64,000 bases of DNA from the human T2T-CHM13v2.0 reference genome, Homo sapiens: NCBI RefSeq assembly GCF_009914755.1, contig NC_060937.1; one strand, given 5' to 3'. Position numbers and translations under genes: made by a program. Below, piece by piece: positions 1 to 64,000 of the stretch. Position 1 is the first letter of the stretch; every line of letters starts with the position of its first letter. The notes beneath the pieces are model-generated. The model made no database searches. It was not told where the DNA came from and worked only from the letters and a program-made list of their open reading frames with translations.

Positions 1-3000
1 ATAATACATGCATATATTGACATTTTTGAAATGCACAGAAAAAAAATCACTTGTAATTACACCATCTGGTGATAATCAGTCTGAATATTTTGACCTATAT
101 CCTCACAGATTTTCCCCTAACATAAATTGTGAATATAACACATACACACACAATTGGAATTATCCATGCTGGTTTGTAACTGCTTTTATCACTTCACAAC
201 ATATTGAGAACTTTCTTTCATTCCATTATATAGTCTAAACCATGGTTTCTTTCAAGACTGCTCATGGATATACATTAATTAATCAATACCCTAGTGTTCA
301 ATGTTTAGATGTTTCTAAATTAATTCTGAGAACTGATAATTTAGGTAACTGCTTTGAGCTGCAATGACCAGCATGCCCCAAGTAGAAAGCAAGGGCCTTT
401 GGGACACAGCAGCTCTAGAACTTAAAGGGGGCTCATTAAAGACCCTGCAATGCCCTGCCGGAAATGCTACAATTAATAGACTCTGTCTTGTAACTTTTGC
501 TCCAGAAATGTTCTTCCTACTTCTCTGCTAGTGATGGGAGTCTAAAATAAAATTTTCTTTCTCTAGCCACTTCCTAGAAGGCTTCACACATTGTGTCCTG
601 GAACTGGGGAGAAGAGTTGCTGAGCTCTTGCTCCCTCTTTGATATCAAGAGCATTCAGTCAAGTGAAAGAGAAGGGTCTCTAAGCCATTTAGATGTGGGA
701 GAGCTTACTATAATAATAATTTCCTATAAACTTCAATTTCCAGGGCTTCTAAGTATCATATAATGGCAAGTAGAATTTCCAAGAAAGGGAAGGAAGTACT
801 TACTTTTTAAATTAGTTATGTGGCTCTTAACTACCTACGGTTACTAGAATTCTACAAGACATCATCCTGTCTTCATTTTCTGTGTTCATGCAGTATCCCT
901 AGCATCTTCAAGTCTTCGATTAACGAAGCTCATGTGCAACAGTGTTAGGAGTCAAGGTATAATAGCTTTATGTCACCTACTGTGTTTTGATGAACAATAC
1001 AGTATAAAAGCAGAGGAGAATTAGGACAATGATGTTCATCAACAGCACATCACTGTGCTAAGAGGCTGGTAACAGTGTATGTTTTAATGTGGCCTAGTAC
1101 TGATCCTTTTGGCCAGTGTCCTACTTTAACAATGTTACAGTCACACTTCAAGATTTCAGATGGAGAGGTAGAGAAGAAAATCAATAGATACTATTTTTCC
1201 ACTACCAACTGGCCTACATATATATAGCTTCTCTGCCATACTCACATTCAAGGGACCTAAAAGATGCCTTTGGAAGGTCTGGCCCAGTTACCATGCTTTT
1301 AATAACCTCAGGAATCTACTCTGACCACCTCAAAGATTTTAGCTTCATCTCTCAAAGGTCCACAGGAAAGAGCCTATGATCCAGGAAGAATACAAACTTA
1401 TTTGTTCTCTATTTTCTATTCCATTAATATATAAAAAGAAAACTTTTAACAAAGGCTTGCTTGTTACACAAGGACTCTTGTCTGAAACCAAAATCATGTA
1501 GAATTTTATTCCTGAGCCTTAAAAAATACACGGAAAAATACTTATGTAGTTAACTGTGCAAAAGAAAAAAATTAGAAGCCAAAACATTCTTCTGTAATGT
1601 TATAACACAATTTTGTTTTCTTCTTTATTCATTATTCTTAGTTGTTAGGTTTTCAAAAATGACCAGGTATTATTTTTATTCAAAAAACAACTTTCATTTT
1701 TTAAAATGTTACATGCTGCTAGAGCGCAATGAGGTGACCTACTGAAAGTGTTTTCTATGAGCATCTGCTAGAATCACAGGTGAGCATTTGACAAAATTCA
1801 TCGATGTTGTAAAGGGTAATCCGTTTTTCAAAATCAGAGATTCCTGAGTATTGCTTATAAATGAAAACGGAAAATCAGGAATAAATTCTACTGAAGAATT
1901 CTCTCCTGTGTTTAGGAAAGAACAACAACAATAAAAAGCTTACAAAGTTGCCCAGATTCTGTCATCTAAACTCCTTCAAAAAATATCCTGATTTTTTCTA
2001 GAAGTTGTGCAAACCGCACTTAAATTCCAACAACACTGTGTTAATTTTGCTCAAACGCAAGCTGAAAACATATTTTAACATCCTGTCAGAATGAGATACT
2101 AAGAGTGTCGATAAAATGACACTAAAATAAATGTAAATTTGGATTGCTGTTACAAGTGGCTGCTTGGCTCTGCTAAGACGTTAGGTTGCTATAGTACTTT
2201 CCATAGCAACTTTGCATCTTATTACATAAATATTCCCTCAGTGTCCTTCAAGCCTGCTACAGAAACAGGATTAAATCCACTCTCCTATGTAATGATCCTG
2301 CATCAAACCTTACCGGAATGAAATGCCCAGAACACATAATAAACTGTAATGTAGATAATGGTGTTCCTGGCAGTCAATAAGCATCAGGGCACTTTGGGCT
2401 GCACACAGGCGGCGGTGCAGTGACCCTGTACTACTCCCTGGTCATGCGTCTTAACCTTTCCCAGGTCAAGGCGTCAGTGGCTCTCCCTTTGTGAAGATTG
2501 GTTGCTCATGTCCTCATTCTCCTCCTCTCCCTGCCAACTGCCCATCAGCTCAAGCCCTCCACCAGGCTCAAGGGACTCATAGCACTAAGCAAGAAGCCAG
2601 GGCCTGACAGGAGCTGGGAACATGCTGGGCTGTCATGCAGGAAACTTTGTGGAGACCCCACCCAGGTCTAAGCTAGGATCAAACAGGTATGGATTGTTTA
2701 AGAACTTCAGCTAGGCCTCAGCTGAATTTCACCGAGGTGTGGCACAGTTGAGTAGTTAAGAGTATTAGGGAAAGTCCTTGGTCCTGTAGACACCAATGTC
2801 AGCAACACAGATTAATCTTACATAAAATACCAGATTATGGAAAGTTTGTGCACATATGAGAGAGATGTCAAGAATCATGGCATTGATAGGTGCTACATAA
2901 AAATAGGATTATAAAGGGGCTAAGCTTAAAGACAGTTTAGGCTCCAAGTGTGAATTTACAAAACAAACACAGTCTGGTTGGGCAGAAGGAGTGCTTCCAT

Positions 3001-4168
3001 TGAAATGGAATCTTCTGCTACAGGATCAATTTAAATAGCATCTGTTTTCCTGCATTTAAAAGGTGAAGCAATTTACAAAAAAAAAAATTTCTACACTTTT
3101 CAGAAGCATATCCATTACGGAAAGGGAATTGTAACTGCACATGAAATTAGGGAACTTAAAAATCCACCCAAAATAAATATTTATTTGAATTCCTTGGGCA
3201 AGATTAGCAAGATTAAAAGAAAAAAAAAAAAGGAAAGAAACAGGAAAGCCTTGGCTCCTTTGCAAATGAAACTCTGTTTAGAGTTTAGGAAGAAAGCAGG
3301 CTACTCAGCCCACCTTGCAAGATTTCTTTTATCATCTTTAAGCCACATTAGTTCTGATTCATCACATTTCCTTGTTTGGCCCCCTTGGGTTCCCAGAAGA
3401 GAAAATGCTTGTCTTTAATTCAGTGGTCAGTGATGGACACACCCCACTGGTCTATTTCTCTTTCAGGAGATGGTGCCCTCGGCTGTCATTACATGTGAAA
3501 ACAGCTTATCCTTCTATGCTTCCACTCAACACAGACACCCCTGCCCTTGGGGTCTGCTGGCGCCCGGAGCTCAGATCCTGGCATGTGGCCTCAGACTGAG
3601 CCATCTCACTTTCAGTGTCTGAATTCTCTTGTCCCTCTGCCAAGTTCTGAGCCAATCTCGGGTGAGCCTGCTTTCAGTTACATTCAGTGCTTCCTAAAAG
3701 GAAGTTTCTACCAGTGTGAATGACAGAGCCCCTTGCAGTTGGCCCCTTCAGTCAGCTGCTGCACCCTGGTCTGGTATTTAGTAACCCTCTCCTTCTTCTG
3801 TGCCTGGCTGGTGATGGGGTAACAGTGAGCCTCTTCTTAAGCTTGTGCCTGATTATAATCTTCCTGATGGGCATTTTTAAGGATCTTTCAGAAGTACTAC
3901 CACCCAGAAAATACTTAATCAGAAAAAATAGGTTGTCCTGCTATTCAAAGAAATCAATGGGATGGTCAGAGAGCCCTATTATTATTATTTTTATTACTTA
4001 TTTTTTTTTTAACATAAATCTTCCAGCTACATATATAACTATTCAGATAGGCTGATACTGCTAGTTCCAACCAAACCTAATTATGAGTTCCTAATTTGAT
4101 TTAGTGGCTGAAAGATTTGGAAAGTCCTTGTTTGAATTCTTAGTGAAATTAAAAAAAAAAAAATTCCG

Positions 4169-4463
4169 GGCCAGGCGTGGTGGCTCATGTCTGTAATCCC
4201 AACACTTTGGGAGGCCGAGGTGAGCGGCTCACTAAGTCAGGAGATCGAGACCATCCTGGCTAACACGGTAAAACCCCGTCTCTACTAAAAATACAAAAAA
4301 TTAGCCAGGCGTGGTGGCGGGTGCCTGTAGTCCTAGCTACTCAGGAGGCTGAGGCAGGAGAATGGCGTGAACCCGGGAGGCAGAGCTCGCAGTGAGCCAA
4401 GATCATGCCACTGCACTCCAGCCTGGGTGACAGAGCAAGACTCCGTCTCAAAAAAAAAAAAAA
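4169..4463 (+). mobile_element. AluY-like SINE
   Basis: Full dimer GGCCAGGCGTGG...CTCCGTCTC(A)n with Y-type GAGATCGAGACCATCCTGGCTAACACGG and GAATGGCGTGAACC; TSD (A)nTTCC on both sides. Confidence 0.95.
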
Positions 4464-5413
4464 TTCCTTTGTACCTATGTTATGGTGAATTTTCATGAAA
4501 AATTGACAGCTCAGAAAAACACTCTTCATAATTTAGAGTGTCTGCTCCTATAAGGAGCTCAGAGTTTAAATGAAATGCAGTTAAAATCCAAAAACATTTG
4601 TTTGTGTATTATGGAAAGGCATAATGATTGTCTACTGAGCAAGGGACTTTTTAGTTTTACTCTTCTAACATTTGTGTTCAAAGTACACTCATCAAATATT
4701 GGGTGAGGTACATACACTATGTAGTGATGTTCATTTTGGTTTATAATAAATTTAATTTACCAGCTTTAGGACATCCCTAATATTTTTAACTGAAAACACT
4801 TTTTTCAAATGAGTCTTACACCCTAGAGAACTGGGTACCCTGTATCTAACTAACTCTGTGTGCCCTGGGTCCACAGCACCTTGGACATACAAAATGTAGA
4901 TAATCAAAACAGTGCTGGGTTAAAGCTCTCTGGGCCATGGCCTGTTCGCCATGTGACACTGAATTTTGTACGTATAAAGTTCTGAACATTTTGTTTGAAC
5001 ATGCCTCTTTAATACTTGCCATTTCAATTTAATTAGAGCAAATGTTCTCAGGGTTATCATCCTCCTATCAACTTCTGGGACAAAGGCATCGAAAACATTA
5101 AGATCAGAAGAAGGGGAATATGAATTGAAGTCCACAGACTTTTATTGATTACGTACTTGGGGAAAGGCCCAGGGCCACGTGTTGGAGGATGACTAAGATA
5201 ACAAGCAGAGTTAACATTTATTGAGTACTTACTAGATGCTCAACACTGTAAGTAAAGTCAGAAGTGCCTTGCATGCATTGACTTATTAACTCTCACAATA
5301 CTAAAACGTATCGGGTTTTGCCATCTGAGGCCTTACAATCTAGGACAGCCTTCCTCTTTCCTTTCTCCTTTTTATTTCTTGCGAACGCTATCCCGCCCCA
5401 CAGAGTCAACCTG

Positions 5414-5510
5414 GAGGGAGAGAGGGAGGAAGGGAGTGGAAAAGGGTAAGGGAGAAGGAGAGAGGGAGAGAGAGGGAGGGAGGAAGAGAGAGAGAAAGAG
5501 AAAAAGGAAG
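5414..5510 (+). repeat. GA-rich polypurine low-complexity tract
   Basis: ggagggagagagggaggaagggag...gagaaaaaggaag, almost entirely purine. Confidence 0.85.
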
Positions 5511-7595
5511 AACAGATCTGGATTTTAAAGTCTGGCTTCATTTCAGTAGGAGGCAGACTAAACAACAATAAATTTGAATTTTTATCAAAAATTATCTTCA
5601 CAGGCTTCAGAGCAGGATGCCGATCTTCTAGAATGAATGCTTCAATAAATCTGTCATTATTTTTGAATTTATTAACAAAATTGATTTTCATTTTTATCAG
5701 CATCTTAGTTTTGCTCCAGTGAACTCCTTTTCCCCTTTAAGATTCAACTGATCAAGAAGAGTGAACACCCCACCCAGAATTCTATTGTAGATACTGCAGA
5801 ATTATAGCCAAAGACATATTGCAAATTATTATATATGGTAAAAAGAAAAGTACAATGAAATATTCTTCATAACCAAAAAGCAGAGATATATTGAAACATT
5901 TTGATTATTTTTTAAAAAGTAAACCCAAGGTATCATATAAGTCCTTACACAATAAATTGTGCCTTTCCTAAAAACCAAACAAGTCAATTATTTCCATCTC
6001 TTCCCTGCCCCCCAAAATAAAACCCATTACAGGGTACTTTTTGTCTTAGTATGGAGATGACAAGCAAAGCTGGCCCTGGGGGACCACAGACAGAGCGCCC
6101 TGCAGTGGGTGCAGCCTCAGCACCTCCTCCCGGCACAGGCAGGTGACAACTGAAGGATATTCTCTTCTGGAATTTCCAAGAATTCCTGGGTCAGCTACTA
6201 CCCAGGAGGTCTGAAGCAAAATCCCACTGTTTAAGCAGAGAGGAAATTGGCAGGGGATTCCTTACAGCATGGAGAATTTCACTTCCATTACAGCACTGGC
6301 AATTCCCCTGTTAGTGAATTAGAGTGCTACATTTTGAGAGGACTGCTCCTATGTAGGTGACTGGCAGATGCAAATGTGTACCTAAAAACAAGGGATGTGT
6401 CACCCAAGAAGATACCGCTGGAAGGTGTTTCCCTCGGGCTATGGCCTCCATCCTCCTGCTTCAAGCAACAGTTAGCAGGGATTTGTCTGAGGTTTGAACA
6501 AAAGACCAGATGGGAATTCTTGCTGTCAGGCTGTGTCCCCAAATATGCAGGGCTGAAAGAAAAACAACTGCCTGCCTTTGGGCCAGATCTTCAGGGCCCC
6601 GTGGAATAAAAAAGGTTAGTTGCCTTCCTTTCCCTTTAATCAGTCCTGTGCTTTCTTCAGAAACCACATGCCACATTCTCTGGTCCATCTCGTTTTGAAA
6701 AGCACGAAAAGACTTTGAACTGCTCGGGGCCTGGCATTTGAACTCCGGTTCTTTCATCTCTTCCCTCAGAACTTGGCATACAACATGCCCTGCACTTTGC
6801 TCATTAATTCTGCTGACCAAGTAACAAGACTGGTGAAAGTTTTTTTTAAAAGTTCAGGCTCTACTTCACGTTCTCATCAGATGCCTGGGGAATAAACCGA
6901 GAGAGGTGTCGGGGGATCACATCTCCGTCGATGCTTCTGCAGCAGAGGCCGGGCCCCGATCCTATAAGCATGTACGTGCCGCAAGACCTCAGTGAGCATA
7001 CTATTCAGAGTCATCATTATTCTGGTCCTATCCTAAGCAGACTATGAAATTATACACAATTCTTACTTGGGAAATTGACAAGTTATTTAAAAAGAAACAT
7101 CACCAAGACAAAACAAAAAGCCACAGGTTCAAATGAGAATTTCTGACTGATGCAGTTCTTTTCTCCTACACCTACCTTGTCAGGATATTAAGAATCCAAG
7201 TTTCATGTCAACTTGCCTCTCATCCAGAAGCTTCACAAAGGATGAAAGCGCTTTTGACAAAAAAAAAGTTTATTTCTTTATTTGAAGATCTTGTTGAACT
7301 TAAGAAATTCACACAAATCCTTGCCCCCTTCTTTTGCTATGTGAAGGTTTGTAGAATAGAAATCCTGTGAGGAAGGTGGTCTCCTCAAATAAACAAACCC
7401 AAGAGTAAAGCAGTCCTGAGGAATCTGATCTGGGCTTAGCAGGAGACATACATCATTGACACATAAGTGCTGGGTTCATTTTTCAGACAAGGGATATATG
7501 GCTTCAGAAAATAGTGGCATGGTGCCTACTTGTATGTTAAGCACCTGAAAGATTAAAATGAATGAATTTGAGGGTGAAAGGGAAAGTTTCTAAGG

Positions 7596-7801
7596 CAGTG
7601 GTTCTCAAACTTTGGCATGCATCAGAATTTCCTATAGGGCTTAAATCACAGATTGCTGGACTTCACTTCCCCACACCCTGTAGCCACTAGACGTTTTTGA
7701 TTCAGCAGGTCTTGGGTGGGGCCTGCTAACTTACATTTCTAATAAGTTCCTAGATGATGCTGGTGCTACTGGACTGAGAACCACACTTTTGAGAACCACT
7801 G
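7596..7801. mobile_element. MER5A-type hAT-Charlie MITE
   Basis: Terminal inverted repeats CAGTGGTTCTCAAA...TTTGAGAACCACTG; internal gcatcagaat and ctagatgatgctggtgct motifs. Confidence 0.85.
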
Positions 7802-8828
7802 CTTTAAAGAAATTAGAGCCCTTTCTCTATATGCCTGTAGGCAGGAGCTTTTTCTTATGACCATCACTCGCACCCCTACATTCTCTTCTACAGCCCTGGA
7901 GAAACAGAGCATCCTGACCACTTTGCAGTCTTGGTGACCTGATCCTTTTAGAATCTTGATTTTGGTTTCTTAATAAATTAGTAAAGATCCTCGATTCCTG
8001 GTCACCTGCAATCTTTCTGTTAAAAAGTCTCTAACAGGTGTATGTTTTATTCACTTATACACATGAGGAGACAGATCAAATCTATACCATCTCTGTAATT
8101 TTCTTTTTTGGGAATGATGGCAATTATGGTTCTTCCTAGGTCCTTCGGACAACACCCTTCCAATCAGACAAGCAGTCTCCCTTGGTGTCTCATGTTTTGA
8201 ATGAGCTTTTCCCTTGCCTGTTTTTACAATACCAATGGATTTATATATAATTCAATGAGAGCGTTTTAAATCAGCAGCTCCCATTAGACAGAGCACACAA
8301 AGCAAGGTTCTCTCTAAGTTTCTCTTCTTTGTACAACCTAAGGAGTGACACCCCTAGCTTGGTACCAAATGGGGCCAGCCTTTTAATTACAGATTAGGTG
8401 AAAGAACATTTATGGGAAAAGAAGTCTAATTCTCCAGCATCTTGGCTCAGAAGCTAGAAAGCTTCTTCAGGGATTAAACAATTCCCATGTAAGAAGTACA
8501 CTGACTAAAACCAAATTTTATCCATATTTTTAGCATCAGCTGTGGCTGCCGTACTCTGGAAAAGGATTTTCATGGAAACAGGCAAATATCCCTGAAAAAA
8601 GCTTAATGGCCCCAGATCTACGTACGGAGAAACAACTGGAGCAATTTAAATCACTCTGTTCCCAAGAAGGAGTTTAAAGTTCTATTAATAAAAAGCAGAG
8701 TCACTCAAAGATGAAAGTTTAGTATAATTCAAATAAAAGTGAGTTATAGGGCCATTTACTTATTCCCCATCTGAGATTTGGAAGATCATTATGATACCTC
8801 ATGGGTCTGTGGCAGTTATCGGCATTAC

Positions 8829-8946
8829 CTGATTCATCGACTCTCATTTTCTTTGTAGGGCTGTCACAGTTCTCATCATCAGACATTTCCATTTCTTCTT
8901 CGCGGCGGATGCCCATGAGCTGCTCACTTTGAGCATTCCGGAGCTC
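8829..8946 (-). CDS. ENOX1: ENOX1 coding exon F (118 nt, phase 0-1): ELRNAQSEQLMGIRREEEMEMSDDENCDSPTKKMRVDES
   Basis: Acceptor tacttgcag|GAG, donor TCAG|gtaatg. Overlaps ORF 8719..8967. Confidence 0.95.
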
Positions 8947-9149
8947 CTGCAAGTAGAGGATACACAAATGTCAGAGTCACAGACACATATGGCTTTCCCC
9001 AATGGTCTTTGGGTATATATGACTGGCATATTAACATTCAGAATCCAAAGCTTTTATCTCCCAAATATAGCCTCACCTAACCTAAAGGAGGTTCTGAGGG
9101 GTGTGGGGTACAGGGGAGACTGAGGTCAGGCTTAGATTAATCCCTGCTC

Positions 9150-9515
9150 ACCCATGACTAGGGCTCTTTAGCAAATAATTTAATCTCTCTTGAGTCTCAA
9201 TTTCCTCATTTGTACAAAGCGGATAATAACATCCACCTAATAGGGCTGCAAAGATTACATAGAAATACCTGTTACATGGCTGGCACATGTACAGTAAGGA
9301 CTTAGAAATTATGGTTAAGAACATGAACAGTGGAATTTTAAAATGGACTGTTCTACCACTGACCCACACGGTGTGACATTAGGAAGGATTCTTCATCTCT
9401 ATTAACCTAAATTGCTCACTGGAATATTATGATTAAAAATAGTTTTGAGGATGAAATGAGTTAATGAATGTACAGTACTTAGCATCATGCCAGACACTTG
9501 GTTTGCTCAGTTGAT
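9150..9515 (+). mobile_element. Two adjacent MIR fragments
   Basis: MIR core tctcttgagtctcaatttcctcatttgtacaaagcggataataa and 3' end gaggatgaaatgagttaatgaatgtacagtacttagca. Boundaries approximate. Confidence 0.7.
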
Positions 9516-12171
9516 AATGCTGGACATTATTATTTCTCATGCAAACATAGTGCCCCTGCATGTGTGTATGTGCCCATGTGTGATCACATACACACACAGG
9601 CACACACACACACCATTCAGATATCCAAAATTCAAAATTAGTAAGATGTTAGGGAACAAAACACAAACAGATGCCCTTTCTTTCGTATTGCACACGGTCA
9701 TGTTGGGGTTACTGTTTTTGTTGCAATGGTTGCTTTAGCATCACATAATTTAGAGCCACAGATCTTAAGATCACACCTTACTTTCTCCATTTATTAGGGG
9801 AGTGACTACAATCAAGTTATTTATTTGAGACTTTGTCTAGTCACTCACAAGTGAGGAATAATAATACAAGGCTGTTTACATGTAGTAGCATATGTGAAAA
9901 CTCATTGTAAAGATTAAAGAATTACACAGGAAATTTCTTACTACTGTGCCTAAAATCTGAACATTGTAATACTTATGCTAAGTATTTATATTATTATTTT
10001 GTATCAAGCTGTATATTACATATTTGTGAATTCTTCCTTATTCATTCTGTTCTCTTACATGTACTATCTTCAGAAATACTTAAAACAGGGGAAGCCTCCA
10101 TTATTCTTTTTCCCTCTGTAAAGTCTCTAAATAAAAATCAAATAGTTAAAATAATTTCATGTTATGATCAATAAACATATGAGTAATAATAAAACTAAAT
10201 TACTACAACTGATTTATTAGGGGCATGACTTGTGCCCATTTGATGGACATGCATATATCACTCCATGTTATGGGTTTTCTCCATTCTTTTCTCTCCTTAG
10301 CTCACAGATTTTAACTACAGCATGATGGAGAGGAAAGTATTTATTGCTAACAGCATTTGAATGGTCAACTCTGTACCCTGGGAATCACCCTTGCAGAAGA
10401 CAGGGAAGGGAGAAAGCAGAGAGACAAGGTCCGAGGTGGGGTGCAGGGGCACCAATCACAGGCAGCCCTGAGAGGCCAGAGGGAAGGCAGACAAGGCTCC
10501 TAATTTGATTATGCCACCCAGAATAAACAGGTGCCAATTCCATCTTAAATAACACCATCAGGCATTGGAGGTGGGTGTCACATGTGATTAGTGCGGAAAT
10601 TTTTAGGCTGTGGACAGCTAATTTTTCTACTGACAAAGAGCCCAATTCCCAAAGAGGTGGCTTAACACTTGAAACAAGGAAAAGTCAGGTGGAAAGAATA
10701 AATGAGGCTGAAAGGGACTGTTGTTTAGTCCCTGCGATTAATGACAAACTGTCATATGGTAGTTGTTCTTGTGGGAAAGGGTGGTGGAAAAGAAAAAAAA
10801 ATTGAGGAAAAAGAGCTGAGGGTGTTTCCACAGGGTGCCTCTGGTTCAGCATTAAATCACTAGTACACTCTAATAAATCTGTAGAGGTGTTGCAGATAAT
10901 TAACAGATGCTGTACATGGGAATGTGGGAAAAAATCAAGCCAATTATCAAGCTTATACGCAACTGAGAAATCATCCACAATGTTAAATTACCAACTGGTA
11001 TTTAATCAATTCAGCGACATGCAAGAGAAAATCACAGCTAATTTAGAATTCTGTGGCCTAATGTATATCAAAAGAGGTGGGGAAAGTAGCAGGAAGGCAA
11101 AAAGACCCTTCGCAGGAGCACCTTTGACAGCTGCACTCCATCTGTCCTTCTGGAGCATCATTTCTGTCTCCTAGTACCAAACAAAGCAAGCAGGCTCCTT
11201 AGACCTGCATGGAAGCCTTCACACGTCCTGCTCCCCACCACACCCACGCAGAGGAGGCAGGGTTAAGCGAAGGTGAGAAGTTGAGGCAGACATGGCAGGA
11301 AGTGTGATTCAGATCAATATGTGACATTTGCTGACACTCACATTCTAATGATGGCCTTTTTATGCTCAGGTTTATTCGGCAGCAGGCCACCAGCCTTTCT
11401 CTCAACATTCCTTTTAATCATGTTTGGTTTTTATGTGAAAAAATAAATAATTCACAGACTGATCATTCCCAAATCTGAATCATAGTTTATGGACTCCAAT
11501 TTGTGTTTTCATAACCCTCAGTTTGTCTACTGCATCACAAACAGAGGACTCTTTTTTTTTTAATCTTGAAAATCAGCCTTGACCTCAGTCTTAAGTCAGA
11601 GTCAGGGAGAACATCAGGTAAGCACCCTTCATTTTTCTGGCCCCTGAAAAATTAAAGAGAAATCCCACCTCTTCCTTACTCATAATCCTGAACAGAAAAA
11701 CAGAACTGTATCAGTCACCAACCACCGTAGGCATTAGTGAACAAACTAAAAAATGTCCTTCTTAACAATAAATTGCACTAGCATTTTAAGTGTCACATTA
11801 TTGTGAAGTCATTCGGTATTCACCATAATAACAGTGATAATAAAGAATTCATTTGGTATTCATGTGGATATTACATCTAGTGCTATTGGTATTCAACTGT
11901 AATTTAGCATTAGTTAATGGGCACTTAAAATGCTACCCAAATGATTGATATCATAGTACTTTGTGATTCCTCAAACTCTATATAAAATACTTATTTTACA
12001 AGTGTAAGCCAAAATCATTAAATAAATAAACCTTACCTTCCATAAGTTTGGGATTTTGAAAGAGGGGAATGTCATTTAGAGAACTTTAATATTAACATGC
12101 TAGAGATGGAGAGGCATCCAAATGAAAAACATTCTTTCATTAAAAAAAAGAAGCAAAGACAGTATACTTAC

Positions 12172-12203
12172 TTTTAAATTACAGGTTCAAAGCGTACACT
12201 ACT
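12172..12203 (-). other. ENOX1: Candidate 32-nt poison cassette exon
   Basis: tatttttaactccacag|AGT AGT GTA CGC TTT GAA CCT GTA ATT TAA AA|gtaagt; TAA is in frame after exon E. Confidence 0.45.
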
Positions 12204-12863
12204 CTGTGGAGTTAAAAATAACAGCTGGACGACCAGTGACTAATGACACATTTTGGTCCTTCTAAGTGGCAAGGAGGTCAAATTCTAGACTGTTCTCTTG
12301 GGGGTAGATACTCACTTCACACATGCATGGTTGCTGATGGGTGGACCCAGTTGGCCTAGATATTCACTCCCCTTACAACATTGGATCTGGAGAGAAGTGT
12401 AATAGGACTTAATGGCTAGCATAGGGACTAAGATGTTGCTTATGATAAGAAAATATGGACGGAAAGGCGTACTTGTCCAAAGAGCAAACTGTCATCATCA
12501 CGTAGAACACTAAAAAAAAAAACCCTCTGTATTTAAAAGCCAGTTTTCTATTGTAAGCTCCATTTTTCTTCAAAATAATTTGCTAGGGAAAGTGTCTTGG
12601 TTTATTTCTGAAATCTTTACTATGAATGGGAAAAAGTATTTTCTCCCATTGCAGGGGAGAAAAACACTGTGTTCCCTAAGTGTTAAGTCAGCTGCTTTTC
12701 TGGACAAGGAACAAATCTCAGCTGCATTTGGAGCTGACAGTGAGATCAGACAATGGCAGGCGGACTGCCCACTATAACAGAAACCATCATGGCTGCAGCC
12801 ATGCTATTCTCTGCCAATCCAGCTGTGTGATGGTGGTTAAAAAGTAATAATAAAATCACCAAC

Positions 12864-12970
12864 CTCAGAATGCTTTCGCCAAATGTCTATGTTCTTGCGC
12901 TGGGCTTTCGAGAAATGGTCCCAAGCTTTTTGTCTGGTAGAAGCGTTGAAAACGGCCACAATCTGCTCAA
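12864..12970 (-). CDS. ENOX1: ENOX1 coding exon E (107 nt, phase 1-0): FEQIVAVFNASTRQKAWDHFSKAQRKNIDIWRKHSE
   Basis: Acceptor ttcaccaaag|TT, donor GAG|gttggt. Overlaps ORF 12837..13034. Confidence 0.95.
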
Positions 12971-15267
12971 CTTTGGTGAACAAGGAAGTCAAACAAGACA
13001 AGTAATTTATGTTGTGATCACTATAGGGAAGCAAAGCAAAGACACTAGGAGTCTATGGATGATGTCACAATAGAAACAACATCATCAATATCCATCCAAT
13101 TTGTGCCTTTCGTACTTACATTTTAGCAAGGTTGGGGATGTCTCCCTTCAAGTCTGTCTCCACAACTTTAGGTTAAAACAAATTCTAAGTATGACCGGGA
13201 GAAGGGCAAGGGCATCTACTTCCAAGCATTCTTTAGCTGTTGTTTCAATATGTGATTTGGTCTATCTATATACCTAGATCTATAGATATATAGACACTGG
13301 TGTTGGCATCCAGATATACAGACAAAGTAATGCAAGGGTTGGGTGCAGAGAAGTGAAGTCAGGGAGAAGTGGCTGAACGAGGAAGAGCCAAACATATCAT
13401 TTTCTCTTTTGGTCTTTATCTCAAGGACTCAATCACAGTCCTCTCAAGACATTATCATGTCCAAGTTCCAAATTGGGACAATGAATAGCCGTGCCATGTC
13501 TCCCCTCAATCTCAGGGGGCCATTTTTCCTCCTTGGCTCCTTTTTCCTCCCCCTGTTGCACTGACTGCAGCCAGCCCTCCAGCCCTCTGGCAGGGAACAG
13601 GAACCATAGCCTCTACCTCAAGACAGACCAAAGCTCACCCAACCAGTGGCACTGGCATGCAGGTCTTATTTCAACCACCATATGGCACCCTCCATAGCTC
13701 CTCATGATCACATTCCATTATCACTTTCACAAGGCTCCCCGCCCTCTGGCTCCCAGACCACTTGAAGTTCTAACTCTATCATCTTGACTTAATTTAGTAC
13801 TTCTGCTGCTTTCAGGCCTGGTGCTACTGGACTGGTAAATGTTGAGGGGTTATGAACAAAACTACATAGACAAAGGCATGGGCTCTTAGTAGTGGGTATT
13901 ATGGGTGGAGCCAACTAACTGTAGACTTAATCTTGCTTAAACAGTTATTGATCCAGTAAGCATGAGATTAAGGAAATTAAAGCACTAAATTAATCATATG
14001 ATTAAACCTGAACTTCTAAATTTTTAGTTAAGAAGGCTCAGTTAAAATTAGCTTCTCAAGGATTCTAACACCCCATCAACATAAATCTTTCATAAGTGAT
14101 TCCCAAGGCTCTATTATAAAAAAGGACATCAAAGCTCTTCCAAATCTTCTGGTGTCCAAAGAATGTCAAAGAGCAATAGAGTAATCCCCACAGAAGAACA
14201 ACACTTGGTGCCATAATTTTTAAATTAGCACACAAAATAAATGTATGATGGAGCAGAAGGAAAAAAGCAGATTCCATTCACTTACAATATCGTGAATACT
14301 TTTCTATGCTGATGAACAACTACTTCTCAATCTATGGCTGATTTTCACAGAGGGCTTTTATCTTTTTGCTATTAATATTTTTACTATTTTCCACTTCAGG
14401 AGAATCCCAACCCCAAATCTCCTTATTTAGCAAAACCTGTCATCATGTCACATGATGAATTTATTTGACTCAATTTTAACAGGAGGATTTGCCTTCAATT
14501 TGTCTCATACTCTCCTTGGGCACATGTGGCTTCCCTCCTCGACCTCAACTGGAAGAACTAAACTCCAGACTAAACACCTGGGGCTGCTCTAAGTGCTGGC
14601 CATCAGCTGACCACTGATCCTTAGTGCTCTGGTTGGCTGTCCTGCAGCACAGCTGGCAGAGGAGAGAACCTGTTCCAGTGGATCACCGGGGCTTTCTGCA
14701 TGTTTTGTCTGTACACAGGCTGGGATCATTGGGAATTTCAGCTGCCTTCTGTAGGGGCAACACAGAACAGTCAGCCCCAAATCTAGGCTGGCAGGGGTGG
14801 TGATCAAGAGGTTATTAAAGAGTAATGGGCTTCGTTGCTTATAATAACATAGCTCTTTGGCATCATTTAGAAGAGGAAGAACTATGATGTCCTGACACCA
14901 GTCCTAAGGGGAAAGGACAATATGGGTTGAGACTGAGTGTTTGGTTGGTAATAGTGAAAATTCTGACATCAATCAGAGAAGGCTGTTAATAAAAATGAAA
15001 CACTAAAGAAAAGTATATCTGTTCATAAAAACGTGTAAGGGGCCAGAGAGAATGAAGGTAAGGAAGACTAGTAATGCACCTGGAGGAGTACAGAAAAGAA
15101 AGAACTAAGAAGAAGGACCCAATGGCCCAATAGTGCACAGGTTTAGGGGTAAAAGGAGATCCCCTAATATCTACTCAAGCCATGTGCTATTAGATATTTC
15201 CTGTTTGTGGCTAAGTGCCTCGGTTACTTAGAACATGTTATTACCATATCCCAAGGCATAAGTTCAG

Positions 15268-16010
15268 TTCATTCATTCATTCAACAAACATCTGGATTCC
15301 TGTTAGCTACCAGGAACTTGATTAATTGCTAGAAATATATGATCAAGGCCCAGTCTTGTCTTTGATGCAATCATAGTCTCGGAAGAGAAAGAAAGACAAG
15401 CAGATAATTATCCTGTGCAAGAGAGGTGCAGATGACAGCTTTGAAGACACAGAGAAGAGAAGAGAGTAGCTAAGTAGATAGGTGGCATTAGAAAACATTC
15501 CACAAATAGGGCAACATTTCTGCCAAGTCTTAAATAGTGAAGCAATGCCTGCTTGGCAGAGAAGGCAGGAGTGGCCTGTTCAAAGGCTGGTATAGAGTTG
15601 TGGGAGGATGAGTGAAAGTAGCTGTGGGGCTGGGGCTGGGGCTAGTGTTAGGTATGAATCAAGAGAGACCATGTATGCTAACTCTGATTGGGAACTTTAT
15701 ATTGTAGGATTGGCTTGGGAGAAATTACAAAGGAATGAATTAAGGCAGAGGCTCTGGCATGGAGTGTGGCACAGGCAGTCATTTGACAGGGAGACTTGAT
15801 AGGAGGAGGCAGCTGACTTGCTACATGGGAGGAGGAAGAGGGGTGCGAGGTACCACGATGACTGGAGCTGGTAAGTACATCCCAAACTATGAGAACAAGC
15901 ATCGGTGGAGGGCTGAGAAAGAAGATAAGGAATTTACTTTTGGACGTATTGAGTTTGAGATGCCTGAAGACCATCCAAATGGAGCTGAAATATGGATTAG
16001 GGGTTCAGAA
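15268..16010 (-). mobile_element. L2 3' fragment (degraded)
   Basis: ttcattcattcattcaacaaaca tail and ttttggacgtattgagtttgagatgcct motif typical of L2. Boundaries approximate. Confidence 0.6.
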
Positions 16011-18607
16011 AGAAGTCAGAATTCAAAGAGATATGGCCAACATTTTCTGGGCCATTCTCCATTTCTTGTATTCTTTTTCAATAGGGTAATTAATTAGATG
16101 TAAAACTAAGTGGGATTTAATTTTATACTTATGAACTTATACACTTTTTTTCCCTATACCAATCAAAAAGCAAAACAAAAACAAAACAAAATAAAATCCC
16201 ACAAAACCCCAATAACTGTGTAACTCAGGTTTGGAAACCACTCTCACAGTATTCACACGGCCCAGTTTTACCTCTCTCATTGCTGCACACACTGTCCCTG
16301 AACCAGCCATTTGTCTTGCAAATGAAAGTTCCTGGGCACACACGAAAAAGGACTCTGGAGGAGTGCTTTCATCAGCATTAATTCATCATCATTAGGGAAA
16401 AAGCACCTCTAAGAGTATGCCCTAATGAATGTCATTCAAAGACAGCATACTTTTAAGCTCATAAATCAGGATGACTACTGGTATTGATGTAAATACACTA
16501 TTCATTGCTTATAGCAGGAAACACCAGAGAGGAAGTCCATGAATTAGATGACCACTGACTACCTCTCTGGTATAATTCATACTACTTACTCTATCTATAT
16601 ACAATAAAACCTGTTAAGAAGTTACTATCAGAACAGGCTCTTCAAAACTTTGCTTCTCAGAGAAAGATATAACCAGCAAACAAGATGGCATTGGCATTTG
16701 TTCAAAGCAAGTAGCTTATAGAAGTTGTGCTGCAGGCAGAACAAATTGAGACCTACTCCCTACCCAATGCCTTCACCACCTCAGTGGTCCACAGAGTGGT
16801 GGCCAGAGGCCCCACACAATCCTGTATCAGATAAAAAGCATAGATTCTGTTTGATTGCCACTTACTTATTCAAGAAAGTATACTCAAAAGTTTTGCAGGT
16901 AAAGGGAATTTTTTTTCTTTGAGGGATAACATTTTCCCAAATCTTCTATTAGCAACTGAAAGAGCTCTCCATCAGAAAATTTAAATTTACCCCTCACACT
17001 TTGCAAATCTTTCCCCCCCAATTCTGTGTTTTAATTGTTTGCCTAAATTAGGTTATTTGAGGATCATAAGAAAATTAAAAATGATAAATTCTTCAGAAGT
17101 ATGCCTGAATGCCAGTTTTAGATATCACAGTAGAGCCCCTAGTATACCCAGCAGCTGTAAATGACCTTAAGGGCAGGATAAACAGAGCCTTGATGAAGTT
17201 GCTAATCACTCCACAGAGCTGCAAACCCTCACTAGTGGTTATTCATTAGCTTACACATATGTATGTGTGGAGATACATACACGCACCTAGCATACACACA
17301 TTACACACATATATGTATATATTCTTCCAATTTTAAACAAACCCATAAGACTAATTTAACAACTTTTTTTGCACTTTTCCCCACCCCAAAATGTTTGGAC
17401 ATTTGCTGAGTTTAGAGCACACTTCTTACTGATAGAGAACTTTACAGACTATCATGAGAAGCGCTGGTCTTCAGCCTTCTCTGGGAGGGAAAGCTCAGAA
17501 CAGAATATCCATTTATCCAGGAACAGACCACACTGAAGCAAGCTCCCTGGGAAAAAGCAGCCACTGGGTGCAAAAGCTCAGATTTCTGGGCTGCACAAGA
17601 CTCCTGAATTTCAAGCTCTGGGCAGGAATGCATGGGAGATGAAAGAGAAAGGTTAGAGTCCTCTAGAGAACACGAACACAGCCCTTTTCCCTTCATGTCT
17701 TGCCGACTGCCTTCTTTCTCACAGGCCCTGCACCTCTTGTATTCCTTGTTCCAGCTAAATAGCGGTGAAAGAGCCTTAATCCAGTTAGTGTCCCAAATAT
17801 CTGGAGAAACTGATTTAGTCCTTAAAGGCAGTAGGCTTGCCTAAATAAAGCACCTCAAACAAATCTTCCAAGCTTAGTTTTTGTTTTTTAATGCTATCTG
17901 GGCTCATGTTAGAGCCTCAACTCTGCAGGGTACACAGGACATTTTTCTTTTTTTAAGGGATAACATTTTCCCAAATCCTCTATGAATAGCCCATGAGAGA
18001 TTTTCAAAGGGATATGACACAAATGAAATAGGTGACCTCTCCCACCCCAGCTTGTTTTTGTTGTTTTAAAATACTAATAGCTAGGGGAGAAGGGACAGAA
18101 GAAAAGTGTAAGGCTTTAGATGTAGTGCTGGAATTGGTGAGCCTTGGCTTTAGACTGAAGAATTATAATGGAGGGAATGCAGTAAGCGATTCCAGCTCTC
18201 AGGATACCCAGAGGAGCAAGACAAGGTCCAAGGGAGAAGCGGTATGTGTCGGACAGCACATAAGAGGAAGCTGCTGCTATAAAAGAGATTCCCAGACAGA
18301 CTCCTGCACATTCACTCGGGTTCTGGGTCCTGAGCATGAAGGAGCTGGCAGTCAGCCTGGCAGAAAGCCCAGGAAACAGAGAATGAATACGGTCAAACCC
18401 ATACTTTAAGGAGGGATGGACCGGAATTTCAAATAGAGGAAGAAAAGGGCATTCTGGGGTTTTGTCTTGAGATATGTTAAAAAAAGCCTCACATGACATT
18501 GTGAGTCCATTACAGCCCACTTAAAACTGAGGCCAAGACACCAACAGCAGACATCATATTACTGAACTTCCTGGCTAGATGAGGCCAGATATTTGTTGCT
18601 TTTAGGG

Positions 18608-18935
18608 CAGCATCCCCAACGTTTTTGGCACCAGGAAATGGTTCTGTGGAAGACAGTTTTTCCATGGACAGGGGGTTGGGGATGGTTTGGGGATGAAACT
18701 GTTCCATCTCAGATCATCATTAGTTAGATTCTCATAGGGAGCATGCAACCTAGATCCCTTGCATGCACAGTTCACAATAGGGTTCACGCTCCTGTAAGAA
18801 TCTAATGCCGCTGCTGATCTAACAGGAGGCAGAGCTCAGGTGGCAATGCTCACTCACCTGGTGCTCACTTCCTGCTGTGCGGCCCAGTTCCTAACAGGCC
18901 ATGGACAGTACTGGCCCAGGGGCTGGGGACCTCTG
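18608..18935 (-). mobile_element. MER1B hAT-Charlie MITE with perfect 8-bp TSD
   Basis: TIRs CAGCATCCCCAAC / GCTGGGGACCTCTG; TSD TTTTAGGG at 18600-18607 and 18936-18943; internal gattctcataggga and gttcacaatagggttc. Confidence 0.92.
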
Positions 18936-20074
18936 TTTTAGGGAATGGAATTTGAATAGAATAAAGAGAAGCCTACTGATCACAGTATATAAAAAAACAG
19001 GATGTTTTAAGCAAATTTCAAGCAAGCAAGAAATGATCAAATTGTTCAAATAAAACAGAAAGATATTAGGTATATAGTGACTTTTAAAGATTTGCATCAC
19101 TCCAAGTATACTCCAGGGAATTGTAGAGCCCTTTATTAATGCATATATTTAAAAATTTTGGAAAGTAAAGCAATACATGAGATTATAAATCTAATAGTTC
19201 CTCAAAATATATAGCATTTATTAAGCTTTTTAAATCCAATAAATCTCCTGCCTAGATTACCCCTACTGACTAAATGAAAGTAATGTATATACAGAAGAAA
19301 AAAGGGACGATATAAAAAAAAAAGTCTACCTTCCCATCTTGACAACTCTACCAAGTTCTCTTTTTAAAGGTAACCAGTAACCACTATTAACAGATCCTAG
19401 CACATCCATCCAGAAAATAAGGTTATGCATATAGTACAAACAGTGTGTATTTTTCTATGAGAAACCTTTTTTACTTACACAAAGGTGCTAATATTATATA
19501 CGCTATTCTGTACCTTGGTTTTTTCACTTAATATATCTTGGAAATCTATTCATATGTATGTTATCAATAAGGCTGCTATAAACATCTTCCAACATATCTT
19601 CTGAAATCCTTACATAAATATCTTTATAAAAAATTCTTAGCAGTAGAAAGGCTAGATAAAAGAGCACCTGAATTTTTAATTTTGAAAGGTACTGGCAAGT
19701 TGCACTCTATGTCCCTGAAGTGTTTTTCAGTTTGTTTCTCTTACCCTTTGCCAACAGTGCATAATCAAATTTAGCTTTTGCCATTCCTGATAGATGACAG
19801 AAGGCATGAATTACATGGTAACCAATTGTCTGCACCAGTGATATGTATGTTTGCAGTTTCCATTACAAATAACAGAAACAAGTCCAGACTCATTGAGCCT
19901 GCCCTGTATTCAGTTGTTGGCTCGATGCTAAGTCATCACATAGCAGCAGGAGGAGAGACCTGGTTTCTGGGGATCTTTTCTTCTTTGTGACCCTCGAAAC
20001 GGCAACCCTGATCTCCTCTGAGTCTCTACTAACTCCCTTAGTGGTTATGAAAATCATATAATGGTAATAGGAGA

Positions 20075-20367
20075 TTTCTTTCTTTTTGAGACGGAGTCTC
20101 ACTGTCACCCAGCCTGAAGTGCAGCGGCATGATCTCGGCTCACTGCAACCTCAGCCTCTCGGGTTCAAGTGATTCTTCAGCCTCAGCCTTCCGAGTAGCT
20201 GGTATTACAGGTGCGCACCACCACACCCGGCTAATTTTTGTATTTTTAGTAGAGACGGGGTTTCACCCCGTTGGCCAGGCTGGTCTCGAACTCCTGACCT
20301 CAAGTGATTCACCCGCCTCGGCCTCGCAAAGTGCTGGGATTACAGGCATGAGCCACCGTGCCCAGCC
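20075..20367 (-). mobile_element. AluS (Sx/Sz-like) SINE
   Basis: Reverse Alu tttttgagacggagtctc...gagccaccgtgcccagcc containing cctcaagtgattcacccgcc. Confidence 0.93.
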
Positions 20368-20432
20368 CTGTGATAGGCAATTTCTAATTACTTAGCCCTT
20401 ACTGGGCTAGGCACTATGCTTGATGATTTAAA

Positions 20433-20617
20433 ACAGTAGTTATCAAAGTGTGGCCCCTGGACCAGCATCATCAACATCACTTGAGAACTCACTAGAAAGG
20501 CAAACACTCAGACTCCAGACCTACCAAAGGTGAAACTCTAGGGATGGGGCCCAACAGACTCTGCTTTAACAAGCTCTCTGCATGATTCCAAGGCATGCTA
20601 AAGTTTGAGAACCTCTG
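20433..20617. mobile_element. MER5A MITE nested in a MIR (about 20395-20800)
   Basis: cagtagttatcaaagtgtgg...aagtttgagaacctctg; flanks resume MIR sequence (cccatttcattgatgaagaaactgagg). Confidence 0.75.
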
Positions 20618-23600
20618 ATTATCTTACCTAAGTTTTGCAACGACTGTCTGAGGTAGGTGCTAGTATGAATGCCCATTTCATTGATGAAGAAACTGAGGTT
20701 CACTGAGACGAATATTTACTTGTCCAAGGTCATATATTTAGCAGTGGTGAAGTTGGCAATGGAAATTACATCTGTCCAACTTCAAATCATGTATTTATAC
20801 CCATTATATGATGGGCCAAAGTCTTATGAGCTCTGTGGTGTGTAATGTGCTAGACTTTGTACTACACACTGGGGATAAAAAGGGCCAAATATGCAGCTGG
20901 TCCTTGAGCTGCTCAGAGTCCCTGGGGGAGACAACATATATATGATTGAATCGCAAGATGAGAATTGCTTAAGAGAGCTGCAGAGGGTGCCAAGGGAGGC
21001 CAAGAAAGGCTTAAAGGACCCCTTGGCTGAAACTTGCAGCTAAGTTGAATTTTCAATGCAAACAAGCCAAACATTGGAGGTTATGATGGAGCAGGAAGCT
21101 GCATTTACCTCTCTACAAAAGTGTATTGAGGAACATGAGCCACAGTGCAGAAGAATCAAAGTGTCTGGAAAAAAAGTCCCTACTTTTTTTGTGTCTACCA
21201 GGCTGGAACCAATTTCTCTCAGTGTGTGCCCTCAGCCTTCTCATTTTGTCTAAAATCCAGTCTGTCCTACTTTTTTTGAAATAAAAGTCATTGAATAAGC
21301 CTCAGCAGGGGAAACTTACAGAAGTGGGGCCAAGGGAGTGTTTTTATGAATACAACACTGTTTTGGGGGTTGCATGTAGACGGGAAGAGAGAGTTGGGAA
21401 ATCTGTGTTGGTCAAGTCTTAGCTCCATCGCTAACTAGCTGTGTGACCTGAAGAAAGTGTCCATCTGTTTGAATCCCAAGGCAAAGGGGGCTAGGCTAGA
21501 CCATCCTGAATCTCCTTTCTGGCTCTGGGAGCCTTTAGAACAGGGCTTAGCAAACTTTATAAGGAAAGGAACAGATAGCAATTATTTTTGGCTTTGCAGG
21601 TCATACATCTACCTTGCTATAGAAGGTGTCTACACACATAAGTGGTTTCTCTCCTTAAATAGAAATCCTCTCACTTTGTCTGTGGCTACTCTTCCATGAT
21701 TCTCCCCAGGTACAATTTTCTTTGGTTGGAAAACAAACACTAAGTTGTACTTCTCTTTCAGTTACGCAGAGTCAAGAACACATCATCTCTGCTTTAAAGT
21801 AACTTTACTGACACCTTACTTTTCCTCAATTTGAAAGTGTCTTGGCTTTAAAAAATCTTTGTAAAAATTTTTTTTATGCATGGATTTTGTCCAGTGTAGC
21901 TCAGAGACTGTTTCCCAGAGTACCCCAATGCTATCAACACACATTCCCCTCGCCTGATGTGGGGCAGTGGCTAGAGTCCAGTCCTAGACCTGGGCTCATA
22001 TCAAAGTGACAGAGTTTTCATCTTTAGCTCCCAGAAGTTATACCTTTCCTGATTTGCTGAATTTCACTTAATATGCACTCCAATTCTTTATTGTTCCAGA
22101 GTGTAAGACTTGATTTCTATCTTACATTTTGGTATTATTAAAGATTTTTTTAAAAAAACATAATGATTTGACTCAGTGTATATATTTTCCACGAGACTGA
22201 AAGGAAGGATACCAAAAAAAAAAAAAAAGAAAAGAAAAAAAAGACTCATTTCAGTTCTGGCAGGCATAGTGTCCTCCACCATCACCTTTGGCATCCTGTG
22301 AAACAGAACATTCTGTGCTCATCCTTGATGCTGAAGTTTTTATACATATTATTTTCTCTGGATATTTATTCCCTGAGACCAAAGAGGTATTTTTTTAAAT
22401 GGAAATAATGTTTCCAGCACTTAATGCATTGGCAAATACAGCCATCAGTACAATTTTGAGGAGAAATAGAAAACCTGTCACATTGCTAAAGCAGTTATGG
22501 GGAATTTTTTCCCATGGATGAACTACAGCAATGACTGCTACAGACATGGGCAAACATTTTAACACTTCATAAAATTCCTTTTTGACAGCAGGGGACATAG
22601 AAGCCAAATTTCCCTTGGTGGAAATAAAAAATGTTTGGCTGAGATGTTCCTAAGAAGTAAATGATTTCAGAAAGAGCTTTTCAGGCAGAAGAAATGTGGA
22701 CGAGGACACCAATCTGCCTAAAAGGGGGATCACAGTACACAGAGATCAGAAACCCCTCACATTTCACTCTAGCACTTAGCACACAACTTGACACTTGATA
22801 AATATTTGTGGAATGAATTTAATCATTCAGACACTTGAGGCTTTTACAATTTTACCCAAGAAGATAGATGAGGGCGTGACAGTGGAGAACTGTCAGTGCC
22901 CTGCGCAGCTGTCTTTGACAATAATTCTGACCAATCTTCAGCACCTGCAGAATGCAATGCACATAACCTCAGGGTTGAAATGTGGCTTAAAATTCACAGT
23001 GTAGCCCAGGAGGAGTAACCTTCACAGCAAGGTATAGGCAGAACATTTGCACAGAGTAATATCTGATTGCCTGTTCTATGATCACTTTAGGAGCTTTGAA
23101 CCTCATGGTTGGGTCCTGGAAGATACCTGTATTTAGATATCCAGAGACGATAAAGGATCCACATGGTTGACATAAGAACTGTGGAATCTTAAGGGTGGAA
23201 AGGAACTTTAAGGGATTACTGGTTAAACCCTTTTATTACAGAGATGAGAAAAAGGAGACTGAAGTTGCTTAAAAGACTTTCCCAAAGTCACAAGGCTAAT
23301 TAGTGGTCAAACTTGGATTAGAACCAGATCTCTCTGCCTTGTCAAAAGTCTTTCCACCATTTGCAGCTTTTAAGACCTAAGATGAGGCTGATGCCATTAC
23401 CTATCACAAATGTATAAAGTTGCATGACAGTTCTAACCTTTCCAATCTCCAGGTTGAAATGATATTGATAACGGTACTCTAATACTCCTACTGTAAAATT
23501 CTCAACTAAAGTATATGCCGTATGCTCCACTTTAAAGAGAATGGCATATTAGAGCTAAGATCATTGAGATCACGGTTTACTAAAAAACACTTAGGCTGTG

Positions 23601-25012
23601 TTCTGCAATATTAGGTTCTAGCCCAATTTTCAGCACCACGTTCCTTTCCACCTGTGATTGGTCAACAACCAATATTTTTTTTCTTAGGTCTTCTATGTGC
23701 TTACAAGAATTATGCCAGGTCCAGAAGTGGCACAGTGAGGTAGAAAAGAGAACAGTAAGTGGCTCATGTCTCTATTTAGCCTAAAATCTTGCTAGAGGGA
23801 AAATCAAGCAAACAAACCAATAAACTTGATGCACATAAAATAATTAGAAAATAAGTAAGTCCTCAAGTAGATAGTATTAACAAGCGCTGCAGAAGGTAGG
23901 TGAAAGGGAGATGATTATGGGTTATAATGGATAAACAAGGTTTCATGGAGGAAATGTGATAGAAGTGGACTTCAATTTTGGCACTTGGAGGAGGGGAAAT
24001 AGTTCAGGCAAAGGAAACAGCACAAGCAAATGTGTGGAGGTAGGAAAGAGGGTAGTGCCAGAAGCAAATACTTCATTTTTTAGCCAGATAGCAGCATTTA
24101 TACTCAGTGTGATGACAGCACACCTCTTCAACTCTACCTATAAGCTGTACCTTTACATTTATAATATTCTTAATTTTCATTTTACACACACACACATACA
24201 CACACACACACTTAGAAAGCAAACTGTACAAGGAGCCAAGAGTCTTGGTTCTAAACTGCCCATAAACTACTAAATGACCAAAGCCTCTCACGTCTGCTCT
24301 CTGAGACTCAGTTTCCTCCTCTGTAAAATGACAGGGTTTGGCCCAACCCTTTAAGATCCCTCTTAGCTCTAACATTCTATAATTTCTGCTTTTTATCCAT
24401 GCTCATTATATGTATGGCACATATTCTTAAATTAATGTTAATCAACCCTTCTGCACTGCTGCTGGCTTTCCCATTTGCCTTTTCTCCAGTTTGTTCCCTT
24501 CTCTCTTACCAGGAAGCATGTTGGGAAAGTAGCAAAATGGGGATATCATGGAGTGTTTAAATTTTTATTAGATATGTGTGTGTTGTAATTGTTAAAAGGC
24601 ATGCAAAACTTATCATCTTGGCATGCATATTAATAACTGAATGTGGTAGTCCATGCTTCCTGAACTTTATAAACAGCTCCTGTACGAGCTTTGAAATGAC
24701 AAGCTTTGTTCATAACTGAGAAACTGAAAGTGGGCAGGCCTATGGGGAGTTTCTGTGAAGTATGCATTTTTAAAAAGCAAAGATAAAAACTCCAACGTCT
24801 CCGAGTTGGAAAACCTGGGGAAGTTTCTGGCAAATGGACGGGTTAAGAAATGACATAAAGATGAGACTAGGATGCTATCGGGATAAGGTGACATGACAAA
24901 GATGATTTACCTGTTCCGAATTTTTTTTTCTCTTTCTTCTATATCTAGGAAATGAGGTCTATCCAGCTGGCCCAGAAGGGAGGAGAAAGCCCCAGGTGCC
25001 ACAGCAGGATAG

Positions 25013-25430
<418 letters not shown>

Positions 25431-27461
25431 TCGGGTTGGGTTTAATTACAGCCCCCTGACACTTTAAGCTAAGACTTTGCTAAAAACAATGACTGTTTGA
25501 TATTTAATAGCTGGTCCTGGGGTGAAGACCAGAGATATAAAAAAGGTTAGAACTTTCATAAATACGGGCAGAACTAAACACCAACAAAGCTAGAGGGTAA
25601 CTGATGGACTTTGATGGAGACCTTTGAATAAATCACAACTTTTTCTTTATGTTATTATGAATGACTTGTGACGTTTTTCAAACAACTTTTGTTAAGCACT
25701 GAACTTCAGGAACGGTGGCTGGAGAGCAATCTAGGCCAAACATTTGAGCCTATGGATCCTTTCCAAATGAAAGCAAGAACAAGTACACAAGCACAGAAAG
25801 GAGATAGGTGCATCTAATCCAGCTCATGGATCACATCTGAAGTTTCCCTTGTCCTATTCAACCAATTGGTTATTTCCAGCCAAATCCATAAGGGGACCCA
25901 CATGCTTTTACCATGCTTTGAATTCTGCAATGTACCTGATCTTCCCTAGAAGCTGCGGAGTGAGCCCTCCGTGTTTGGCTTGTTTGCGGCCTGCTCCACT
26001 AGTTAGCCAGTTTGCCAATACACCTGCTTCCAAACCACCTCACAACAATTTCCCAACATGCTTGGCTGTTTAGTGGACAGGCTACCATGGAATGCCATGA
26101 AGGACGGCATTGACACTGGGGAGATCTTTCGGCACTGACACTAAGGAGATCCTTTATGTGGAGAGGGAGCAGTTGGGGCTGCTATGGAATAACCAGGAGA
26201 TTTCCAGCCACCTGGGAGAAGGAAAGCTGAGGTGCAATTCCTGAATACTCATGCTTAACAATTCTAATCTCATTCTAAGGGAAGAAGCCAAAATGTGATT
26301 CCTGTGGTATTTGCCAGGAATATTAATGCAGACAAATGGGGTGTGACTGGTTCTGCTTTTGGAAAATGCAGCAAGTGTGTCAGTCACTGAGGACTTTAGC
26401 AGTTATTGTTTTACAAGCATCCCCAAAGTCCTGACATCAAACACATCTTACCACACTGAACAGAGCTGTGGAAAGCAAGAAGTACAGTTGAGACACAAAC
26501 ATAGCTCCACTAGAGAGAGGGAAATTCGGGACAGGAAAGGAGAGGCATTTGGATTAAAGGATGAGGAGATGTGTATGTACCTACCATGTTAGTCAGGTTA
26601 CTGCTAATAGTTTCACAGACTGGGTTCCTTTTTGCAGCCCTTTTTGTAAAAGCACATAGAAGAGAATGGAAAGTTCTGAGGTTGCTCAATGAGATATGCA
26701 ATCTTCTGGTTCTGCCTCACAGGCTTAATTCTAGCCCAGGCTCACATTTAAGGTATCCCCCATCTTCGAGTCATCCTGAAAGATCTTGGCTGTCAAAGAC
26801 TCACAGGAAGGCTCCTCAGAGTCTCCATTGCTGGGATGTGTACACCGTGGCCAGCACTGTAGGATTTTCACAATCTCGGTTGATATCTGCCAACTGCTGA
26901 AATACTTCTCAGAATCAAATTACAGGGCTAAGGGGGACTCCCAAATAGTAACAGGCAGATGGTAAATACAGAGGTTGTTGGATGGTTACAATTGGGGATA
27001 CTACAACGTAAATTTCTGATGATTCTTTCACCCCAACTCTCCTAATATTTCCTAGCCTCTGACCAAGAATTTGGTAAAGTGTGGCAATTTCCAATAAAAA
27101 GTACAGCTATTGAGCTTTTTCTCTGATTTGCTTCATTATGCATGCAAGTTGAAACCTTGTTTCCTGCAGATGATGCTAATATCAATGCCAAACTACTCAA
27201 CGAGGTCACCAGAAATTTCTGAACTCACTGTTTCAGGGTTCCCTCCTGCCTGTCTTCTGATCTACTCATTCATTCACTCACTCATCCACCAAATATTTCT
27301 TGCATATTTCTATGTTATAAGGCTTGATATATATTGATGACTTGATATATATTGATGTCTCTTCCTTTGTGATGCCTGCTATAATAACTAAAAGCAGACA
27401 TATCATGAAATCACTACTCATTTGGATAAGTGTTACAAAGGACCTTCATAAAGATTCAGTG

Positions 27462-27752
27462 GGCTGGGCACAGTGGCTTACACCTGTAATCCCAGCACTT
27501 TGGGAGGCCGAGGCGGGCAGATCACGAGGTCAGGAGATCGAGACCATCCTGGCTAACATGGTGAAACCCTGTCTCTACTAAAAATACAAAAAATCAGATG
27601 GGCGTGGTGGCGGGCGCCTGTAGTCCCAGCTACTCGGGAGGCTGAGGCAGGAGAATCATTTGAACCCGGAGGCAGAGGTTGCAGTGAGCCGAGATTGCAC
27701 CACTGTACTCCAGCCTGGGTGACAGAGTGAGACTCCATCTCAAAAAAAAAAA
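27462..27752 (+). mobile_element. Alu (AluSc/Y-like) inserted in degraded L2
   Basis: ggctgggcacagtggc...gactccatctc(A)n; degenerate TSD aagattcagtg / gagatgcagtg. Confidence 0.93.
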
Positions 27753-28162
27753 AGAGAGAGATGCAGTGATGGCAAATCTACTAGAAGAGGGTGGACCAGA
27801 AAAACCTCTCTGAAGAGGTGGCTCTTGATCCAAGACCTATAGGATAAGAAGAAGTCAAGCACACAGAGTATGGGAAAGGGCACCCCAGGCAGAAGGAACA
27901 GAACGTATAAAGCCGAGTGGTGGAAGGTGGTTTTGATGGGCTCAGGGGGAAAGGGGCCAGTGGAAATGATGCATGGTGAGTCTGAGGATAACTGAAGCTA
28001 AAGAAGTGAGCACAGAGAGCTCTGTCAGCTAGGGACAGTGAATATTCTCTAAATGCAATGGGGAGATACTCAAACGGTTTACTGGGGAAGACATGACCTG
28101 ATTTGTATCAGATGGAATGTGAAAATAAATCAAACTAGAGTAGAAGTAGAAAGGGAAGCACT

Positions 28163-28678
28163 CTGTATGGCAAAAACTGCAAAATTCTTCCTAGTAGCCA
28201 TTCTCCACTCCTGCCTTATTATGAGAACTCCAATTTTACTCTGGAGAGCAGCAGGCCCAGTCAAAAATTATATTTCTCGCATTCTTTGTAGTTAGGCATG
28301 GCCAGGTATAATAATTCTGCCTAATGAAACCTACATGGAAGTTGGCTGGGGATGGATTTTTGGGCAAGTTTGCTTTCTTGCTATAATGACGCAACTCCTT
28401 CCTGTGTCTTTCCTTCTCTTTTCTTATGTGATTTCAGCTGGAAAAAGAAGATGTGATGGCAGGCGAAGCAGCAGCAACCATCGTAGACAACTATCCAGGT
28501 AAAGCGAATAGCACCAGAGAGACCTCAGACCTGGCAGCCTTGAACCACTGGACCAGTACCAACAAACCCCACATCTGGATTTTACTGTGTCCAGAGAGAA
28601 ACATCTTCTACTTGTTTCAGATACCGTTTGGCAGAATTTTCTGTTACTCACATGTGGATGCCGTGTCTAACTGACACA
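28163..28678 (+). mobile_element. Old ERVL-MaLR LTR (MLT1J/K/L-like)
   Basis: TG...CA ends (tgtatggc...ctaactgacaca) and MLT1-like internal motifs (ggcatggccagg, gcagcagcaaccatc, atcttctacttgtttcag). Subfamily uncertain. Confidence 0.55.
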
Positions 28679-30983
28679 TCAAGTAACCAAAGCCTGACTT
28701 GGGTGGTGGCGGTTACAATGAAGAAGGGTGGGCCGAATCGGGGTATATTTTTGAAGGAAGAAACAATGGGACTTCTTGATGACCTAGAAGTCAGTTGTGG
28801 TGGTGGGAGATGGCAGATATATAAAAAGTACAAGACTTTGGCTTGAGAATTTATGAGAATGGGAAGGAAAAACCAGAAGAGGAGCAGGTTTGAAGATTAA
28901 AAGCAAGGATTCCACTTTTGATATTTCAAAGTTGAGGTGCCTAAGAGGCAGTCTCCACTCCTGTGGTTTCCAGGAGACAGGATCTTGCTGGTCCTGCCCC
29001 ACCCCTTCATTCACTCCTTCTCAGGGAGTGATGAGCCAGCCTGCCCAGGGGGAGTGCCTGTTCTGCTCACCCACTCCCTTGTTTAGGCATCCAAAGTGTA
29101 GCCTCCAGGTAATGTGGCTGGGGCCTTCAGTGCTGCCTGAGGCTGGATGCTCAACACAACGTCCAACATTCAGAAGCCAATTATTGCTGTAAATCTCCAC
29201 GTCATTTTCCAATTTGGTGGTAATACCAAAAAGTATTTGTAGTCCCACATACTACACTTTTCTGTCCCTCTCTCAGTTGCTTCAAATATGGGCCAACTTA
29301 CACCTATATAATGACAGGTAGACATTTTGCGTTCTTTCAGCCACATCACAGGGGCATTTTAATAGGTGCCTCTTTCAATAGTTACTGCCAAAGAAAACGA
29401 AGTTCTCACCTATTCATGGCTGCCCTCTTATCTTTATTGTTAGAGCCAAGGGTTGAGTCTTCCTTGCTCATTAGGACTATAAACTGCATGGAAATTAGAA
29501 CTTATTTAAAATTGATGCCAGTGAGCAAAAGATAAAAACATACAGTAATCATTTCACTGTTCAGGCATATGACTTCTTACCATAACTCTGAAGAAAGTGT
29601 ATTATTAGAATTGTTTTACTATGCTCTCTCTCATTTTTCTCTACCAGTTCACTCTTACCTTCCCTCCATCCACTGATCCATTCTCTTCTTCCCTCCTTTA
29701 AAAACTGCTGTAAATATTGCTTTTTAAAAATTCTATCCCTAATAACCTTAGAGTTTCTAGACATACACTCTTAAATAAAGGGCCATTCCTCAAGGCTGGT
29801 GAATCTAGGTAATGTGGTCTGGTATCAGTCTGTGTGAAGACAGAAGTCTTATTTTTCCTATTCCTTTTCTTTAAAGACAGATTGGTCTTATACTGGATAT
29901 TTGATCACTTATCGGAATTTACATTTGGGAATTTGTTATATCATATGCTACGCTGCTGTAAAACCTGTCTTTGATAAAGTCATGTAAGATACTTTTACAT
30001 TTAAGATCTCAGTTTTGCCCTCTCTTCCATCCTATCCTGACAGATACATTATTCCTTGTGTTTGCACTGATGAAAGAGGTGATAGGCATTTTGGCACACT
30101 ATATCACAGAAAATAGTACTTATCTTCAGAATGGAAATATACATCCCATATGTCACTACCACATAGGGCCCTGCACCTGGTATGGAATGGAGCATGGCAT
30201 TGTTACAGTGTCATTCAATGGCTTTTACCAAGCAAGAGAACATCGGCAGCTGTGATGCATGATGCCACTGTGACATTAACTACAGACACAGATAGAGTGC
30301 CCATAAAAAAAATATACGCCCTTTTTTTGAATAGAGCCCTGGGTAATTACCCTGACTATTGTTCTAAGAGAAAGCCCCACTTACACCCCTTCATCATTTA
30401 GACTCTGGACATAAAAAAAAAATCACTGGCATTGAGTAGTTAAGGCAATTTGCTTTCCAAATGAAGAAAGGACAAAAAAATCTCTACTCTTGAGTTGCCC
30501 ATTTTGACAGCCACAGCTCCCCCAGATAAAAGATCCTGAGGAGTTTTTCTGATAGTACCCTTTTCCTACACAGAGCCCAAGGAAAATGTGTTCAAGTTTG
30601 CTTTCTACTGTCAGCACTAGGAGGACATAGGGGTCTGTGCGGACAGCCTGCAGGTGAACGGTGGCGGCCCTGCAGCTATGATATGAACCATGGTGGGTCC
30701 AGCAGGCACAGATGCATCTAGCTGCCCTGCCCTGGTGGCCAGGCTTGCTGTTCTGAGGAAAAGCTACAGAAACGTTGCTCACCTTGAGAAGTAAACTCTC
30801 AGGGCAGGGTCCGTGTTCCTCCAAGTTGCCACAGAACATGAAATAGGTTATGAAGTTTGCCATTCAATATGGAGTAAAAATGGGAAATTATTGAACTACT
30901 TACCCCCAAATGAAAAAGTAAAATTAATAAAAAAGAAAAGGCAAAATCACAACAAAAGAGATGGCCCCCAAAATTTTACTTAC

Positions 30984-31196
30984 ATTGAGTGAGAATCCCA
31001 GTTAAGGCATTTTTAAAATTCTCCTTGGCTTCCTCCATCTCTTGCTCATGGGTGGCTTTTTCATTCATTAGCCGGCGGACGTGGCTGTTGGCCGACTGCA
31101 CCATGGAATAGAACTGGTTTGCAGAGCGCCGATTCACTTCCCCTCGTTCAATCCAGGAAAGCAGCACTGTGATAGCCTCTGAAAACTTGCTATCAT
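30984..31196 (-). CDS. ENOX1: ENOX1 coding exon D (213 nt, phase 1-1): DDSKFSEAITVLLSWIERGEVNRRSANQFYSM...LTGILTQ
   Basis: Acceptor catttccag|AT, donor CAAT|gtaagt. Overlaps ORF 30976..31167. Confidence 0.96.
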
Positions 31197-34100
31197 CTGG
31201 AAATGGAAAACCACCAAGTACAAATCATGCCAAGATGAGAAAATACACTTTATTCTTGTTCCTCTCAAAAGACAGAGCATAGTCCAACCTAGTGGATATA
31301 TTTTCAGAACTCAGCAAGTTAGCTTTCCTGAGACTGACTGCCATATCATCACTTAACTTCTCTTTTCCCATCTAACTTCAGGGCACCACAGAACCACTCA
31401 GGAGGTTCACACTCTCATCTACCAACTCCATGAGCTCAGCTGTAGGAGATTTGTTCTGGGCATTCTTAGGAATAAGGTACAGCCTCATTCTTCCACCAAA
31501 CCTTGATTTCTCTTTCTTAAGATGGACTTGAAAAACTGTTACTAACCTACTTGGCCTCCACTTCATTTCTTTGTTCCTTTATCAAAAATATTATACAGTG
31601 TTACCAGTTTTCTCATTTATAGAATCAGCTGAATTAGTATTAAAATGTGGAAGAAAGATTGGATTTTTTTAAAAGTGTTTGTAATGTATGGTATTGTCCC
31701 TAAGGCAGGTAGTAGGAATAAGTCAATTCTTGTTCTACTGTAGTTCAAAACTAATTCCATTTTAGGGCTAATACCATATATTTAATTAGGCTGAAAAATA
31801 GAATATTTCCTAATTTTCCACAAAAGAGAACATGTTTCCTGAAGTGTTCCGTGTTTGCTTTAGATGGCTATGGAGAGCCCATCTGAACCCAGTTTGAGAT
31901 GTATGTGCATGGTGTGGCGGGGGGATAGGAAGTGGGAAATGAAGTTCCGCCTGAAAATAAGTGATAAAGTCTATTTCAAAGAAAACAGACTTGCCTATTT
32001 GGGGATGGTTACTGGAACAAACCCGTGTTGTATGGCTTGGAGGTGGAGAAAAAGAAAGTTTGTGGGTGATTAAGTTAATTAGAACTGGAAGTTGTATGTC
32101 AGTTGTTAGAACATTAACCAATCTGACTACTGCTGAAGGCTCATTGCCTACTTTCCAGGCAAACCTGAGGGGAGAAGCTTTTCATTGTGTTCTGCAATCC
32201 CTAGAAAATGTGCTTTAGGGAAAAATACCCTACATTTTTACAAGTAAACTAGGTAGACTCTGAATTCTAAAAATCAGGAGCAAAATTAGATTGAAAGATT
32301 CAGATTCTCACCCATTCATTTAAAAAATACTGAGTGCCTACTGTGTGCCAGGTACTGTCCCCTCCACTGGAGGGGCATCGGAGACATCCTTATGTTGTTT
32401 GCATATAAACATACATACACTCCACATGAATAGACAGGGGGAGATGCATGCTTGAGAAAAAGATTTCGTTTCACTCACCAGATTTTAAAATCAATCATTG
32501 AGTTCTTATTAGTATTTTACACATCATACGAAACCTTCCCACCGTTGAGTGCTTTGTAAATTTATAGGGTGCTTTACAAACATCTTTAGTATCTTTTCTC
32601 CCAAAGACCTCCTCCCAGACCAGGAGTACAGCTTCCTTAGCATGGCTGCTGCTTGCCCAGGAGGTGTGTGTCCTGAATGAAGGTGGGGCTGAACCTAATT
32701 CAAGGTCCTACGGCTGAACTCTGGAAACCTCTGCCTTCCCCAGGAAAGAAAGCAGCTTTTAGGGATGTACCCATGCTCAGGCACCATTCTAAGTCCTCTC
32801 CTGCTGCACAGCAGCCTTCTAGATTTGGGGATCAAAGGTTTTTTTTCTGAGCAAACCTGCCCCCCTGCCCTCACACTTTAACCAGAGGAGATAACTGGCC
32901 TGGGAATGCCCACAAAACACCCTGTGAATGACAGACTCAAGTTTCCTTGAAAATCTCAACCCATAGGCACAGAACACACTTACTGAGTATCGTAGCCACT
33001 TATACCATTTTGTTAACTCTGGAATTTCAGTCTAAGTTCAACCCTCAGTGAACTCCAGCTGCAATGGTTTCTTATCTCATTTCATGGACCGAAGCAGCTT
33101 GTGTAAGATAAAATCTATCACACAACTTAACATTACGTTCAGCCCATGGAGAGGCCCATAATTTAGCATGATGTTTGTGAGAGGCTCACTGCAACCGTTA
33201 CTGGCAGAATAAATTGTGCCTCCCTCCACACTCTCTACCTCTCTTCCCACCAATATATGTTAGGAGAATGGACCTCAGAACAGACAGCAGAAATAAACCT
33301 AATGCTTAGAAGAAATCTTTTTTTTTTCCTCTGAAAAGATAACAACAGAAAAAGAGAACACTGACTTCATGTACTATTTTTCCCCTTTGCTGTGAGTTTC
33401 ATGTCTACATAACACAGAGAAAGAAAAATCCTTAACATTTTTGTTATGAGCTTTGCAGGGACAGAGTGTAATGCTGTTCACCTCTTTCTGTCATATACAG
33501 GTAGTTTTTCCTTCTCTTGCTTGTGGTCGCTTAGTTCATAAACAGACTAACTTTACTATCAGGAAAAAAAACACTTCAATTTTAAAAATGCATGTTTGCT
33601 CAAATGCTCTGAAAGCCACATTTTATTGCCCTTCACACCTAGACCTAGAGCACAATAAGTTCACCAGCAGATTATAGTTTCAGAAAGAGGAAACAATATT
33701 CTTAGGATTAAGCCACTGAAAATACACAATTTCAAAAGTAAGTAGCCAAGAGATTTTCTAACATGTTAACAAGTACTAGGAAGCAGAATTCCATTAGCCT
33801 AAAAGAGGAATATAGTTTCAAAGACTCCCAATTTCATCTTCATTTCTGAACTTTCTGAAACTGACAGGCCGATATATGATTGATGTACTGACATTCAAAT
33901 TAAATTAAAAAAACATTAGTTAAGGCATGCTTGATAACTCCAGTCAATATTTGTTGCCATGTAAGAAGTGACTTTAATTTATATTAATTAAGACTAAGTC
34001 AGTAACTCCCTCTGGATGGCTACAGGAGGATATTGGGAGCGGTCATTTTCAATACTCAACTGTAAATTCTATTTTGTATTCAGTGGAAAGATCACTGAGA

Positions 34101-34874
34101 AAGCAGAAAACAATATAAACTAATTTAAACAGGATTTAGATTGCAGCATTATTAAAGCTATTCATGTGGAAAGAAATTAACACTGCTTGTAAAAATCACA
34201 TCAAACATGCACTTATAAAAATTCCAAATACTTTCTGTGAACATGCTCAGGCATAACTCTGAACTGGATGCAGTTTAGAAGCTAGAATGTGCAGATGTGC
34301 TTTTTCCACTATAAGAATTGAGAACGATTGGTATATGATGGAGTGAATATAAATCATTTGCTCATTAGAAATTACCCACCGTTTTCTAATCAGGTCCTCA
34401 CAATGTTAATGCACCTGAGTTAATGGACAGGTCCATTCACGGGTCTTGCCTTTTTCCCTTCCATCCGTCCGTCCCCGCTTCCTTTGCCAGAGCCCTCTTT
34501 GTTAAACAGCACGGCGTGCCTCCCTGCATCTGCTCATGCTGTGCACTTATCCTTGGGTCTCTCCCACTCCTGGTCCCCCTGGTCAGCTGTTATTCTTCCC
34601 TCAAGATTCAGCGTAAGTGCCCTTTAATAAAGAAATCTCTTCTGCAACTCTAGGATGAATTAGGTGTCTCTTTGCTATGTTTCCACAATTCCCCGCATAT
34701 CCTGCTATTAAAGCATTAGTCGCACTGTATGGTAATTGTTGGTTTACAGATCTGTCTCCAGTTTTGAGGGGCTAATATGAGAATAAAATTTCCAAAGACA
34801 TATTTCTAGACATATTTCTGTCTTCTGGTTACTCTGAGTTTTTCCCTTTGTATTTTATATTTTATTGCATTCTA

Positions 34875-35492
34875 CAGTAGTTCCTCCTTATCCACAGTTT
34901 CACCTTCTGAGGTTTCAGTTACCCTAGGTCTCAGTTAACTGTGGTCAACTGCAGACCGAAAATAGTAAATGCAAAATTGCAGATACAAGCAATTCATACA
35001 TTTTAAATTGCACACTGTTCTGAATAGCATAATGAAATGTCACGCTGTCTCACTCTGACCTGACCGGGATATGAATCATCCCTTTGTCCAGGGTATCCAC
35101 GTTGTCTACACTACCTCCCTGTGAATCACTTGGTAGCCACCTGGGTTATCAGATCCACTGTAATGGTACAGCAGTGTTTGTGTTCAAGAAACCCTTATTT
35201 GGCTTAATAATAGCCCCAAAATGCAAGAGTAGTGATGCTGGCAATTTGGAAATGCCAAAGAAAAGCCACCAAGTGCTTCCTTTACGTGAAAAGGTAAAAG
35301 TTCTTCACAATAAAGAAAGAAATTGTATGCTGAGGTTGCTAAAATCTAGGATAAGAACAATTTATCTATGAAATTGTGAAGAAGTAAAAAGAAGCTTGTG
35401 CATAGTATATATAGTGTTCAGTACTATCCATGGTTTCAGGCATCCACTGGGGATCTTGGAATGTATCCCCCAAGGGTAAGGGGAGACTACTG
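34875..35492 (+). mobile_element. MER44 (Tigger7-derived TcMar element)
   Basis: TA|CAGTAGTTCCTCCTTATCC...GGTAAGGGGAGACTACTG|TA TIRs with TA TSD; transposase N-terminal remnant MPKKSHQVLPLREKVKVL. Confidence 0.88.
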
Positions 35493-36874
35493 TATTCCTA
35501 ATAGATTTGTAGCAATTAATACTGGAAAGATACAAATGTAATGGTTAAAAGTTAGGAAACATCAGAGTTGATAATAAACATTTAAATTTCATGTCAAAGA
35601 GTATTTTCACACATGCCATTATCTACGAGAGATAGATGTTCTCATGACAATTAAGCTGAATGATCCCGTTATACTTCAGGCTTCAGAAGTCATTATCACT
35701 GGCAATGAAAGTTAAGAGTGATGTCAGATAATCCCACAGAAGCAAGGCCCTCTGCAGTGAGGCACTAAACAGTTTATCAAATAACTCAAAAATGTTTTTG
35801 AAAGCATTTTTAATTCTGGGAACGTAATTGCTCTTTAGCTTTGTGAGGAGTAAATAATATTATAATGATACTATCAGATGTCACCACTGGAATCCACGCC
35901 CATCTCATTTCATTTCTGGTTATTTCAGACTTTGTTAACCCCCTTCCTTCTCCCTCTCTTCCACATTTATTGAGTACTTGGCACATAGTACTCAAAACAG
36001 GCATTACAAAACTGCATATGGGAGAACTCTTTGCTATATTCTAAGACCAGGTGCAGGAGCAGCCTTTGTGAGCTTGTTAAAAACACAGACTCAGCCTTTC
36101 TCACACCTCCAGAATTGGAATCTGCATTTTACTCCAGGTGATTTGTACGCACATGGAGGTTTGAGAAACACTGAAGAAAGGACTCAGTGAAGGCCAGGTA
36201 AACTGGTTAGGAGCTGACCAAAGTAAGAGATAATGAAATCCTGAAGTGGAAAGTAGCAGCTGAGATACTAGAGACTTTCAAAAGGAATAGATGTGATTCT
36301 TAAGAGCTTTGTGAGTCTCTATCCCTGTCCCCACAGCTGTCACTTCTATCCAGGAAATAAAAAGGGTTCAAGACTTGGAAATGGGCATAGAGATTACTAT
36401 AGACCCTTTCTATGGAATGCTGGGCATGAATTACCTAATTCTACAGGGGGTGGGAAACTTTAATTCTTTGGCTAATCTCTGACTAGGCTATTTTACAACT
36501 TTGTAGGAGTAGAACATAAATTGTGGCAAACTGATAACAATACAAATAATTCGTCTCTGTAACAATGCAAATTAATTTTTGTTCAGTAGAAAATGTAAAT
36601 CTTTATAAAGCGAATTCTCCTTCGAAACAGTTTTAACATTTTCTTGGTCTCCTTATTAATTAGTGAGTTAAATAAAATCATTGGCACATGTTCATTTTAT
36701 ATTTGTAAGACAGTCATGATTTCACCGCCACAGTATTCTTTAACAAAAGACAGGGCCCATGCTACAGTCATATCTGAAAGTCCAGGGCATGGCACAAAGC
36801 GATGGGTACCTGGTGAATTTTAATTAAACTGATACATAGATAATGATGGGGAAAATAAACCAAATTGGTAAGTG

Positions 36875-37174
<300 letters not shown>

Positions 37175-37823
37175 GGTGTTTTTTTCCTCCCGCTTTGTGT
37201 GCACAGGGAGAAGCAGCCCTGAATTTCAGAACAATAGATAGGATAAGAGCCAAGCCGGGAGCACTGAATACGAAACTTAGGTGGGCTATAGTATCCTTAT
37301 TTACAGCTGGGTCTATAAAGGAACAATGAGGAGACAGGGATTTTATGTTTGAACGGAACGAGGGAAAACAAGGAAGGCATTCTAAAATGCTTTTCTTTCC
37401 AAAGAAATGGAGGGACACACACATGTGTACACACATACACACACAAGGAAAGGTATGTCTGTAGTTATCACTGATTTCTGGCTCCAAAGATAGCTGGAAA
37501 TTGCTCACAGTGTACAGTCACAGAGTCATCTAAGCAGATTTGGAATTTCAGTATGGTCAAAGCATTGCTGCTATCACAATCCCCAAATTTCTGTACATGT
37601 CCCTAAAGAAGTCTCCTTTTCCTGGCTGCTCAATTAACCCCGCATCAACTAACCAGATCACAGACAGCATAAAAGGCTAAACAAAGAGTTAATGTTCCCT
37701 TCTACCCCCAAAACACACATGCAATCTCCTTAACTATTTAGTAGCTGTAAAAATGAGAAAATTAAGGGGGCAATATGAAAATGCACTGATTATTCCTGCT
37801 TTAGGGTCGAGCAAAATATTTCT

Positions 37824-38310
37824 TTTTATTTTATTTATTTATTTATTTTATTTATTTATTTATTTATTTTTTATTATACTTTAAGTTTTAGGGTACATGT
37901 GCACATTGTGCAGGTTAGTTACATATGTATACATGTGCCATGCTGGTGCGCTGCACCCACTAACTCGTCATCTAGCCTTAGGTATATCTCCCAATGCTAT
38001 CCCTCCCCCCTCCCCCCACCCCACCACAGTCCCCAGAGTGTGATATTCCCCTTCATGTGTCCATGTGATCTCATTGTTCAATTCCCACCTATGAGTGAGA
38101 ATATGCGGTGTTTGCTTTTTTGTTCTGGCGATAGTTTACTGAGAATGATGATTTCCAATTTCATCCATGTCCCTACAAAGGACATGAACTCATCATTTTT
38201 TATGGCTGCATAGTATTCCATGGTGTATATGTGCCACATTTTCTTAATCCAGTCTATCATTGTTGGACATTTGGGTTGGTTCCAAGTCTTTGCTATTGTG
38301 AATAATGCCA
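37824..38310 (-). mobile_element. 5'-truncated young L1 (L1PA2-like) 3' end with (TAAA)n tail and 14-bp TSD
   Basis: ORF2 C-terminus (LFTIAKTWNQPKCPTMIDWIKKMWHIYTMEYYAAIK...) plus 3'UTR; TSD AGCAAAATATTTCT at 37810-37823 and 38311-38324; GAG rather than ACA at the Ta-diagnostic site. Confidence 0.95.
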
Positions 38311-41300
38311 AGCAAAATATTTCTAAATAAAACGGCCTATCTTGCCTCTATGAAGGTCAATAACACATAAGGAAATAATTTGCAAACAGGCTCCTATGTT
38401 TCATATTTCCCTTACTCTATGAAGGAAGCCTGGCTTTTAGCTAATGGGACATCCACTTGGCTCATAACATTATTGATTTTTACTTTCATGGAACCATAAA
38501 TACTGACAACCATCTCAGCAAAATGCTGGTACCACATCTGCCCCTTCCTCCCTCTGGCAGGCTGACATGGGGCTATTCTATATGCAAATAAGAGTCCAGT
38601 TCTCTGGAAATTATGAATGTTGATCCCAGGAGGATGGTATTCTTGTTGACACATCAGGAAATCCCAAAGGCCCTGCCTGCAAGGCTTTGTCAGGACGTCA
38701 CCTAATTCAGAGAGAAACTCTTCATTTCATCACAAAATGAAAGATTATGTGAAGCTTTCTAAGGGGGTACAAAGTACGTAAAAACTTTTAAATGCTCTTG
38801 CCAAGAGAAATCCCGGTGAATTAGAATATAATCCTTCCTCACTGTCTAATCAATCTCTTCCTCCCACAGTCCAAACACAGGGTTCCTCCAGGGGTGGATG
38901 GTCTGTGTTAGACACACTGAAATTCATTATCTCATCTGCCTGGTTGCCACTGTTTCCAATAAAGTGTAATTATGGTGTTATTGAGCTCCTTCCCACTTTC
39001 TCAAAGCCATGCTATAAACTTTGGGTTTCTGAGCAGTTACTTCCCAGTCGGTCTTCATTAAGTTGAATTGTCTCGGAACAATGTCTGTTTAACCAGCAGG
39101 ATGCTTACTAATTTTCTTTTTTAGAATTTGTATTAATGTAACAGGCACTGGGTGACTCCATGTCTCAGGCACTACACAAATACAACACAGTGTTACCTCT
39201 GGTTTCAGAAGGTCAAGTAGCCAGTGAATGGGATAACCTGGTCCCAGAAGATCCTCCCTCTCTCACTCCAGCACTGCCCATCCGGGCTGGCTATCTCCCC
39301 TGTGACAGCACTGTGCACTTCCCACATATAACAGGAGGATTATTATATTTATTATAATAGTGCACTATTATAAGTGGCAAACGCAAGGTGATTTGTTATT
39401 GCCTGTGTCACTCAAGACACCTAAACTCTTTGAGGCAGGGGCTTGTTCACCGTTGTCCTTTCCACCACTGGCTAGGACAGCGCCAGTCATATGGTAAAAT
39501 GCTGATTAACGAATACTTCTTGAGTGATTGGAAGGATGGCTGAGCACACATCACATCATTTCCATGTACATCTGGTCATGCCCAGTAGAACCACTGGACA
39601 GAAATTCAACGTGCTCATAGATCCAAATAGCAGAAGAAGAGAGAAAAGAATTATTTTTACTGAGCACCTACTATGTGCACAGTTTTAGCATTGGACAGGA
39701 CATGGAGAGGGCCTTGTGGGTCATAAGAAAGACTTGGTTTGTACAGATTTTGCTAAATAAAGCTGATTTTCAAAGAGAAAATTGTAAGAATAAACAAGTA
39801 TGATATAAAATAGAGGAAAAGTATCTGTAATAAATCTAAGTAAGATTTCTCAGGGGAGGAAAAAAATCAAATCCAATTAGGTATTTTCAGATTGCATTTC
39901 CATTTCCTTTCTGACACAGATTTCTTTACCTTAGGTATTGACTGTATTTTATGTCCCCGCATCAATGAAATCATCTTCAGGGAAACAGTGTCCTCAGCTC
40001 CTCCTGTCTGGCTTTGCAACATTATAAGGAGCATGGAGTGGATTTCCTCTCTAAGGCAGCCAATTTCCTAAGCAATTAAATGCTGTTTATATTCCAAACT
40101 CTATGCTTGGGTTGAAATTGTCAAGCTTGATATTACCTGACTCTTGCCTAAGATGTATCCCCAGCTAGTTCATTCTACTGTAACAGCCATCTATTAAAAT
40201 TTCCAATCTGTTCTTTCCTCAAGGGATCACACAGTACTTGGCAAAGGTACAGCTTCTGAATTCTGTAAATTATACTCATCTATATAAATATATACTTTTG
40301 AAATGGCAAGGCTTGCAAATTACTTTACCAAATTGACATCCCAATCTGTTATCCTCTAAAAGGAGCGGCAAATGCCACATACTTCATACGTGCGGAGACA
40401 CTTCTGTACTGGGTTCTTAAAAACAACATAACCAGATGATACGCTTTTATGAAATTCCTCCAGGAGGTCACAGATCAAGGTGCAGTTTTTGTCACTTCTA
40501 GGTGTGGACAAACTGAATACAGTTAGTCTGTGTAGATCATAATCTGATACCACAATACATTGGATATTAAAGAAAAATTATTGTTCCAGTGAATACTCCT
40601 TGTTGAGAACATTGCTGCTGTATCTCATTTTGGCCACTCCTTATGGTTTCTAGGCTGGAGGGAAAAGTGAGATGATATCTGTATCTGCACTGCATATGCC
40701 CTTTATTAAAGGCACAGCCATGGCCTATGTATTTACATCAGTAAGACATGTTTTCTCAAAGCAGCAGACACACCACAAGAGCATCAGCAAGAAGCATTCC
40801 TTGGTTACGGTGCGGGTATTTCAGTGGCAGCTGCAGTTGATTAAGGATTCTCAAGCCCTGGATGGGGGATGAAGATTGGAAGCACAGCACCCCCGCTGCC
40901 ACCTTTTTTTTTTTTTTTTTAAAGCATAGAATGTCAACTTCCTATCTTCCTAAAATAGGTGTTAGGCAGCTTTTCATACATTTTTTTTAGTGAAAACATC
41001 CAATCCACTTTATACACTGCCAGCAATACACCAGCTATGTTCTAAAACACTTGAAGGATCAATCACATCCCTCTTCTCATCAGAAATCTGTTAATGGCTT
41101 CTCCACTGTTTATGGAATAAAACCCAAATCCAGCAATAGCCTTCAGGGCTCTGCCATCTGGCCCAGACTGCCATTCCAGCTTTACCTCACTCTAGAAAGG
41201 CAGCTTCTATGCTGAATTCCTTTCTGCTTCTGTGGGTTTTTATTCTTAGGTCTCCAGCCTCTAACTAGAATGCCTTTATGCCTCTTTTTATCCTGGGGAA

Positions 41301-42352
41301 AAAAATCTTATTTATTCTGCAAATTTCAAATTATGCCTCCTCTATAAAGACTTTCTTGACACTTTCATCAACATTATTTGCACTGGCCCCTGAGTCCCCA
41401 AAGCATATTGCATTTACCTTGGTTGACAATCATGCCATTGACTTGGTATTACAGTTAATTGTTTATCTGTAGACACCTACATGTGGCCACCAACTGTGAC
41501 TTACATTCTCTCATCAAATCCTGACAGTGCTCAGTGACCTCAGGAGGGTCTGACCATCATTTGCCTGTAAAATGCCCATATGTTGCTCAGCTCACACAAC
41601 TTTGGTCAGTAATAGAACTGAATTCACATGTCATCCTAACTTCAAAATCTGGCATCACTGTAGTTCACGGGGGCAGGTACCAGAGCCTTCCTATGTCTTT
41701 ATTTCCCACAGCATAAAACACCAGGGAGGGCCTCAGAAAACATTAGAAGAAATAAAACATACTCTCTTCTCTTGCTAGTCATCCTGTAAATGTTGCATGT
41801 GTCCCTTCAACTGCATCTCTGAAGACAGGGATCCCATTCTATGTTTCTTTTCTATCCTCGATGGACCCTAGTACCATGTCTGCTGTTTTGCCTGAAGAAG
41901 GCTTTAGGAGTCTGGTAAACATGCACACTCTATAGAGCTGGAGGAACACTAAGAACGCCCCACCAATGGCACAAATAGTTGCTGGCTCATTAAACACTGG
42001 GTCAGAAGATAATAGCCTGCTTTGGGGACCTTTCTGTCCCCTCATTCAGTGAGTTTTGTTGAGTGACTGTACATACACTTTTATGGAGAACATGGGTGAG
42101 CATTCTGGAAAGGGGCAGGGGTCTGTCCCAGGCAGAAGATGAAGCCCAGGTGTCTGCAGCTTCCAGGAGACCCCCCAGCTAACCCCACCCCAGCTCTGTA
42201 AAGAGTCTGTGCTTACACCAGACTCTTACAGCCTTCTTAAGGCATAGCAGACATTGTGCTGAAGGGACAATGGTGGACGCAGGAGAAACGCACAGGGTTC
42301 CGTGTCTGGGGATCCCTGTGGAGGAAGAAAAGCCAGCGTGGGTGGCCCATAC

Positions 42353-42586
42353 CTTTCAGCTTTTCAGCCAGCAGAGCGGCTTCGTGCTCCGAGTAGTGCA
42401 TTATGGCAGGCGGGGATGGGGGCCTGAGCCGGTCCTCCTCCAGCTTGCGCCGGTGCCGCTCCTCCCGGGCACGCATCCTCTGCTTGCATTCCCACTCATA
42501 GAAGTCATCCCTGGCCTGGGCAAAGTCCACATGAAGGCGGCCTGAATCCTTTTTGTCGGTGCTAGACCCTAATCGCATCCTATAAC
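42353..42586 (-). CDS. ENOX1: ENOX1 coding exon C (234 nt, phase 1-1): GYRMRLGSSTDKKDSGRLHVDFAQARDDFYEWECKQR...LLAEKLK
   Basis: Acceptor ggtttcag|GT, donor AAAG|gtatgg. Overlaps ORF 42237..42596. Encodes the end of the RRM (LHVDFA) plus a charged helix. Confidence 0.96.
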
Positions 42587-44716
42587 CTGAAACCAATGGA
42601 AACTCTGGTCACACCATAATGTAACAATGGCCACGGTTTTGGTCCAGACCTTCAAGGCACGCTTAGGCAAATGCTCACTTATTTCTTGGCTGTCACTACG
42701 GATACATTTCCCATAGGAAGCGGGAAACAATTATCCTTTTCCCCAGCAATCTTGAAGCTCTGTAAAGTTAGGCCTATTACAGGTTTGGGGATAAACACAC
42801 CTTGGAGAGCTGTCTCAGAGGGCTGCTTACCCATCTTCCAAACCAGTATCCCCAAGAGAAGATGATCTCAGGAACTAGGGTCTTATCATGATCATTCCTT
42901 CTTCTCCCTGGCTTCTAGGAAGCTCAGAAACAAATTTGGCATGGAGCATTTTTTTTCTCTACCTTTTTATGGCCTTGGTTTTATTATATTTTCAGCTTAC
43001 TATAATTCTACTGTATAGGTGAAATATGAGTAAATAAAGAGCATCTATGATATTTAAAAAGATCTACAAAGTGAATTCCAGACACCTCACTCACAGGTTA
43101 TTGCTACATTCCCCCAGAAAATGCTGCTGCTCAATTCTCTCTCAGCAGCTGCAAAAGCCACAATTACCAAGGCAATTTTGCAATGCTGTTTTATTTCCAC
43201 TTATCCTCTGGGGTGCGCAGGAGAATATTTTACCTTCGATCAAGAGGCCTCGCCGCTGCCTGCCTCACAGCCCTGCAGCACCTCATCTGGTATGCAGCAC
43301 CACACAAATTGTTCATGTAATATTTTAAGGCCACAGCAGCCCCGTGCAAGAGCCCAGAGCTAGACAAAGAAAAAAATGGGCCTGGAAATCTTTGGGGGAT
43401 TCACTGTGAGCTACCCAACTTAGATAAAGATTATGAGCAGAAATTTGATCTGAGAGATCAACACTAACAGAACTGAAACCAGTCAGCCGGCCTAACTTCA
43501 AATGAAGAAGAGTTGACTTTGAGGTTGCTCTTCAGTTTGGGGTACTCAGATTTTCAGAACATAAATCCAGGTCCCAGCAGAGACACAGCTGCTGGGGGCT
43601 GCCAGAGGAGAGAGCAACATAAGCACTTTTCCAGTATGGGGGCTTTGCAAATGAGATACAACTGTAAAATGCTAGGCTGCACTGTGCTGATGTTCAAGAT
43701 CTCATGGTAGATTTCAATGGATTATTTTAGCACTTGGGGATAAAACTCAGCTGAAAATCTCTGTAGAGGCTGGCTCCTCCCCAGGATGCCACTTCACACC
43801 TTTGAAAAGTTACAAATAAGATATTGACTTCACATCTGGTTTCTGTGATGCCTTGGAACCCTTCTCACTGCTAGATTTTCAAGTGTTATCTGAAAATGGG
43901 AAGACATAACAATACCAATCAAAAACAAAAACATCTAATCACAGATGTGCAGAATTAATGCAAAAGCAAAATGTATCTTGGTTGTGGGCCATGGGAACTT
44001 AACAAGTCAGCAGGCCACAGTGATACACGCATAACAGCTGAGCAGGCAGGACTGTTTAAACTGGCCAGCTATCCCAACTGGCCAAGCACCTTTCCCCTGC
44101 TCATGTCCAGAGAAGCAGTTTTCAAACATTTCTGGCTCCAGAAACACCCTCACTTTCACAGAAACATCATCATTAAGGACTTAAAAGAGACCCTGATGAG
44201 GCTGAGTCTAAAATTAGCTAGGCCTTCAAACGTGAATGTGGTCCTAAAATTAGACAGGCCTTCCAGCTGGGCTTGGGCTTGGGCTTGCTGGAGCCCACAA
44301 ACAGGAGGGGCCGCCTGACTTCCTTCCTGCCTTTCCAGTTAATTGGCCTTGCAGATCTTCCTGGGACTGACGCTGCAGCCTCTCAAGGGCAGGGAGGCAG
44401 AGTTAGGAGGCTCCTCTGCACCCAGGTAGGGAAGCTGGAGGTGAGGCCTAGCTGTCTTCTCCTCCTACAGTAATGGGGCAGACCAAGGAGCAATCAGAGA
44501 CTTGCTGAGAGAAGCGGGACCAGCACCCAGGCTGGAAAATCATAGGATCAAGGTATAATCAAGGAGCACCTTTCATATGCCTAAATTTGGGACTGTTCAT
44601 CTTTGTCAGTGTCTTATGAGGCTTCTGATTGGGTGTGAACATTGTGTTGTATTAGTGTTGAAAAGGGCCTCTGATTTACTCTAACCTTCTCATTTAATCA
44701 AGTAGGGTAAAGAATA

Positions 44717-44933
44717 CAGTTGACCTGTGAGCATGGGTTTAATCTGTGCAGGTCCACTTATAGGTGGATTTTTTTCCAACCAAATGTGTATCCAAAACAC
44801 AGCATTCGAGGGATGTGAAACCCACATATTTGGAGGGCTGACTTTTCATATACATGAGGGTTCTGCAGGATATACATGGGGCGGGGGCGGGGGGTCCTGG
44901 AACCAATCCTCCAAGTGTACTGAGGGATGACTG
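44717..44933. mobile_element. MER8 (Tigger2-derived MITE)
   Basis: ta|cagttgacc...gcaggtccacttataggtggatttttt...ggaaccaatcctcc...gagggatgactg. Confidence 0.8.
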
Positions 44934-46284
44934 CAGTTTTCTTGGTACAGCTGTGATTAGAAGCCAGGTCCCCAGGATAGGGTTCTTGAGATAGAAAAAT
45001 CCGTCCTTCTTTATCATCATCAGGATATTTGTGTTAAAAACAACCATTTCCTGAATGGTTTCTATGTTGCAGGTGCCCTGCTAAGCACTTAATATCCATT
45101 ATTTGATTTATTCCTCCTCACAGTCCTACGAGGTCATGCTGTTACTATCTTTATTTTATAGATGAGAAAATGGAGGCAGGCTCTAGGCCGTGAAACCCAG
45201 TGCCACAAACTCACCAGAACCCCCGTTGTCTAACAGCGGATTGTGTGTTATGAAATGTCTTCATTCTAGGCTTTGTCTTCCTTCTCCATTTTGTATTGCT
45301 TTTAGTTTTTATTTTCTACTTTGTAAGGTTTTACTGAAATAAGGGGTTTTAAAGTTCTCCATATCACTGTCTACCTTAGGAAAGTCTCTGCAGTATTGGA
45401 ATAACCTCAAGTCTTCTGGAGTTTGCACAGAATTTCGTGGCAATAGAGGTGGACTGCAGAAATTAAGTAAAACCTGGCAGGAATGCTCAGATAGGTCCCC
45501 CTGCCCCTCCCCACCCCCACCCGCTACTGTTTTCCCACATTCCCCCATCAGCTTTGCCTCAGGAATAGGGAGGTGAAATGCAGAGGGACAGACTGAAAAA
45601 TGGAGGTGGGGAGTGTGAGGGAAGGGCAGTGAGTTCAGTCTGAGAATGTGTCCTTCCAAAGCCAGCCCCTAATTCTTGGGTTTGGCAAAGGCCTTGCGGA
45701 CAGACTCCATTCACTTGGCCCAATACCCACAGATGGGAAGGCAGCACTAGGCCTAATCTCAGTATCTGTAAAAATCGCCTATAAAAATTGACACCAGAGG
45801 ACAAGGCTTAATGAACCACCAACGAGGCAATGATACTGGGCCTTCTCCTAGGGCCCCTAAGCTACTTTCCTGCAAGGAACTGACCTTGCTTTGGTACCTT
45901 GGTGTCCAGAAAGTGAATCCACTTCCAAAAACCTGAAATTATTCTGAGAGAGTACTTTACTCCTCCTAAGGATTACATCCAGTAAGAATAATGGTCCTTA
46001 GTACTCATAATATTGCTTCTCATCTAATAAGCACTTGAGAACATTAATTAGAAACTCGATGGAATTCCTAAAGACTGGATGGTGGGAAATTGCTCCTGCA
46101 GTGAAGTACCTTCACAGGCTTAGCGCAGAGCTTCTGGCAGCCAAGGAAGAAGGCAGAATTCCTCCTTTTCCAGCCCCAAACTATGAAGACTTTATTTTGC
46201 ATGAAGGCCAAAGGGAATAAGCTCATATTAACATCACAAAACATAACAAAATGCCTAGAAAACTCCTTATGTAATGCAAAGTAC

Positions 46285-46491
46285 CAGAAAGGTAAATGGC
46301 TTTATCAACCATGAATTCCTCTGCAAAGCGAATGTGACAAAAATTCTTCTTGCTTTTCCGAATTGCTGTAATATCACCGCACTGTTCAAAGACTTCTTGA
46401 ATAATTTCCTCAGTAGCATTTTCTGGTAATCCTCCGACAAACACGGTCTTACACCCAGGAGGTCGTTCTCTTGTGGAAGGAGGTGGAAGAT
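46285..46491 (-). CDS. ENOX1: ENOX1 coding exon B (207 nt, phase 1-1), RRM core with RNP2 VFVGGL and RNP1-like KNFCHIRF
   Basis: Acceptor attattag|AT, donor TCTG|gtactt. Overlaps ORF 46223..46444. Confidence 0.96.
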
Positions 46492-46942
46492 CTAATAATC
46501 ACAACAAAACAGAAAGTTTTATCTTTCATTTATTTGCTTTCTCTGGTTCTCCTGGCAAAACTAAAGCTTGCAGAGTAACTTTCTCCAGACTGAGTGACGG
46601 TAAATTTCTATGCCAACTTACATTGATCCCAGGCTGTCTTGTTTCTAAGTTCCTCTCCCCTCCTGCTCCCAACCTTTACTTTCTGTGTTCATTGCTACAC
46701 AGAGTGGCTATATGCTTGTCCATGAACAAAGATAAAGCAAATGTTTGCATAATTTCATTTCTCCTTTATACTACAGAAGCCCAGAAAAGGGAGGGAAAAA
46801 ACTTCCCAAAGTACAAAACATGACGAAATGACAACATGATGAAAAACCTCAGCGTGTTATCTGCTTTGTCTTGTTTCCAGATAAAGGAGCGGCAAAACAG
46901 AATACGGGAAGCATAACCTACAAAAGCACGCACAATACTTAC

Positions 46943-46962
46943 TTGGCTGTGAAACACCGGGC
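46943..46962 (-). other. ENOX1: Candidate ENOX1 alternative microexon (4 nt CCAA at 46943-46946, or 20 nt with the upstream acceptor)
   Basis: Minus strand reads ggtttttttcag|GCCCGGTGTTTCACAG|CCAA|gtaagtattg: two tandem CAG acceptors and a consensus GTAAGT donor. Confidence 0.7.
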
Positions 46963-47713
46963 CTGAAAAAAACCACTTTGTTATTATTCACATTTAAATG
47001 AGCAAACTATTAAATTTTGGGAAGGCTGTATAAAAAGATACAATGTACACTCTCACAATATTTTACCTAGTTTATATGTAGATTACTAAAGCAATCTCCT
47101 GAAAAGTCCACTTAAAAAAGGCAACACTGATTAATATGAATGACAAAAAAAAAAAAAAAAGTCCTAGCTCTTTTAGCCCATAAACTTAGTATCTGAGGCA
47201 AAATTAAAAAAATAAAATTCTGGCCCATTTACTTCATCAAATGTATGTTTCCTTCAAGCAAATACAATTTGGTCCAGAAACTCTGAGATGCAGGCTTCCC
47301 TCTCCCCAGCCCCCAAATTGCTAACTGTCAAATTAATTCCATTTTCCATCTAGCAAAACATATTTCAGAGTTTTTCACCCACATTTGTGAAGATGGATGG
47401 AAATGCTCACATATTTCACACTGTGTTCTCCGGCAAACACTAGGCTTCACTACATGCAAAAAGTCTTAACGCTGGATACACATCCCTAAATCCCACATAC
47501 TGGCTTTATAGTGTGGATTCAGCTTCTGGACAGACACGTGGCCACATCCCTGTATATTTATTGTAACCTAGAGACAAAAGGCCTTCTGTAGAACGGATCC
47601 CCACTCTGTGCATTTACGTGTGAGTCACATCTGAAAATGACTGCAATGCCATTTTAAAATTTAAAAAGAAAAACATTTAAAATGAGCAAATATTTCTCAT
47701 AGGTGTTACTTAC

Positions 47714-47887
47714 TTGGATTTTGAGGAAAAAGAGTACAGCTTTTGCAGTGGATTATTTCTTTGACAACAGCCACTTCTGTTGGTGGTGGGGGAGGTACCA
47801 GTCCAAGGCCTGGTATCATTGGGTTAATGGGGGTGATTCCAGTCATCATGTTGAGGCTTGGATCAAAGCCTGGGACACAGATTGAGT
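47714..47887 (-). CDS. ENOX1: ENOX1 coding exon A (174 nt, phase 1-1): (D)SICVPGFDPSLNMMTGITPINPMIPGLGLVPPPPPTEVAVVKEIIHCKSCTLFPQNP
   Basis: Minus strand: acceptor tttacag|AC, donor CCAA|gtaagt. Translated by hand (not in the ORF track). Joins exon B in frame (A|AT = Asn). Confidence 0.95.
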
Positions 47888-48586
47888 CTGTAAAGTATAC
47901 AAGATAACATTTTGACTGGAGATTAAATCCATTTTTGTTGTTGTTTTTGCCATTTTCCTGTGGATTATTTGACTTTATACTTTCTATTTTTCAGGAATTT
48001 CTCCTGGCATAAGATATAATATTATAGAAAGCTATGCCAGAAGGGTAAAGAGAAAAAAAGTAAAAGATGAACATTAAACTACATGAAAAGGAAATTATAT
48101 TACTTAAAATATTAACATGGCAGAAAGAACACAGCATATTAAAATGTAAAAGCATGCACCATGAAGCTTCACTATTACTGTGAATGCAATTTTCTATTTC
48201 TTAACGTTGGTGTATTGTTTATACCACCTTATGACCCAGAATATGGGAAGAATATCATTTAACACTGAAGTGCTCTGTGAATCTAATTGTCAACGTGGTT
48301 TCATCAAAAGAGCCTTCTTACCCAAGTGACCTAGATTTAGGAAAGTTCAATTTATATGTGCATACTTTATAATGATGTATTCAGGTCCCACCTAACCTAT
48401 TTCCCCTGGAATAAAAAAAAAAAAAAAGCAAAACAAAGAGTGATTACAATTACTATGGCTGGGTTAGATACATGCAGGCATAAAATTAGCTATATACATT
48501 TCTGGCTTCTATTGGATAATTGCACTTTCTTCCTATAATTTAGTCAACAAAGAATTGACCCACCCTTTTGAAATCTTTATGCCCTG

Positions 48587-48590
<4 letters not shown>

Positions 48591-48620
<30 letters not shown>
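48591..48620 (+). repeat. (AC)15 microsatellite
   Basis: Perfect dinucleotide run. Confidence 0.97.
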
Positions 48621-48623
<3 letters not shown>

Positions 48624-51600
48624 AAAATAGAAAGTGTGCAAAACAAATGGGTTTTCCAGCTTTTTTTTTTTTTAGTGTGATAATGAAGCAAGTGATTTCA
48701 AAGGTGGCATACAGACACTAATAAGTAAGACCTTTCTAACAGCAGGGGCTATGAAAATACTGTACTGAGTAGCCACAAGGGGATCCCGTTCATGAGGGTT
48801 TCCCTGTTGGCAGAAAAGTCTCATGGGTGGCGTGAAAATGTTCCCAGATAGACAGGCCAGGATAGATCATGGTGCCCTCCTCTACTCTGCAAGGATGAAA
48901 CTTCCTTCTTGTCTCATACCATCCTATCTTCTTCTCCCTCCTCATCTTACATCACTTCCAGTCTTCCTTCCTGCCCGCCACCCCTGCCCCCGACAACCCC
49001 TTTGTACAGTTCTCCTGTACAGCCTGTGCCTTAGGCCTCCGCATGGCCTCACTCTTCGCTTACCTGTGCTGAAAGGCTGGAGGAGCCCAGAAGCAGATGT
49101 AAGAATAACCACACGCTTTGTTTACTAAGAAGCTCCAGAGAATACAGAAGGTCTAGCAAAAGCGTTTCCTTTCTGGGAAAAGGTTTACAGATTCCGCCAG
49201 CTACTTTGGACATTTCCACTCCTCCTCTGGGCTGAACAGAATAAACAATGTGATTCTGATCTATAACCCCAAGAGGACTGCTGTCCCATTTATTAAAAAC
49301 TCCATTTAATTTCATAGTGTATCAGTGTGACTTCAGTAAAAGGAGGATTTTTTTTTAAAAGAAAAGAACCCTAAATATAAATGACAAATAAGCATTTTCT
49401 TTCAAAGTAGTCACCCTGACATTCTAGGTACTTCCTCTACAATTATGGCTCTCAGTTTCTTCATCTGTAATATGGTACTGTTTGACTGGATTATCTCTTG
49501 GAGTGCTAGAATTCCAAGACTCCAGGATTCCATGCTGATGTTGCTCAGTACAAACTGACACACAAAAGACTTAAAGTTTTATAAGTGACAGAGATGACTC
49601 TGTTTATTCTGTCAATCATCAGAAAGTTTCACAAGTATGATTTCCATTTTACAGAAAAGAAAGTAAGGCTTAAAGTACTTAAGTAAAACTTCTAACATTC
49701 CAAATCAAACAGATGGCAGAGTCAGAATGAGGGCCCAGGTCTTTGCCTCAGTATTTAAACATGTATTAAATGTGACTATTTCAAAGTTTCCATCTAGAAT
49801 GACCCAACATGATTACTCATCTAATACATGCCACTACTTCTTAAAATGTACTTTACCCTTAAAAAAATCAAGATGGGTCCTGCCGATCAATTCTAAAGAA
49901 GTTCCAGAACAGAATGGTTTTCAACATCATCATCATTAAAATAACATATTGGCCTCCAAGGTGAATATATTAGAAAAAGAAATATTGGCAATGGGAATAT
50001 TGGCATGCTTGTGCTTTTATTTAATCTCATTCCGTACATCGGCTTCATCTGTTTTTTTCCTGGCCTGGCCCTCGCTATTATTTGCCAACACAGGATGATT
50101 TAAGGCTGAAACCACTCAGGACTGCAAACCCTGAAATGAGAGCCCTGTGAATTATAATCAGCAGATGTTTCCCACAAATGAGAAGAGAAGCCCAGTGCTT
50201 GCATTCTCTTTAGTTGTTAACAGACTTCTGTTTTCTTTCTGAAGGCTAAGTAAATAAATATATGTCCAGAAATGGGGACAGAAGATACCACTCTTGTACA
50301 ACGTATTTTAATATACAGCAAGAGTTGCTTTGCTTTTTTCTGAGACATCAGTATGAGGAGACTATGAGGTTTAATGAAATCTGCATGGCAAGTGCAGTAG
50401 CTTGAAAAGAGCTTAGAAAGGAATTAACACGTAAATTATGTTGGACCTGAAAGGATTGGAGATTCAGTATTTGAGAGGAGAAAGTAAGGAAGGATTAGAC
50501 TTTAAGAAAAAAAAAGAACCCATTACTTTTTTAACAATATATGTAAAGATGGAAATTGTTTTCTCTAACAGCACAGGAGCATATGATGTACTCGCTCATT
50601 AAAGCAAACGCACAAACTGAAAATCGAGGAAGACACAAACACAGGAAGACAAAGGGGAGAAGGCAGCGCAACCCGAAGAATCAGTTCCATGCCCTGTTAG
50701 GAAAAGCTGCCCCTGTGAGCTTCAGAGATAATGAGTTGTAATTCTACTCAGCGCAAAGAGGAGGACTGCTTAAATCACAGCAAGAAAGAATCCAATTACG
50801 TATACAGTAGAACTTTATCACAACTGTACTGAAACGACAGGAAGGAAGGGTTATTCATCACAGACCGTGGCCCTGTCTGGCTCCTCTCTGTGTTGCCGGC
50901 TCCAAGCAGAGACTGGCCACAGCCAAGGCTCGGCAAAGGTTTCTTTTTGGTTGTCTGTTCCCAGTTGGACGAGATGAAAACAAACAAAAAAAAATCCTGT
51001 TTACTGATTCACAGGCCAGTGTTTTATCAATTGGATGAGCATTTTTCAGAAGGCAGGTTGGGGCTTTGTGTTCAGGATTTTAGAGGCATGGCAGTTGAAT
51101 TAATTAAAGCACTCATTCATTTGAATTAAAGCATCCATTCAGCATTTCCTGGGCACGTATGACTGCCAGGATCTGGAGTTACAGAGGTAACAGTAGTAAG
51201 TTCCCCACTTGAGTTTGAGGAGAGGATAAAGGATGGGAACCAAACTCAGCAAAAGAGTCGGGACACATGAGCTGAGGCTCAGAGGACACAGAGAGAGTCC
51301 AGGAAGGGAATTGCTGGGAGAGAGCCTGGTAGGCCTGGGGAATTCCAAACAATTTTTCATGGCTCTTTCATGGTGTGCATCTGGCAGTGTGGCCACAATG
51401 TCTGGAGAGACTGCAGGAATTAGATCAGATCAGAGAGACCCTGCTGTTCAAGCTAGTGAATTTCAACTTTGCTCTCCCTGGAACTCAGAGTCAGAGATGC
51501 ACCCTGCCAGGCCAGGGCTCCAGTGCCTGGGCCGCCCTTCCTCACTTCTTCTCTCTTTGTCTGCTGCCCGCTAGCCATGCCTTGCTCCTTTTCTGCCCTT

Positions 51601-52697
51601 TCTAGTCAATGCCTCAGTTAAGAGTCTCATATTTGAGATGAGAACTAGATTTCATTTGAAAGAAAGGCAGTTGAGGCCTCTTGCCAGGCAAGGCTGGGCA
51701 TACTAACTAGGTTAGGTGTGGGCAGGGAGGAGGGACAGAGAGAAGTTGTCAGTACTAGGAACAAGTCTGGTCTGGAAGGAAGAACATAGCGTTTTAAGAA
51801 AATAATAAGAGAAAGAGGCAGTAATCAGGCTAAATGGCTGCATTACAGGTGTAGTCCTGGGCTGAGGGTGTCCTGACAAAGTGGCTGAACACAGAGATTA
51901 TTAGCGCAGATAAAACACAGGTCCAGGTGGGGCAGCTGCCCAGAGGACTCTGTCTACAGGTCACAGGGCCTGCACCCCCTGGTCCAGGGTTCAGACCCAG
52001 CCCAGGGGAAATAAAGTTTGCAGGAACATCATGGAGTCATAAGTTGAGAAATACTAGGCCAATTGGCAGGTTACCTAAGCCAGGATTCAGGCAGGAGAAG
52101 CAAGACAGGATTCAGACAACAAAATAGAAGCCTGGGGTTTGGGGAAGGAGATAGACCCCTCAGTTATCAGATACGGAGCACAGGTCACAGCCTGACCAGC
52201 ATAAAGCCTGCTTGGATGCTGAGTCTTAGAATGCAGGGCTCCAGAGCCCCCTTCCTCCCGCCTGACGCCAGATGGACCCTCAAGTCCAGGGACAGAGTAA
52301 GTGTGTGGGGCCAGGTCCCAGGACTTGTGCAGGGCACAGAGACAGGCTGGAAGGGCTCTAACAAACATGCAATTGTGCTGCTTCTTTTTCCAGAATTACT
52401 GGGTTAAAATTACTGACCTATCATCACTCTGCAGAGAAGCCACGTGATACCTGAAGACATTCTGTTTACCAGAAGTTTCCAGTGGAGAAACTTTTTCAGA
52501 AGTCTCCTATTGCAATTGACAAGTCTTGTTGTTCTATAATGTCATTGAATTTGTAAACTATTAAAGTAATGCTCTTTTTCATTCCATGTTTTCTTTTTTC
52601 AAGCATTCTTAAAAAACTGTTTTGTGAACAGCAGAGGAAAAGTGAACATTTTAAAAAAGGTGATCTTAAAGTCAAGGGATCTGGCACAGCTGGATGA

Positions 52698-53006
<309 letters not shown>

Positions 53007-53124
53007 AGCTGACTGGCTTTTTAACCTCTCTGGGCTTCAGTGTCTTCACCAGGGGAAGGAGAACATGAATACTAGATAGACATACTGGTCTTCATGGTCA
53101 TCCAAGAAGAACACCTGGGTGAAG

Positions 53125-53350
53125 GCAGTATATCAAAGTGTGGAGACCTCAAGTCTGCAGTCATGCACTGGCTGTATGACTTTGGGAAATTTAACTAATC
53201 ATTCTAAGCCTCATTTATAATATCTGTAAAATGAAGAGAATAATATTTACCTTTTAATGTTCTTGTGAGGATTAAATGGGATTAATAAAACAAAACCAAA
53301 GTGTTCAGCATAATGTCCAGCACATGGTAAATACTCAATAAATGGTAGCA
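53125..53350 (+). mobile_element. MIR
   Basis: ctgtatgactttgggaa...gcctcatttataatatctgtaaaatgaagagaataata...gtgaggattaaatg...cacatggtaaatactcaataaatggtagc. Confidence 0.8.
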
Positions 53351-53687
53351 ATTACATACAGCATTAATAAACATTAATATTATATAGAATATTTACATAA
53401 CCTTATATAAATATGTTAGTAACATAGCAGACACACAATCATAATGATGATTACAAAGTCTTTCATTTGACAAACATATGAGTGCCTACTAGGTGTTGAG
53501 TGTTTTGCTAGGTACTCTGCATTCAAAGACATTGCAATGTTCTTCCTTCACAGATGTGGAAATCTAGTGACTGAAACAACTTAGCAGAAAATACCAATAC
53601 AGTAATGACACTTATTTTGAGACATTTAAATAAAAGGTGCTATGAAAACACTGAAAAGGGGACATCTAAACCCGTCTGGCATAGGGT

Positions 53688-54158
53688 TTGTAAGAGTTGA
53701 CTTGTGTCCCCCCAAAAGATATGTTAATTATTATTATACTTTTAACATAAGTCCTAATCCCCCATACCTATGAATGTGACTTTATTTAGAAATACTGTGT
53801 TTGCAGATGTAATCAAGATAAGATTAGGTCATACTGGATTAGGGTAGGCATGATCTAATATGACTGCTGTCCTTATAAGATGAGGAGAAAAGACACAGAC
53901 ACACAGGGAGAATGCAATATGATGACTGGAGAGATGCACCTGCAAGTCAAGGATCACCCAGGATAGCCGGCAAACACCAGAAGCTAAGAGAAAGACATGA
54001 AACTGATTCTTCCCTGGATCCTTCAGTGAGAACAAGGCCCTGCCAACAGCTTAATTTCAGACTTTTGGCCCCCAGAACTGCAAGACAATATGTTTCTGTT
54101 ATTTTAATTCACCCAGTGTGTGGTACTTTGATACAGCAGCCCTACCTAGAAAACAAAT
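53688..54158 (+). mobile_element. MLT1B/C-like MaLR solo LTR
   Basis: tgtgtccccccaaaagatatgtt...gaatgtgactttatttagaaat...ggtcatactggattagggt...ccagtgtgtggtactttgatacagcagccc. Confidence 0.85.
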
Positions 54159-56475
54159 GGGGTTGAGGGTGGGGGGTGGGGTGGGTGCCAGGGGAGTGTC
54201 AGGGAAGGAATCCTGGAGGGGGTGACAGCTGACCAGGTTCTTGAAAAGGATGACATCTGTATATGCAATGGGCATGTAAAAAGGTATCCCCAAAATACAC
54301 TTATTGGGATCCTAAATACAAAGATATTTCTAAATGTTCTCTTAGGAGAAATGTTCAAAACCAGTCTCCTGGAAGCAGAATAGCTCTTAGGTTTTCCCTT
54401 TGTGAAATAAACAAACTCTGAAGATGGTTACATATTTGTTAAGAACAAATTAACCACACAGATTATGTTAACATAACAGAATACTTTACAAGGTGAGTGA
54501 ATGCCTACAAACCAGATCTTTAAGAAAGTGAAACTGAAAATGCTTTTGTAATCTTTCCAAAGAGTTTCAAAGGCAGTGAGGTATGTTTTTCATTTAAACC
54601 TAAGATGTGTATCCAGAGTGAGTTCCTGGTGCCTGCCGTGCACACTTTATAAACAAAGACTTCATTCCATCAATAAAACCCTCTGTCTCCTTTGACCAGG
54701 ATGCAACGCTGGCAGAACTGAGGAATGCAGCTGTCAACAGCTATTCTAAGTATTGTTGACTTGGGTGAGGAGATTTGTGTCCATGTTTGAAAATATGACA
54801 TGACACGAAGCAAAGAGAATTTCAAAACTCCTGACCAAAGCTGGTACAGAGAAAAACTGACTGCTCAAAGAACTCCATCAGATCTTTCCAGCAATCTGTG
54901 CATGGAGCGTGCACTTGAAAAGCAAGTGTGTTTTGAGTGAGCAGGAGGTAAGCGCTCATCACAGGTTCTGTAAAATTCACTCACACTGTGGGCCAGGAAC
55001 TCAAGGGCAGAGCGGTTTCTGTGCAGAGGACTGGGCTGACACAGTCAGAGCAAGCTGCTCCATGTTTTCTGGACCTGCTGAAACACACTCTTAAGACACA
55101 GTGGGCCTCACAGCTGAGCCATGAAAACCATGCTGACATATGACAACCAGGTGTGGAGGGGTTCATTTTGACAAGCAGGCAATGGACACTGGCCCTAACC
55201 AAAGATTAGGAAATTTCAAAGCAGAAAGCAACCTGGGCATTACCTAGTCCTACCATCTTGATTTAGAGATGAGAAAGTGGATGCCCAGAGAAGTGAAGTG
55301 ATTTGCCCAAAGTTACACAGCTAGTTAAGAGGAGAGCTGGAATTAGAATCAAGAGTCCTGCTGCATCTTCACTGTGCACCTGAGTTCTCTGTCTCTCCAG
55401 CATGCCTTCCTTTGGATGCCTCTAGTGACACTGCACTCACTAGCTCCTGACATTGCCCATTCTTTTTTTTTTTAACAGTTTTCAAAGTGAGAAATTTATC
55501 CCTAATATGTTGACTTCGGACTTGATAACCTGTAGTTAAATCCATTGTCTTTATTCAGTACTCCTGGGTTCCTGTAACAAGTCTGATTCTCTTTCCCACT
55601 GTTCCTGGTCAAATCCATAAAGAAAGCACACAACAATACCTGAACCTTCTCCCAGTCAGCCTCAGCACCCTCTTCCTTCAGTCCTTCCATGAACTAAAAT
55701 CCACCTTTTCTGACATCTAAAAATTCTAAAAACCCACCTTTTCTGAGGTCCAGGGTTATCCACAGAAAGAGACCAGGAAGAAGCTGATCAACCTATTAAT
55801 GGTGGTCTCTATCTTTCTTAGTTCTGAACTTGTATGTATAAATTTTAGTAAGTTGTTATGTTACGATTAAAAAGTAATGGTCATGTTTACTCCTTGCTTT
55901 GTGACAGGCCTGTGCTGAAAGCTTCATGTCATCTCATGTCATCTTTTTGGCAGTCCCATCACAAAGTTGACAAATGCTAAGTGACCTCATTCTACTAAAA
56001 CACACACGTCTTGTCTGTCTGCAGAAGGATACTCTCATGCAACTTTGAAGTTGACATTTTGAAACTAAATGAAATTTGCATTTTCCGTTCAGTTTTCCAA
56101 AATCTGTCTTCTTAGTTCTCCTCCTGTCTTGAATTTCTCCTCCCTTGTCCTCAATAGCTATAATGGCTAGACAACCCTCTCTTAAAGTTCCTGTTCCTTC
56201 TAATTCACCAGCAAATTTCTTCTTGCAGGACAGATTCAGCCACAGAGGGCAAGGAGATCCTCCTGTTGCCACATTTGGAAGGTGAACCATTAGCTGCCTT
56301 CCTGGCAGATGCCTACTGGGGGTCTGGAGCTTGGAGGTGACACATGGAGCATGTCCTCCTCCACTTCCTCCCTCTGTCCAGGTAGTTGTTGTTTTGCTCT
56401 CACCACAGCATTATTTCTGTTCTTTCCCCTCTCTACCTTCACCCCTTGGTGTGCACCAGGTTCCCTGCACCCTCA

Positions 56476-56818
<343 letters not shown>

Positions 56819-59309
56819 TTAAGCAAATCTTCTTAGACTCCCTCCCCAACACTGATTTCTTCTGAATCCTCTGTTGTAAATTTCCAGTTTTACGGGCCAT
56901 TGCCAGGTCTCAGGGATGTACACAGGGTTACCGTCAATTCCTTAGGCTGGAAGCTCATGTGTACTAAGTTATTTTCCCTGCTCCCTCTCACTCATTTCTC
57001 CATCTTGTCTGAATGTACTCCACAGCAAACTGCTTACAGGATTCTGGGCATCTGTCCTACTCTACTCCTGTTAGACACTTTTGGGTTAAGTAACTTTAGG
57101 GCTTGGTTGTTTCTTTTAATGGCACCACTCCTCTCAGTCCTGGTTTAAAACCTCTATAGGTAACCACATCTAGTGACCTGCCAAACCCTTTCAGATGGAG
57201 CCACTTTAGAAAGGATTTCTATATCATTGTCTTTTTTGTTCCCATTGCTAATTTAGGTCCTCATTGGCTCTCATCTGGAGTACTGCAAAGGACTCTTTTT
57301 GTCCCCACAAACTGTAGCTTCTATATCCCCCCTGTCCCCACCCCTCCTGCCCTTCCTCCCTCCGCCTCCTCCCTGCATGCCCTTCTCACACCCCTGGAAC
57401 TGGGATCAGCCAGCGATGCACACGGGGGAACCATGAGAACAGGCCCTAATTGGGGCCTCTAAATTACTTCTTTCAGACTTCTTTTCACATCCCTATCTCA
57501 TTAGCCGATGATTAATTTTCTTTCTGTACGATGTTATGTGACTTTGTACAGCAGGACTGTTATATAATGATAGGGAGGGAGAAAAGGACTGAATTGGCTC
57601 TTGGTGTTCTCTGCTTTGTCCTAGCTGACAAGCTTATGGTGCGGGAGCAGACAGTAGGGGCAAAAAATTATTAAATATTGAGAAATATTTTTGAACATTC
57701 AGTCAAGCCCCTAAGAAGTCGCTAATTTTTATACATCTACTTCTATCTTTCTGAGGAGTGGGGACACTCCAAATATATGTTGAAAGACTAAATAAATTAT
57801 AATTTCTTTCTGGCATTCAATGCCTCCTTGCTCTATAGAACTTCCTCTTTATTTGAAGTCAGGTAATAGCCTGGTGACACCATATAGATATAAAGCCCAC
57901 TATAGTCAGTATTTATAACAGCAGAGATGGTAATTCACAGCATGTAAATGTCTTTATAGGAAACTTCCCTTTGAAACCTGCATCTTTCTGAGGCAATATG
58001 CAAGTGTTAACCTTTTGATTTTATTTATCAACCTTCATTTCTGTTTACAAAGGCATGTGAGAGATAGGTAACGTCTCATAAATTTTAAAAAGAACAAAGA
58101 AAAACATTCAATATTTAGTTTCAAAGAAAACATTCACATCATATTAAACAATTTATGTAGGTTTCAATTTAAACTTACTGCTTGAAGGGACTGAAACAAC
58201 ACAGAACTGGTCTGTTTAAATAATATCAGTATATAGCTGTAGACTGGGAGAGACAAAAATAGAGCCTGTTTTAAAGGTAAACACATCATGAATATTCCTA
58301 AAGAGAACTGCAAATTGTGTGTGGTCTGTAAATCATAGACTGATCTAATATTAATTTAATTTTTCTACTAGACTGTGTGGGCAAGGAGAACGGGTAACAT
58401 AACTATCACTTATCTCAGGGTCCAACATGGCTCTTGGCATATAGTATCCTCTTCAACAAGTATCAGTTAAATGAAAGAAAGAAATTATAAAATTTACAGA
58501 ATTTACAGAGTTCATCCTAAAGAGACAAGACAAAGTAGTATTTGGTTGTTGGGTCCACAATGTCACAACATAAATTCATATATGATTCTAAGCAAATGAC
58601 ATGTGGTATTCTTTCTATTTGTCTTATTAAGTGAATAGTAAGAGCCATGAGGGTTCTTGTTAGTTATTCCTTTATTATAGTTGGAAAATTATGGTGATGA
58701 TGACTTACATTTCACAGATAATGAGGCTAAGAGGCACAAGGAATGAAGGTGTGTTCACAGAATAAATGGACAGAATTGGTCTTTGAATGCTTGTTAATAT
58801 GGCATCTGGAAGGCAGACCTCATGCTTCCCTTCCTTTCTAGCTACAAGAAACCAGACCTGAAATCAAAGGATAACACAGAGGGGCAGTAGGGTAAGTATG
58901 GTCTCATCTAAATCCACACAAGGTCATCTCATACCACTTAGCTTGGGAGTGCTTGAAAAATTCAGGACAGGAACAGGGACAGGAGAGGACATCATAATCC
59001 CATGCCTCAGGGGAATACTACAACCTAACAGGAACATAACTGAAAGGCAAGCTAACCAAAACAAGTTTATAAAAGAGGCAAAAATAAAATTTCACTCATC
59101 TGCTATTAAAATTTTAAATAGGAAGCATAAACCATATTAAATAAACTCAATCTTCACTTCTATATTATGGTGAATTAGTGAATTAAGGGAAAAAGGAAAT
59201 ACAGGAACTGTAGATTCTGAGTAGAGATTAGAAATAAAAGGAAGAAATAAAGTTGAAGATGAAAAGAAAGGAAGTAAGTCAGAGGGAGAGACAGCAGCAG
59301 ACAGATGGA

Positions 59310-59500
59310 GGGACCGTCCGAGTTCTAGTTCAAGGGTAGACTAACAGAAACTGTGCCTCGGTTCTTCATCTGCAAAAAAAAAAGGACTAAAAAGAGTATT
59401 TACCCTGACAGCACTGTTCTGAGGATTAGTGTTACGAATTAAAATATGTACAAGGCTTCAAAGACTACCTGGTACAGAGTAAGCACTCAACACATATTAC
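59310..59500 (+). mobile_element. MIR fragment
   Basis: ctgtgcctcggttcttcatctgcaaaa...ctgaggattag...cctggtacagagtaagcactcaa. Confidence 0.65.
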
Positions 59501-60004
59501 TATCACTTTGATAAACATTATATCATTTGTGTGTGTGAGTGTATGCATGTGTATATTAGAGTGTACATGTGCTACAAGACTGCTTTCATGTCCTTCCTTT
59601 AAAAAAAAAAAGCATATCCTACTTCTCGGTGGCTTTTTAAGTTCATGTTTTATTATCTGTCCTAACTTCTTTGGGTGGAAACCAGAAGGCCTTCTAGGAA
59701 AACAACTGAGGAGACAGTGCCATACAGTTTCTCTACAAAAGAAACTTCTCCAAGGGAAATCAGAAACCTCCTCTTTCTTCTCCCCCAGGACCTAAGATAT
59801 TTTTCATGCCTGGAAATGAGAGTTGCAGCACTGGGACCTGTTTCCTCTCTGCTTTTTCTGCCAGGAAGATTAGGTGTTGTACCCGACACACCAACTGCAC
59901 TTGTTCCTATGTTTGGCATACCCACTTTCCCCTTAAACTGAGTTTTCCCTTTGTAATTCTATTTTATTCATCCAAATGATTATGTCTATTTTGAGCTTTT
60001 TTAC

Positions 60005-60054
60005 CCACACACATACACATACACACACGTGTGCATAAACACACACACACGTGT
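60005..60054 (+). repeat. Imperfect (CA)n/(RY)n tract
   Basis: cacacacatacacatacacacacgtgtgcataaacacacacacacgtgt. Confidence 0.85.
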
Positions 60055-60413
60055 CTTTTTAATAAATTAAAACTGAGCAGCACCAGACTTTTAAAAATAC
60101 TTCATTACATCCGAGGCCCTGGCCAGATTTACTTATTTACATGTTGTTTTGCATTTTAATTTAGAAAGCACCAATGCCAACCCATACTCCCCCATAGCTT
60201 GTCATTTCTGACAACATCCTGAGTAATTCCAGGGGCGAATTTTTCAGAGGGAATAATTTAACTAACAAATTGCCATTTAAAACTAATTTATCCTTTTGAG
60301 CTGAGTGCAATATACTTGGAGGAGCATTCCTTAATGACTTGTTTGGATAATGTTTTTCTCCACAGTGTTGATCCCTCAACATTAGAAACTCAGAGAGTTA
60401 ATTCCTCACATGA

Positions 60414-60973
<560 letters not shown>

Positions 60974-63476
60974 AAAGGATTTTTCATTTTCAATTAAGTA
61001 TTTTCTGCCCAGTTATAACTTCAAAGAACGTTAGGTACTTCATTCAGGGGTCTATATTTCATTCTTATTCACAGAAGCATCTAGTTTTGAATTGTTACTA
61101 TGCTTTTATGCAGTGCTATGTTTTCAAAATCCTTTTTTAGTCATTTAAAAAGCTGGTCCTCATTATATCTCCACCAGATTCTTCCTCCTCCACAGATGAA
61201 AAAGGAAGTTGAGGTTTGGCAGACTGAAGACATCTGCCCACAGTGTCACTGGAATCACAGGGAAATAGGCTGTGGTTTACACTATCCTGCTGGGGATGAA
61301 AATCTACTTGTTTGTAGTCTCCAGGGTGGTAAAGAGCAGAGGGGGAAAAGCAGGATGCACAGTATTCAGGGTTTAGCTGAATGTCAAGTTCAGCTTCCTC
61401 ATCTCAGATGTGAGGCTGCAACCTGCCTACTTACTTCACGTTGTTATTATGAGTGCCAAACTGTATGATGGACGTTTATGTGCCAGCAATTTACAAACAA
61501 GCAATCAATACACAAATGTAAATTATAGTCAGCATTTTTTCCTATTTTGGTGGCTTCTGAGACTCTACAATGGTGCTAAGTGCCCACCTTGTCCAGAAAG
61601 AGAATTCAATATATTCAGTGTATTACTGTGTTTTAACAAGTATACAGAAGTGTGACAGGTGAGAGGGACAGAGGGAGAAAAAGAAGGGGGCGGGGGGTGA
61701 GTGAGAGAGAGAGAGATAGTGTCTATGTATGTGTCTATCCTCGATGCTTGCAATCCATGGTTCTCAGCAGAACTATGCCATTCTCCATGTTAGGGTCAGC
61801 CAGTTTTTATAGTTGGAAAAACTGAGAAGCAGAGTGGCATACTGCCCTAGGTCCTTCTGAGATATTTGCTCATTCAACATGTATTAATTACGTACAAGTT
61901 TGCTAGGCAAGACGCTGGGGGCATAGAGGTAAGTCAGGATCCCTGGCCCTAAGGTGCCCCCAGTCCGTGGTGATGCAGATACCTGGGCACATAGCTGTGT
62001 TAGAAAGTGGCAGTGTTATTAGCAAGGCACACAAAGTACCTATATCATCATCCTGAAAAAAGCCTGACCATACTCTGAATAGTATGTGGACTTCCTCAGT
62101 GAAAGTATCTATCTAGCTAAGCCACTGTATCCCCAAAGCCAAGCACAGAGCATTTTGTAAATACATACCCAGGTCAGAGAGTGGCTACCCCATGGGCCCC
62201 AGCCACACTTTCAATAGCAGTCATTTTTCCTGCATTTATCAAAAGACATTTTGGAGGCAGAGGATTGTTTGGTGTTGTATTATTTATCTTTATCTATATT
62301 ATTATTTACCTTTCTCCTCTTCCTAACACAGGAACATTCCAGATCGGTAGGCCTCTTGCAAGCTGAGTCTATACCAAAAGTGCACACGTTGTGGAAGACT
62401 GAGGTTATAAAGGATAAATCTGTCACAGAGACAGAGTACAAGGGCTGGCTAATCTATATTTGCTTGTTGTAACTGAACAGGGAATTTACATTTGCCAGAA
62501 TAGCAGAAAAGAAATATTAGCTTGGACATTCATGCCCTTATTCAATTATTTTTTTTTACTATAACCAAAACAGATCTTCATGTTTTTTCAAATACATTTG
62601 GTCAGTCAGTCAAAAGAATTTGAAAAGCATATCACAAGTATTTAACTTCCTTCTATCAGAGAGTGATGGGACAGAGACATGAGGGAAGTGAATCATTTCA
62701 GCATAAAGCTTTTGTTAAACAGAGCTAAGTTAAACTGAACTAAAATAGAATAAATTGGATGTATGAAGTGTGTATTATGGGAACTTATCCTGAGACCTCT
62801 TCTGTTCAGTGTCTTTTCTTGATGTCTTGAACAAAGATCGCTATAATACACTCACTAAATACTCACCATCATCAAGTTACTTGTGTTGAAGGCATGTCAG
62901 GTGCTAAGAACACAGAAAGGTTGAAGACAAGTGTTTAGGCTTCACGCTTCAAGAGGGACAGGAACTTTCAGAGTAAATTAAAGTGACAAAAAAGTACTTT
63001 AAGTTATTGAAAACCTTGCTAAAATGAAATTAAAGAGCTGAAACTCTACCCAGAGTTATATGACTGACACAGTCACAGCAGATTATAACAGAAAGTCATA
63101 CATGTAAGAGGTAAATCCTAATTCCACAGGATAATGTCAGAGAAATCAGGTCCTATGAAGCATCCCTCACACTGTTCCCCTTGGCCACCATCTGTCAAGA
63201 AGTGGTACCAGGCCAGCTCTTGTTATTACCATAAGAAGCAGAGAGATATGAGTTGGGAGGATCCAGGTCAGATGGACTCCTACCAACCTCTTCCAATTGA
63301 AATCCGGGCACTTCTACCCTGGCCTCACCCCTCCACACCTTGCTTGGCTGGCCTGCCTTGCACTGGCCTCACCTGTGACCATGCACTCCAGCTACCTCTT
63401 GGACAGACTTTATACCAGCCTGACCAGAAGGTTTTCTTAGCTATGATGTTCACTGCCCAATTTTTCCTTTTGTCCC

Positions 63477-63897
63477 TGCTATAGTCTGTATTATAAATTT
63501 CATGGTTAGAAATTTAATGTTGCCAAGCATTAAGAGGTGAGGCTTTTCAAAGGTGACTAGGCTATGAGGGAGGTTATGCCCTCATGAAGGGATTAATGCT
63601 TTTACCATGGGAGTGGATTAGTTATTGTAGGATTGGGTTAGTTATTGTGAGAGCGGGCTCCTGATAAAAAGATAAGGTCAGTCCCCACTCTCTCTCTGTC
63701 TCACATGCTTACTTGCTTTTCTGCTTTCTACCATGGAATGATGCAACAAGAAGGCCCTCACCAGATGGCTGAGCAGATGCTGGCACCATGCCCTTGGACT
63801 TCCCAATCTCTAGAACCATGAGCCAAATAAATCTCTTTTCTTTATAAATTACCCAGTCTGTGGTACTCTGTTATAGCAGCATAAATGAACTAAGATA
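63477..63897 (+). mobile_element. MST-family MaLR solo LTR
   Basis: tgctatagtctg...ccctcatgaagggattaatgc...gaaggccctcaccagatg...aataaatctcttttctttataaattacccagtctgtggtactctgttatagcagc...actaagata; near-TSD gtccc / ctccc. Confidence 0.88.
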
Positions 63898-64000
63898 CTC
63901 CCCACCTCACATTTGTGATTGTTTTGGATCGTTTTCCCACGAACAAAACTCCTAGATATGATCCTTTTTTTTCTTGAGTGAATTACCCTCTGAGTAAAAA

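What the first reader, a model, noticed from the sequence alone, without database searches (positions are those of the whole stretch)
46937..46975. Hidden 4-nt/20-nt frame-shifting microexon immediately upstream of the RRM exon
Seen: in the 1.2-kb intron between exons A and B the minus strand reads ggtttttttcag|GCCCGGTGTTTCACAG|CCAA|gtaagtattg. That is a consensus donor with two possible acceptors, giving a 4-nt exon (46943-46946) or a 20-nt exon (46943-46962), plus a CTCAT branch-like motif near 46999. The 4-nt exon CCAA is identical to the last 4 nt of exon A (CCAA|gtaagt), so inclusion would look to an aligner like a CCAACCAA insertion. The 4-nt form gives ...QNP-TKSSTSFHKRTTSWV* (TAA at 46449-46451), stopping before RNP2. 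The 20-nt form enters the third frame (next finding). Established: neural microexons are SRRM3/4-regulated and mostly frame-preserving, so a frame-breaking one is unusual. Inference: a three-way switch between full-length ENOX1 and RRM-less or NMD products. I recall a tiny deeply conserved ENOX-family microexon being mentioned in microexon work but cannot verify it, so novelty needs checking.
Basis: partly seen in the sequence, partly recalled or inferred. Interest (0 to 1): 0.9.

Follow-up and report, generated by a model that had tools for sequence, protein, structure and literature searches.

The report
Splice-like decoy site in ENOX1 intron
A very strong splice-donor look-alike with a usable acceptor sits in the ENOX1 intron before the RNA-binding exon, but nothing available shows it is spliced in, so it is more likely a docking or decoy site than a hidden coding exon.

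Summary
The string is real and placed as described. On the ENOX1 sense (minus) strand it reads tttttttcag|GCCCGGTGTTTCACAG|CCAA|gtaagtat. The 20-nt unit is 46943-46962 and the 4-nt unit is 46943-46946. The frame consequences are as stated, and both forms end in premature stops.

The donor is the best U1 match on the sense strand of the window, at 10 of 11. As a bare motif it is within chance: 15.5% of 200 shuffles give an equal site with an acceptor.

I found no sign of use:
- It is absent from RefSeq's 31 transcripts (hub table).
- No ENOX1 microexon is in print.
- ENOX1 is absent from the supplements of four splicing papers.
- ENOX2 has no counterpart.
- There is no UGC before either AG.

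RNA-seq and cross-species alignments were out of reach.

The site is still not ordinary:
- It lies in one of three CpG-retaining patches.
- It copies exon A's donor 11-mer.
- It has a rare 16-mer twin at 7055-7070.
- ENOX1 is already known to be tuned by conserved pseudo-5' splice sites (PMC13100119).

Best reading (0.4): a U1-docking pseudo-5' splice site or decoy poison micro-exon. The 4-nt form is unlikely.

The parts
46943..46962 (-). Candidate 20-nt pseudo/poison micro-exon GCCCGGTGTTTCACAGCCAA
   Evidence: Inclusion shifts the frame by +2, gives an 81-residue out-of-frame tail and stops at TAG 42571-42569.
46943..46946 (-). Candidate 4-nt form CCAA (second acceptor, cacag|)
   Evidence: Shifts the frame by +1, with a stop at TAA 46451-46449. 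Its acceptor has 8 of 12 pyrimidines and a longest run of 4, and lies 16 nt behind a better AG.
46935..46945 (-). U1-complementary site CAA|GTAAGTAT (positions -3 to +8)
   Evidence: Matches 10 of 11 positions of CAGGTAAGTAT. It is the single best of 7 sites with at least 9 of 11 on the sense strand of the 64-kb window. The six annotated donors score 6-9 of 11.
46963..46972 (-). Pyrimidine tract plus AG of the 20-nt form (TTTTTTTCAG)
   Evidence: 9 of 12 pyrimidines at -3..-14 and a run of 8, the longest run among the eight acceptors compared.
46980..46986 (-). TAATAAC, best branch-point candidate (A at 46981, 18 nt before the AG)
   Evidence: This is inference from the yUnAy consensus (established knowledge).
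46998..47002 (-).
   Evidence: An AG at 46977-46976 lies between it and the cag acceptor.
46819..46963 (.). CpG-retaining patch (6 CpG: 46824, 46853, 46890, 46905, 46929, 46958)
   Evidence: One of only 3 non-exon, non-listed-repeat loci with at least 6 CpG per 140 nt (0.34% of 55,111 windows). Local CpG observed/expected is 0.75-0.86 against 0.19 for the window.
46820..46845 (-). Cluster of four UCAU, 100-120 nt downstream of the donor
   Evidence: At least 4 YCAY in 45 nt occurs in 0.74% of windows (28 loci in the window). Reading this as a NOVA-type cluster is recalled knowledge and was not tested.
47707..47717 (-). End of exon A plus its donor, CCAA|GTAAGTA, identical 11-mer
7055..7070 (-). 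Twin 16-mer CCAAGTAAGAATTGTG (15 of 16 identical to 46946-46931), with no acceptor upstream
   Evidence: The pattern with one free position has 7 matches in the whole 3.1-Gb genome, and 2 of them are here. It abuts the CpG patch 6811-7065.

Best explanation
The element is an intronic docking site for U1 snRNP, that is, a pseudo-5' splice site. Together with the pyrimidine tract and AG 20 nt upstream it forms a decoy or poison micro-exon in the intron before the RRM exon. This is intron 6 if the 107-nt exon is exon 10.

Shown: the site has the best U1 complementarity in the window, the acceptor is usable, and both inclusion forms end in premature stops.

Inferred: U1, and at times U2AF/U2, engages here without productive splicing and competes with the identical authentic donor of exon A 772 nt upstream. 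This would slow or divert removal of the intron. When the unit is spliced in, it is as the 20-nt form, which gives a transcript with a stop far upstream of later junctions, so an NMD substrate. The net effect would be to lower productive ENOX1 mRNA. The model is the published U1-dependent pseudo-5' splice site downstream of the 107-nt exon of the same gene.
For: - The site matches U1 at 10 of 11 positions, the best of 7 sites with at least 9 of 11 on the sense strand. The annotated donors score 6-9 of 11.
- Its 11-mer is identical to exon A's donor, and that 11-mer occurs only at these two places in the window.
- It lies inside one of three CpG-retaining patches.
- A 15-of-16 twin at 7070-7055 lies on the same strand and at the edge of another of the three patches. 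Only 7 matches of the pattern exist genome-wide. The 38-nt local alignment of the two regions is reached by 1 of 300 shuffles. The twin has no acceptor, which points to the U1 site rather than an exon as the shared feature.
- PMC13100119 shows that an ENOX1 pseudo-5' splice site silences the upstream exon through U1 core proteins (sections 9 and 10). Its Supplementary Data 1 lists 4 vertebrate-conserved pseudo-5' splice sites in ENOX1, all inside this window.
- That screen could not have seen this site: no 7-mer with A at -1 occurs in its supplementary files.
- The stops are confirmed.
- No annotated transcript uses the site (hub table).
- A sheep gene model (P0120) uses the same donor, reading PAVSQP|N where human reads PGVSQP|N.
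Against: - The motif alone is within chance: 15.5% of 200 shuffles.
- All the context statistics were noticed after the fact.
- CpG retention is only a proxy for constraint and could equally mark a hypomethylated enhancer. The known conserved site at 12032 is not in such a patch.
- No U1 binding data, no junction counts and no cross-species alignment could be obtained.
- ENOX2 has no counterpart: 0 sites with at least 9 of 11 in its 9.7-kb locus, and no alignment of the region.
- blastn rates the twin similarity at only E = 0.29.
- P0120 is an error-laden model and a single species, and five of six residues kept is compatible with neutral drift.
- The RNA fold is unremarkable (z = 0.16).
Confidence: 0.4

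Rival explanations
1. It is a chance pseudo-exon with no function. Long introns carry many strong donor look-alikes, and this one happens to have an acceptor nearby. It is ignored by the spliceosome or spliced only at noise level.
For: - Sites this strong with an acceptor arise in 15.5% of 200 shuffled windows. Sites with at least 9 of 11 matches: 7 observed against 5.8 expected.
- PMC13100119 counts 578,872 pseudo-5' splice sites in human introns (section 6).
- There is no annotation (hub table), no literature, no paralogue counterpart and no structure.
- A further pseudo-exon lies in the same intron (46622-46770, GTAAGT at 46621).
Against: - It coincides with one of three CpG-retaining patches.
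- It shares an 11-mer with the neighbouring real donor.
- 2 of the 7 genome-wide copies of the 16-mer pattern lie in this one 64-kb window, on the same strand.
Confidence: 0.35
2. It is a real, regulated 20-nt poison cassette exon, perhaps neuronal and enhanced by the downstream UCAU cluster. Its inclusion sends ENOX1 mRNA to NMD before the RRM is translated. This would be a second NMD-coupled control point beside the 107-nt exon.
For: - The donor, acceptor and branch candidate are all good.
- The stop lies 216 nt before the next junction.
- Four UCAU lie 100-120 nt downstream.
- There is a CpG-retaining downstream flank, as seen next to regulated exons.
- ENOX1/Anw is an RRM splicing regulator whose level is proposed to be set by alternative splicing coupled to NMD (PMC12464824 section 27).
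- RefSeq seldom models NMD isoforms and aligners miss small exons (established knowledge).
Against: - It is in none of the 31 RefSeq transcripts (hub table).
- ENOX1 is not in the supplements searched for Li 2015 (5 of 6 files), the MicroExonator paper (7 files), the cryptic poison exon paper (1 file) or the NOVA NMD-exon paper (2 files).
- The only proteins that read the RRM exon in the +2 frame are 3 genomic read-through ORFs.
- In the sheep model the codon at the cag acceptor is GCN, not AGG, so the acceptor may be missing there (amino-acid level only).
- There is no UGC or GCAUG nearby.
Confidence: 0.15
3. The CpG-retaining patch is a conserved or hypomethylated DNA element, such as part of the intragenic enhancer annotated next door, or an exapted old repeat. 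On this reading the splice-like string inside it is incidental.
For: - A RefSeq enhancer feature at 45945-46530 lies about 290 nt away (hub table).
- CpG retention fits hypomethylation as well as it fits constraint on RNA.
- The stretch GCCC..CACAGC.AGTAAGT resembles the antisense core of an old SINE. This is recalled only and was not tested.
Against: - The region is single-copy in the genome search.
- There is no significant similarity to any other part of the window, listed repeats included.
- There is no Rfam family.
- This reading does not explain the identity with exon A's donor.
Confidence: 0.07
4. One reading: the 4-nt exon CCAA is also used, giving a three-way switch.
For: cacag|CCAA|gtaagt is present, and the frame consequence is correct.
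Against: - From the only good branch candidate, the first AG at a usable distance is the cag at 46964-46963. The second AG lies 16 nt further on, behind GCCCGGTG, with a pyrimidine run of 4.
- 0 of the 120 inspected ENOX1 proteins carry the 4-nt signature.
- A 4-nt exon leaves no room for U1 and U2AF together (established knowledge).
Confidence: 0.03

Closest known systems
Ultraconserved pseudo-5' splice site of ENOX1/Enox (Ding et al., Nat Commun 2026, PMC13100119); in this window AGGTAAG at 12038-12032
   Same: It is in the same gene and on the same strand. It is an intronic 5'-splice-site look-alike several hundred nt downstream of an alternatively spliced exon: about 830 nt there and 772 nt downstream of exon A here. 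Exon A is skipped in 4 of the 120 vertebrate ENOX1 proteins inspected. The proposed action is the same: U1 binds without splicing.
   Different: That site has G at -1, was shown to be conserved (phyloP 4.79 in the paper's table), is never spliced, and acts as a silencer in minigenes and flies. This one has A at -1 and so was outside that screen. It has an acceptor 20 nt upstream. It has no conservation, binding or functional data.
AS-NMD control of ENOX1/anw through the 107-nt ultraconserved exon (12864-12970)
   Same: It is a frame-breaking splicing choice in the same gene, proposed to set protein level through NMD (PMC12464824 section 27).
   Different: There the harmful event is skipping of a constitutive-type coding exon. 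Here it would be inclusion of an extra 20 nt. The 107-nt exon is documented, and this unit is not.
SRRM3/4-dependent neural microexons
   Same: [quoted passage not shown]
   Different: This unit breaks the frame. It has no UGC between the pyrimidine tract and the AG (the motif is recalled). ENOX1 is absent from the microexon supplements I could search.
Poison exons of SR and hnRNP genes, and decoy exons in retained introns
   Same: The host gene is an RNA-binding protein gene, the unit lies just before the RNA-binding domain, and a premature stop follows inclusion. The poison exon concept is as cited in PMC12464824. Decoy exons are recalled from the literature and were not read here.
   Different: Those exons are mostly 50-300 nt, have transcript evidence and lie in highly conserved blocks. 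Here neither transcript evidence nor conservation could be shown.

Membership tests
SRRM3/4-dependent neural microexon | Exon of 3-27 nt flanked by AG and GT | tested here: met
   20 nt or 4 nt.
SRRM3/4-dependent neural microexon | UGC motif between the pyrimidine tract and the 3' AG (recalled from the SRRM4 literature) | tested here: not met
   The nearest TGC upstream is at 47004, 40 nt before the first AG. There is none before the second AG.
SRRM3/4-dependent neural microexon | Neural-specific inclusion in RNA-seq that depends on SRRM4 | not testable with these tools
   No RNA-seq access. ENOX1 is not in the supplements of Li 2015 (5 of 6 files) or the MicroExonator paper (7 files). Irimia 2014 is not held.
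Poison (NMD-coupled) cassette exon | Inclusion creates a stop more than 50 nt upstream of a later exon junction | tested here: met
   4-nt form: the stop lies 164 nt before the end of the RRM exon. 20-nt form: the stop lies 216 nt before the end of the next exon. The 50-nt rule is as worded in the abstract of PMC13187750 (listing).
Poison (NMD-coupled) cassette exon | Transcripts that contain the exon, rising when NMD is blocked | not testable with these tools
   None in RefSeq's 31 transcripts (hub table). Only 3 genomic read-through ORFs read the RRM exon in the +2 frame.
Poison (NMD-coupled) cassette exon | High sequence conservation of the exon and its flanks | tested here: inconclusive
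   There is no alignment tool. Proxies: CpG retention; one sheep model keeps PAVSQP|N against human PGVSQP|N; ENOX2 has no counterpart.
Conserved pseudo-5' splice site (Ding et al. 2026) | Intronic sequence that passes their 7-nt 5'-splice-site matrix (log odds above 6) | tested here: not met
   The 7-mer here is AAGTAAG. No 7-mer with A at -1 (AAGTAAG, CAGTAAG or their complements) occurs in the three supplementary files. By U1 complementarity, however, the site scores 10 of 11.
Conserved pseudo-5' splice site (Ding et al. 2026) | No splice junction at the site (GTEx) and phyloP above 2 in 100 vertebrates | not testable with these tools
   The method is in section 16. Neither data set is available here.
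Conserved pseudo-5' splice site (Ding et al. 2026) | Lies within about 1.5 kb of used splice sites, in an intron flanking an alternative exon | tested here: met
   It is 772 nt from exon A's donor and 451 nt from the RRM exon. Forms that skip exon A are annotated in 4 of the 120 inspected vertebrate proteins.
Recursive splice site / RS-exon | AG directly followed by GT, so that a 5' splice site is rebuilt after the first step | tested here: not met
   The first acceptor is followed by GCCC and the second by CCAA. The intron is only 1,222 nt.

The most novel reading that the evidence does not exclude
ENOX1 carries a second kind of U1-sensing element that the published screen missed because it has A at -1. 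This is the extended motif CCAAGUAAG(U/A)AUUGUG, present twice in its introns (46946-46931 and 7070-7055). Each copy heads a CpG-retaining block, and the motif mimics the real donor of exon A. The copy studied here would double as the donor of a 20-nt poison exon just before the RRM. U1 availability, already linked to TOR/insulin signalling for this gene, would then gate production of the RNA-binding form at a second point.
Probability: 0.15. Interest if true: 0.6.

Novelty: new member of a known kind. Interest (0 to 1): 0.35.

Why it matters
ENOX1/Anw has recently been recast as a nuclear RRM splicing regulator whose dose matters, and a 7-9-nt intronic U1 site in it has been shown to tune development in flies. 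A second U1-docking site or poison micro-exon immediately upstream of the RRM exon would add a control point to that circuit. It would also show that motif screens requiring G at -1 miss functional decoys. If instead it is an unused pseudo-exon, the finding is ordinary. It still marks a place where a deep-intronic variant, or a splice-modifying drug that favours A at -1, could create a frame-breaking exon.

Tried and rejected
- **Paralogue test.** The ENOX2 intron (9.1 kb, L006) has no exact sub-strings, no blastn alignment over the region and 0 sites with at least 9 of 11 U1 matches.
- **Cross-species DNA.** None could be obtained. Scans of genome contigs and viral contigs with the RRM exon, and of genome contigs with a 21-nt pattern, found nothing.
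- **Protein databases used as a proxy for other species.**
  - The 73-residue stop-to-stop ORF over the site has no homologue and only one spurious weak hit (P0005, E = 9.3e-5).
  - The +2 frame of the RRM exon finds 3 ORFs that are genomic read-through and reach only human 46270-46750.
- **RNA gene or structure.** No Rfam match at E up to 1 in 46200-47950. The fold of 46900-47010 has z = 0.16.
- **Repeat origin.** The region is single-copy in the genome search. There are no significant hits in the window by blastn or nhmmer (best non-self E = 0.78 at 42017-41963).
- **Drug-responsive ENOX1 exons.** The branaplam/PTC518-responsive exons lie elsewhere, at hg19 44.13 and 44.20 Mb.
- **Frame rescue.** +20 nt combined with skipping of the 107-nt exon nets -87 nt, but the stretch between has stops.
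- **ENOX1 self-binding.** The recalled HRKACAG motif occurs once, at 47032, and not in the unit.
- **Papers with only incidental ENOX1 mentions.** PMC12271549, PMC5954162, PMC2898759, PMC12108834, PMC7190674 and PMC9723627 (passages only).
- **Not available.** PMC4390143 and PMC4371929 are not held.

Full report
**Observation.** Reading the minus strand and indexing it confirms the string ...aataataacaaagtggtttttttcag|GCCCGGTGTTTCACAG|CCAA|gtaagtattgtg. AG dinucleotides lie at 46964-46963 and 46948-46947, and the GT at 42-41. The 20-nt unit is therefore 46943-46962 and the 4-nt unit 46943-46946. Both lie in the 1,222-nt intron between exon A (47714-47887) and the RRM exon (46285-46491). The 11-mer CCAAGTAAGTA occurs at two places on the sense strand of the window: exon A's end plus donor, and here. 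TAATAAC at 46986-46980 places an A 18 nt before the cag and is the better branch candidate (consensus from established knowledge).

**Consequences.** I spliced the annotated exons in silico.
- The 4-nt form gives ...QNPTKSSTSFHKRTTSWV* with TAA at 46451-46449, 164 nt before the end of the RRM exon.
- The 20-nt form gives an 81-residue out-of-frame tail and stops at TAG 42571-42569, 216 nt before the next junction.
- Both are therefore predicted NMD substrates.
- The +2 frame of the RRM exon is the only stop-free frame among the 12 alternative exon frames of the six exons. This is a mild oddity.

**Strength and chance.**
- Donor: scored against CAGGTAAGTAT, the site matches 10 of 11 positions. 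It is the best of 7 sites with at least 9 of 11 on the sense strand, and the six annotated donors score 6-9.
- Acceptors: the cag acceptor has 9 of 12 pyrimidines and the longest pyrimidine run (8) of the eight acceptors compared. The cacag acceptor has 8 of 12 and a run of 4.
- Chance: in 200 dinucleotide shuffles, sites with at least 10 of 11 occur 0.455 times per window, and 0.17 times with an acceptor-like site. 15.5% of shuffles have at least one.
- The motif alone is therefore not beyond chance.

**Evidence of use.**
- The hub table lists no exon here in any of RefSeq's 31 transcripts.
- Full-text searches gave no paper on an ENOX1 microexon:
  - ENOX1 with microexon: 3 papers, 2 listed, both incidental.
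  - ENOX1 with micro-exon: 2 papers.
  - ENOX1 with cassette exon: 2 papers.
  - ENOX1 with nonsense-mediated: 10 papers, 8 listed.
- ENOX1 is absent from the supplements I could search:
  - Li 2015: 5 of 6 files.
  - The MicroExonator paper: 7 files.
  - The conserved cryptic poison exon paper: 1 file.
  - The NOVA NMD-exon paper: 2 files.
- Long files may have been cut when stored, and some tables may list coordinates rather than gene names. Irimia 2014 and Yan 2015 are not held.
- As a proxy for transcripts, I searched the +2 translation of the RRM exon against 5.8 billion proteins.
  - It found 3 hits, all ORFs read straight through genomic DNA of other mammals and covering only human 46270-46750.
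  - That database does hold spliced ENOX1 products. The canonical translation finds 1,575 proteins, of which the best 120 were inspected.
  - 100 of the 120 have the usual junction ...FP(Q/P)NPN|LPPPST.
  - 4 skip exon A (reptiles and a frog).
  - 7 read intron into the exon unspliced.
  - 0 show the 4-nt signature.
  - One, a sheep 'hypothetical protein' with other model errors (P0120), joins ...LALTAPAVSQP to NLPPPST. That is the same donor, and human reads PGVSQP|N in that frame.
  - In that model the codon at the cag is GCN where human has AGG, so the acceptor of the 20-nt form may be absent in sheep. This is at the amino-acid level and for one species only.

**Conservation proxies.**
- ENOX2 (chrX; exons located; intron fetched) has no counterpart.
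- Within the window, 46819-46963 holds 6 CpG. It is one of only three non-exon, non-listed-repeat loci with at least 6 CpG per 140 nt, or 0.34% of 55,111 windows. Its CpG observed/expected ratio is 0.75-0.86 against 0.19 overall.
- This fits purifying selection or germline hypomethylation, but it does not prove conservation.

**An unexpected twin.**
- CCAAGTAAGAATTGTG at 7070-7055 differs at one base from CCAAGTAAGTATTGTG at 46946-46931. It lies on the same strand and abuts another of the three CpG patches (6811-7065).
- The pattern with one free position has 7 matches in the 3.1-Gb genome, and the reversed control also has 7. Two of the 7 lie in this window.
- The local alignment of the two regions (38 nt) is reached by 1 of 300 shuffles, although blastn gives E = 0.29.
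- The twin has no acceptor.
- These statistics are post hoc.

**Gene context.**
- PMC13100119 (abstract; sections 6, 7, 9, 10 and 16; supplements searched) shows that a pseudo-5' splice site downstream of the 107-nt exon of ENOX1/Enox is conserved across animals, is never spliced, binds U1 and silences the upstream exon.
- I mapped its four ENOX1 entries to window positions 2309, 12032, 30778 and 30899.
- Its matrix admits no 7-mer with A at -1, so it could not have scored this site.
- PMC12464824 (passages and section 27) recasts ENOX1/Anw as a nuclear RRM splicing regulator controlled by alternative splicing and NMD of the 107-nt exon.

**Mechanism.**
- Most likely (0.4): a U1-docking pseudo-5' splice site that forms a decoy or poison micro-exon with the cag acceptor. 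U1 binding here would compete with the identical exon A donor and hamper intron removal. Occasional inclusion would be of the 20-nt form and lead to NMD. Shown: the sequence features and the stops. Inferred: binding, competition and selection.
- Rivals: a functionless chance pseudo-exon (0.35), a truly regulated 20-nt poison exon (0.15), an incidental motif in a DNA element or old repeat (0.07), and the full three-way switch with the 4-nt exon (0.03).
- The SRRM4 model lacks its UGC (the motif is recalled). A UCAU cluster 100-120 nt downstream would fit NOVA-type enhancement, but this is recalled knowledge and untested.

**Verdict.** The interpretation cannot be decided here, and the tests that could be run lean against a used microexon. 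If functional, the element is a new member of known kinds (pseudo-5' splice site or poison exon). Interest is moderate to low (0.35). The decisive data are junction reads, multi-species alignment, a repeat call and U1 crosslinking.

Noticed in passing
window 12032-12038 (-), with 2309, 30778, 30899: The published ultraconserved pseudo-5' splice site of ENOX1 (AGGTAAG) lies in this window, about 830 nt downstream of the 107-nt exon 12864-12970. All four vertebrate-conserved ENOX1 pseudo-5' splice sites of PMC13100119 Supplementary Data 1 map into the window. They give the offset hg19 = window + 43,887,690.
   Followed up: yes
window 7055-7070 (-) and 6811-7065: There is a twin of the finding's donor motif (15 of 16 nt), with no acceptor upstream. 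It heads a GC-rich patch retaining 6 or more CpG, about 1.76 kb downstream of exon 8829-8946 and about 1.65 kb upstream of the alternative exon 4446-5410. Rfam gives only sub-threshold hits.
   Followed up: partly
window 34373-34579: This is the third CpG-retaining, non-exon, non-listed-repeat patch of the window. It is purine-rich on the sense strand. Its nature is unknown.
   Followed up: no
window 47714-47887 (exon A, 174 nt, in frame): Isoforms that skip exon A (QQLV(T/S)D|LPPPST) are annotated in three lizards or geckos and a frog (P0057, P0060, P0064, P0123). That is 4 of the 120 ENOX1 proteins inspected. Exon A may therefore be an alternative cassette exon.
   Followed up: partly
window 46285-46491 (RRM exon), +2 frame: This is the only stop-free frame among the 12 alternative frames of the six exons. 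The same frame is open through the exon in three other mammals' genomic ORFs (P0002-P0004). These were found precisely because they are open, so the comparison is biased.
   Followed up: partly
window 46622-46770 (-): A second pseudo-exon of 149 nt lies in the same intron. It has a strong pyrimidine tract (ccttttctgggcttctgtag) and a GTAAGT donor at 46621.
   Followed up: no
window 41963-42017 (-): This is the best non-self nhmmer match to the finding's region (E = 0.78). It shares CCC.GTGTTT.A..AGCCA..TATT.GTGC and is not significant. It could hint at an old repeat family.
   Followed up: no
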